Source: Octopus vulgaris (taxonomy: Eukaryota). From it: a stretch of DNA of 64,000 bases. The notes beneath the pieces were generated by a model. The model had not been told where the DNA came from and did no database searches. It worked only from the letters and a program-made list of their open reading frames with translations. Location of the stretch: contig OX597831.1 in NCBI GenBank assembly GCA_951406725.2, forward strand, positions 12,958,001 through 13,022,000, given 5' to 3'. Within the stretch, counting starts at the first letter, position 1. The number at the start of each line of letters is the position of its first letter. The position numbers were made by a program, and so were the translations under genes. This document shows positions 1-64,000 of the stretch, piece by piece.

Positions 1-405
1 TTCATTAATCATTTTCTCTGCAATTGTGTAAATCTTCACCGACAAGCAATTAGCCAAATCCCATGTTGTTGGGTCAATAATTCATCTGTCCGAATGCTTA
101 GGTCAATAACCATTCCATTCAAATTATATTTCATATCCAGCAACAGCAACAGCAGCAACAACAACAGCAACAACAACACCAACAACAGCAACAATAACTC
201 TTCAAATACTAAATTATGCATTATATCGCTCACTTTTCTACGAGCCCTTTCATGGGTTCCGACTCCCTTGGTAATTGAAACACAAAGAATATTTTTATTC
301 TTTCTCTTTTTCACTCACAGAAACATGCACAGATTCTGTTTATTCTTTTTTTACAGATTTCCCTCTTTGGATTGAGGCCAGTGTTGTCTACAAAAGATTG
401 TAGTC

Positions 406-436
<31 letters not shown>

Positions 437-440
437 GCTA

Positions 441-660
441 AGGTGGCAAGCTGGCAGAATCGTTAGCACGCCGGGCGAAATGCTTAGCGGCACTTCGTCT
501 GTCTACACGTTCTGATTTCAAATTCCGCCGGGGGCGACTTTGCTTTTAGCCTTGTCGGATCGATAAATTAAGTACCAGTGAAACACTGGGGGTCGCTGTA
601 ATCGACTAGTTCCCTCCCACCAAATTTCAGGCCTTCTGCCTTTAGTAGAAAGGATCATTA
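441..660 (+). mobile_element. SINE family A (head GGCGGCGAGCTGGCAGAATCG)
   Basis: tRNA-like head, B-box-like GTTCAAATTCC, conserved core (consensus GTCGACTTTGCCTTTCATCCTTTCGGGGTCGATAAATTAAGTACCAG) shared with over 10 copies in the window. Confidence 0.8.
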
Positions 661-1504
661 AAATAATAACTATTATCATTTCATTTACACACAACAGATT
701 AGACTGTTGCAAAAAGAAAATTCAAACATCGGACTACAACAAGCAATCTTAGATGCCAAGAACCTTCTTAAGTATCCTAGTTGCCCTTAATAATACCGTT
801 TTCAGCTACTACTACTACTACTACTAGATTTTCTTCCTTCAATTTTGCGTCCACTCCTTGCCGAGTGTCTTCTCTATACCTAAGGTAATGAAACTCACTT
901 CATACATTGGTAGGCCATGAAAATAAACACACTAAATTGTTCATTTACAAAGTCCAGTAATGTGAAAGAAGAAAAAAGGAAGAGAAAGTGAAAAACGAAT
1001 CGCGCAGGTCACATGCATTGAGAAGAACATTGTTCGCCCAGCGACAAAGAGCTTCTCGGTACACGTGACGTACCAGTTGGAACAATATTTTGCACTTCTT
1101 GTTACCTTTTGCATTCATCTCTGGCCTTTGTTCTCAGGTTGAAAGCGAGGTTAGTGACCGGAAAGTTGACTGGTTTTACACACATCGGTGTTGGTGCGTA
1201 GTTTGAAATAAAAATTAGACCATTCATTCTGCAAATAACCGGGACCACTCGAAACTTCAGTCACTCGATCGTTGCTGCTCTGTGCATTTAATTTTATACA
1301 AAAGTGCACAATCTTTCTAAATAAACTTCGAGATGTATTAACTATATGAATGCATACATGCACACACACACACACATATGAAATAAACTGCCTGGCTTAA
1401 AGTTACAAAGCGCACATCAATCTGGAAGCTAAGGACACAACCTTATGATGGTGAGACGAACGTATACTCACGTATATACGTATATTCTTAAAAAGACTCC
1501 GCCA

Positions 1505-1812
1505 GTTACGACGACGAGGGTCCCAGCTGATACGATCAACGGAACAGCTTGCTCGTGAAATTAACGTGCAAATGGCTGAGCATTCCACAGACACGTGTAC
1601 CCTTAACGTAGTTCTCTGGGATAATCAGCGTGACACAGAGAGTGACAAGGCTGACCCTTTGAAATACAAGTACAACTCATTTTTGCCAGCTGAGTGGACT
1701 GGAGCAACGTGAAATAAAGTGTCTTGCTCAAGGACACAACGCGTCGCCGGGAATCGAACTCACAACCTTACGATCATGAGCCGAATGCCCTAACCACTAA
1801 GCCACGCGCCCT
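1505..1812 (-). mobile_element. SINE family D (tRNA-derived head GGCGCGTGGCTTAGTGGTTAGGGC)
   Basis: A/B boxes on minus strand; GTGTCCTTGAGCAAGACACTT core; 3' part shared with family C; copies at about 8815, 44985, 59060. Confidence 0.8.
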
Positions 1813-1923
1813 CTATACGTATATACATATGTACATACGTACATATATACATGTGTACGTATAAACATATGTACTTACGTATATACATATGTACGTATAT
1901 ACACATATACGTATATACATATG

Positions 1924-1967
<44 letters not shown>

Positions 1968-1974
1968 CATCTCT

Positions 1975-2320
1975 TTTACTTGCTTTAGTCATTAGACTGC
2001 GACCATGATGGGCATCGCGAATGAATCGATCCAGTACTTCTTTTTTGTTAAGCCTGATTCTTATTCTATCTTTTTGCCGAACCGCTAAGTTATTGGGACG
2101 CAAACACACTAAGACCGGTTGTCAAGTGGTGCTGGAGGACAAACACAAAGGCACAAACACAGACAGACAGACAAACAGACATAGATATATACGACAGATT
2201 TCTTTCAGTGTCTGTCTTCCAAATCCACTTTGGTTGGCCTGAGGCTATAGTAGAAGACACCTGCCCACGGTATGATACAGTGAAGCTGAACATGGAACAA
2301 TGTGGTTGGGAAAGAAGGGT
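1975..2320 (-). mobile_element. SINE family B, diverged
   Basis: Similar to young family B copies at 37175 and 39369. Confidence 0.7.
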
Positions 2321-2429
2321 CAACAGCCATCCAGAAGCTGGGACTGAGAGGCCCCTAATCCTTGTTTAAACATCTCGTCAAGAGACGGAAGACTGTGACG
2401 TAACAACTGCGATTTCGTTTGCATCCAAT

Positions 2430-2828
2430 GATATTCTTTCCTACTCTAGGCGCAAGGCTCGGAACATTTTAGGAGGGAGCCAATAAAATCGACCCCAGTA
2501 CGCAAACTGGTACTTAATTTATCGACCCCGAAAGGATGAAAGGCAAAGTCGACCTCGGCGGAATTTGAACTCAGAACGTAAAGACAAACGAAATACCTAT
2601 TTCTTTACTACCCACAAGGGCTAAACACAGAGAGGACAAACAAGGACAGACAAACGGATTAAGTCGATTATATCGACCCCAGTGCATAACTGGTACTTAT
2701 TTAATCGACCCCGAAAGGATGAAAGGCAAAGTCGACCTTGGCGGAATTTGAACTCAGAACGTAACGGCAGACGAAATACCGCTAAGCATTTCGCCCGGTG
2801 TGCTAACGTGTCTGCCAGCTCGCCGCCT
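2430..2828 (-). mobile_element. SINE family A with 183-nt internal reiteration
   Basis: Body repeated; GAAATACC ends at 2597 and 2780. Confidence 0.85.
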
Positions 2829-3006
2829 TCCCAGTTGAGAAGTCGTACAACGACGCTACCATCACTGACTTCCTACGACGACTGACTGTCTGACTTTATA
2901 GTGACACCTCCCACCATTTTATCACGTGGGAAGGGGAGTTCCATTTTCACTACAACACATACATGCATGCATATATACATACCATACAGTACTATCAAAT
3001 GTATGT

Positions 3007-3272
3007 GGAGACACAATGGTCCAGTGGTTAGGGCAGCGGACTCGCGTTCGTAGGATCGCGGTTTCAATTCCCAGACCGGGCGTTGTAAGTGTTTATTGAG
3101 CTAAAGTTCCACGAGGCTCCGGCAGGGGGTGGTGGCGAACCCTTCTGTACTCTTTCACCACAACTTTTCTCTCACTCTTTCTTCTTGTTTCTGTTAAAAC
3201 ACTCTGTGTCGCTGAATCTCTCCGAGATTAAGGGTACACGTGTCTGTGGAGTGCTCAACCACTTGCACGATT
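3007..3272 (+). mobile_element. SINE family C (tRNA-derived head GGAGGCGCAATGGCCCAGTGGTTAGGGC)
   Basis: A box and B-box-like GGTTTCAATTCC; matches copies at 32012 and 53833. Confidence 0.8.
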
Positions 3273-3729
3273 AAATATACATACATTAAAAAAGACAAAA
3301 AGCGGAATTGTTAGTATGACAGAGAAGATCCTAAGCGGCATTTCATCCGTCTTTACGTTCCTGAGTTCAAATTCCGCCGAAGTCGAGCTTGCCTTTCACA
3401 AATAAAATAAGAACCAGTTAAACACTGAGATCGATGTAATCGAATTATTCCTTCTTGCGAAATTGCTGATTTTGTGCCAAGTTTTGGAGCCATTATTAAA
3501 CGTTTAAAAAGCGGGAAATTTATACGAATTTAGCCAACGAAAAAACCCGTAAAAATGATCCTACTTTATGAAATAAAAGGTATCTCTGTAACTTTTTCAG
3601 AGATGAAAATACTTCTCTGTTATTCAGTTGAAAAACTGATATGTAAGCAACAGTTGTAACCGGCAATTCAACAACAAACTAGAATGGATAGAACAACAAG
3701 AACAAGAACCAAAGCAGCAGCATTAACAG

Positions 3730-4087
3730 TGGAGGCGCAATGGCCCAATGGTTAGGGCAGCGGACTCGCGGTCGGAGGATCACGGTTTCGATTCCCAGAC
3801 CGGGCGTTGTGTGTGTTTATTGAGCGAAAACACCTAAAGCTCCACGAGACTCCGGCCGTAGATGGTGGCGACCCCTGTTGTATTCTTTCGCCTCAACTTT
3901 TCTCTCGCTCTTTCTTCCTGTTTATTGTCCCCGACTTCCTACGCAACCGCGGAGCCTGGATGTGCATTCATCCATCCGTCGATGCTCTCGGTGTCGGGGG
4001 TTGACCTGCTTTCTCTTCTGCGGGTCTTACGAATAGCAAAGGACCACGTTTCGGACTTCTCCCACTACAGAAGACCACTTCACTCAA
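3730..4087 (+). mobile_element. SINE family C variant with (CAA)-type tail and 16-bp TSD
   Basis: AGCAGCAGCATTAACA at 3713-3728 and 4098-4113; same variant at 27033. Confidence 0.85.
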
Positions 4088-4559
4088 CAGCAACAACAGC
4101 AGCAGCATTAACAAACGAGAAACATTTTGACAGCATTGATGGAAATGTTATGACAGAGAACACGCTCACTTCAGTATAATTTCAGTAGAGAGATGCGGAA
4201 AGAAACTGAGCATACAAATGCACACACACACACAAAACGGCTACCGGAGCATAGGATGTGATAAAACTGGACGAAGAAGAAGAAACGTCTGTTCTCACAG
4301 CGAAGTCTAACGCATTCAAGAAGGTTATTAATATTGATTGGCGTTGCCTATCTGAAATTCATAAACCTTTCAAGCAAATTAGATGAAAATTAGGAAATGG
4401 CAGTTACGGCGATTATAATTACTCTCTCAGGATTGCAGATGATAATAGCGGGAACTCTGGTCCATCTGCAAACTCTTGCACCTATCTCTCCCCGCCCCGA
4501 CAATAGCTATTGATAAAAGCAATAATAATGATGATGCTGATAATGCTGATAATGATCAT

Positions 4560-4616
<57 letters not shown>

Positions 4617-4724
4617 CATCCTTGTTACCAAACCTCAAGGTAACATACCTGCTAACTAGATTAGCATAGTCTAGCGTAACAACAACAACAACAACAAAAA
4701 GTAATAATAATAATAATAATGATA

Positions 4725-4933
4725 ATCCTTTCTTCTATAAGCACTAGGCCTGAAATTTGCGAGGAGGCGATTTTTGAGCACATCGACCCCAGTATGTCAC
4801 TGGTACTTAATTTAACAATATCGAATGGATGAAAAGCGAAGTCGACCTCGACGGAATTTGAACTCAGAACGCAGCGACGGGTGAAACACCACTGAGCATT
4901 TTGTTCAGCGCGCTAACGATTCTGTCAGCTCGC
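4725..4933 (-). mobile_element. SINE family A, diverged
   Basis: Core and head recognisable on minus strand; (TAA)n flanks. Confidence 0.7.
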
Positions 4934-4976
4934 AGTCTTAGTAATAACAATTATAACAATGATGATGATGATGATG

Positions 4977-5022
<46 letters not shown>

Positions 5023-5109
5023 GAAGAAGAAGAAGAAGAAGAAGAAGAAACATAGATATTGCCATACCTCAGGATACACAGGTAGGTGATAAAGAACTGG
5101 AAAATGTTT

Positions 5110-5283
5110 GGTAGGGGGCCAGAATTAGATCGACCCCACTACGCAAATGGTACTTATTTTATCGACTCCGAAAGATGAAAGGCAAAGTCGACCTCGGCGG
5201 AATTTGAACTCTGAACGTAAAGACTAACGAAATGCCTCGAAGCATTTTGCTCGGCATGCTGACTCTTCCGCCAGCTCGCCGCA
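5110..5283 (-). mobile_element. SINE family A
   Basis: Core and head on minus strand. Confidence 0.75.
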
Positions 5284-5330
5284 TTAAAAATATAATAATA
5301 ATATTTTTCAAAATTCCTTCCACTAACATA

Positions 5331-5700
5331 GGCGCAGGAGTGGCTGTGTGGTAAGTAGCTTGCTAACCAACCACATGGTTCCGGGTTCAGTCCCACTGCG
5401 TGGCATCTTGGGCAAGTGTCTTCTGCTATAGCCCCGGAAACTGAAAGAAGCCTGTCGTATATATGTATATATATGTATGTATGTGTGTGTGTTTGTGTGT
5501 CTGTGTTTGTCCCCCTAGCATTGCTTGACAACCGATGCTGGTGTGTTTACGTCCGCGTAACTTAGCGGTTCGGCAAAAGACACCGATAGAATAAGTACTG
5601 GGCTTACAAAGAATAAGTCTCGGGGTCGATTTGCTCGACTAAAGGCGGTGCTCCAGCATGGCCGCAGTCAAATGACTGAAACAAGTAAAAGAGTAAAAGA
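5331..5700 (+). mobile_element. SINE family B (head GGCGCAGGAGTGGCTGTGTGGTAAG; internal TA/TG microsatellite; (GTAAAAGA)n tail)
   Basis: Near-identical to 37175-37580 and 38223-38643 apart from an internal deletion. Confidence 0.85.
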
Positions 5701-5760
5701 GAGAGTATGCACACAAAGACATATATATATATATATATGAGGTTTTACTTTACCAAAGTT

Positions 5761-5815
<55 letters not shown>

Positions 5816-6260
5816 ACATTTGCTGAACAATTCTGCGCAGTGGGTCGAAGATGATTTCTCGTAATGGTGAAAAGCATGTGAAGAGCATATTTTTCTCAGA
5901 AGAAAATGCTGATTGCCTGCTCGTAAGAAAATATTTCAAAATAAACATGATGCTGCGATGCCTAAAACAAAAGGAAAATGTATGAAATTGCAGAACCAAC
6001 TCAGTGAAACGGTAGAGATAAAAACAAGACAAAGTGACACACAGACTCTGATTATCATTGGCTGAAGATAACAGTGCGGAGATGTTTTCTGTTTTTCTTT
6101 CTCTTCTTCTTTACCTTGAGGTAAGGAGGGAAATAGAGACAGAGAGAAAGAGGAAGACAGGGAAGAGCGAGAGATCTGGAATGGGCCAAAAAACCATGGA
6201 ATAAGTAGAAAAGAAAGCAGGCATGCACACACTCGCACGCGCATACATACACACACACAA

Positions 6261-6315
<55 letters not shown>

Positions 6316-6318
<3 letters not shown>

Positions 6319-6754
6319 AATAGTAAAAGGTGATAAAACTACAGAAGGCTTGTTTTAAAAGGTTAAAAAATATATATTTGAGTCATTATGTTGGAAGAAT
6401 GTTATAAATTTGTTTCATACAGTGACATAATTTTTGAAGAAATTACCGGTTTCGTGTATAAGTTTTCAAATTTCTTCAATTCATCATCTAGATGTGTTGC
6501 GTGCAACTACAAAACATTGCACGCAACACATCTAGATGATACATTACAATCAATTGAGAAATTTAAAACTTATACACGAAACCGGTAATTTCTTCGAAAA
6601 TTATGTCACTGTATGAAAAAATTTATAACATTCTTCTGACATAATGACTCAAATATATATTTTTTAACCTTTTAAAACAAGCCTTCTGTATTTTTTTCAC
6701 TTTTTACTATTTTCTATATATTCAACCACGTGCTTTCACACACCAACTTTCTCA

Positions 6755-6756
<2 letters not shown>
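6316..6756. mobile_element. Fold-back element in (TA)n: about 190-bp inverted arms plus one-sided tail, HHR-like motif in each arm
   Basis: Arms 6316-6506 and 6517-6714; unpaired tail 6721-6756; (TA)n on both sides. Confidence 0.8.
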
Positions 6757-6830
<74 letters not shown>

Positions 6831-7257
6831 CATATACACCAATTTAGGGGATGGAGTAAATAAAATTCAGGCTACATATGTTTCTTAGGTAGGAGAACCC
6901 CAGAAGTAGTAATTTCTAAAACGAGGGGTTCTCCGTCAGCTAATCATCAGGCCAAAGATACCTTAGTCAAATGAAGGTTACATTGTCGACGAGGGATCCC
7001 TTGTTAATTCAGCTTCATCCTCAAATCTTACCTTTACATATATATTTATAAATATGTATACATATATATGTGTGTCTACTTAACATAATGTATAATACAT
7101 AATATATTATATATAAATACATTATATAGGAAAATTTATACACGTGAGGTTACAAACATGGTTTAATTACAAAACACAACAATTGTTTCTGGGCAGTGAT
7201 ACCAGTTATTAGTTGCTGATTTATATATATAATGCACACACACACACACACACACAA

Positions 7258-7314
<57 letters not shown>

Positions 7315-7399
7315 TACACACACGCGTTATACCATTATACATGCATGTGTGTGTATGTATGCATCTGTGTGAATGTATGTATGTATGTATGTATATATC

Positions 7400-7448
<49 letters not shown>

Positions 7449-8242
7449 ATATATATATATATTAACTGGTACATACGTATATATATATACATCTGAAGAG
7501 AAACGTTACAGTTGCCTAGGTGTAGGTTAGGTGAAAACATATCTTACGATGATACGCAGCAGTAAAGGATATAACAGCCAGATAATAAATTTACGAACTT
7601 CGGAACTCACGGTACACAATATATTCGTGTCCTACAATATGTTTGCCGCACCAATAATCACACCGTACTTTGAGATTCTGTTATTGGGGATATTCCGTGA
7701 TTGTAAATTTTCCGATATTGTTAATATTTTAGGAGATTTTTAAGCAAAAATACTTATTATGTAGCATAAATATGGAATTGCAGTAATCAAGAAAGAGAAA
7801 TAGAATATAATGGATATCATTTTTACGCTTATGTGTTTGTTTTGTAAAATTCCTGGTGTGAAATCTTCTGTGGAAACAGATGTTGTTATATTTCGGGACG
7901 ATCATTTCTGTTTTTGGCAATTAACCACACGTACTTTACACTTGGTCTCCACTTCAGCTTGTTATTCTTATTTTCTTGTTATTCTTATTTTCTGTTGAAG
8001 AACAGGAAGAGACACGTGGGATAGAGAGTTGCTGAAGAGGTCACAGGAGGTGTAACAAAATAGTTTAGACAAAGGACACTAAAATAAAAATAATAATAAA
8101 GCTGAAATGAAGACCAAGTTCATAGTGAGTATGGTCGACAGAAACTGAAGGAATCTCGTCGTGTGTGTATATGTATGTACGTATGTATGTATATATGTAT
8201 GTGTGAATGTATATAAATATATATGTATGTGTTATGTATATC

Positions 8243-8276
<34 letters not shown>

Positions 8277-8388
8277 TGTATGTATGTATGTATGTGTGAA
8301 TGTATATATATATATATGTATGTGTTATGTATATCTATGTATGTATGTGTGTGTGTGAATGTATATAAATATATATGTATGTGTTATG

Positions 8389-8420
<32 letters not shown>

Positions 8421-8814
8421 TGTATGTATGTACGTATGTGTGTGTGTGTGTGAGTGTATATAAATATATATGTGTGTGTGTGTGTTATGTATATCTATAT
8501 ATGTATCTGTATGTGTATCTTAGTGATTGCGTTTGTCCGCATCACCACCTGACGACTAGTGTTGGTTGCAGGAGATAGCGTTCCGACAAAAAAAAAAAAA
8601 AAGATAATAGAAGAGGTATGAAACCTTTAAAAAATAAGTACAGGGGGTTTGTTCGACTAAACCCTTCGAGGCAATACCCTAGCATGGCTGTAGCCTACAT
8701 GACCCAAACAAGTAAACGATGAAAGACAAACGATAGAGCAAAACTCACACGCTTTTCTTATTGTCAGTCGTTATCACCTTTAATCAGTCGACGAAAAAAA
8801 AAAAATTAATAAAT

Positions 8815-9060
8815 GTGCCCCTTTAAAGCCTCGACAGGCTCATGGGCCCGGTTTCCCGGTTTTTATGGCGTATGTGTTCCCCAGCTGGACGGGACGCCAT
8901 TCCATCGCAGCGTTACTCATTTTTGCCAGCTGAGTAGACTGCAGCAACGTGAAATGAAGTGTTTTGCTCAAGAACACAACGCGTCGCCCAGTCCAGGAAT
9001 CGAAACCACAATCTTACGATCATGGTGCTGACACCCTAACCACTAAGCCACGTGCCTCCA
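8815..9060 (-). mobile_element. SINE family D-related
   Basis: tRNA-like head GGAGGCACGTGGCTTAGTGGTTAGGG on minus strand; CTTGAGCAAAACACTT core. Confidence 0.75.
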
Positions 9061-9119
9061 CGTTCAGTTTCCACACTTGACCACATGTTGCCTTATCTTT
9101 TATTTTTTATCTCCCACCT

Positions 9120-9384
9120 GTTTCAGACATTTGATTACGGCCATACTGGGGCACCACCTTGAAGTGCTTCAGTCGATCATATCGACCCCAGGACTTACTT
9201 CTTATTTTTAAGCCGAGTACTTATTCTATCGATATCTCCTGCCGACCCGCTAACTTAAAAGGACGTTAGCACACGAACACCGATTGCCAAGCAGTGGTGG
9301 CGGACAAAGACAGACACAAAGACACACACGGATATATGCCTATCTATCTATCTGTCTATCTATCTATCTATCTATCTATCTACC

Positions 9385-9480
<96 letters not shown>

Positions 9481-9502
9481 CCTATCTACCTCTATCTATC
9501 TA

Positions 9503-9570
<68 letters not shown>

Positions 9571-10010
9571 ATTCTTTATAGAATTAAGGATAAGACCACT
9601 TTAATGATTTTATCAAGTGGTCAGCGTGAATAAAGTCTGATGGGTAATTGTTATATATATTATTTATATAATTATATACATATATATATATATATATCAA
9701 AGGGATCGGAAGAACATCTCCACACGCTAGTGATAGACCCCATTTAGTGCCATTTAGCGTCTATCTCTAGCTCGTGGAGAGGTTCTTCCGATCCATTTGA
9801 CATACTATGTATGTAATTATATATATATATATATACATACATACATACATACATACATACAAAGGACTTCTTTCAGTACCAGTCTACCAAATCCACTCAC
9901 AAGGCTTTCGTCTACGCAAGGCTATACAAGAAGATACTTGCCCAAACTGCCATGCAGCGTGTAACTGAACCCGGAACCATGTGGTTGGGCAGCAAACTTT
10001 TTACCACACA
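9120..10010 (-). mobile_element. SINE family B split by microsatellite expansion and nested inserts
   Basis: 3' half at 9120-9330, 5' half at 9860-10010, separated by (TATC)n, (TA)n and a hairpin element. Confidence 0.65.
9697..9800. repeat. 42-bp-arm inverted repeat in (TA)n
   Basis: Arms 9697-9738 and 9759-9800 with few mismatches. Confidence 0.8.
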
Positions 10011-10034
10011 CACACACACACGCACGCTTGCGTT

Positions 10035-10070
<36 letters not shown>

Positions 10071-10564
10071 GCAATTCACCGTTAGGTTTTAATGTTCTCT
10101 TTTATTGCATTTAATCAGCAACGTTATAGACCACACAATGCGGCGTGTAGCGTAGAATAAACACCATCTAAAACACAACACTAGGCGTTTCACGTCGTAT
10201 TTGCACAGCGTCCATTTCTACAAATGGCTGCAGCGGAAGCAAATAAACTAACTCCCTGCAGTCAATCTTCTTTACTAATATGAGGAAATCAAGCCTCTGT
10301 ACATATTAATGAGTTTAAGGAAAATCAATGAACCGAGGTTATCCCAACACCCAGTAGACATCATCTCCCACTAAGGGGATTTAATGCATTTAATACCCGT
10401 GAGTATGTATGTGTGTGCATTTGTATGTGTATGTGTGTGTTTGTATGTGTATGTGCGTGTGTGTGTGTCTGTGTCTATATATGTATGTTTATATATATAT
10501 GCATATATGCATGTATATGAACATACATACATATATACATACATATATATATATATACCCCTCT

Positions 10565-11010
10565 CCTCTCTCTCCACGTGACCGGTGTTCCGCCAAACCA
10601 GACCTTTCTTGTCATCTCTTATATCCCTGCCGCAAGGCTTCACTTCCACACACACGCCAGCTTAATTTAATTCGTCCTTAGTTGAAAGACACCTGTTGTT
10701 AATGTCCTGTTATTTGCATTTGTATTTGTGTACCATTTCTCCGTTTTCTTTTTCGACTTTGTTTTCGGATACATTCGCTGGTTTCCTCCAAGGAATCTAG
10801 TGCTCTTAGCTTAGTTTTTTCCTAGGGGCTGGCCAGATTGGAGCAATCTAGAGTATAACCAGCCGAAATTGCAAAGATAATGTGGAACGCGACTGAGGAA
10901 AGAAAACTTCGAATGACCCGTCCTTGTTTTTTCTTGTCCCTTTTTTTGTATCATATAAATGGCTGGATGTTTTGCGTTCTTGTCCCATTTTTTGTATTCC
11001 TTTATACACA
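10565..11010 (+). mobile_element. Unclassified interspersed repeat bounded by TA microsatellite
   Basis: Reverse-complement homolog at about 37590-38070. Confidence 0.7.
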
Positions 11011-11024
11011 CATAGGACAATGTC

Positions 11025-11117
11025 TGGCTTAAAAAGCCACATGAGATGCCATGATGCTTCTCATGTGTAAGTACAGGAGGTGGTCAAACTCTGCATAGGG
11101 AGTAGACAACCACCATA
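11025..11117 (+). mobile_element. 3' end of RTE-like LINE
   Basis: Encodes SGLKSHMRCH (C2H2-finger end); same 3' end inverted at about 14722-14800. Confidence 0.55.
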
Positions 11118-11477
11118 TGCTACGAGGACGTAAACACACCAGCATCGGTTGTCAAGCGATGGCGGAGGGACACACACACACACATATACGACGGGCTTCT
11201 TTCAATTTCCGTCTGCCAAATTCACTTACAAGGCTTTGGTCGGCTCGAAGCTACAGTAGAAGACACTTGCCCAAGTTGCCATGCAGTGGGACTGAACCCG
11301 GTATCATGTGTTTGGGAAGCAAGCTTCTTACCACACAGCCATTCCTGCGCCTATATGTATGTATATCTATGTATGTATGTATGTATGTATGTATGTATGT
11401 ATGTATGTATGTATGTATGTATGTATGTATGTATGTGTGTGTGTATGCATGTATGTATATATGTATGTTTGTATGCA

Positions 11478-11972
11478 TGGTCGGGTCGTCGGCGACTAAA
11501 CCCCACCAAGCTTGCTTGGTGAGGAGGGTGTTTATTGGACACCCTGCGGGATGAAAAACAAAACCCGTCAAAGGGCGGAGGACCTCTTGAGAGTCAACGG
11601 CCATCCAATAAATGTCTTAAGGCTGTATCATGTGCGGCGACATAGAAATAATTGGACTGAATACCTGATCGCGCAGTTAAACCATTGGAAATGAAGGACT
11701 CCTAGCCTTTGTTAGGGCATCCTTCTAGGAGAAGGTAACTCAGGTAACTGGGATAACACCGAAATAAAACTTGCAGCTCAGTGGTTACCGATGATGTTGA
11801 CTTGTTCTTCGTTTTGGATTATGGCTGCTGTTGCTTAGTGAGTGGGATTGACTCAGTGCACAGCCTTTCCTCACTTTAAAGAAAAAAGTCTTCTTGCACA
11901 GGCATTGCACGATAACAATACTGATTAAGCTACGTGCAATGGCCATACTCGATAACGAGGGGGCAGCAACCA
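11478..11972 (+). mobile_element. Non-autonomous RTE-related element flanked by (TATG)n
   Basis: GGGCATCCTTCTAGGAGAAGGTAACTC resembles the conserved RTE 5'UTR motif; no ORF. Confidence 0.5.
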
Positions 11973-12060
11973 TGTATGTATGTATGTATGTATGTATGTA
12001 TGTATGTATGTATGTATGTATGTATGTATGTATGTATGTATGTATGTATGTGTGTGTGTG

Positions 12061-12130
<70 letters not shown>

Positions 12131-12976
12131 ATTGAAGATGTTATATTTAATAGAGTAATGAGGTCAGGCGCGGTGACGACCGAGAAGAAATTGAAGTTTT
12201 GCGGCCTTTATTAATTGTGAGTATCTTGTCAAACAGCCGAGGTGTGGACCTGTGGTGGAGTGTGTGTGTGTGTGCCGTCTGTGGGTTGTGCTTAGGGCGT
12301 CAGTTGACCTTAATCTAATCTTGATTAACATATATCCAAACGTACACACACACTCACTCACACACACGCACACACACGCACGCACACACACACATATTCA
12401 TTCGCACAATGACCAACACACGCTATTTACACTTGTCTAGCACACGTATATCAAGTACATCGTAGTACGTAGCTGTTCATTGTAAACAATGCTTTAAGTA
12501 TATGATTACATTGTGGTGGCATCTGAAGACACATGTTTGCACAACCCAAAATAGCTATCACACGCACACGTATACGAACACACATATACACACACGTCCA
12601 CACACACACACGCACGGACACATGCACGCAAACCATATAGTGCACATGCGCACACAACAAGCCTCTAGGTAGCATTACTTGTATTAATACATCAACAACA
12701 CCAACGCACATAGATTCAATGAGACACGATCGTCAGTCGAGATCCATAAATACATCGAGTCTCGCTCTCCTCCTCCTCGTCTCTCGATGATATACATGTA
12801 GACATCACATACCGACACACACACACACACATACTCACACAGATATCTTTAACGATTCTATGATAGCATCAGCGTGAGATCATGTTCAAAGAAATGATGA
12901 AATGATTTTCCATCTACACAACTAGAAGCCATATATATATATATAAATATATATATACATACACCTACAAGTGTGT

Positions 12977-13024
<48 letters not shown>

Positions 13025-13090
13025 AATATATTTATCAATTAATCAGTCTGTCTGTCTGTCAGTTTATCTGTATATTTATCGCTGTATTTA

Positions 13091-13122
<32 letters not shown>

Positions 13123-13171
13123 GAATGGTTCATACATGTCTCTACGAGAGATTTAGAAATTTAGTATTTCT

Positions 13172-13202
<31 letters not shown>

Positions 13203-14033
13203 GCATATATGTGTGTATGTATATATGTATATATACACATACGTATGTGTGTATATATATATATGTATATATACATACAAACCCATTGATGTATTTATTA
13301 TATATGAATGCATGCATATCCGTATGTATGTATGTATGTAAGTATGTGTATGTGTGTGTGAGTTCCTGCGGGCTTTCGTGCGTACATGTGTATGTGTGTG
13401 CGTGTGTGCGTGCGTGCGTGCTTGCGTGAGCACGTGCGCGTGTTGCGTGTTACTGCTATCAAGATCTTTGAGTCATCATTCACAGTTGCTATCGAAACGT
13501 GTCTGCAGTTGATAGAGTTGTTGTTGTTGTTGTTGGTGGTGGTGATGCATGTTATGGAATCTCCTTATACAATACTTAATTTCAACTGAATAAAATCTAC
13601 CTTTCCCGCTCTACATAGATCATTAATTACCTCTTATGTCTGAAGGGCAAAAAATACATAAATAAATAAAACAAAGAAACAAAAACAAATAAAAGAAATT
13701 AACAAATAAACTAAGAAATTAATGAATAAATAGAAGGGGAAACAACTACGTTAGCTTGTTGCCGGAAGGTTCGGCAAAAAGGGAAAACGTAATACTATAC
13801 CGCAGTTAATGACATAAAATTAAAATTTCTTGAAAATTGTACATATAGTTTTGGTGTAATTGGTTTAGGGAGTGACAATACAGAATAAATCGAGCATCGG
13901 AATAAATGTGGTTCGGTGTTTTTATTTTTTTCTATTTATTTACCTTTTGTTGTCTTTCTGTTTTGATTTCAAGTCTTATCTCGCGACGATCAACTGTTTT
14001 TTCCTCTCATTCTACCCGTTGCTCGACTAAACT

Positions 14034-14410
14034 ATCATCATCATCATCATCATTGTTCGACCGTGGTTGAGACAATGGAATTTACCATGCTACGCCAGAC
14101 TTCACGGTCCATCATGGCATTACGGAGGTCCTGTTGCTGGATGCCTGTATCCCTGGAGATTACATCAGGGTAGGAGAGTATGCGCCCTCTGGTATTGCGA
14201 GTAGACGGCTTCCAGAGGAGAAGAGTAGAAATTACCTCTTTTTCAGCTCTACAACAACGTCCAGCAAACTGAACTCTCCTACCTTTCACAAGAGATGACA
14301 CAGGTGGTAGTTTCCCATATATTTGCATTTTGGTTGGATAGCGCCTCCACGAGAGATTTTGAGCTCTCATGAGGCGAGTGTAGGTTCCATCCAACCGCCT
14401 CTCAAGCTTC
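14034..14410 (-). mobile_element. 5'-truncated RTE-like LINE, C-terminal ORF end with (TGA)n tail
   Basis: ORF 14050-14394: RRVQFAGRCCR...LLLWKP...RGR...MMDREVWR; trinucleotide tail follows the stop. Confidence 0.8.
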
Positions 14411-15030
14411 TATTCTCCTGCCTATATTCTTCTAACTATTCTTACTCTTTATTCTTCTATATTGCTACTTTATTCTTCTGTTTTATTCCTTATAAACTGT
14501 GAATTTTATTCCTTGTGTACTGTAAATTTTCCCCATCTAAAATATTCACACGTTGTCTCTGACAGACATTGCAAACTAACCTTTTCAGTTATCTCAGAAA
14601 CAGCTGTAAAGCTTCAAATTCACCTTCCCTTAATTAGATTATTCTAAATGACTTCAGATACTCGTTCAGCTTTCGTTTTGATTTTCCCTCTAATATAATA
14701 TAATATAACATAATATAATATATGGTGGTGGTCGTCTACTCCTTATGCAGAGTCTGACCACCTCCTGTACCTACACCTTAGATCTATCATGGCATCTTCT
14801 TAGACTAGGCAATGTATTGAAAAGACACCCACACAGATTGCATATCCGATTTGGACCGCCAAGAGCTGCAGTTAATTTCTGATACACACACAGACAGACA
14901 CACATACACACACGTGCCTACCTACCTACCTACCTACCTATCTACCTATCCAACATACCTACCTACCTATCTATCTACCTACCTATCCAACATACCTACC
15001 TACCTACCTACCTACCTACCTACCTACCTA

Positions 15031-15105
<75 letters not shown>

Positions 15106-15119
15106 GCCTGCCTGCCTGC

Positions 15120-15158
<39 letters not shown>

Positions 15159-16030
15159 ATAACAACTGCACCCTGAAGTGAGGAGTTCCAAGACTTTGAG
15201 AAGACGTGCGCTTTTGGCTCTTTAGCCTTCCTCATTTGGGATGTACCTAAAGTTCCTTTATTCTCCATCACTAGTTGGAGCGGATGCAACTAGTTTTATT
15301 CCGACCAGGCGGTCGACTATCATAATTCAGTCACTGATGTTGAGAGTATTTTAGTCAAAATCGGTTGTCAAGCGATGGTGGGCGGGGGAGGGGGAAACAA
15401 ACAAAAGCACACCCGCACATAATTATGCACGACGGGTTTCTTTCAGTTTCCGTCTACCAAATCCACCCACAAGCTACAGAAGAAGACGCTTGAATCTTCC
15501 GTCTACCACATCCATTCGCACGGCATTGGTCGTCCCGGGGATAGAATAGAAGATACTAGCCCAATATGCCGCCCTGTGAGGCTCAACACATGAGACCACA
15601 TGATGGCTGCATGGTTGGAAAGTAAGCTTCCTATCCTCTCAACCACACATGCATTGTAATGTTTCACAACTTCCCTTTTAGCTATTCCCTTTGCCCTCTC
15701 AGAAACAGAGCTTTTCTTCATTCGGAAATAGCCTCCGTTAATCCATTTCTTGTCTATGCTATCACTGCGCTATGATTAACGCAGAAAGTTCGCCTATTAC
15801 TTGACTGGACTGCCTACATTGACAACAACCGTTCACCTATCTGGCCATAAATTCATCAATACTTTCCTTTCTTTCAAATGCGTTCTGTTGTTACATTTTA
15901 TTGAATTAAAGCTGTTATTAATCGTACAGGAACATGCAGAGAGAGGGAGGGCAGAAAAGACAATTGTTCGTAAAGCATTATCTCCCTTTACAACACCTCT
16001 TCTTCTTATCTCACTCTCACTGTCTAATTA

Positions 16031-16400
<370 letters not shown>

Positions 16401-16983
16401 CTGTCTGTCTGTCTGAAGATATACGAAGTCAGATCGGCTAATTGTGTCCGAGAGTGCTTCCATTCGTAGAACAAGATTCTCTAATTTATTACGGCAGAGA
16501 TTGCTAGAGCAGTGACATACGAATGCACACGTCTGCACCAATGCAACTGTCAAACTATCGTTAAGCGTCTTGGCATGGAACTCTTGAAACATACATCATT
16601 CCTTCGGCAACTTCAACTAGAAGAAAAGAAGTTATATTCATATATTCATATGTGTGGCCGTGTGTGTGAGTGCACGTGTGTGTATGTCTGTATATATATA
16701 AATAGTGAGAGAGAGAGAGAGAGAGGGGGAGGAGAGACAGAGAGAGACAGTGGGGAAAAAACTAATATACCTATGACTGTATACATGTAAGCATACATAC
16801 ATATATATATATTCATATATATATATACACACATACATGTAGGTGTGTGTGAATATACACACACACACACATATATGTGCGTGTGTGTGTGCATATATAT
16901 ATATATATATACATATGTGTGTGTGCATGTGTGTATACATGTATATATGTGTGTGTGTATATATGTATATATATATATATATC

Positions 16984-17067
<84 letters not shown>

Positions 17068-17464
17068 CTGAGAAAGAAAGAGAGAAGAAAAGAAAAACGA
17101 TATTGAAAGAATCTGTGTATGATGGAGACGAATAGCAGAGATGGCATTTTTATTTACAATCACTTATGTTTTTCTTAGGAAAATATATATTTCACACATA
17201 CACACACATCCACTCGTACGCACACACATACACCCAACACACATACATTCACATACACACACACACGCACGCCCACACACTTTAAGTAATGCTCTCATTC
17301 ATTGCGACTGCACTTATGATGCAACACGTGCATACACATCCCCTCCACACACACACAATCTATACCTATGTACGTATATTTGTATGCACACACACACACA
17401 TGTATATACATGTATGTATATATCTAAGTACACACGTGTTTATATCTATCTATCTATCTATCTA

Positions 17465-17507
<43 letters not shown>

Positions 17508-17520
17508 ATCTATCTTTACC

Positions 17521-17560
<40 letters not shown>

Positions 17561-17580
17561 ACTCTATCTATCTATCTGTG

Positions 17581-17669
<89 letters not shown>

Positions 17670-17672
17670 GTG

Positions 17673-17787
<115 letters not shown>

Positions 17788-18002
17788 GGGATCTATCTAT
17801 CTATCTTATCGGTATCTATCTATCTAGTATCTATCTATTCCTAGAAATCCATCGAGCGTGACACTTTGTAATCAAATTTTCCACATGACTGATTTTTCTA
17901 CGATTTTATTTCTTTTGCCTTTTTATTTTATTATTTTTTCATAGGCCCAGTTTCTGTCAGAAATTTTGTGTAGCTCACGTAACACCCATAAACAAACATA
18001 AG

Positions 18003-18044
<42 letters not shown>

Positions 18045-18715
18045 AGACGCACACACGCACACATTGGTCACATGAGCATGTATTTCTGCACAGTTATTCC
18101 TATCGCATTCAAATGCAACATGAAACCTATGTGGAAATTCCTAAACGGTCGCTCAGCATTTGCCATTCATTCGACGCCGGCCGTGCTGGGGCCACGCCCT
18201 TGAAGGGTCCAGTCGAAGAAACTGATCCCAGTACGTATTTTTTTTTTACCCAATTCTGGTAATTATTCTATCGGTGTCTCTGGCCGAACCGCTAGGTTAC
18301 AGGGAAGTAAATGAAACAGTACTGATTATCATGTGGTGACGCGGGAAAGATACAAATACACACACACACGCACGCGCGCGCAGATATATGTGACGGGCTT
18401 CTTTCAGTCTCCGTCTGACAAACCCGATCACAGGGCTTAGGTGTGCCCGAGCAAATAGTACGACACACTTGCCTAAGACAACGTGCAGTGGGATTGAACC
18501 TGAAACCATGTGGCTGGGAAGTAAACCTCCTAACCACACAGCCAAGTCGGCAATGCGATTTACTAGAAATGATAGCCAAATTGACACTCTTCCCGTTTAT
18601 GATTATAAAGTTTAAGTCGAAATTTATCTAAAAGAACCGGTATTGATGTTTTGGTAAAAGAAAATCGAGAAACTATTTTAAGAATCATAATCACCGTATT
18701 TCTAAATGTAATACT

Positions 18716-18747
<32 letters not shown>

Positions 18748-18751
18748 TATA

Positions 18752-18796
<45 letters not shown>

Positions 18797-18798
<2 letters not shown>

Positions 18799-19587
18799 TG
18801 GGAACTGCTCATATCCTACGCAAAATACTTTCTATGTAATCTCAGGGTTTAAAACAAACATAATTTTCGTTTTTTTTTTTAACACCAAAAAAAAAAAAAT
18901 ATATATATATATATATGGCACACTAGGCATAACAACAACATGAACTTCCAACCTGTTGTCTCTTGAGGTCTCTGGGTGAGACTTGGAGCCAACTTGTACA
19001 AATATAAAGCAAAAGTCAAACATAGAATAATAATAATAAATGCCCTGATTCAGTACCAGGCAGTGGCTCTCATGGCTTCTGATCTTTACTGATTGGAAAA
19101 GTGTTATCGTGATCGTTGTTTTGTCTTGGTATAGAAGATGGGCTACAGCAAATATTCTGCTCAATGCCACAGATTTACTTGTCAGTTGTTTGACCATAAC
19201 CAGCTGAGTATGTCCCTTGGTGACTGATGATATGTGCATCTCTGATCACGAGCAGAAGTAGTGGGGGAACATCATAGCCATGTGTTCTTTGGGGTTTGGA
19301 TAATTCGCCTTTGGAAACATAAGCGGTTCGTTCATCATCCTTAAAACAAACATTATTCAGGAACCTTTTGACTGGGATGGGCTACTCGACCTGAAGAAAA
19401 TTCTAACTGTGTCCCACCCGCAACATCATGTACTGTTTACCCTGATATGAGCTCACGATGTCGTGCACATGATTGTGATGCATGTGCCTGGTGTCTCCTT
19501 ATCAGGCGGGTAGTCATGATTGGTATATTGGGTTTCGTATATTTGTACCCCAGTGTCACTTCGATGGCATGCACTGCTCTTTCACTC
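18797..19587 (+). mobile_element. 3' end of RLE-type (R4/Dong-like) LINE in a TAA microsatellite
   Basis: Terminal peptide MGTAHILRKILSM* (18798-18839), long 3'UTR, (AAT)n downstream and (TAT)n upstream; UTR fragment inverted at about 23195-23275. Confidence 0.6.
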
Positions 19588-19615
19588 AATAATAATAATA
19601 ATAATAATAATAATG

Positions 19616-19672
<57 letters not shown>

Positions 19673-19674
<2 letters not shown>

Positions 19675-19885
19675 TCTTTCTACTGGAAGCACAAGGCCTC
19701 AAATTTAAGGGAAGGGATTAAGTCAATTACATCGACCCCAGTGCATAACCGGTACTTATTTAATCGGCCCCTAAAGGATGAAAGGCAAAATCGATCTTCG
19801 CAGAATTTGAACTTGGAACGAAGTGGCAGGCGAAATTCCGCTAAGCATTTCGCCCGGCGTGATAACGATTCTGCCAGCTCACCGC
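19673..19885 (-). mobile_element. SINE family A
   Basis: Core and head on minus strand. Confidence 0.75.
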
Positions 19886-20058
19886 ATTAACAACAACAAC
19901 AATCAGAAGAAGAAGTGTAGTTAAAAATGCTTGTGAGGATGTTGGGAATATATGGTATTTCAAACACACACACATGCACGCAGAACTCACATACGCATAC
20001 ACTGAAACACATGCACACGCAAACACACAAGCACATACATGCACACACACACACAACT

Positions 20059-20099
<41 letters not shown>

Positions 20100-20226
20100 G
20101 GCACACGCACATACAGACTCACTCGCATACATACACACATATAGGTATACACACGCACGCGCGTCATCAGCACGTACGCTCACTCACACATACGTTTGAC
20201 TCCTTGTTTCACATACGTTAACTAGT

Positions 20227-20324
<98 letters not shown>

Positions 20325-20414
20325 GTAGATATATGATTCAAAATGTGACCGCGTGTGTACCGTTGGCGATTTTTTTCCTCTGTCTTCCCTTCTCTGGACC
20401 TTTCCGTCTTCTAT

Positions 20415-20449
20415 GTTTCCGACGAAGAGCTCCGCTCAAAACGTTAAAC
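20415..20449 (+). ncRNA. Degenerate minimal hammerhead-like motif
   Basis: GTTT-CCGACGA-AGAGC tcc GCTC-AAAA-CG-TT-AAAC; core substitutions. Confidence 0.4.
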
Positions 20450-20667
20450 CCTCCTTCGTTCCTTCTTTCCTGAGCGTCCAATAATACTATATTTGTTTCA
20501 CGTCCTCGCATTGTTGTGTTTTTTTGTGCTTTCTTGTTTGGATTAACTATATGTAGATATATATAGGGAGAGTTTACGAAAAAAACCCCAAAAAAACAAA
20601 AGAAGAAAACAGGTGGTGTACAAAACAAACAGATATATTAATATAACACTCAGGAATAGAAAAAAGT

Positions 20668-20703
20668 CTTTTACGTTTCGAGCCTACGCTCTTCTACAGA
20701 AAG
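20668..20703 (-). ncRNA. Minimal hammerhead-like motif
   Basis: CTTT-CTGTAGA-AGAGC gtag GCTC-GAAA-CG-TA-AAAG; stems I and II pair; A6U core variant. Confidence 0.5.
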
Positions 20704-20743
20704 GGACACAGAAAAAACAAGGAGAGAAACAAGGAGAGAAAAA

Positions 20744-20818
<75 letters not shown>

Positions 20819-20858
20819 CACCCATACACACACACCCATACACACACATACATATAAC

Positions 20859-21068
20859 ACGATGGAGTGCTAAAAAGTTCCTGGATTTAAGGGTCTCGCG
20901 AAAAGCCTGCTTGGAGGCCCAAACTTCCGAGTTCTTTTACAGGGCTTAGAAAAACTGTGGGACCACTGCAATAATTGTGTGAATTTGAGAGAAGAATATG
21001 CTGAATAAAATCATAATTAAATGAATCTCTTCAGCTTTCTTTTACCCAAAGACAAGAAATACCCTCGT
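20859..21068 (+). mobile_element. Mariner-derived MITE
   Basis: Decayed TIRs (ACGATGGAGTGCTAAAAAGTTCCTGG ... CCCTCGT); internal EFFYRGLEKLWDHCNNCVNLREEYAE* resembles mariner C-terminus. Confidence 0.65.
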
Positions 21069-21330
21069 TTATTACATATATACTTATATATTATATGTAT
21101 GTCTGCGTGTGTGTGTGCGTATGTGTGTAGTAAAAATAATAATAACAAAATTGCGAAAATAATTCGACATGTCTTCACTCAAAGAAATATTAATAGAATG
21201 AACACCAAGAAACATGCGAATAGTCTTTGACAGAATGGTGATTCCTTATCATAACAATAAGCAGAGAATGAATATCGTTCATCTGTGTTCGTTTAAACAT
21301 TAACTGTGTCAATCTCTCGTTCTCGTTCCC

Positions 21331-21385
<55 letters not shown>

Positions 21386-21536
21386 CCTCTCTCTCTCTCT
21401 CGCTGTAATACTGTATCTTCTCAGATTCAGCTGCCATCAGAAATGTCCCAGTTGGTGGAAAGCTTACTGATAATAATAAATGCGTTATTTTTGTACATTT
21501 CCATCACATTTTAAGAGTGCATGGCAGTTACTGTTG

Positions 21537-21586
<50 letters not shown>

Positions 21587-21588
<2 letters not shown>

Positions 21589-21819
21589 CTATTTCTTTAC
21601 TACCCACAAGGGGCTAAACACAGAGGGGACAAACAAGGACAGACATAGGTATTAAGTCGATTACATCGACCCCAGTGCGTAACTGGTACTTAATTTATCG
21701 ACCCCGAAAGGATGAAAGGCAAAGTCGACCTCGGCGGAATTTGAACTCAGAACGTAACGGCAGATGAAATACCGCTAGGCATTTGGACCGGCGTGCTAAC
21801 GGTTCTGCCAGGTCACCGT
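21587..21819 (-). mobile_element. SINE family A, long-3' variant with (GTA)n tail and TSD
   Basis: ATGGCAGTTACTGTTGCT duplicated at about 21521 and 21823. Confidence 0.85.
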
Positions 21820-21925
21820 CTTATGGCAGTTACTGTTGCTGCTACTACTACTACCACTACCTCCATCACAATCACCACCACCACCACCACCACCACCACC
21901 TCAACCTTCACTGCTAACTGCTAAA

Positions 21926-21961
<36 letters not shown>

Positions 21962-22346
21962 AATAGCCACCACCACTACTACTACAATACTTGTTTTCAA
22001 ACATCGCCGTGATCATCGTAACTGAAGTCGTCGCTGTCATCATCATCATCATCATCACTGGTAGACAGAAACTGAAAGAAGCCCATCGTATGTGTGTGTG
22101 TGTGTGTGTGCCTTTGTTTGTCCCCACTACGGCTTGACAACCGGCGTTGGTTTGTTTACGTCATTGGGTAATTTGCTTCGATGATTCTATCAGTATGTTA
22201 AATCCTAAAGAATGGCCAATCTCAGAGACTGATTAGAGAAGTTGTTGTTATGATTATTATGTAATCGACTAGCCCTCCCACCCCTAAAATTTTGTGCCTT
22301 GTGCCTATGGTAGAAAGGATTATTATTATTATTATTATTATTATTA

Positions 22347-22560
22347 AGGTGGTGAGCTGGGAGAGTCGTTTCCACGCCGGCAAAATACTTAGCAGTATTT
22401 CGCCTGTGTTTGTATTCGGAGTTCAAATTCCGCCGAGGTCTACTTTGCCTTCATCCTTTCGGGGTCGATAAATTAAGTACCAGTGAAACACTAGAGTTGG
22501 TGTAATCGACTTATCCCTTCCTCCAAAATGGCTGCCCTTGTGACAAAAATTTGAAATAAT
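22347..22560 (+). mobile_element. SINE family A
   Basis: Head, B box and core; another copy at 23307-23520. Confidence 0.75.
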
Positions 22561-23127
22561 AATAATAATAATTGGTTTCGTTGTTGTTGTTATTACTGTT
22601 GTTGGTTCCTTGTACTAACAAGACGTACTCGAATGCTGTACATAAGTTTGCTGTATTGTCTGTATATCTAGAGCGGATTTTATTGTTATTATTCGATGGC
22701 CTATTTGGTTCCTTTTTTACTTGTCTCTTTGATGTTTAAACTTTGAAGTAATTTTGAACATTTTTGTTTTCGGAAAACAATTGAAAAAGCTGGCGGCACC
22801 TTAAACAGCTTTGCCAGTTTGAGCACCGACGAAAATAGCAACGGATCTCTTATGACACCAACGATAGCAAGGCGCACCACCAAAAACCACTCAAAAGGTC
22901 ACCCAGTTTTGTTCCCTCCTACGGTTACTGAAATACAGACAGAAATACTGCAGGATGTGCCTTTCCCTCCCAAAGGCATTTCCTGGTCTCTAACTCGGAG
23001 ACTGTGTTACACTCATAAAGTGTTTGGGATACGGTAGCTATGGCGACGACGACGACAATGACGACGACGACGACCACCACCACTACTGCTTCTAGTCCTA
23101 CTGCTGTGCCTCCTGCTGCTGCTGCTG

Positions 23128-23179
<52 letters not shown>

Positions 23180-23920
23180 ATTAGTATTTATACACCAAGG
23201 CAAAACAATGTAAATGATAACACCTCCAATCAGTTAAGATCAGAAGCCACGAGAGCCACTGCCTGGTACTGCATCATCATCATTATGACTATTATCATTA
23301 TTATCAAGGCGGCGAGATGGCAGAATCGTTAAGAAGCCGGGCGAAAATGCTTAGCGGTTCTGTGTCTGCCGCCACGTTCTGGGTTCAAATTCCGCCGAGA
23401 TCGACTTTACCTTTCATCCTTTCAGGGTCGATAAATTAAGTACGAATTGAACAGTGGGGTCGATGTAATCGACTCATCCCCTCCCCCGGAATTGATGCTA
23501 TTGTGAAAAAATTTGAAATAATAATAATTATTATAATCGTTTTCTTCACCAAATATTGAAATCTATTCCGAAAGGTCGTCAGTTTCTGACGGCAGAAGAC
23601 TTCAAAGAATATTCCCTGCAAGAACTGTGCACTTTTTTAGGAAGTGCTTTCCAAGATGTGTCTTAAAACTGAGAGAAATATTTGAAAAAATGTCGAAAGA
23701 AAAAAAAAAGAGAAATAAACAAACACAAGTAAAAAAAAAAGAACATGAAAAGTAAAAAGGAAAACAACGTTAGGAATGGTGAATCAGCTGTGGGGGTCGG
23801 GGCTGTTTTGAAGGCGACAAGTCTGATTAAAATATAAGGAAAGCAATAAATTTGCTGTTTTTAAAGTTCTGTTTATTTTGGACTCAACGCGTATTTGGAT
23901 AATTTTTCTAAAATGTCGGA

Positions 23921-24026
<106 letters not shown>

Positions 24027-24634
24027 AGTTATTTTGAAATCGTAAAAAACATGAAGAAAAATTCGAAATCGTGAGAGACAGTTGGATGGAGTAAGTGGGA
24101 ACAGAACGGAGGGAAAATTAAATAGATATATGAATGGATAAATAAAAGACAAATGGCTACCAAGAAAGTGTGAGAGAGAGAACGACAGAGAAAAAGAGAG
24201 AGAAAGAAAGTGAGACAGAACGAAAGAGAGAGAGAGGAGGAGGCAGGTAGAGTAATCAGACAATACGCTGTATCAAGAGACCAAATGTAAAGAGCAGACG
24301 ACAATGTCACGTGAGCCAACATTCAATAAAAAAAAATGAGACGTTATTTTGTTTGTCTCATAATTTTCAGGTATGTCTGCGTTGTAATTTCATTTTCAAA
24401 CATTTTAAGAAAGGAAATGAAAGGAAAAAAATGTAAAAATAAAGGAAAAAGAAGATAAATTCTGGTCTATTTTTGACAGATAAACTTAGTGACCTCATGG
24501 AACAGGTGTATATGAGTATGAGGTTTCTTTAGCATTTATTTCAGTTATTTTATTTGGACGATTCAAGATGGCCACGAACCAAGTTGTGAAGCTCGGTTTT
24601 TTCTAGTTAAGACAAGAGTTGATGAGTGTGTGTG

Positions 24635-24684
<50 letters not shown>

Positions 24685-24699
24685 TGTGTATACGTATAT

Positions 24700-24878
24700 A
24701 TTCTTTTATATGTTTTAGTCATTTGACTGCGGTCATACTGGAGCACCGCTTTAGTCGAGCAAATATCGACCCCAGGACTTGTTCTTTTTAAGGCTAATAC
24801 TTATTCTATCGGTCTCCTTTGCCGAACTGCTAAGATACACACCAGTATCGGTTGTCAAGTGATGTTGGGGGGACGAAC

Positions 24879-24917
<39 letters not shown>

Positions 24918-25057
24918 GACGGGCTTCTTTCAGTTTCTGTTTACCAAATCCGAGGCTATAGTAGAAGACACATGTTCAAGGTGCCACGCAGTGGGACTGA
25001 ACCCGGAACCATGTGATTGGTAAGCAAGCTACTTACCACACATCCACTCCTGCGCCT
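24700..25057 (-). mobile_element. SINE family B
   Basis: Full head-to-tail similarity with small deletions. Confidence 0.8.
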
Positions 25058-25119
25058 ATATACATCCATACATAGATAAAACTTACTTGGAAAAGGATGC
25101 GTGGCGTTCGAAGACAGAC

Positions 25120-25158
<39 letters not shown>

Positions 25159-25502
25159 GATAAATGAGTAACGGAAAGGTACAGGTGTATAAGGTTGACA
25201 CCTGTACCTTTCTGTTACTCAATTATATTTTAATCACCTATTTCGGAATCTACCCTTCGTAAATATTATGGACAATATGTTTAATATAAAGTCCATGTCT
25301 GAATAGCTCAAGAGCGGACTTCTTCACTCAGCTGGGTTTAACTGTCCGCATAGACTGCAAGAATATCATTCGGCCGGTACTTATGTACTAAGTTTTATAT
25401 TTACTTAATATTGTTGTGTGTGTATATTCTCTCGACCTTGCGAGGGGACCTCAGTTTTAGAACCTAATTCAACTGAATCTTTCTTACACACACACACACA
25501 CA

Positions 25503-25550
<48 letters not shown>

Positions 25551-26216
25551 CATATGCATGTTTGTGCTCACGGATAACTTTATGCACATGCATTTCATGT
25601 GAATATGTGGATGTGTGCCTATGTCTGGCCCAAGAAATTCACTTGAGTGGAGGGGATCCCTGGAGCATTCTATATATATTTCGTGTTTAATACATATCTA
25701 TGTAACTCTGTGTGTGTGTATGTTTGTGTGTATGTATGTATGTATGTATGTATGTATGTATGTATGTATGTATGTATGTATGTATGTATGTATGTATGCA
25801 TGCATGTATGTATGCATGCATGCATGCATGCATGTATGTATGTATGTATGTATGTATGTGTGTATGTATGTGTGTGTGTAGGTGTATGTATGTGCTTGTG
25901 TGTGTTGTGTGTGTTGTATTTATCTGCATGTTATTTAGTTTTATTCTTAGATCGCTTGCCAATGGTGTAAGAGCCGGTTTCTAACCTTGACCCAAGGCTC
26001 CTTCATTGGAATTTCAACAACATCAACGGGCTATTTGTGTATGCGTGTGTGTTTATATGTGCAAATATTTGGAGTCAGTACATGTGCTGATAGGTATGTT
26101 CTGTTTTACATAAAGCTGCATATCTAAACTTGTGCATATGTATCAGGTTTTAACGAAAGTTCTGTCCGTTTTTCTAATTAAAATAAAAATGAAAATGCAG
26201 TCAAAAATAGATTTAT

Positions 26217-27575
26217 TTAATCACCAACAGAGTAACCATTCTTTTCAATGACATCTTCCCATCTTTCCGTAAGCTTTTTGATACACTTTTCATAAAATTC
26301 ATTTGCTTTGATTAAAAAAAGAAAGAAAGAAGAAACTAGCTTCATTTTAAGCTCTTGTCTTGAAGTAAGCCAAAGTCCTGCAAAATGATTCTGTAAGCTT
26401 CCAAAAAGATGGTAATCTGTTAGAGCAAGGTCAAGAGTATATGGTGGGTGAAGCATAATTTCCCAGCCAAATTCTTCTGGGAGATTCTTAGTCACTCTTG
26501 CATTGCGGTGTCTGGCATTATCGTGCTGCGGGATCACTCCTGTTCTAATTGTCAGCGAGAGCCGTTTTCCATGCAAAACTGTTTTTAAACGTCTTAGCTG
26601 CAAGCAGTAAATTTCAGCTGTTATTCTTTGATTGTCCCCTAACAGTTCATTATAACAATTCCCCTCAAGTCCCTCCATACACCCAAAAGAATCTTCTTTG
26701 GATGCAGACCACTTCGAGGCAGTTGGATAGGCTTTGAATTACGGTCGAGTCACTGTCTTTTGCGCTTAACATTATTGTAGAGAATCCATTTCTCATCTCC
26801 AGTAATGATTCTGTCTAAAAAAAGGTGTTTGAAGTTCGCGAGAATGCAATGAGAGACAGCAGTCCACACGTTGTTTGCAATTGTTTTCTGACAAATCATG
26901 TGGAACCCATCTTCCAGCCTTGGAGACTTTACTAAGCCTTATTATTTCAAGATTGATGGTAATATGGCTCAAATTAAACTCCTTGCTCAGTTCCTTAGTT
27001 GTAATGGATGCATTTTCAACAACAGCAGCTTGCGGAGGCGCAATAGTCCAGTGGTTAGGGCAGCGGACTCGCGGTCGGAGGATCGTGGTTTCGATTCCCA
27101 GACCGGGCGTTGTGTGTGTTTATTGAGCGAAAACACCTAAAGCTCCACGATGCTACGACAGGGGTTGGTGGCGACCCCTGTTGTATTCTTTCGCTCCAAA
27201 TTTCTCTCACTCTTTCTTCCTGTTTCTTGTCCCCGACTTCCTACGCAACCGCTGAGCTTGGATGCGAATAGCAAAGGACCACGTTTCGGACTTCTCTCAC
27301 TACAGAAGACCGCTTCGCTCAACATCACCATCATCAACATCAACAGTAGCTTGCAATTCTTTGGGGCGTCCTTTTCTTGCTTCGTCTTTTAGATCGAAGT
27401 CATCCCTTTTGAATCTTAAAACCCGTCTTCTGCATCTCCTTTCATTCACCACATCATTTCCATAAGTGTTTTTGTGTGATCTTACTGCTGGACTTGCTGT
27501 GTTGCCCCACTTCTGGAATTCAAGCAGTAAAACATTCTGTATCTGTTCTTTACTTGGAGTTTTCATTTCGGTCAT
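26217..27575 (-). pseudogene. Mariner transposase pseudogene (frameshifted, SINE-interrupted)
   Basis: HTH region RFKRDDFDLKDEARKGRP, WVPH, ITGDEKWILYNN, HDNAR, HPPYTLDLALTDYHLF, IKKLTERWEDVIEKNGY. Confidence 0.9.
27033..27322 (+). mobile_element. SINE family C variant nested in mariner
   Basis: Matches 3730-4087; flanking duplication CAACAG(C/T)AGCTTGC. Confidence 0.85.
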
Positions 27576-27702
27576 CTGAAGGAAGAAATAATATTTTAGG
27601 GATTTAAATAGCTAGATTCAGAAGCTTGGTCTAATCATGTCTTATAATCCCTCAAAAAAAAAAAAAAAAAAAAACAGACAGGACTTTCTTTACCACCTGA
27701 TG

Positions 27703-27918
27703 CTTATAGCTAAACTTTAGGAAAGTTTTTCATATTTTGACAGTTCCATTGATGGTTTGTATCTGTAGTTTTATAACTAGCTTTCTCCTTTCTGGTTTTG
27801 AGGACCTGAATTTCTCAAGATTGGTGCTGAGGCCGTCTGTTACGTATCCTAATGTCCCAGTAATTACAGATATAAATCTTAATATGAAATGCAGGTGGAG
27901 TAGCTGTAAATTTCTCAA
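27703..27918 (-). mobile_element. RLE-type LINE fragment (ORF C-terminus), continuing at 25960-26140
   Basis: RNLQLLH...FISVITGTLGYV...ERRKL...GTVKI matches ORFs at 49208 and 55877. Confidence 0.75.
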
Positions 27919-29194
27919 TATTTTTAGTATTAAATTAAACAGCCATCCATACTTGATGCAAGTTCATCATTTTAATTTAATTCTGTTTCTATGACACACA
28001 AAGGATTTTATTCAGCTGGGCGGCTGTTCGCAATATCAGTGAATGTTTTATTCTCTACTTCTTATACATCGGAGGCAACAAATCTCATCAGGACATGTGG
28101 CATGTGGCTGACTGTGAGTACACGCCATTGATAAGGCCCAACTAAGGAAAAAGGCATCTAGCGCTCGCAACTTGCCTCCGCTCGAACGATTTTCGTCTCC
28201 ATCCGATATATATTGTGATTTTGAACACAACACGTCCATAAGAAATGTCTTCGCTCCGCATGAATGCCACAGTAAATTGTCTCTCACCGATGTATTTACA
28301 TGAAGCAAGATACGTAGATAGCTGTCTCGTTTAACATTGTTTTTATTCTATATAATTGGGTGGATATATATTACTTACGACACAATTATTACACCAATAC
28401 AAACATGTGAATGTGTGCGTGCGTGCGTGTATGTATATGTGTGTGTGTGTGTGTGTGTATGTGTGTGTGTGTATGTGTGTAGAAAGAGAAACAGGAGAGG
28501 GAGAAATAGAAAGAGAATGAAAGAGAAAGAGAGAGGTAAATGGAAAAAGCGTAAAAAGCCTCATAAAGCGTCCCAGTTTTCCAAGTTTTATGTATACTTA
28601 TAATTTTCTAGTTTCTGTCATATTATCGTTTTTGCTTTCGTTCATTAGACGAGTAAGAAGAATTCATATCGTACTAATACTTGCACATCTAAATACTTTT
28701 TCCCTAAGCCGAATGGCCTTCGCAATCGGGATGACAAGCTGTCGGCTGCCAGCTTTGCTATTTGACAATAAACATTTTGCTATGATTGGATATTAAATAT
28801 ACATCGCAGATAATAGGAGAATAGTAATAACGATAAAAAGTTTTGATAATATTCCTTATAGAATTGCAGACATTATTGAGAAATAACTGACTTCGCTTAC
28901 AGTCGATTTTACAAACCGATTTTAAGGTTTTATTTAATAACGTTATTACTATTTGACGTAGAAAGGTATGATGGCTAAGGAGCAAGGTATGTAGGTCACT
29001 ACATCTTGTGAGGTTGTCTACACCTGGGTCACGCCTTGCTGTGATTGATTGGCAAAAGAAGCGTATTGATTTGGTGCGGATGTGTGAGAAGAAGCTTGCT
29101 TCCCAACCACATGGTGACGGGTTCAGTCCCACTGCGAGGCTCCTTGGGTAAGTTTCTGGATTTTGTAGACCGAAACTTAAAGAAGACCTTCGTG

Positions 29195-29241
<47 letters not shown>

Positions 29242-29244
<3 letters not shown>

Positions 29245-29490
29245 TGGTGCATAATTATAGCGGCTTTTCTTCAACAAATTTTATTCAACAAAAAGAATAA
29301 CAACATGTAACAAAAACATCTTTAAATGATTATTCGGAACATATTCACCATCTACTTCAATTACTGCCCCCTATTTGCTTGGCAGACGGTCAGACTGTCA
29401 TTGAAAGATGTTTTTGTTAAATATTGTTATTGTTTTGTAGAATGAAATTATTTGAAAAAAAAAAAAACCCGCAATAATTATGCACCAATC

Positions 29491-29493
<3 letters not shown>
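29242..29493 (-). mobile_element. Mariner-derived MITE in (TA)n
   Basis: TIRs GGTTGGTGCATAATTAT / ATAATTATGCACCAATCC with long subterminal symmetry; internal VIEVDGEYV-like remnant. Confidence 0.75.
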
Positions 29494-29530
<37 letters not shown>

Positions 29531-29534
<4 letters not shown>

Positions 29535-30198
29535 ATTCTCTAAATGAGATATAGACAGTAACTGCTCCATAACATAAGGGACTAAAGCCATCTGAATATG
29601 GCTAGGGACAGGGCAGGGTGGTGGGGGTGTTACTGTTGCATTTACAGGCGAACATCGACGTCGCCAGATAGGCTTGACACCATCACGGTGTCCTTTAACC
29701 TGCAAAGGGAGATAATTCCCCGATGAAGCGGAAACCACACATGGTTTCAAGGTGTATTGCCTATCATCAACGTGTGGTAGGCCCCCGCTTCCTCGACGAA
29801 ATCTCACTCTGCAGGATATTCATATATAGATTTTCAAGCAAAATACATTTGCTGATTTCGAAAATCTGTTCGACAGCAATAATAATTCTCTAAATGAGAT
29901 ATAGACAGTAACTGTTGCTTGAAAATCTATATATGAATATCCTGCAGAGTGAGATTTCGTCGAGGAAGCGGGGGCCTACCACACGTTGATGATAGGCAAT
30001 ACACCTTGAAACCATGGTCCGTGTGTGGTTTCCGCTTCATCGGGGAATTATCTCCCTTTTGCAGGTTAAAGGACACCGTGATGGTGTCAAGCCTATCTGG
30101 CGACGTCGATGTTCGCCTGGGCTAAATGCAACAGTAACACCCCCACCACCCTGCCCTGTCCCTAGCCATATTCAGATGGCTTTAGTCCCTTATGTTAT
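29531..30198. mobile_element. Fold-back retrozyme-like element in (TA)n: about 275-bp inverted arms plus 34-bp direct repeat at 350-bp period
   Basis: Arms 29569-29841 and 29915-30198; direct repeat 29531-29564 = 29881-29914. Confidence 0.85.
29965..30038 (+). ncRNA. Type I hammerhead ribozyme (C3U variant)
   Basis: CACACG-TTGATGA-tAGG caataca CCTt-GAAA-CCATGG-TC-CGTGTG; distal stem I GAAGCGGGGG/TTTCCGCTTC; predicted GUC cleavage after 30019. Confidence 0.7.
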
Positions 30199-30244
30199 AT
30201 ATATATATATTTGAGAAAAAAGGTTGTCAGAATTTTGGAAAAAA

Positions 30245-31990
30245 TATCTTTTTATTTCTTTATATGATTCACGTATCCTGTTCTTGACAACAGAACACGA
30301 TCACACATAACACATGTCCAATATTCACTGTTAATTAAAGTTCTAATTGTTCCTTTGAGACAGGCCCTTTGAAGCTCTGAGTGCTGTATCATCTTTCCTT
30401 CCCAGGCACTGCAACCAGTCCTCTCCAAACAGTACCTCTCCACTTGTTCCAATCTTGAACACCATTTTCCTAATCTTTCTTGTTCATATCTAGTTTCTTC
30501 AGCTTTTCCTTCACACAGTCTTTATACCCTTTCCTTGGCTTATGTTGTGGTCGTTTACCAGACTTGAGCTCACCATAAAAAAAGGACGCTTTGGCAATCG
30601 CTCGTCTTTCATTTAAAACATGTCCAGTTCATCTCATTTGAGCCAAGATAGCATGTTGTTCAATTGAGCTACAACCTTCCATGCGCAAAACTCCTGTATC
30701 TGGTATGAAGCACTTTTGATGAAATCTCTCCAGCATTTTATATGATGCTTGTAAGGGGTCGACATCTCACTTAAATAAAGTAGTGCAGACAATACACACG
30801 CTTTATAGACACTGATTTCTGTCTGCAGGGAAATGCCTCTATCCGCCCACACTCACTTTTCCAGCTTTCCAAATGCATTATTTCCCTTCCCTATTCGATA
30901 ATATATCTCTGCATTAAGACCACCATCTCTTGACAGTGTGCTTCCATGGTAAACAAAGGTCAACGACTTTTAACATTGTTCCATTCACAAAAATGTTTGG
31001 TTCAGAATAAGTTTTGTCCTGGTGAGGGAGTAAACATTATTTTGGTTTTAGCCCAGACAGACTAATTGTGAGTCCGAAATGTACACATGCAGTGGAAAAT
31101 CTGCCCATTAAATGTTGCACATCCCCCTCTGAATGTGTCAACAAATCAGCATCATCAACATAAAGTAATTCTCTTACAAGTGATTTGAAAGTTTTTGCTT
31201 TGCAGTAAAACCGGGTCGAATTAAAAATGCGACCAGATGTCCGAAATCTGATTCCGATTCCCCTGTTGCACTCCTTGAAACCATACCAAAGCAATGCAGC
31301 AAAATAGAGAAAAGTGTAGGGGCAGGAATATCTCCCTATTTGACATCGTTATCCACCGAAAATTCATGAGATAATTCACTATTAAAGACTACCTGAGCTT
31401 TCATGTTTCTGTGTAGTTCCTTAAAGATGCTCACAAAATGAATTGGGCAACCAAGTTTACACAAAACAATCCACAGTGCCTCCCTGTTAATTTAACAATA
31501 CTTTAGTTAAATCTATGAAGACCTGGTGTAGTGGCATTTGTTCCTCTAAGCATTTCTCTTGAACCTGCCTCACAGAAAATATCATGTCCGTTGTTCCTCG
31601 CTCAGGTCTGAAACCACACCGTTCTTCAGGAATCATATGTGGACACACATTCTCAATGAGACGATCTAACATGATCCTTCAAAGTATCTTCCCGGTTTGT
31701 ACCAGGAGTGTTATCCCTCTAGAATTACCACACATTGCTTTTGGGCCCTTATCCTTGTATACAGAAATTAAAATGCCATTTATCCATTCTTGTGACACAG
31801 AAGATTCATTCAAAACTCGAGTTATCAGGCTATGACTATCAGATGAAATATGATCCCCACATTCTATCAGAATTTCAACTGGAATACCTTCCAATCCAGG
31901 TGCTTTACCTGATCTCAGTTTACATAATGCCAAATTTTCTTATTCAATGGAAAGTGTATCATTGATGCGTTGCACTATCTCGCTTTGTAG
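30245..31990 (-). pseudogene. RTE-clade (BovB-like) LINE reverse transcriptase, decayed
   Basis: [55 protein letters not shown]-terminal CxxC...H finger; many stops and frameshifts. Confidence 0.9.
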
Positions 31991-32011
31991 AATATGTATG
32001 TATATATATAG

Positions 32012-32320
32012 TGAGGCGAAATGGTCCAGTAGTTAGGGCAGTGGACTGGCGGTTGTAGGATTGCGGTTTCGATTCCCAGACCGAGCAATGCGAGAGTTTA
32101 TTGAGCGTAAACACGTAAACCTCCACGAGGGTACGGCAGAGGGTAGGGGCGAACCCTGCTGTACTCTTTCACTACAACTTTCATTCTTTCTTCCTGTTTC
32201 TGTAGTACCTGTATTTCAAAGGGCCAGCCTTGTCACACTCTGTGTCAGGTTGAATCTCCCCGAGAACTACGTTAAAGGTACACGTGTCTGTGGAGTGTTC
32301 AGCCACTTGGACGTTAATTT
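32012..32320 (+). mobile_element. SINE family C
   Basis: Head and body match 53833-54212; interleaved with family B at 32330-32737. Confidence 0.75.
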
Positions 32321-32876
32321 CCCGTATACTCTTTAACTTGTTTCAGTCATTTGACTGCGGCCATGGTTGATCACCGCCTTTAGTCGAACAAATCAACCCC
32401 AGGACTTATGCGTTGTAAGCCTAGTACTTATTTTATCGGGGTCTTTTGCCGAACCGCTAGCTTACGGAGATGTAAACACACCAACATTGGCTGTCAAGCG
32501 GAACAATTGGAACCCTCGTCGTCGTGACCGACAGAGCGCCACGATACACACACACAAAATATACACATATACAGACACTCACGAGAAGCTTCTTTCAGGT
32601 TTCTGTTTATGAAATCCACTCACAAGACAGGCAGGGGTTATAGCAGAAGACATTTGCTCGGAGTGCCACGCAGTAGAACTGAACCCAAAACCATACGGTT
32701 GCGAAGCAAGCTTCTTACTACACAGCCACGCCTGCGCTTCCTACAAACAGATAATTCAAGATGAAAACTCCTGTCATATCGGATGAATTTCAACTGTGGC
32801 GCTTCTCATTGCTTGTGTTAAACATGATCAACACTAGAGCTCCGTGACGCGTGCGCACACTGATATTTACACACAC

Positions 32877-32926
<50 letters not shown>

Positions 32927-33147
32927 TCTTATAAATCATAAACTATGAGAAGAACAACACTTGACTAACGTGACGGAAGTTTTCTTTTAGGCTGTCGAAG
33001 AATCTAAAATTTTTTTCTCTCTTAAGAGATGTGCTACTTTTAGCACCAATATACCTACACACATTCAAGCATGTATACATATAAACATACATATATACAA
33101 ATATAGATACATACTTACATACATTCATACATTCAAACATATACTAC

Positions 33148-33303
33148 TTATTTCAGTCATTTGACTGTAGCCATGCTGGAGCACCGCCTTTAGTCGAAAC
33201 AAATAGGCCCCAGGACTTATTCTTTGTAAGCCTAGTACTTATTCTATCCAAACGTAAACACACCAGCATTGATCGTCAAGCGGTGGTGGGGTGACAAACA
33301 CAG

Positions 33304-33354
<51 letters not shown>

Positions 33355-33480
33355 ATGGTCTTCTTTCAGTTTCCATCTACCAAATCCACTCACAAGGCTT
33401 TCTTTGGTCGAGCCGAGGCTATAGTAGAAGACACTTGCCCAAAGCACCACGCAGTGGGACTGAACCCGGCACCATGTGGG
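33148..33480 (-). mobile_element. SINE family B
   Basis: Similarity to young copies. Confidence 0.75.
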
Positions 33481-33979
33481 ACAAAGTGGGATCTTGTTTG
33501 AAAACCACTGATGATGACTAATTGCTCTTTTTCAGCAAACACAATTCATCGTTCAAAGATTAAGTTTCATTCCGGACATGGCCTTTCCTTTCTTCAATTT
33601 CAGAAGATTCGAGACGGAGGTGTCGCTTGATTTTTAACTGCTCCATTAATATCTCTCTTCTATGATACATTATATGTTGATTGCTATGGCTGACTGTTGT
33701 CACAAAAGCAAAACGCTTAATGAAAACTTCCATAATAGAATGATGGCATGATTCAACGTGGGTGGTAAGCTCTTTGAACATCTGCTGGAAGAAGCGGCCA
33801 GCATGGCTACATTAGTGCGAATGAGAATAGGTGACTAGCAGGATTCAAAAGCCATATCCGTCTTGCTCATGTTTCAGAGATGAAACAAACGACAGTTTTA
33901 CTCGAAATCGTCTGTAGTCATTATGTATAAACGCGCGCGCAGGTGTATGTGTGTGAGTGTATGTGTGCAAAAAAAAAAA

Positions 33980-34011
<32 letters not shown>

Positions 34012-34021
34012 CTCTCTCTCA

Positions 34022-34061
<40 letters not shown>

Positions 34062-35491
34062 GCGCAGGGGTGTCTGTGCGGTGAGTAGCTTGCTTCCCAA
34101 CCACATGGTTCCGGGTTCAGTCCCACTGCGAGGCACCTTGGGCAAGTGTATTCAACTATACCTTAGGGCCGACCAAAGCCTCGTTAGTGGATTTGGTTGG
34201 TCACACATGACTATTGTAGGGGTCATTATTCTAAGCTGTTCGCACTGTAGAACCGAGTCAGAAGCCACGTCGTTGCGAACTGAAATTCGTAGCCCCACAG
34301 CCAAGGAAAGACACACGCGGCTCGCGCGCGCACACTCAAACATTCGCATATTTGAACGAATGAACGAGAATACGAAAACGTGTCAACGATTTTTTTGAAA
34401 TTTATTTGAAATTTACTTTTTGCTATTTCAAGAGGATGTTCGCATTGCTCTGCTTAATTTAAATTCTTCATGCTACTGGAGAACAAACAATAAGTGCAAA
34501 ACAACAAAACAATAGAAAAAAAATAATACACAAACAAATATAATTTTATTTTAGTGGGCTTTATGGTAAGTTTGATTGTCAATTGATAATCTATTGATCT
34601 GTCTGAAGTAATCACAGCTGTAATTAAATTCTTCATTAATTCTCATTCAACAGACTTTTAATTCTTCCAGGCAATTTTCTTCGCTTTTGAAAACGTTCTT
34701 GAAATACTAAAAAGTATTAATGTTTCACTTTTATTTGACTAATTGAAATTATTTGAATTAAACACTGATCTCAGATTTGATAAAAATAGTCCCAGTCCCA
34801 AGTGTTTGTCTAAATACTTAAAATCTACAAGAATGGAAGACATAAAAATTGACCAAAATATTCCGGTAGGAATTTGTTTCTAATGACAATTCTATTAAAT
34901 TTGTCAATACTTGAAACTGTTGTTGAAGAAGATTTACGGATAAGTTCATTTGCTGTATTTAGTTTAGCATTGGTCAAACAATGCATTACCGCGCTGGGAT
35001 TATGAAATTTCTATAAAACGTTTATTCATTTCAGAATTGAACAAAATCTTGATTGAATTGGCCAATAAATTATTGGACTTTTACAGAATGAGGATTTGTC
35101 ATAGCCATCCAATAGTAATGGTTTCTTTTCAATTGGTATAAAAGCCAAAATTTAAAGGAGTGACGAAGGGAGAGGTAGACGATTTAATCAATCGCAGTGT
35201 AATTTAAATAACTATTTATGTTGAACCAAATTGCGTGACAAAATGTAAATTTGAGGTCGATCGGATTTAAACTAGCATAACATGGAGGGAAAAGAATTCC
35301 AAGCGGGAGTATTCGATCTACTTGAAATAACAGCCAAACCAACCTGAAGTAAGCATTACCAATATAGGTACAAAGCTTTAAATTTCGGTGAACGGTGCTT
35401 GTCGTTTACATCGACTTCAATGCTCGGCAGACACTTATTTTATCGACCCTGATTTAAGTGATTTCAATTTTATCATGGTTAATCGACTTAG

Positions 35492-35890
35492 AGCGGTGAG
35501 CTGGCAGAATCGTTAGCACGCTGGAAAAAATATTTAGTGGTATTTCGTCCACCTTTATGTTCTAGGTTCAAATTCTGCCGAGGTCGACTTTGCCTTTCAT
35601 CCTTTCGGGGTCAATTAATAAGTACCAGTTACGCACTGGGGTTGATATAATCAACTTAATCCGTTTGTCTGTCCTTGTTTGTCCCTTCTGTGTTTAGCCC
35701 CTTGTGGGTAGTAAAGAAATAGGTATTTCGTCCGCCTTTATGTTCTAGGTTCAAATTCTGCCGCGGTGATTTTTCCTTCCATCCTTTCGGGATCAGTGAA
35801 ATAAGTACCAGGTGAGCATTGGGGTTGATGTAATCGACTATCCCCTCCCCTAAAACTGCAGGCATTATGCCTATAGTAGAAAGGATTATG
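35492..35890 (+). mobile_element. SINE family A with 183-nt reiteration
   Basis: GGTATTTCGTCC at 35539 and 35722. Confidence 0.8.
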
Positions 35891-36470
35891 AACGATCGAT
35901 TTATATCTTATCTGACGTATAATATGCTAGCTGATTTGTTGATGATGGATGTGATACATTCGACTCATCGGCATGCTGGTGACACGCCCAACAAATGATA
36001 TAAATTTGATATAAATTTATCCTGCATCGTAGATTCATTTCGTGAGTAGTGCTTCAAATACGGATGCTTGAAGAAGTAAACGAACAGCAATGTTTATTAC
36101 TTATGTCGCATATATTAACATCTATTGTATAACGTTATCAAGTGGTATGGAATAAACAACTTTCGTTTATGGAAACTTTCGTAACAGCGAACTGACTTCT
36201 CTTTTCCTCAATCAAATTAATTATTATTCACTCTGAGAGTCTTATGACTTGCCTACTGGATCATATCCTGGTTTTGTAAAGGGCCTCTTTCGGCCACTTT
36301 TTCAAGTATATCTCATATTCCTTGCTGAATGGAATACTACACTGTCCAGGTTCCCACATGAAGGAGGTTGACATCCAGAATATATTTATCCTCCTAAGTA
36401 TATCATACACAAGCACGTACGCGCACACACGCACGTACGCGCACACACATGTATATACACACATACATAC

Positions 36471-36531
<61 letters not shown>

Positions 36532-36743
36532 CTTTTATTCATTTACTTGTTTCAGTCATTTGACTGCGGCCATGCGGGAGCACTACCTTAAAGAGTTTTA
36601 GTCGGAGAAATCGACCCAAGGGCTTTTGTTTTTTGAAAGCTAGTACTTATTCTATCGTCCTTTTGCCGAACTACTACCTTACGGGAGTGTAAATACACCA
36701 ACATCGGTTGTCAAGTGATGGCGCAAGGACACAGACAGAAAAA

Positions 36744-36781
<38 letters not shown>

Positions 36782-36866
36782 ACACACATATATATATAAA
36801 GCAACGCGAGGATGTAGTACATATAAGGTATTACTGAGACGCTCAAAGAAGGAAAGAAAGAGTGGT

Positions 36867-36903
36867 TGTTTTACGTTTCGAGCAAAGCTCTTCTTCGGAA
36901 ACA
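36867..36903 (-). ncRNA. Minimal hammerhead-like motif inside repeat 36800-36975
   Basis: TGTTT-CCGAAGA-AGAGC ttt GCTC-GAAA-CG-TA-AAACA; U4C core variant. Confidence 0.5.
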
Positions 36904-37117
36904 GGAGACATAGGAAAGTCCAAAAGAAGAAGGAGAAAAAAATCGCCAATAATCCACGTGTAGTTACATTTTTGAAAAAAAAAATGTGTGTGTGTGTGAA
37001 GGATTGATGCTAGATGTGTTGAAACAATTGTAATGATTAATAAGATTCTCGTATCTTCTCTCTTCCGTCTTTCATTTACCACACACACACACACACACAC
37101 ACACATATGGTAAAATG

Positions 37118-37174
<57 letters not shown>

Positions 37175-37176
<2 letters not shown>

Positions 37177-37580
37177 CGCAGGAGTGGCTGTGTGGTAAGT
37201 TGCTTGCTAACCAACCACATGGCTCCGGGTTCAGTCCCACTGCGTGGCATCTTGGGCAAGTGTCTTCTGCTATAGCCCCGGGCCGACTAATGCCTTGTGA
37301 GTGGATTTGGTAGACGGAAACTGAAAGAAACCTGTCGTATATATGTATATATATATGTATGTGTGTGTGTTTGTGTGTCTGTGTTCCCCTAGCGTTGCTT
37401 GACAACCGATGCTGGTGTGTTTACGTCCCGTCACTTAGCGGTTCGGCAAGAGAGACCGATAGAATAAGTACTGGGCTTACAAAGAATAAGTCCCGGGGTC
37501 GAGTTGCTCGACTAAAGGCGGTGCTCCAGCATGGCCGCAGTCAAATGACTGAAACAAGTAAAAGAGTAAAAGAGTAAGAG
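37175..37580 (+). mobile_element. SINE family B, young full-length
   Basis: Complete head, internal microsatellite, (GTAAAAGA)n tail; inserted at TA tract. Confidence 0.9.
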
Positions 37581-37589
37581 TATATATAT

Positions 37590-38070
37590 CAAGAAAAGAA
37601 AAAAGTGGTTCAAGAACGTAACAGGCGTCTACAAAACATCCGGACAGTTAGACGATAGAAAAAAGAACGGGATATAAACAAGGACGGTTTATTCGGAGCC
37701 TCCTATTCTCAGTCGAGTTGCAGATCGTCTTTGCTATCTCGGCCGGTTACACTCGAGACTGCTCCAATCTTGCCAGCCCCAATAAAATCTGAGCTAAGAG
37801 CACTAGACTCCTTGGAAGAAAGCAAGCGAATGTATACGAAAACAAGGACGGAAAAACGGAGAAATGGTACACAATTACAACAGGACATTAACAACAGGTG
37901 TCTTTCGACTAAGGACGAATTAAATGAAGCTGGCGTGTGTGGAAGGGAAGCCTTGCGGCAGGGAGATAAGAGATGCTGCACGGATGGTAGTCGAACCAAG
38001 AAAGAAAGGTCCGGCTTGGCGGAACACCGGTCACAAATAAGGAGAGGAGAAAGGTAGGGAGCAGAGGAAT
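37590..38070 (-). mobile_element. Unclassified interspersed repeat (homolog of 10565-11010)
   Basis: Reverse-complement similarity along most of its length. Confidence 0.7.
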
Positions 38071-38222
38071 TGAAGAATTAGTGGGGACGAGAAAAAGAGA
38101 AAAAGAAAGGAAAGGAGAGAGTGAAGTAAAAAAGGAGGGAAAGTGAGAATAAAGGGAAGGCCAAGAAATGTGAGAGAGGGGGATAGTGCATTTTCTTTTT
38201 ATATGTAATCTTTTTATATACA

Positions 38223-38643
38223 AGGCGCAGGAGTGGCTGTGTGGTAAGTAGCTTGCTAACCCAGCACATGGTTCTGGGTTCAGTCCCACTGCATGGCATC
38301 TTGGGCAAGTGTCTTCTGCTATAGCCCCGGGCCGACTAATGCCTTGTGAGTGGATTTGGTAGAGGGAAACTGAAAGAAGCCTGTCGTATATATGTATATA
38401 TATATGTATATGTGTACGTGTATGTTTGTGTGTCTGTGTTTGTCCCCCTAGCATTGCTTGACAACCGATGCTGGTGTGTTTACGTCCCCGTCACTTAGCG
38501 GTTCGGCAAAAGAGACCGATAGAATAAGTACTGGACTTACAAAGAATAAGTCCCGGGGTCGATTTGCTCGACTAAAGGCGGTGCTCCAGCAAGGCCGCAG
38601 TCAAATGACTGAAACAAGTAAAAGAGTAAAAGAGTAAAGAGTA
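38223..38643 (+). mobile_element. SINE family B, young full-length
   Basis: As 37175-37580. Confidence 0.9.
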
Positions 38644-38674
38644 TATATATATATTATACACACCAACACCGACG

Positions 38675-38756
<82 letters not shown>

Positions 38757-39310
38757 TAATAATGATTGAACAACAGATGACTGCTGAGACCGAGTGTTTC
38801 ATATAACATAAAGAGCTGTTGAACCCTTCACACATTTAGGAGACTTTCAATAGTTGGACCTATTTTTCTTCCGCCTTCTTATTTGTCCTTGAGTCCCTGC
38901 GTGAGATTTTATCGAATTGGCTTAAGTTCAAAAGAATTCGCCAACCGTGAACATCCCGCCTTTCTCTCTTTGTGCAGAGGACCCAGGATTACATTGCTAC
39001 TCAATGTGTTGCCCTTCTTCTTCTTTTCCTTCTCTTCTCCACCTCCCTCTTTTCCTGCTCCTTTGCCTGTTGCTACTCCTTCTCCTCCTGCTTCTGCTAT
39101 TGCCCCGCCCCACTCCTCGCCTCCTCCACCTCGTCCTCCTCGTTCTTCTTCTCCTTCTCGTTATTCTCCTCGTCCTCCTCCTCGTCCTCCTCCTCCTCCT
39201 CCCGCTTCTTCACCCTGTTGTTGTTCACTCTTCTTTATTTCTTTTTCTTTCTTTTTCTTCCTTGTCTCCCTCCCTTCTTCTTCTTCTTCTTCTTCTATAT
39301 ATATATATAC

Positions 39311-39361
<51 letters not shown>

Positions 39362-39368
39362 AATATAT

Positions 39369-39778
39369 ACTCTTTTACTCTTTTACTTGTTTCAGTCTTT
39401 TGACTGCGGCCATGCTGGAGCACCGCCTTTAGTCGAGCAAATCGACCCCGGGACTTATTCTTTGTAAGCCCAGTACTTATTCTATCAGTCTCTTCTGCCG
39501 AACCGCTAAGTGACGGGGACGTAAACATACCAGCATCGGTTGTCAAGCAATGCTAGGGGGACAAACACAGACACACAAACACACACACACACATACATAT
39601 ATACACATATATACGACAGGCTTCTTTCAGTTTCCGTCTACCAAATCCACTCACAAGGCATTGGTCGGCCCGGGGCTATAGCAGAAGACACTTGCCCAAG
39701 ATTCCACGCAGTGGGACTGAACCCGGAACCATGTGGTTGTTTAGCAAGCTACTTACCACACAGCCACTCCTGCGCCTA
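39369..39778 (-). mobile_element. SINE family B, young full-length
   Basis: Near-perfect reverse complement of 38223-38643; an older copy follows at 39800-40162. Confidence 0.9.
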
Positions 39779-40404
39779 TATATATTCTTCTATTTCTATT
39801 TGTTTCCGTCATTTGACTATGTCCATGCTAGTGCATTGCTTTTGGTCGAGCAAATCGACCCCCAGGACTTATTCTTTGTAAGCCTAGTACTTATTCTATC
39901 ACTCTCTTTTGCCGAACCGCTAAACACAACCAGTATCGGTGGTCAAGCGATGGTGGAGGAAGAAACGCAAACACACACACAAACACACATACATACATAA
40001 TATACACACACACATATATACGACGGGCTTCTTTTAGTTTCCGTTAACCAAGTTCACTCACAAGGCTTTGGTCGGCCCGAGGTTATAGAAGACATTTGCC
40101 TAAGGTGTCACGCAGTGAGACTGAACCCGGAACCATGTGGCTGGGAAGCAAGCTACTTACCACACAGCCACTCCTGTGCCTATGAGACAAAGGCGACTGA
40201 AGAAGGGGAATTTTCCTTGTGTTATTTGTCCTGTACTCTATTTTTTCGTTGTTTAAGAAAAACGTCTATTTCCTTGGTTTTGTGTTTATGTTTTCGTTTC
40301 TCATTGTGTTCGACGTTTTTTTGGTGTCCTGTACTCATATATGCATGTATATATACATGTAGAGGTAGGTACGTACATATATGTTTTATTTATTTATTAA
40401 TTTA

Positions 40405-40506
<102 letters not shown>

Positions 40507-40665
40507 ATGAGGATGTCTATATATATATACATATAATATATAGTCGAAACTCGGACTATAAAAACCATGTTAAGTGTTCGCATCGCACCATGAGATAAGA
40601 CAGAGGGACAAAATATACAAGCATAAATATCGATACTTAAATATCGATATTATCCTCATATATAA

Positions 40666-40715
<50 letters not shown>

Positions 40716-40779
40716 TTCTTTACTAGTTTCAGCTCTCGAGAGCTGCAGGCATTCTGGGACACAGACGTCAGCTTTGCAA

Positions 40780-42120
40780 CACTTTCACTACTTGAAATCT
40801 CCTCAAATGTGTGTCATTGGATTAATGAGAGGAGTTGATATCGCTGCCCTCATCTGCAGTTCTTGCCGTGAAGTAGGTTCATCCGGAACTCTTGAGAGGA
40901 GGAGATCCAGTTTTGTTTTGAAGACTCCTGCACCCACCTCATGTAGGTCTCTCAGGCTTTTTAGGAGGATGTCGATGAGTTGTAGGCCCTCGAAACCCCA
41001 GCTGTTGCAGTATCTGGCCTTGTATCCTGATGGCAATATTGGGATGTTTGGTACTATGTAGTGGTGTCCCGTTTTGATGCTTGTATTTTAATGCCAAAGT
41101 TTGGTACGGGTTTTTCTAGGATTTTTCAAAAGTTTATTATTGCCTTCTTCTTATCTTCTTAATCCTTTTTGCCCCTTGTGGAGCATACGGCCTCAACAGT
41201 TGTTTCCCACTTTTGCGGTCATTGGCGTGTTGCTTGGCTGCTTCCCACGTCAGGCCGGTGGTCCTGAGCTCGTCCAAAATGCTCCGCTTCCATGTCTGCT
41301 TCGGGCGTCCTCGCTTCCTTTTCGTCTGCGGGTTCCAGTCAAGTGCTTGTCGTGTCACTTTTCGCAGTACGTGTCCGATCCATCTCCATTTCCTTCGTCT
41401 CATCTGAATATGTATGGGCTCCTGGCTGGTCCCTTCCCGCAGGTCGGTGTTTGACACTCTGTCGAACCACTTCAGATGGAGGATCTGCTGGAGACATTTG
41501 TTGATGAAGGTCTGGATCTTGTAGTTTCTTCAGGTGGCTCTCCATGTTTCAGTGCCATATAAAAGCACAGATTTTACGTTTGAACTAAATAAGCGGATTT
41601 AGTTCGAGTTGAGATGGCAGTGGACTTCCATACCGGCCGAAGAATAGCGATGGCTTGCCATGCCTTCATGCTTCTTGCCGTGATGTCCCCGTCTGATCCA
41701 CCCGATTTGCTGATCTTGCTGCCTAGTTTTCCCAATTTCGTTCTAGGGAGCAGAATATCAACTTTTTCAGTTCACCCAATAGCTAACATGTCGCATTGAG
41801 ACGATCTTCTTTGTTTAGCTTCCATAAATTGTTTTGAGTTCCGTGGTTGATTTTACACTCTGTGGTGACCATAGGTACGAGCAGTATTCTAAACATCTGA
41901 ATACAAATGTGCCTCAGAGAACCATTATGGTTTCCTGTTTACTCGTTCTGAAAGATCTGATGACTCAGCCGACCAACCGGCCAGCCGGCCAGCCGTCTGC
42001 ATGTTATTGCCAGTTTAGTAATTCATACCTGGAAAGATGCATCATTACTCATGTTGATGCCCAGATTGTGCACTGGTTTTGAGTCAAGGATTGCAACTCC
42101 TTGGGGGCCAGCGTATCCTG
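40780..42120 (-). mobile_element. CR1/L2-group LINE 3' fragment interrupted by an RTE fragment
   Basis: LEYCSYLWSP near 41865-41893; RYCNSWGFEG...FKTKLDLLLSRVPDEP at 40803-41036. Confidence 0.65.
41135..41730 (-). mobile_element. RTE-like LINE 3' fragment
   Basis: RRRKWRWIGHVLRK...ALDWNPQ.KRKRGRPKQTWKR; NVKSVLLYGTETW upstream. Confidence 0.85.
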
Positions 42121-43256
42121 CCATGCTTAAAAAAGATTATTGCTCAACTGCAGCCCTTATGACGGCATCTGGATAGGGCTAGCAGTTAGATGTAGTGCGC
42201 AATACATCCGAAAATTTTCGTTTTGATGCAGGTTTTCCCGTTTGGGGTGTTTCTCTATCCTTTGGATGGAAGGCTTTATATTTTTATAAGATTGTCGTAG
42301 TATTGTTGACCTGCCTACAACTCCTAGACTATGATGTAAGAAAGAGGTTATGGTTTGTGTTTCAATATATGTTACAACATCTCGCATGTTGTAGCCTGGC
42401 AATCTAGTTACTGCTAAAATGTAAAATTTCTGTCGATTTTTACAGCCGTTTATATTATTGAATTTGACGTGGTAAATATACTAAGTGCACATGTCGAAAA
42501 TGTTGTTACATTAGTTTTCGTTGCTTTCAGCTAACGTATAGGAGTGTGTGTTTGTGTGTTTGTGTGTGTTTGTGTGCTATTGTGTGAAAGAAGAAAGCTG
42601 TTAAGCGCAATAGATGTCACGTAAAAATGTCAAGAAAATCTTGCGAATATATATATGTGTATATATGTTTTTCTATGATTGTAAATTCTGAAAAACGACG
42701 ATCTGCGGTATGGAAAGAAACCTGTACATTTCCAATGTGTTTTTACAAGCTGTCTCGAATAGAATTTATAAATAGAAAGATAGAAGTTGTGTTTATATAG
42801 CAATAAGTTATTGATGCAAGGCATTACATTTCTGTGACAGAAGAATTTTCCAAGACAGAATTAAATGCACGCCAAAAGAAAGTATATTTTATGGAAAGCA
42901 ATACATTCTTGACAAGTGTTATAACACGGTTTTATATAAGCTAACACCTAATTGAAACATTCACAAGACGGATAAAAAGCAAACAAAAAAAACGAAAAAT
43001 AGAAATAAAAAATAAAAATATAAAATACGTTTTATGTTTTATTGTCTTAATTCTTTCAGTCACTGGAGTGCGGCCTAGCTGGGGCAACGTTCTCAAGGTT
43101 TTAGTGGACAAAAATAGACCCCCCCCCCCAGTACGTAATTTTAATGTCTGGTAGTTAGTTTATCGGGGTTTCTTCCTAAATAGCTAAGATACGAGGATGT
43201 ATAATCAAACCAACATCGGTTGTCATGCGGTAGTGGACAAAAACATAACACACATA

Positions 43257-43363
<107 letters not shown>

Positions 43364-43927
43364 CATCTATGTGTGTATATGTTTGCGTGTCTGTGTTTGA
43401 AAACCGATGTCGGAGCGTTTACGTCCCCGTAACTTAGAGGTTTGGCAAAAGTGACCGATAGAATAAGTACTAGACTTACAAAGACTAAATGCTGTTGTCG
43501 ATTTGCTCGACTACAGGTTGTGCTCCAGCATAGCCGCTGTCAAATGACTGAAGCAGGTAAAAGAATACAAGAATATATATATATTCGCACAAATGTATCC
43601 AAAATATCTTCACACAGCTTGAATCACACTTTACTATGAACTACATATGGACAAACACATATTCTGTGAGTACGATACCTGTCATCAGGTCTCCAGGAAT
43701 CAAACTTTCTTCAATATGGATAAACTCACACCCTCACTTTCATCTTCACTTTCTGGAAAACTAAGAGGTTTTGAAAAATTTTTTTAAAAACCTAATATAT
43801 GACTGTGTAATACTAATAGAACTTTTAGAAACCAATTTGTTATCTAAATCTCATTTTTATAGAACTTTCCATGATGTTTCACGAGTGTAACATCACCCCC
43901 TTTGATGTTTGGGAATCTCAGATGTTT

Positions 43928-44016
43928 TTTCGGCTGATGAGTACGAGTCACCTATATTTACTACAATTTTTGTAGCCTTATTAAAGATGTCTTCGTACGA
44001 AACAATTGTACCGGAA
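43928..44016 (+). ncRNA. Type I hammerhead ribozyme, canonical core
   Basis: Stem I TTTCGG/CCGGAA; CTGATGA 43934-43940; stem II GTACGA/TCGTAC with long apical extension; GAAA 43999-44002; palindromic stem III ACAATTGT; predicted GUA cleavage after 44010. Confidence 0.85.
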
Positions 44017-44042
44017 TATTGATCCATTCTTGTCGCTTTTTT

Positions 44043-44092
<50 letters not shown>

Positions 44093-44984
44093 AGGGTCTT
44101 TCAGATGGTTTTCGTCGACCAAATTCACTCTGGCGGCTTTGGTCGACCCGGGTCTATAGTAGGCACCACTTGGCCAAGGTGTCACATAGTGGGATTGAAC
44201 CCAAAACTAGGCGGTTGCAAAGCGAGTTACTTAAGCACGCAACCGTGCCTGCTATATTTTTCTTTGTTTTACATCTTTTATCCTATTTTATAATTAACAG
44301 AATCGTTAGCTACAGATTACCAGCGAGCCAATCACAGCTTCCTTACAGACATAATGGTGAGAGTTGTGTGTAATTTGGGCAGAACGAAATATCACAAGGT
44401 GATATTTTATTCCACAAGCGTGTATTTATTGATTTTCAAACCGATGTTTAGATCACTCGTTGATATAAATAGAATTGAGTTTCACATATGTAATATAGAG
44501 GCTTTGAAAAACATCGTTAAAATGAAATTATCCAATTACAAAGGTAAAAACAAAAACAAAACCTCTCCTTTTATAGAGGGGGTTGTTTAAAATCTAAAAT
44601 CCAAAATAACAAGCAAATGAAATGTCTCAATTAATACTGCTGGACAAATCTATCTATCTATCTATCCATCCATCTATCTATCTACCCGTCTATCCATCTG
44701 TCTGTCTCTCTGTATGTTTAACTATCTATCTATCTATCTATCTATCTATCTCTGTGTGCATATGCATGTATTATATGCATATATGTCATATATATCATAC
44801 AAACACACATTTTTATATGCATACATATGCACAAGCAAACACACACGCACACACAGACAAGCAGACAGACAGATACACACATACATAAGATTACTGATGT
44901 TGAATTGTGGGAATTGTGTGTTGGAACAGATATTGTTATTTCTCTCTCTCTCCTCACACTCTCTCCAGATCATATATATATAAG

Positions 44985-45262
44985 GTTGTGAGTTCAATTC
45001 CCGATGACGCGTTTTGTCCTTGAGCAAGACACTTTATTTCACGTTGCTCCGGTCCACTCAGCTGGCAAAAATGAGTAGTACCCGTAATTCAAAAAAGGGG
45101 CCAGCCTTGTCACACTCTGTGTCACGCTGAATCTCCCCGAGAACTACGTTAAGGGTACACGTGTCTGTGGAGTGCTCAGCCACTCGCTCCGTTAATTTCA
45201 CGAGCAAGTCGTTCTGTTGATCGTATCAGCTGGGACCCTCGTCGTCGAAACCGACGGAGCGC
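44985..45262 (+). mobile_element. SINE family D, 5'-truncated
   Basis: Matches reverse complement of 1505-1812. Confidence 0.8.
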
Positions 45263-45493
45263 TTCTATCTTATATATATGTATACACAAACATACACACA
45301 TTCACACAAACACATACATGCATACATATATAATCCAACGCCACGCAGCCTTGTCCACAGTCAGATTTTGTTAATAAATTCTGCGACTCTACTTTCTGTT
45401 CCCTTTCTTTTTCCTTTGGTATTTTGTCCTGTACTTATCTCTCGTGTGTTTACGTATTTTTCACATCTTAGTGATATTCTGTACTTGATGTAT

Positions 45494-45571
<78 letters not shown>

Positions 45572-46194
45572 GGTGGGTGTGTATACATACATACATACAA
45601 TTAAGGCTAAATCATGAAAAATTAATGATTTTATCAGTGGCCAGCATATAATAAAAACCATATAGGCAAAATGAATATTTAGATATATAATTATATAGAT
45701 ATGATTATAATTAAGGGCACTGAAGAAAGAGTACCTGTATGCTAGAGATAGACACCAATTGAGTAGAAACCATTTTGAATTTGCAATCCATTAACTCAAG
45801 ACTGAATGTGAGGAAAATGGATAAAAAGATTTCGTAAAATTATTATAATCTTGAGATTTTTGGTTTAGTAATAAACGCTCTATATTCATCAGTTGGGTAT
45901 ATCGGACGTATATAAGTGAAAATACGTATACATACCCATACAAATACATCCGTATAAATACGAATACATACATATATTTACAAGTATATATGAAGCAAAA
46001 TCCTATTATCTGTCTCAACCACATACGCATTTGATTAGAATACCATAGTAAGTGTTATGACCAGAGTGAATATATATGCATGTATACATAATTAAGGATA
46101 GAATCATTAAAAATTGATGATTTTTATTAGTGACCAGCATATAATAAAAACCATATCGGTAAAATCAATATTTAGATATATAGTTATTCATTAT

Positions 46195-46429
46195 TTTATT
46201 CTTTATTTGTTTCAGTCATTTGACTGTGGCCATGCTGGAGCACCGCCATTAGTCGAGCAAATCGAACCCCGAGGAGTTATTCTTTGTAAGTCTAGTACTT
46301 ATTCTATCGGTTTCTTTTGTCGATCCGCTAAGTTACGGGGATGTAAACACACCACCATCGGTTGTCAAGCGATGCTGGGGTAACAAACACAGACACACAG
46401 ACGCACATACATGCATACATACATGCATG

Positions 46430-46493
<64 letters not shown>

Positions 46494-46643
46494 CGATGGG
46501 CTTCTTTCAGTTTTCGTATATCAAATCCACCCACAAGGCTTTGGTTGGCCTGTTGAGGTTATAGTAGAAGGCACTTACTCAAGGTGCCACGCAGTGGGAC
46601 TGAAATCGGAACTATGTAGTTGGTAAGCAAGCTACTTACCACA
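46195..46643 (-). mobile_element. SINE family B inserted in a duplicated unit
   Basis: Flanks rejoin to match 45599-45850. Confidence 0.75.
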
Positions 46644-46959
46644 GAGTCGGCACTGAAGGAACAGTACTCGATATGCTAGAGATAGACGTCAAACGACAAT
46701 AAACCACTTCGAATTTGCACTACATTAGCACAAGTTTGAATGCGAGGAAAACGGATAAAAAATTTCGTAAAATTCTTATGGTTAATCCTAAATCTTCAGT
46801 GACTCCATTCCACGTGTCTCCTGTCCTGTTTAGTTCATTCTGTCTTTCTGTGGTGTGTATCCTGGAGTGTCACTGAAGAGGTCGCAGGATGTGTGACAAA
46901 GGGTTTCCAGACAGTGGAGATTAAAATATGAACAATAATGAATCTGAAGTGAAGAACGA

Positions 46960-47091
<132 letters not shown>

Positions 47092-47756
47092 ATGTGTGTT
47101 TATTTATCAAAAACGCAAAAAAAAAGAAGCAACAAATGACTATCCCGAAATGTAACAACATTTGTTTCATCACACGGCTTCACATCAAGAATCTTTCAAA
47201 ACAAATTCATAAACGTAACAAAAGGGAAAATATTATAATTCTAGATAAATAGGAAGGGATGGTTACACTATGAAGACCTTCGATCCCAAATCTGTTCGAT
47301 GAATGTCATTAAATCAGACAGACATTTAATCGAACGTGCAGATCCATAATCAATGCAATTCCAACCGTGACCACTCCGATCTTTTTCCTATGTACAAAGA
47401 AGAACACAAGACTATATTTCTAATGCGCCTTTTTCTAAAACATTTGGAAACCAGTTGAGGTAGATTTAGTACTTTTGGTTGTTATTTCTAGCATATCGAA
47501 CAATCACGTAGAGGCTCGTTCTCCTTGAAAGTGGTTTATATTGTGTCTTCGAGATGTGTGGACGGAATAAGGGAGTGACGACGATGGGGGTAGTGTCTTG
47601 GTCGCAAGAGCATGTGCGCACGTATGCGCATATGTATATGAATATGTGCGTGTTTGCACGTCTGAATGAGCCTTTGTGTAAGCGTGCGACATATCTGTGT
47701 GTATGTGTGCCTGCGTTTGTAAATACACATACATCTGTATATGTGTTTTTACTTTT

Positions 47757-47795
<39 letters not shown>

Positions 47796-48281
47796 AAGAG
47801 AGTGAAAGAAAAGTAAGTGGAATGGCGTTGGTGAATCAACTAAAACCGTGCAACATTTCTCTGTTGATGACTGTAGCGATAACGCCATTTTGTCGAGGAA
47901 GCTTTTAACAATAGGGGAAGTAGTAAGAGGTGGACCCAATAACCGAGTAGTTTTGCTGTCAGATTTTGATGACGTAAGTTTGCTGTTGTCAACAGCAACA
48001 ACTTCACTTTACATCTAAGACATCAATTATGTGTGACATTGTGATCGTTTGGCATGGTAGAAACAACAACCAAATTTCCCTCGGGGGAAGTACTGCACCT
48101 GGATAATAGCCAGGGGAGTTGCTTCTTGATTGCCTTTGATAACCACTCAAAGCTGACCAGGGGCTAAACGATGGCTACAACAATTGACAATTGTATGAGA
48201 CAACAGAGTGTCGTGGACTCTGGTCATATATGTATATATATATATACACACACATACACAGAGAGAGACATACACACACGC

Positions 48282-48336
<55 letters not shown>

Positions 48337-48454
48337 TATATACATATATATATATATATTATATGTATATGTACATATGTATACACACATATATATATAT
48401 ACATACATATATATATATATATATAAACATACATATGTATGTACGTTTATATGC

Positions 48455-48501
<47 letters not shown>

Positions 48502-48990
48502 TATACGCACATATATATGGAAATATGTGTGCGCTTTTGTATGTAAGCACATGCTCATAGACACCCGCACACTCATAAACATATATATAACATAGTGAAG
48601 TAAAAAAAATCCTCAAAAATACATACAAAAATACCCTGCACGGCAGCGAAACGGCGAAGAAGTAAAACACATATATTGTGTATATATGTTCGATAAAGTT
48701 TACGACACTAGCGCTGCTTGTAATTCGTCATTGAATTTAGTCTTACGTATGCATCGTCGTGGCATACCAGGAAATTCTTCTGGTTGAGTTTGTGTCTTCT
48801 TTGAACTGTCGATACAAGCAGCCAAGTATGTGCATCCATTCACACAAGATTCTCACATGGACGATTTCTGGAATGTCTTACAAATCTTCATTGTGCCACT
48901 GATAGACTGGATTTGGAGAATGTATGTATGTATGCATGCATGTGTGTATGCATGCATGTGTGTATGTATGTATGAATGTATGTATGTATG

Positions 48991-49460
48991 GCATTATTCA
49001 GTTTATTTCAACGTTTCTTGCCAATAAAGAAAGAACCGGTTTCTAACCTAGATCCAAGTTTCTTTTATTGGAATTTCAACATAAAGAACAGGGTATTTTT
49101 GTGTGTGTGTATGTATGTATGTATGTATGTATGTATGTACAGATTTGTATGTTTCATGTATGTATCCTCATACATATAGTTGCATGACTATAGATGCTCA
49201 CATACATTTAAATGATAAACTTCTGGAAAGTTTTACAGATTTTTACAGTTCCACCCATGGATTGGATCTGTAGCCTTCGAATTTGCTTTCTCCTTTCTGG
49301 TTTTGAGAAGCTTAATTTCTCAAGACTGGTATTTAGGCAGTGTGCTACATATCCCAGGGCCCCAATAATTACAGGTATAAACATGTACATGTAATCTGGA
49401 TAGAGTAACTGCAGATTTCTCAATAGTCCAGCATAGATGTTCTCTTTTTCAATGATCTTC
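48991..49460 (-). mobile_element. 5'-truncated RLE-type LINE flanked on both sides by (CATA)n
   Basis: ORF 49208-49480 homologous to 55877-56167; 3'UTR GGATCTAGGTTAGAAACCGGTTC; (TATG)n at 48921-48990 and 49461-49547. Confidence 0.8.
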
Positions 49461-50233
49461 AGCTTTATGTTAACATCCACTGTATGTATGTATGTATGTA
49501 TGTATGTATGTATGTATGTATGTATGTATGTATGTATGTATGTATGTAGACACAGCGGTCATGTAATGTTCCCTATAAGCAGAAGCATTTGGGATAGAGG
49601 AAAATAAGTCATAGGAGCTCTTTGCATACTAAATAAGCATCCTGAAGTGCATCGAATACGTACGACAATGAATAAAAGGCAAAAGAGCTGGTAGAAAACT
49701 GGTAGGATTTTTAATTCTTTTTCACTCTTTACATTCCGCGTTCAAATCCCGCTGAGGTCAGCTTTGCTTCTTATTCTTTTCGGATCGATAAAATAACGTA
49801 TCAATCAACATTTATCAATTGCTTCCTTCCTCCAAACTTCGGACAAGATATTTTGCCGCATTTGTTCTGACTCTCTCCCTTCTGAGTTCAAAACCCGCCG
49901 AGGCCAACTTGACCTTTCACCATTTTTCTCTTTTTCGACTGGTGTAGCGATGAAATAAATACTAGTTGAGCATAGGATCGATGTAACATACCTATCTCCA
50001 CCCCCAAATTCTTTGGCCTTGTGTTAAAATTTGAAATTAGCATTATTGTTGTTGTTATTGTTGTAATTGTTGTTTTATTTACGTTGTTGTTGCTTTGGTC
50101 CATAGGAGCTTTTCTAAGTTTCACCCAGAAACCTCCGGTAACAGCAAGTTGGACGTTTTACTCAGGCTGTCATTTATGATTAACAACGATGTATTGTGAA
50201 GGAATCTCAGAACTAGGGTCATGAGTATCATCA

Positions 50234-50500
50234 AGGCGGCGAGCTGGCTGAATCGCTAACACCGCGGACAAAATGCTTAACGGTATTTCGCTTGTCGTTA
50301 CGTTGTGAGTTCAAATTCCGCCGAGGTTGACTTTGCCTTTCATCCTTTCGGGTCGATAAATTAAGTACCAGTTACGTACTGGGGTCGATGTAATCGATTT
50401 AATACCTATGTCTGTCCTTGTTTGTCCCCTCTATGTTTAGGCCCTTGTGGGTAATAAAGAAATAGGTATTCTGTCTGTCTCCACGGTCTGAGCTCAAATT
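50234..50500 (+). mobile_element. SINE family A with 183-nt reiteration
   Basis: GGTATT at 50282 and 50465. Confidence 0.8.
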
Positions 50501-51620
50501 CGTATACGATGGGCTGCCATACAGTTTCCGTTTATCATACTCACTCAGGAGGCATTGGTCGGCCCAGGGATTTAGTAGAAGGTACTTATCCAAGACTGGG
50601 CGCCCTAGAACTAAAACCGAAACCGCATGGTTCCAAAGCGAGTTTCTTATGGCGATTTGTTCGACGCTCTATTGTCAGGATGTGTCTCATACGCATTGAT
50701 TTTGAACACTTATATGATCCACCATGAGGAGCCTGTTTCGATCCCTCAGCATGACATCTTGAGCCAGTGACTTTACTCATAGTCTCGAATCTAAAGTGAC
50801 TTAGGTGAATGGAATTGGGGAGGAGGAAATCAAGTACTTGTAAATAAATCCACCAACCACATCGTGTATTTTATATCGCTGATTTGATGTTCGGGTCTTC
50901 GGAATACCCGGCCCAATAGCTCCACTTCATCGCTTAGTTTATCGAGAAGGTAGCTTCAAGTGAATGGATAAATTGATTTCGCATTCGAAACCGACGAAGA
51001 TCCATCCACCCATCCAGCCGTCCATCCATCCATCCACCCATCCATCCATACATCCATCCATACATCCATCCACCCATCCACCCATCCACCCATCTATGCA
51101 TCTGTTCATTCATCCATCATCATCATCACCAGCCTCAATATCATCATCATCGTCATCATCAATCTTACCACTACTACCTGTGCCATCGCAAACATCACCA
51201 TCACCACCACAATCCTCCTCCTCCTCCTCATCATCATCATCCCTACCACCACCACCACCACCACCACCGCCATCATCGCCATAATCGTCGTCGTCGTGGT
51301 GAACATCGCGCGTCGATTGTTGTAGGATTCTGGAGAATTTGCAAAGACAGATGCAAGACGCTGCGAATCTCTCTCTCTCTCTCTCAATGAAGCCATAAAT
51401 CTTGCAAGTGGTGCCGGGTGGAAGGCGGGTGGCGGGTGGCGGGTGGCGGGTGGCGGGGGGGGGGGCGATTAGCGAAATGTCTTCCTTTATCCACTCTGGT
51501 CACGTGACCGCTTTATCACGACGTGTACATACACGCTCCTGCCGTTATCTGACTTATTCCTGAATACGCCACCGAATACCCCACCCACGCAACTTGCGTG
51601 TGGACATGTGAATGTGTGCA

Positions 51621-51654
<34 letters not shown>

Positions 51655-52264
51655 TGTGAGGCTGTGCACATGTGCGCGCGTGTATGTGTACGTGTACGTG
51701 TGTGTGGTTGTGTACGTGTGTGTGTGTGTGTGTGGTTGTGTACATGTGTATGTGTGTGTGCATGTGTGTGTGTTTATGCTGTTGAAGCAAATGTATGCAT
51801 GTATGTATGTAATGTATGTGTGCATGTATGTATATGTGTGAGCGTGGGTCTATTTGCACGCGTGTGTGCATATGCATATATATATATATATGTGTGTGTG
51901 TTCGTGAGTGTGTGTGTGTGTGTATGTCTCATGTAACAAAATGTAATATATATCTCTATGTTTATATATACGTATCTCTATACATACCTATAGACATGCA
52001 TATATATATATATATATTTATGCATACATATATACATATTTATACATATATATTTATACATACATTTATACATACATTTATATATATTTATACATATATA
52101 TTTATACATACATATATATATATATATTTATACATACATACATATATATATATTTATACATACATACATATATATATATTTATACATACATATATATATA
52201 TATTTATACATACATATATATATATTTATACATACATAAATATATATTTATACACACATATACA

Positions 52265-52321
<57 letters not shown>

Positions 52322-52657
52322 TTGCAGACCTATATGTGCAATTGTAGGCGTGTATGTGTTTCTGTATCGATGTACGTAAGTGTATAAGCGTGCATGGATG
52401 TTTGTATGTGCGTGTGTGTATGCGTGTGTGAGTGTATGTGTGTATTTGTGCGCTTATGTGTTAGTGTATACAGGTATGTTTCTCTGTGTGTGTGTGTGTG
52501 TGTATTTCTATGTGTTGGGGTGAGCATGAGAAAGGCAGATATGCGTATACACTAGTAAATTGCTATGAAACACAGGTAAAAATACCACCACCACCACCAC
52601 CACCACCACCACCACCACCACCACCACCTCTACCACTAATGCTGCTGCTGCTGTTGT

Positions 52658-52699
<42 letters not shown>

Positions 52700-52725
52700 C
52701 TACCTGTGGTAGCAATCATGATGAA

Positions 52726-52757
<32 letters not shown>

Positions 52758-53109
52758 CGGTGTTATAGGTACTGTTATTCCTGCTGTCGTTTTTGGTGAA
52801 CACCACCACCACCACCACCAGCACCGCCACCACTTCAATAACAGCAACAGATAGCAGCAATAACAGGAACAAGATCAACAACAACAACCTTGTATTTACA
52901 TTTCCTTAGTGCTACGACAATTATTTCCACTCATACATCACAGCTGCCCCTGCTAATGCCAACCAACTCGTCTCACCACCACCACCACCACCACCACCAC
53001 CACCGATACTACTACTACTACTACTACTGCAGTCGTTACAACTAACTGCCACAATCATCACTACGTGCACCACGCCACCACTGGCACCACCTTCTCCGCC
53101 ACCTCCTCC

Positions 53110-53405
<296 letters not shown>

Positions 53406-53832
53406 CTCCTCACCTGACGCCCACCACTACCACGTAACGCTGCCAAGCTGACACGAAACACGAAGCAGTATTTCAAAAGATGGCGGTCGTGCAGCTGGTG
53501 TGTCTCATGGCGGCAGTCAGCGACTGACTCAGGCCAAACAAACAACAAAACAGAGCGAAAAGAAACAGGAAAGAAAAAGAAAATTGCAACGAACCAACAA
53601 ACAAACAATAAACAACGCATTTCAGAACGGTCTCTCTGTGTATATAAGTGTATATATATATAAGAAGAGCTTCGGGCTGATGCCTGCTGTCGGGGTGTAA
53701 TCCATCTTAACATATAAATAAATCACTAATGTTTACAATATGGCGGCGGATAATGATTTTTTTGTTTGTTTTGTGTTGATTTTGTCGTAAAGTCAGACAT
53801 TTTGGGAGTTAGGTCTGAGGAATTGGGTCTGC

Positions 53833-54212
53833 AGAGGCTCAATGGCCCAGTGGTTAGGGCAGCGGACTCACGGACGTAGGATCGCGGTTTAGATTCCCAG
53901 ACCGGGCGTTTTGAGTGTTTATTGACCGAAAACACCTAAAGCTTCACGAGGCTCCGGCAGGGGATGGTGGTGATCCCTGCTGTACTCTTTCACCACAGCT
54001 TTCCAGCACTCTTTCTTCCTGTTTCTGTTGTACCTGTATTTCAAAGGGGCCAGCCTTGTCACACTCTGTGTCACGCTGAATCTCTCCAAGAACTACGTTA
54101 AGGGTACACAAATCTGTGGAGTGCTTAGCCACTTGCACGTTAATTTCACGGGCAGGCTCTCCCGGTGATTGGATCAACTGGAACCCTCGTCGTCGAAACC
54201 GACGGAGTGTCA
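53833..54212 (+). mobile_element. SINE family C, full-length
   Basis: tRNA-like head to 3' end GTCGTCGAAACCGACGGAGTG. Confidence 0.85.
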
Positions 54213-55534
54213 CGATGTAGACGCTCTAATATAGACTCGAGGCCAGAAATAGTCTGTGTGTGTGTGCGTGTGTGTCAGTGTATATTACATACGTAGATGC
54301 ATTCCTGGATACATACATACATACATACATGCATGCGTGCATTGTATGTATGTATGTATGTATGTACGGGCGAGAACGTGAAAATACCTGGGTTGGTATC
54401 CAGGTCCGCAGTTGGTACAGTTGGATTGGGTGACCCCCTCTGTTGTTGTCACATCTCTCTAGGAGAGGGAAACTGTGAGAAAGCCTGACAGTATTCGATG
54501 ATGTAGATTAGTTCTTCCTTTCGAGTTTATTTTGTCCATATACATACATACATATGCATACACACATATACATACACACATGCATACATATACATGCACA
54601 CATATACATACATATACTTATACACACATATACATATATATACATATACATAAATATGCACACATATACATACATACATACATACAAACATTTATATAGA
54701 CACACACACAAACACACATACACTAACACACACATTTCACTTTAGCATTGCGAGGGAAATAATGTGGTGTAGGACTCAATATACACATGGTATGACAAAG
54801 GAAGAAATAAATAAAGGATTATCTCATGAATTCCATTGGCTTACATCTGTTTCTGCTATATGTTACGGTGGACACATAGTTGAGTGTGTAACTAAAAGGC
54901 TTCCATTTCCTGTACTGAAAGCTAGTAAACCGCGCCTAGTTTTCTTTATAGATATCCACTGCTTGAATATATGAATGTATGCTTGCTTTATAAGCTCAGC
55001 TGCTGTCGTTGGGTCAAAATGACCAGCCAAAGTGCAGATGAACTCAATAGAGTCAACGGCCAACAAACATCTGGCGTTGGGAGGACTCTATTCTTCGGTT
55101 GGACATTTCTGGAAGGAAATCTCTGATATCGAAACTGCAACCTCGATTGCACCTAATTATGAATATTTCTTCTTTTGGACAAAGCATACGTAGTTTAGAG
55201 AATGGAGGGGATTGGCCTCGTGCAGAGCCTTTCCTGATTTTAAAAAGCTTCAGGCTCAAGTACCGCTTGGTTTCTCGACATATTTATCAACATCGCTATG
55301 TACTGAGAATAACCGTAAATGGCAAAGCACTCAAAAGAAACCATGACAGACGGAAGACATGTGTCAGCGTGGGCTCGGTGAACATCTGCTGGATGCGGTA
55401 CTGTCTACGCAAAAGAGTGTAGATGCCTGGCAGGATTGAAAAACACATCCGCACTGTTCATATTTAAGAGAACAAGCAATAGCATTGCTCGAAATAGAAT
55501 TACAGTCATCGTGTTTGTATTTTTTCGTATGTTT

Positions 55535-56425
55535 GTCGTTATCCAGTTTATTTCAAGAATTCTTGCCAATACAGAAAGAACCGGTTTCTATCCTAGATCC
55601 AAGGCTCCTTCATTGGAATTTCAACATCAACAACAGGGTATTTTTGTCTGCTTGTATGTATGTATGTATGTATGTATGTATGTATGTATGTATGTATGTA
55701 TGTGTGTGTGTTTGTATGTATGTATGTATGTATGTATGTATGTATGTATGTATGTATGTATGTATGTATGTATGAACATTTGTGTGTGTGTATGTATGTA
55801 CGTATGTGTAGATTTGTATGTTTTATTTATATATTCTCATACATACAGTTGTATATCTAGACATGCTCATATATATTTAAATGATAAACTTCTGCAAAGT
55901 TTTACAGATTTTTACAGTTCCAGTGATGCATTGAATCTGTAGTCTTCGAATTAGCTTTCTCCTTTCTGGTTCTGAGAAGCCTGATTTCTCAAGACTGGTA
56001 TTTAGGCAGTGTGTTACACCACCTAAGATCCCAGTAATTACAGGTATAAATGTGAACTTGTAATCTGGATAGAGTAACTGCAGACTTCTCAATAGCTCAA
56101 CGAAGGTGTTCTCTTTTTCACTGATCTTCAGCTTTATCTTAGCATCCGCTGAGTATCTAATTTCCACAACTGCACATTTTCTTTTCTCTATTCCAAATCA
56201 TTATATCAGGTCTGTTGTGCTTACATTTTATTGACGTCTTCAATGATACATTCCACCAGTATTCCTTTTTATTATGAGTGGCTATGGCTTCTACCATACT
56301 GTGGGTTCTTATTTCTTTGTACTTGGGATTATTCTTCCGACGGATTTCATTGTAGAGAGTCCTAGCTACAACATTATGTCTCATCAGTAGATAATACCGT
56401 GATAACATTTTCGGACAACTGCTTG
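55535..56425 (-). mobile_element. RLE-type non-LTR retrotransposon 3' fragment (R4/Dong/NeSL-like)
   Basis: CPKM...RHNVVA, then HNRPDI...EI...KISEKE restriction-like endonuclease motif, frameshifted; 3'UTR with internal (CATA)n. Confidence 0.85.
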
Positions 56426-57741
56426 ATGTATATATTTATGTGTGTCTTTGTGACCCACCTACTAGCATCACTTGACAACCTATGCTGGTGTGTTTACATC
56501 CCCATAACGTAGTGGTTCGGTAAAAGAGACCGATAGAATAGGTGCTAGGCTTGCAACGAATAAGGCCTAGGATCGATTTCGTCGACTAAAAAAGCGGTGC
56601 TCCATCATGGCCGCAGTCAAATGACTGAAACAATAAAAGAATAAAATAATGTATATATATATATATTTACATAGGAAGAGAAAAAGTGAGAGGAGAAATA
56701 GAGATAGAGAGAGAGATAAAGAGAAAGAGAGAGAGAGAAGGAGAGAGAGAGAGAGAGAAAAAGGGAGAGAGAGAGAGCTATATTGTACTATGTTTACCAT
56801 TATGGTAAGAAACACTCCAGTAACAGACATCTTGTCTTTGTATACAAGATGGCTGTTTCCTTCGTTTTGTAAGACTGGTAGAATCAGTAATTTCAGAGAG
56901 TACTACTTGGCTGCTATTTCTAGCAGGTTAGCACACGAGGCTGTCATATTTTACAAGATATAAGGAAGTCCATTGTGAATGAGAGACGCGCAGGAAAGAA
57001 TTAATGGACAATCGGTGCCGATCCGTTGACAGCTGGCTGATCTCACTTCCAGGCATCGCTGGATGGATTCCTCCGTCCATTAAAAGATCGTTTTCAATTA
57101 GAAGTTTGCATATTTCCGGAGATTGTCGCCAGTTGATGTAATTTTAACATTTACTGCTTCGTAGCAGAGTTGTGTGTATGTGCGTGTGTATTGGTGTGTG
57201 TATTGGTGTGTGGGTGTGTGTATGCGTGCGCTTGCATGTGCGTGGGCACTGCAGCGGATGTATCTATATCCTAGTGTTTCATGTTCCATTATATACGTGT
57301 GTGTATGCGCACGCGCGCTTGTTTCTGTGTGTGTGAGTGTGCGTATATAATGTGAAGACTTTGTGCGCATGAGTTATTTAGTTGCACACAAACGCGCACA
57401 GCCCCCTCTCTCATTCTCTCTACAAATATCTACATACATACATACATACACATACACACATACACACACATACATACATACACTCATGCATACATACATA
57501 CACGCATGCATACATACTTACACGCATGCATACATACATACATACATACATGAATGCATACATACACACATACATACATACACACATACATACTTACATA
57601 CATACATACATACACATACAGAAACACATACATACATACACATATTTGTACCATAAGTTATTCGTATGAGTTTGATGTAGTGCATATAAGAGGTTAAATG
57701 TCTGGGCTAGACACACTCAGTCACACACACACACGCACGCA

Positions 57742-57790
<49 letters not shown>

Positions 57791-58181
57791 ACACTTACTC
57801 TGTGTATACTTTAAGCGCATGGCCGGATTTATGTGTTAAACGAAACAAACATGTGTTCAGGAAACCACAAAGTTTATTTTTGTTCTAATCCCGGATTTCG
57901 ATCTCAGAAGTCAGCTCTGTTTCATGCGTACTCATTCATTAGGCCGAATCTGATTCCGGTTTCTATAGGATATAAGCGACTGAGAGTCCAATGTCCCCTG
58001 TTGAATGGGACAGCAAGCTTTCACCGGATTAACCCTCTCCCTGCCACACACACACCTTTATTGTTGGCCCTTATTTACACAGGAGCAACATCAAGTGAAA
58101 TATTCTGCTCAAAAACATACTGTGCTAGCTTGTCTTAGAATCGAAACCGCGACCTTACTTTTGTGAGTTTAAAATCCGCAA

Positions 58182-58578
58182 GCGCAGGAGTGGCTGTGTG
58201 GTAAGTAGCTTGCTTATCAATCACATGGTTCTGGGTTCATTCCCACTGTGTTGCACCTTGGACAAGTGTCTTCTTCTATAGCTTTGAGCTGACTAAGCCT
58301 TGTAAGTGGATTTGGTAGACGGAAACTGAAAGAAGCCCGTCGTATATATACATATATGTATGTGTGTATATGCTTGTGTGTCTGTGTTTGTCCCCCACCA
58401 ACAAAACATGACAACCGATGCTGGTGTGTTTACGTCCCCGTCACTTAGCTGTTCGGCAAAATAGTCCGATAGAATAAGTACTAGGCTTACAAAGAATAAG
58501 CCCTGGAGTCGACCTGCTCGACTAAAGGCGGTGCTCCAGCATGGTCGCAGTCAAATGACTGAAACAAGTAAAAGAGTA
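58182..58578 (+). mobile_element. SINE family B
   Basis: Full-length similarity. Confidence 0.85.
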
Positions 58579-58896
58579 TCCAAGCCACCAATCACACGAA
58601 TCTTCAAATCGTGTTGGATTTGCTTTGGTACAAATTCTAATTATAAACGGTTTCTTTTTTCTTAATGAATAAATACTGTAAACAATTTTGCGTTTTACTC
58701 GTCACCCGAGTTATATGTAAATGATTCGTGTGTTGTACTTACGATTGTTTGGAGTTAAATAAATACAACGAAAAAGTGTTATACAGATAGCCGTCACTTC
58801 CGAGCGAGGTTTGGAAATAGGCACTCTTGCGGCCCCCTCACTTTCTACCTAGCGGAACATCCTGGTTGTGATTGCTGGAAAGGGAGAGAGAGTGAG

Positions 58897-58946
<50 letters not shown>

Positions 58947-59246
58947 AGAGAGAGAGAGAGAGAAGGAGAGAGAGAGAAGGAGAGAGAGAGAGAGAGAAGG
59001 AGAGAGAGAGAGAAGGAGAGAGAGAGAGAAGGAGAGAGAGAGAAGGAGAGAGAGAGAGAGCCGAATTAGCAACCGGTTGGTACTCATTTGAGGCTGAATA
59101 GATTGATGTAACGGGAAATGAAGTATCTTGCTCAAGGACACGGTCCAACACTCGATGCAGGGATTGAACTCATAACCCTGTGATCATGAACCGAACAGCG
59201 TAGCCATTAGTCTACACGCCTTCGCTCAATTAAACAAAATAGCTAT

Positions 59247-59563
59247 ACATTATTTACATTATTTACATTTGAAGGAAATTTGTCATCATTTTGTTTGTTG
59301 TTAACACAACGTTTCAGCTGATATACCCTCCAGCCTTCTTCATGTGTCTTTGGGAAATTTCGAACCTGGGTTCTCATTTCTAAGGTATTTTTCGATGTTA
59401 TTTTCGATGTTATTATTATTATCATCATCATTCAGGTTACTGCTTGGAATCGAATTCGGAATCTTGGGATTAGTAGCCCGTGCTCTTAACCACTACGCCA
59501 TATGCCCGTCAAATGTAAATAATGTAAATGTACAAAATTCCTCATCTCTTAAATATAGAGCTG
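59247..59563 (-). mobile_element. tRNA-headed SINE carrying an HHR-like motif, with inverted terminal duplication and 12-bp TSD
   Basis: TSD CAAAATAGCTAT 59235-59246 and 59564-59575; tRNA-like head about 59507-59440; HHR-like 59303-59348. Confidence 0.75.
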
Positions 59564-60955
59564 CAAAATAGCTATTGTCAATATATTTGGGGTAGGAACT
59601 GGCCTGGGTGGCAGCGGGTGGATAAAATCTAAGAAAATTGAATAATTGAATATTTAATCTACCATTTTCTCATTCAGCCCTTAATTCATCAGTTAGATAA
59701 TAGTAGGGTCGAAGGGAACCGTTATTGAGCTGAACTAAGGGATTCATTTAGTCTCCTTACTGTCCTCCTTTTGTGTGCATTGAAGGGTCGGTATTAGCCT
59801 GTAATATATATATCTGCTGTTTTGAAAGTAGTAGAGTGCTACCCATAGGCCCAGACGCAGGACACGGCAGGAGATAATCTGGCAAATGATTAATTGCAAC
59901 AGACAGATTGCTCTAATTATAATCAAACATCGGGCGTTAGAATAATTAATCATTATCATTTGTATTTCGGTTTAACTAAACAAGGCATCGAGGTTCCGTA
60001 ATCATGCTCAATAAAACTTGCTTTGTTTACGATCAGATCAATCATGCAAACTGTGCTCTTCGCCCGTCTCGTTCAAACAGTCGACATCTAACTGTATATA
60101 GCATTCTCTCCCCAAGCTGAGAAATGCCGAAATGAATCGCTTGGTGACCAGTGTGGCGCTGTTGAGATTTTATTATCTCTCTTGAGTTACTCTAATATTA
60201 TGCATCTGTTGATTATGATAGGAGCTAATGTAGGGGAGAACAAATTAGAGGTGATCATAGGAAGATTACGGCCATTGTTGTTCCATGGCACATATCATGG
60301 CTAGTGTGCTTCAGTGCCATCCGTAGCTATAAAGGGTGCCACCAGGGGCAGCCTTAAAGTTTGCTACCCAAAGGTCTCTTGCCTCGTATGCAGGTTTACA
60401 TAGCAGGCCCCAACGTGCCGCCTTCTTAAAACTGTCGCCTGTGACTGACCGTTCCCGTTGCTCTCCACTCTTAGCTACACCGCTGCGTGCTTCCCAACAC
60501 AGTGTTGGGGGCTGTTGAAGTTATTGGTGTTGCTGCGATGTCTATGTTCTTAAGATGTTATACATATATCTGTTTTAATTTTAAGTCCATATCGTATCAG
60601 GTTACAATAAAGATTGGAGCGTGCAGCAGCAGCAACCTCTCATGTTCAAAGCGTCCCGCTTTCGCTTCAAGTATTTTTGGTTCGTTCTCGAAGAATTCTC
60701 TTGCTTGTTGTCTCTGTGTGCATGCTGTGATGATTGGCAGAGCCATATTTTGCGTTTGTTAAAATCAAAGGCATTTCAAGTCCAGTCTTTTCGTCTCTTT
60801 GCATATCGATAATCTTCATTATTACATAACGTATCCTTTGTTTTTCAAGACGGTTGAATGACAGTTAAAGGAATTTGGCTGCTATTTCCAGTAGATTGAA
60901 CAACCATGATGAGGTTTCATTGTCAGCTCTAGAGTTAATGCAATGCATTTTAGTA

Positions 60956-61155
60956 AGGCGACAAGCTGGCAAAATCGTTGGCGCACCTTACAAAGTACTT
61001 AGCGGCATTTCGTCAGTCTTCGTGGTTTGAGTTCAAATTCCACTGAGGTCGACTTTGCTTTTCATTCTTTCAGGGTCGAGAAACTAAGTACCAGTTGAGC
61101 CTTGGGGTCGACTAGCTTCTCCCCCATCCAAATTGCAGGTCTTGTGCTCTTTGTT
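60956..61155 (+). mobile_element. SINE family A, diverged
   Basis: Head, B box and core. Confidence 0.7.
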
Positions 61156-61564
61156 GAATGAAATATGGTATGGGATTAAAGAACACGAACAACAGCAAAA
61201 CTAAGAAGGAGAAGAGAAGAATAAAAGGGGCCGAGAGTATAATAATAATGATAATAATAATTGAAAATATGTAAGACTTTCCAAATGTTTAGCATTTAAG
61301 GACACGTGCTTATCTGGAGAGAGAATAGATAAATTAAAAAAAGGATAAAACATACGTGTCTGCACATACCCTGACTCTAATGCACACATACAAAGAAACA
61401 TGCAAAACCTTGGTGTTTGAAGTTGCAATGAAGGAGTCCTGGATCTAGGTTAGAAACCGACTCTTTCTTCATTAGCTAGAAATACATACAAACATTTATA
61501 CATAAATACATGCGTATGTACGTACATACATGCATACATACATACCTACATACATATATATATC

Positions 61565-61840
61565 ATGTGACCGACCAGACCATCAGATGTTGCTACACAT
61601 CGCTGGTCACAATGCGTTCGCATTGTTTTAGCCTTCGAACGACGCCACCCCGCTGGCTAAACGAGCAGGCCAACAGAAGAAAGAGGGAAATATTGGTGAA
61701 AGAGTACAGTAGGGGTCACCACCATCCCCTGCCGGATCCTCGTGGAGCTTTTAGGTGTTTTCGCTCAATAAACACACACAACGCCCGGTCTGGGAATCGA
61801 AACCGCGATCCGCTGCCCTAACCACTGGGCCGTTGCACCT

Positions 61841-61843
<3 letters not shown>
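61565..61843 (-). mobile_element. SINE family C variant
   Basis: Head on minus strand with a distinct 3' half. Confidence 0.75.
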
Positions 61844-61895
<52 letters not shown>

Positions 61896-61998
61896 GGTAG
61901 GTAGGAAGAATTCACGAAAAAACAACGACAAAAGACGAAAACTGGTGGTATAGAAAACAAACAGATGTATTAGTATAGCGCTCGGGAATTGAAAAAGT

Positions 61999-62034
61999 GT
62001 TTTACATTTCGAGCCTACGCTCTTCTACAGAAAG
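61999..62034 (-). ncRNA. Minimal hammerhead-like motif inside repeat 61900-62098
   Basis: CTTT-CTGTAGA-AGAGC gtag GCTC-GAAA-TG-TA-AAAC; same family as 20565-20745. Confidence 0.45.
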
Positions 62035-62509
62035 GAGCACAGAAAGAAACAAGGGGAGGAAAAAATGTGTGTAGTGGCTACCGATCTATCATGGCGACTG
62101 ATGTATGCATACGCATGAACCCAACTTTTTGTACCGTTCTTGTAACTCACAGTGTTTGTGTTTTCGCCTATGCTGCTGCCATCGTGGTAGTTGTTGTTGT
62201 CCATTGTTGTTAGTCTTGTTGTTGATATTGTTGCGGCCGTCTTTGAAGTCACCGCATGTGTGTTTGTGTATGTATATGGGTTCGCTTCCTATTTTATTTG
62301 GACCCATACCTTTATACAATTTTTTTTTGTCTTTAATTTCTTCTTTTATATTTATCATAGGTAAGTGCATATATGTCTATTGTATATGCATTACGTTGTT
62401 TGTATCTGAGTTTTTTCTCACTTCAGTCTTTAGTCGTCATGTTGTGTGGTGTGGTGGTGGGTTTTATTGTTCCATTCGTGTTTCCTGTTGAGGCTCGATA
62501 TGTCTATTG

Positions 62510-62911
62510 CTATGTGTGTAGTTCCTGTGATCTAAGTGTTGTTTTAGTTCGATGCGTTGATAATACTTTGACCTCTATGCTATTGACTGAGCCTCTACGT
62601 TCTGCTTGAGCATGTTGATAGAGCACTGACGAACCTTTCTCTTCTTTGAGCTCTCGCCAGTCTTCACCTATGCGTTCTCTTATGTTGCGCGCTGTCTCGC
62701 CAAGGTGAGCAATTGTTATGCTTCTGCACCGTCCCTCAGTACATCGTAAGTTATACACTATATTCCTAACCATACAGTTAACCTGTGGCTTTATCCTACA
62801 TACAATACAATTATTCTCCGTACACAGGGACCCATCGAAGGGATAAGTTCTACAAATCAGGGATTTTATAGTGACACCAGGCCTTTCTACCACTTTAATA
62901 CGTAGATTGGC

Positions 62912-62912
<1 letters not shown>
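62510..62912 (-). pseudogene. Penelope-like element GIY-YIG endonuclease fragment
   Basis: Cys-rich linker C.ENNC.VC followed by C.VRNIVYNLRC...HLGETARNIRERIGE (GIY-YIG with GET.R...R..E); truncated at a (TA)n tract. Confidence 0.85.
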
Positions 62913-62948
<36 letters not shown>

Positions 62949-62954
<6 letters not shown>

Positions 62955-63250
62955 GAAATGAGGTACTCAGAAGATCGGATGGTTTATATTTACAGATATT
63001 TATTTGTATATTACATTTTTTATATATATCATATCACTTAGATCATTAGCGCTTTCTGCCATTCTAGTGGGGTTTTCAAATCAAATGAAAACCCCACTAG
63101 AATGGCAGAAAGCGCTAATGATCTAAGTGATATGATATATATAAAAAATGTAATATACAAATAAATATCTGTAAATATAAACCATCCGATCTTCTGAGTA
63201 CCTCATTTCTTCTAATATATAATACCTGTACATCATCTCCAAACCTTCCA
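62949..63250. mobile_element. Fold-back element in (TA)n: 130-bp apparently perfect arms plus one-sided tail, HHR-like centre
   Basis: Arms 62949-63078 and 63086-63215; tail to about 63250; GAAA-GCGC-TA at 63108-63117. Confidence 0.85.
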
Positions 63251-63254
63251 ATAT

Positions 63255-63600
63255 ATATATATATAAAACTGAGAATGTGTGTCTGTCTGTCTGTGTGTTT
63301 CGCTAAATCTTGAGAACTGCACAACCAATTTCATTAAAATTTTACACATGCCTTACCTAGGCTCAGGGGAACGTCATCAGCAAAAAATGCTTTAACTTTT
63401 TGCCTAGGGCGAGCCTACAGCAATATCATATCTTCTCCACTACGATTCCCTAAAACTTGAGAACTACACAACCGATTTCATTCAAATTTTACACATGCCT
63501 TACTTAGGGTCCATGTAGTTTCATGGGCAAAAAAAAATGTTCAACTTCTTGCCTAGAGCGAGCCCATAGCAATATCATATCTTCTCCACTATTTCAGTAT
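63255..63600 (+). mobile_element. Possible non-autonomous Helitron-like repeat with about 150-bp internal tandem duplication
   Basis: TATATATAAAA start, (GTCT)n, CCGATTTCATTCAAATTT motif; unit CTTGAGAACT...TCTTCTCCACTA repeated. Confidence 0.4.
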
Positions 63601-64000
63601 TATGTGTTAAAAGTGAAACAAAAACATTTCTCTATTTTATGTCAGATACTTTCACTTTAACAATAAAAATAATAATAACAATTGAATTATATGTAGTAAG
63701 TAATAATTAAAGTATAATATAATCGTAACATAACAAAAGTAAAAATAGCAATTGGTATAAAATTGCATCAATGACTTGAACAAGTGGTTTCACATGAATG
63801 GGAATAAATTAAAAATAAAATTAGCATGCAGAAATGGAGTAGTCCAGATGGATAATAAAAAATTAAATTAAAGAAAAGGCTATTGTCTATAAAGTATACA
63901 ATATAGAAAAAAAAAATTTGAACACCTGGAGGAAAGCACCATTGAAAAGTGTCTTGGTGCGACTATGAAAAATATCTAACCAGAGGCGGTAAATTCGCCG

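Follow-up and report, generated by a model that had tools for sequence, protein, structure and literature searches.

A 668-bp non-coding insert within a TA microsatellite of the Octopus vulgaris genome (29531-30198) is composed of two head-to-head copies of a many-copy repeat of 350-360 nt. The repeat is likely a further animal non-LTR retrozyme, a class that is already known. We lean toward the view that it was copied into this site by the enzymes of a Penelope-like element (PLE), probably priming both target strands on one head-to-tail RNA. The window analyzed in this study is the whole 64,000-nt stretch that contains the insert (assembly GCA_951406725.2, contig OX597831.1, positions 12,958,001 to 13,022,000 of the forward strand), and all coordinates refer to it.

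In the literature consulted, the enzymes that move animal retrozymes and the role of the circle as template are still matters of hypothesis. A retrozyme with the full Penelope insertion signature would provide structural evidence for PLE mobilization that is independent of sequence homology. In addition, a 4-nt register between the arms of the insert makes the choice between circle and tandem RNA, and between one and two molecules, testable by a survey of copies. As the element class is known and common, and the data come from one locus, the gain is moderate.

Organization of the insert

Copy 1 (29531-29914, minus strand) is 384 nt long, i.e., a 350-nt monomer plus a 34-nt overlap, and its 3' end lies at the left (TA)n tract (29495-29531). 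The overlap is part of an exact 36-nt direct repeat on the minus strand, in which 29529-29564 equals 29879-29914 (the 5' end of copy 1) at a spacing of 350. Two of these 36 nt belong to the left TA tract; thus, a preliminary description of this locus was correct in reporting a 34-bp block that recurs exactly 350 bp apart (29531 and 29881), and in viewing the minus-strand copy as one full monomer plus a short overlap. The longest direct repeat within 29532-29914 is 33 nt, whereas the maximum in 1000 dinucleotide shuffles was 13 nt.

Copy 2 (29915-30198, plus strand) is the inverted partial copy that the same description had placed after copy 1. It is 5'-truncated, has 284 nt (monomer positions 29841 to 29569), and its 3' end lies at the right (TA)n tract (30196-30210). 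When aligned with copy 1, 273 of 284 positions match; the remaining 11 are gap columns (7, 1, and 3 nt), and there are no substitutions. The two copies are arranged head to head, and both 3' ends adjoin (TA)n tracts, each sharing 3 bases with its tract. These tracts are the halves of the target that would have primed copy 1 (left) and copy 2 (right).

In the monomer, the 3' ends of the two copies fall at two sites located 38 nt apart, designated A (29531) and B (29569). Copy 1 alone, therefore, has a 38-nt 3' extension (29531-29568, minus strand), which may be compared with the tail in Figure 2 of Craig 2021. A 4-nt spacer (29565-29568, minus strand) lies between the 3' end of copy 2 and the 5' end of copy 1 in monomer coordinates. 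The junction between the copies (29914/29915) is blunt, with neither microhomology nor filler.

The preliminary description missed one feature: a 7-nt segment with the predicted ribozyme cut site is absent from copy 1, such that a hammerhead remnant is present at 29730-29780 (minus strand) with the gap between 29739 and 29740. These 7 nt are carried by the family, as seen in public sequencing runs (below), in two contigs of run X1 and one each of X7 and X17, and in split alignments in X15 and X17. Relative to the family, both differences in copy 2 are one-base changes in homopolymers. Because all differences between the copies are indels, two of them in homopolymers, assembly error is possible, and these differences are weak evidence regarding the template.

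Long near-perfect inverted repeats may be artefacts, and arms that differ by indels only would suit an assembly chimera or an inversion generated by fold-back copying of the first cDNA. The junction, however, offers no complementarity for priming, copy 2 holds family sequence that is absent from copy 1, the two flanks are unlike (a small inverted-repeat element on the left and a LINE on the right), and the 38-nt offset is that of a PLE tail. We find an explanation of this type barely credible.

The monomer has a GC content of 0.446 (44.6%). On the circularized monomer, the longest ATG-started frames are 35 aa (sense) and 56 aa (antisense), which agrees with the earlier remark that the element has no meaningful coding capacity. 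An ORF with the reverse transcriptase (RT) and GIY-YIG domains of an autonomous PLE was not found within the insert.

A dispersed family with a head-to-tail unit

The stretch was present in 20 of the 24 public runs listed, from six coded organisms and 12 studies, and none of these runs was recorded as RNA, which has no bearing on expression; the other four runs do not prove absence. Four of the 20 were compared with 29532-29914 as assembled contigs: the DNA runs X1 and X7, and the runs X15 and X17, whose RNA status is a guess made by the tool. The DNA runs contained 1156 and 553 contigs, short and varied, the depth of which is no measure of copy number; X15 had two contigs and X17 had 13. The repeat is a diverse, many-copy family dispersed in the genome.

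Record 9 of X15 (373 nt) covers 29619-29881, steps back 350, and then covers 29532-29644. Its ends overlap by 30 nt, as calculated from the coordinates and a listed 4-nt insertion, which gives a unit of 373-30 = 343 nt, equal to the monomer length summed from the indels of this contig. The contig is a closed cycle in the 31-mer assembly graph, and its cut site is intact. The identical head-to-tail joint was found in X17; thus, the junction search in RNA runs that had been proposed for this locus recovered the joint from both probable RNA runs, in one contig each. No contig listed in X1 or X7 contained the joint, but the longest DNA pieces listed are 60-104 nt and could barely span it, so this absence carries little weight. 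An exact 30-nt pattern had no matches in metagenome contigs and none in viral contigs.

Since the joint is seen in both X15 and X17, the overlap belongs to the element, whose unit is either circular or tandem, and this supports the earlier proposal of a retrozyme-type element with a circular or tandem unit of about 350-360 nt. The preliminary description had named target-site duplication of the 34-bp repeat as one of the outcomes that would undo its own reading; this reading of the overlap was rejected, as the joint recurs in two runs and unique sequence lies on both flanks. A cyclic contig looks alike for a circle and for a tandem array, and a circular template is thus unproven.

These data also bear on the idea that the two pieces are truncated pseudo-LTR (pLTR) ends of an autonomous PLE and that there is no independent retrozyme. 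The insertion signature and the type I hammerhead are indeed found together in PLE termini as described by Craig 2021 and Arkhipova 2013, and retrozymes and pLTRs are related according to the 2026 preprint of Li and colleagues. Beyond the tail, however, the sequence re-enters the monomer and not an ORF, in the window and likewise in two independent runs; no frame exceeds 56 aa; and the 343-nt cyclic contig weakens the idea further. We consider it highly improbable.

In X7, summed depth is maximal in an AC/C-rich segment (29586-29640) located upstream of the priming sites, and 16 contigs of this run pass into a diverged tail at 29586. These tails suggest a sister family with a common cis-element.

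Predicted hammerhead ribozyme

A type I hammerhead descriptor had a single match in the whole window, on the plus strand of copy 2 (29980-30025), with a predicted cut at 30019/30020. All parts of the motif are on this strand: a 6-bp stem I (29980-29985/30020-30025), the core in its U3 variant (29986-29992), stem II (29993-30007), and GAAA (30008-30011) followed by a 2-bp stem III with a palindromic tetraloop. The descriptor also matched one of 2000 shuffles of copy 2 and eight of 40 shuffled whole windows. A match to this loose descriptor alone is, therefore, not significant window-wide, and its context matters: stem I runs into a long imperfect rod (29941-30067, plus strand), and the predicted fold places the hammerhead at the tip of this rod. 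The monomer, copy 2, and the 65-nt core alone had folding z-scores of -5.1, -2.8, and -0.5, respectively; the stability of the core alone is unremarkable.

The preliminary description considered this hammerhead well formed, with an extended stem I. The type I motif and the extension of stem I by the rod stand, but "well formed" does not. The core is off-consensus, with U3 opposite G8; a U-U mismatch opens stem II, stem III has only two pairs, and an Rfam search of the window yielded no matches at the gathering threshold and no hammerhead family among 12 matches up to E 10. Relative to the predicted minimum, the catalytic fold costs an extra 6.4 kcal/mol. Rfam matches to miRNA families at 29766-29990 were set aside, as they reflect the inverted repeat only. 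Despite a core-like string, the descriptor scan detected no type I or type III hammerhead on the antisense strand of either copy; for these two types, ribozymes in both polarities, which characterize ambisense viroid-like RNAs, are absent.

The core varies within the family. In X1, two bases (29769/29770) are changed in most of the depth, yielding a core with C3 and U4C, and the window's allele (U3 with G8) is in the majority in X7 and X15. Each of the two natural cores is thus one base off consensus. C3-G8 is reported to covary to U3-A8, and U4C to be far slower in vitro while remaining viable in a viroid (Perreault 2011, PMC3088659). Judging from these core sequences, both alleles may cleave weakly. 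We also examined 20 family variants against the fold: nine are in unpaired positions, seven keep a pair, and four break one. After allowing for transitions, seven of eight keep the pair (p = 0.065), and the variants were, therefore, not counted as support for the fold. The core (29986-29992) is also able to form a duplex of -9.8 kcal/mol with a segment in the rod's 3' arm (30036-30044), and both family alleles would keep this pairing, which might serve as an off-switch fold.

Proposed insertion by Penelope-like enzymes

The locus is a partial tandem flanked by (TA)n on both sides; its 5' end carries an inverted 5'-truncated copy, and only one end has a tail. In the account of Craig 2021 (PMC8557442), PLEs insert into (TA)n targets as partial tandems, the 5' end of which holds an inverted, 5'-truncated copy, and a tail of 30-40 bp is often restricted to a single end; Arkhipova 2013 (PMC3846280) describes the same layout in a rotifer. 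The 38-nt tail at 29531-29568 is within this range. Frangieh 2024 (PMC11167929) showed in vitro that both strands of AT-rich DNA are nicked and extended by a PLE protein, that synthesis initiates at two RNA positions, one on either side of the tail, and that the template is mainly uncut RNA. It is very probable, in our opinion, that the insert is a retrozyme mobilized by a PLE.

How many RNA molecules were involved is a separate question. The location of the two 3' ends at TA sites, the lack of complementarity at the junction, and the presence of 7 nt in copy 2 only favor two primings on opposite strands. In monomer coordinates, the 5' end of copy 1 (the 29564 equivalent) is 4 nt from the 3' end of copy 2 (the 29569 equivalent), a register that 9-11 of 350 positions would give by chance (~3%, a figure computed post hoc). 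With this register, copy 2, the 4-nt gap, and copy 1 would follow one another without interruption along a single head-to-tail RNA of ~672 nt (~1.9 monomers). Twin priming is known to generate two inverted fragments with an internal deletion, and dual priming has been proposed as an alternative that gives similar structures (Meyer 2010, PMC2837659). If the insert is a PLE-mobilized retrozyme, we judge twin priming on one molecule to be about evenly balanced against its alternatives, with a slight tilt in its favor. Our literature search on twin priming and Penelope, which covered titles and the openings of abstracts, found no account of PLE twin priming.

The proposed sequence of events is read from this single locus. 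A tandem source locus would be transcribed, and the off-consensus ribozyme core would leave much of the RNA uncut or multimeric. By analogy with PLE biochemistry, the PLE protein would nick both (TA)n strands. Synthesis would then start from the left plus-strand end at site A (the 29531 equivalent) and from the right minus-strand end at site B, which lies 38 nt farther upstream in the monomer, both primers having AU-rich complementarity over 3 nt. The second cDNA (284 nt) would have begun at site B of the upstream unit, the first (384 nt) would halt 4 nt before reaching it, and a blunt joint would finally connect the two. The 34-nt redundancy would be the PLE tail read twice.

If the two strands were instead primed on separate linear RNAs, copy 2 would be randomly truncated, and copy 1 would be a full-length cDNA reaching a transcription start near 29914. 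The first pentamer of copy 1 resembles an invertebrate initiator, and the fixed sites A and B would account for the tail without one shared molecule. This is the dual priming alternative discussed by Meyer 2010. However, without some link between them, a start site and site B would be 4 nt apart by coincidence, and we view dual priming on two RNAs as unlikely.

The preliminary description favored a circular RNA, slightly more than one round of which was reverse transcribed before an inversion arose. In a model of this type, 1.1 rounds of a monomeric circle would be copied, and the inverted copy would come from another priming event, either on that circle or on a different one. Several observations are compatible with a circle: the closed cyclic 343-nt contig with its cut site intact comes from a probable RNA run, both copies read over the position of the cut site with no substitutions between them, mussel retrozymes of 350-390 nt form abundant circles (PMC7229834), and circles are the templates proposed in the literature. 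However, tandem arrays would yield an identical cyclic contig, and the PLE tested in vitro uses uncut RNA (Frangieh 2024). On one monomeric circle, both enzymes would have to copy the same 273 nt, which would require strand displacement, whereas a linear dimer would not. The three indels between the arms weakly favor a linear template over a circular one. One trip round a circle followed by inversion is not supported as it was formulated, because the 3' ends lie at two TA-abutting sites 38 nt apart, the junction lacks fold-back complementarity, and copy 2 has 7 nt that are missing from copy 1 but present in the family. Twin priming on one RNA accounts for the 4-nt register better than copying around a monomeric circle plus inversion does, and the circle account appears rather unlikely to us.

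A more specific version of the twin priming model, in which a pair of PLE proteins primed one tandem retrozyme RNA at two fixed sites, is offered tentatively. If correct, the "tail plus inversion" of PLEs would be a single-molecule twin-priming product, and the main mobile form of animal retrozymes would be uncut or multimeric circular RNA, preserved by deliberately weak ribozyme cores. The cephalopod family would then represent thousands of natural tests of the template question.

Candidate partner and neighboring repeats

The window contains a GIY-YIG-like coding fragment (62510-62908, minus strand) that is 5'-truncated at a (TA)n tract (62915-62948). Its Atlas score was 0.95 to a cluster in which 33% of the members have GIY-YIG. 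The best of its 674 relatives is an Octopus bimaculoides protein (44% identity), and ten relatives that were scanned gave one weak RT and one weak GIY-YIG match, both below the Pfam cut-off. The fragment itself had no Pfam match, and a word-based protein search with it was empty. It is probably a Penelope-like remnant, which would suggest that PLEs are present in the host; PLEs are also reported in the Octopus vulgaris repeat annotation (PMC13282606). The best match between the monomer and this fragment (1-kb search) is an AC-rich 21 of 26 nt (E 0.04). As this is all that they have in common, the fragment was not identified as the partner, and no autonomous PLE with the terminal sequence of the element was found in this comparison, which covered the in-window fragment only.

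Otherwise, the window is repeat-rich animal DNA with many microsatellites and interspersed repeats, the latter presumably octopus SINEs. Directly to the left of the insert, between two (TA)n tracts, is a small element (29241-29494) with ~70-nt terminal inverted arms that are 90% complementary, including TA tracts; its ends resemble those of a mariner-type MITE. To the right (30211-31900, minus strand) is a broken LINE reverse-transcriptase frame with stops and frameshifts, the 3' end of which adjoins the right TA tract, and which we take to be RTE-like. A mariner-type transposase fragment (26217-26738, minus strand) matched Pfam Transposase_1 below the cut-off (E 5e-4), and a word-based protein search with it was empty. 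Positions 39363-40183 hold a tandem pair of a 404-nt SINE-like unit (81% alike). A long, near-perfect palindrome with arms of ~130 nt, as estimated by eye, is located at 62951-63217, beside the TA tract at 62915-62948.

Comparison with known systems

No cephalopod retrozyme was found in the literature searched, in which the listed papers linking hammerhead ribozymes with octopus were judged by title or abstract opening, although the supplements of PMC7229834 and of the 2026 preprint, as well as Repbase and Dfam, could hold the family. The main text of the 2026 paper on Octopus vulgaris repeats (PMC13282606) contains the word "ribozyme" zero times.

Metazoan non-LTR retrozymes, as described by Cervera and de la Pena 2020 (PMC7229834), are non-coding, 170-400 nt long (350-390 nt in mussel), and have a GC content below 50%. 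The octopus element shares with them a non-coding unit of 350/343 nt with 44.6% GC, one type I motif per unit, a head-to-tail unit, and a self-paired fold. As in HHR_Amex2 of axolotl (PMC7229834), helix II has a U-U at its base, and helix III consists of 2 bp and a tetraloop. In contrast to metazoan retrozymes, the octopus core is off-consensus in both alleles (U3/G8, and U4C in most of the X1 depth), and the locus is an inverted pair and no plain tandem. Circles and cleavage have been demonstrated for the retrozymes of PMC7229834, whereas the octopus element is known here from its sequence.

The octopus insert resembles endonuclease-containing PLEs (Craig 2021; Arkhipova 2013; Frangieh 2024) in having a hammerhead in the repeat, (TA)n, a tail, and an inverted copy. 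It differs from PLE insertions in that it has no RT/GIY-YIG ORF and that the entire unit is 350-360 nt. Its direct copy ends 4 nt before the start of the inverted copy, whereas the PLEs described have a full upstream pLTR. L1 twin priming (Meyer 2010, PMC2837659) likewise involves inverted fragments of one RNA, an internal second primer, and a small deletion; unlike L1 products, the octopus locus shows neither poly(A) nor a visible target duplication, its priming sites are apparently fixed, and its template would be a tandem.

Mobilization of non-LTR retrozymes by PLEs was already proposed in PMC7229834. In a recent preprint, Li, Clavereau and Pollet 2026 (10.64898/2026.07.22.740005) propose that animal retrozymes are non-autonomous PLE derivatives, on the basis of co-occurrence and pLTR homology in 35 genomes, none of them from a mollusc; cleavage was observed for one of nine predicted Xenopus dimers. 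These authors define active retrozymes by no fewer than two consecutive units whose hammerheads are complete; the octopus locus has inverted copies, with the cut site absent from copy 1. The available text of the preprint contains no analysis of tails or inversions, and the octopus locus supplies such an insertion footprint.
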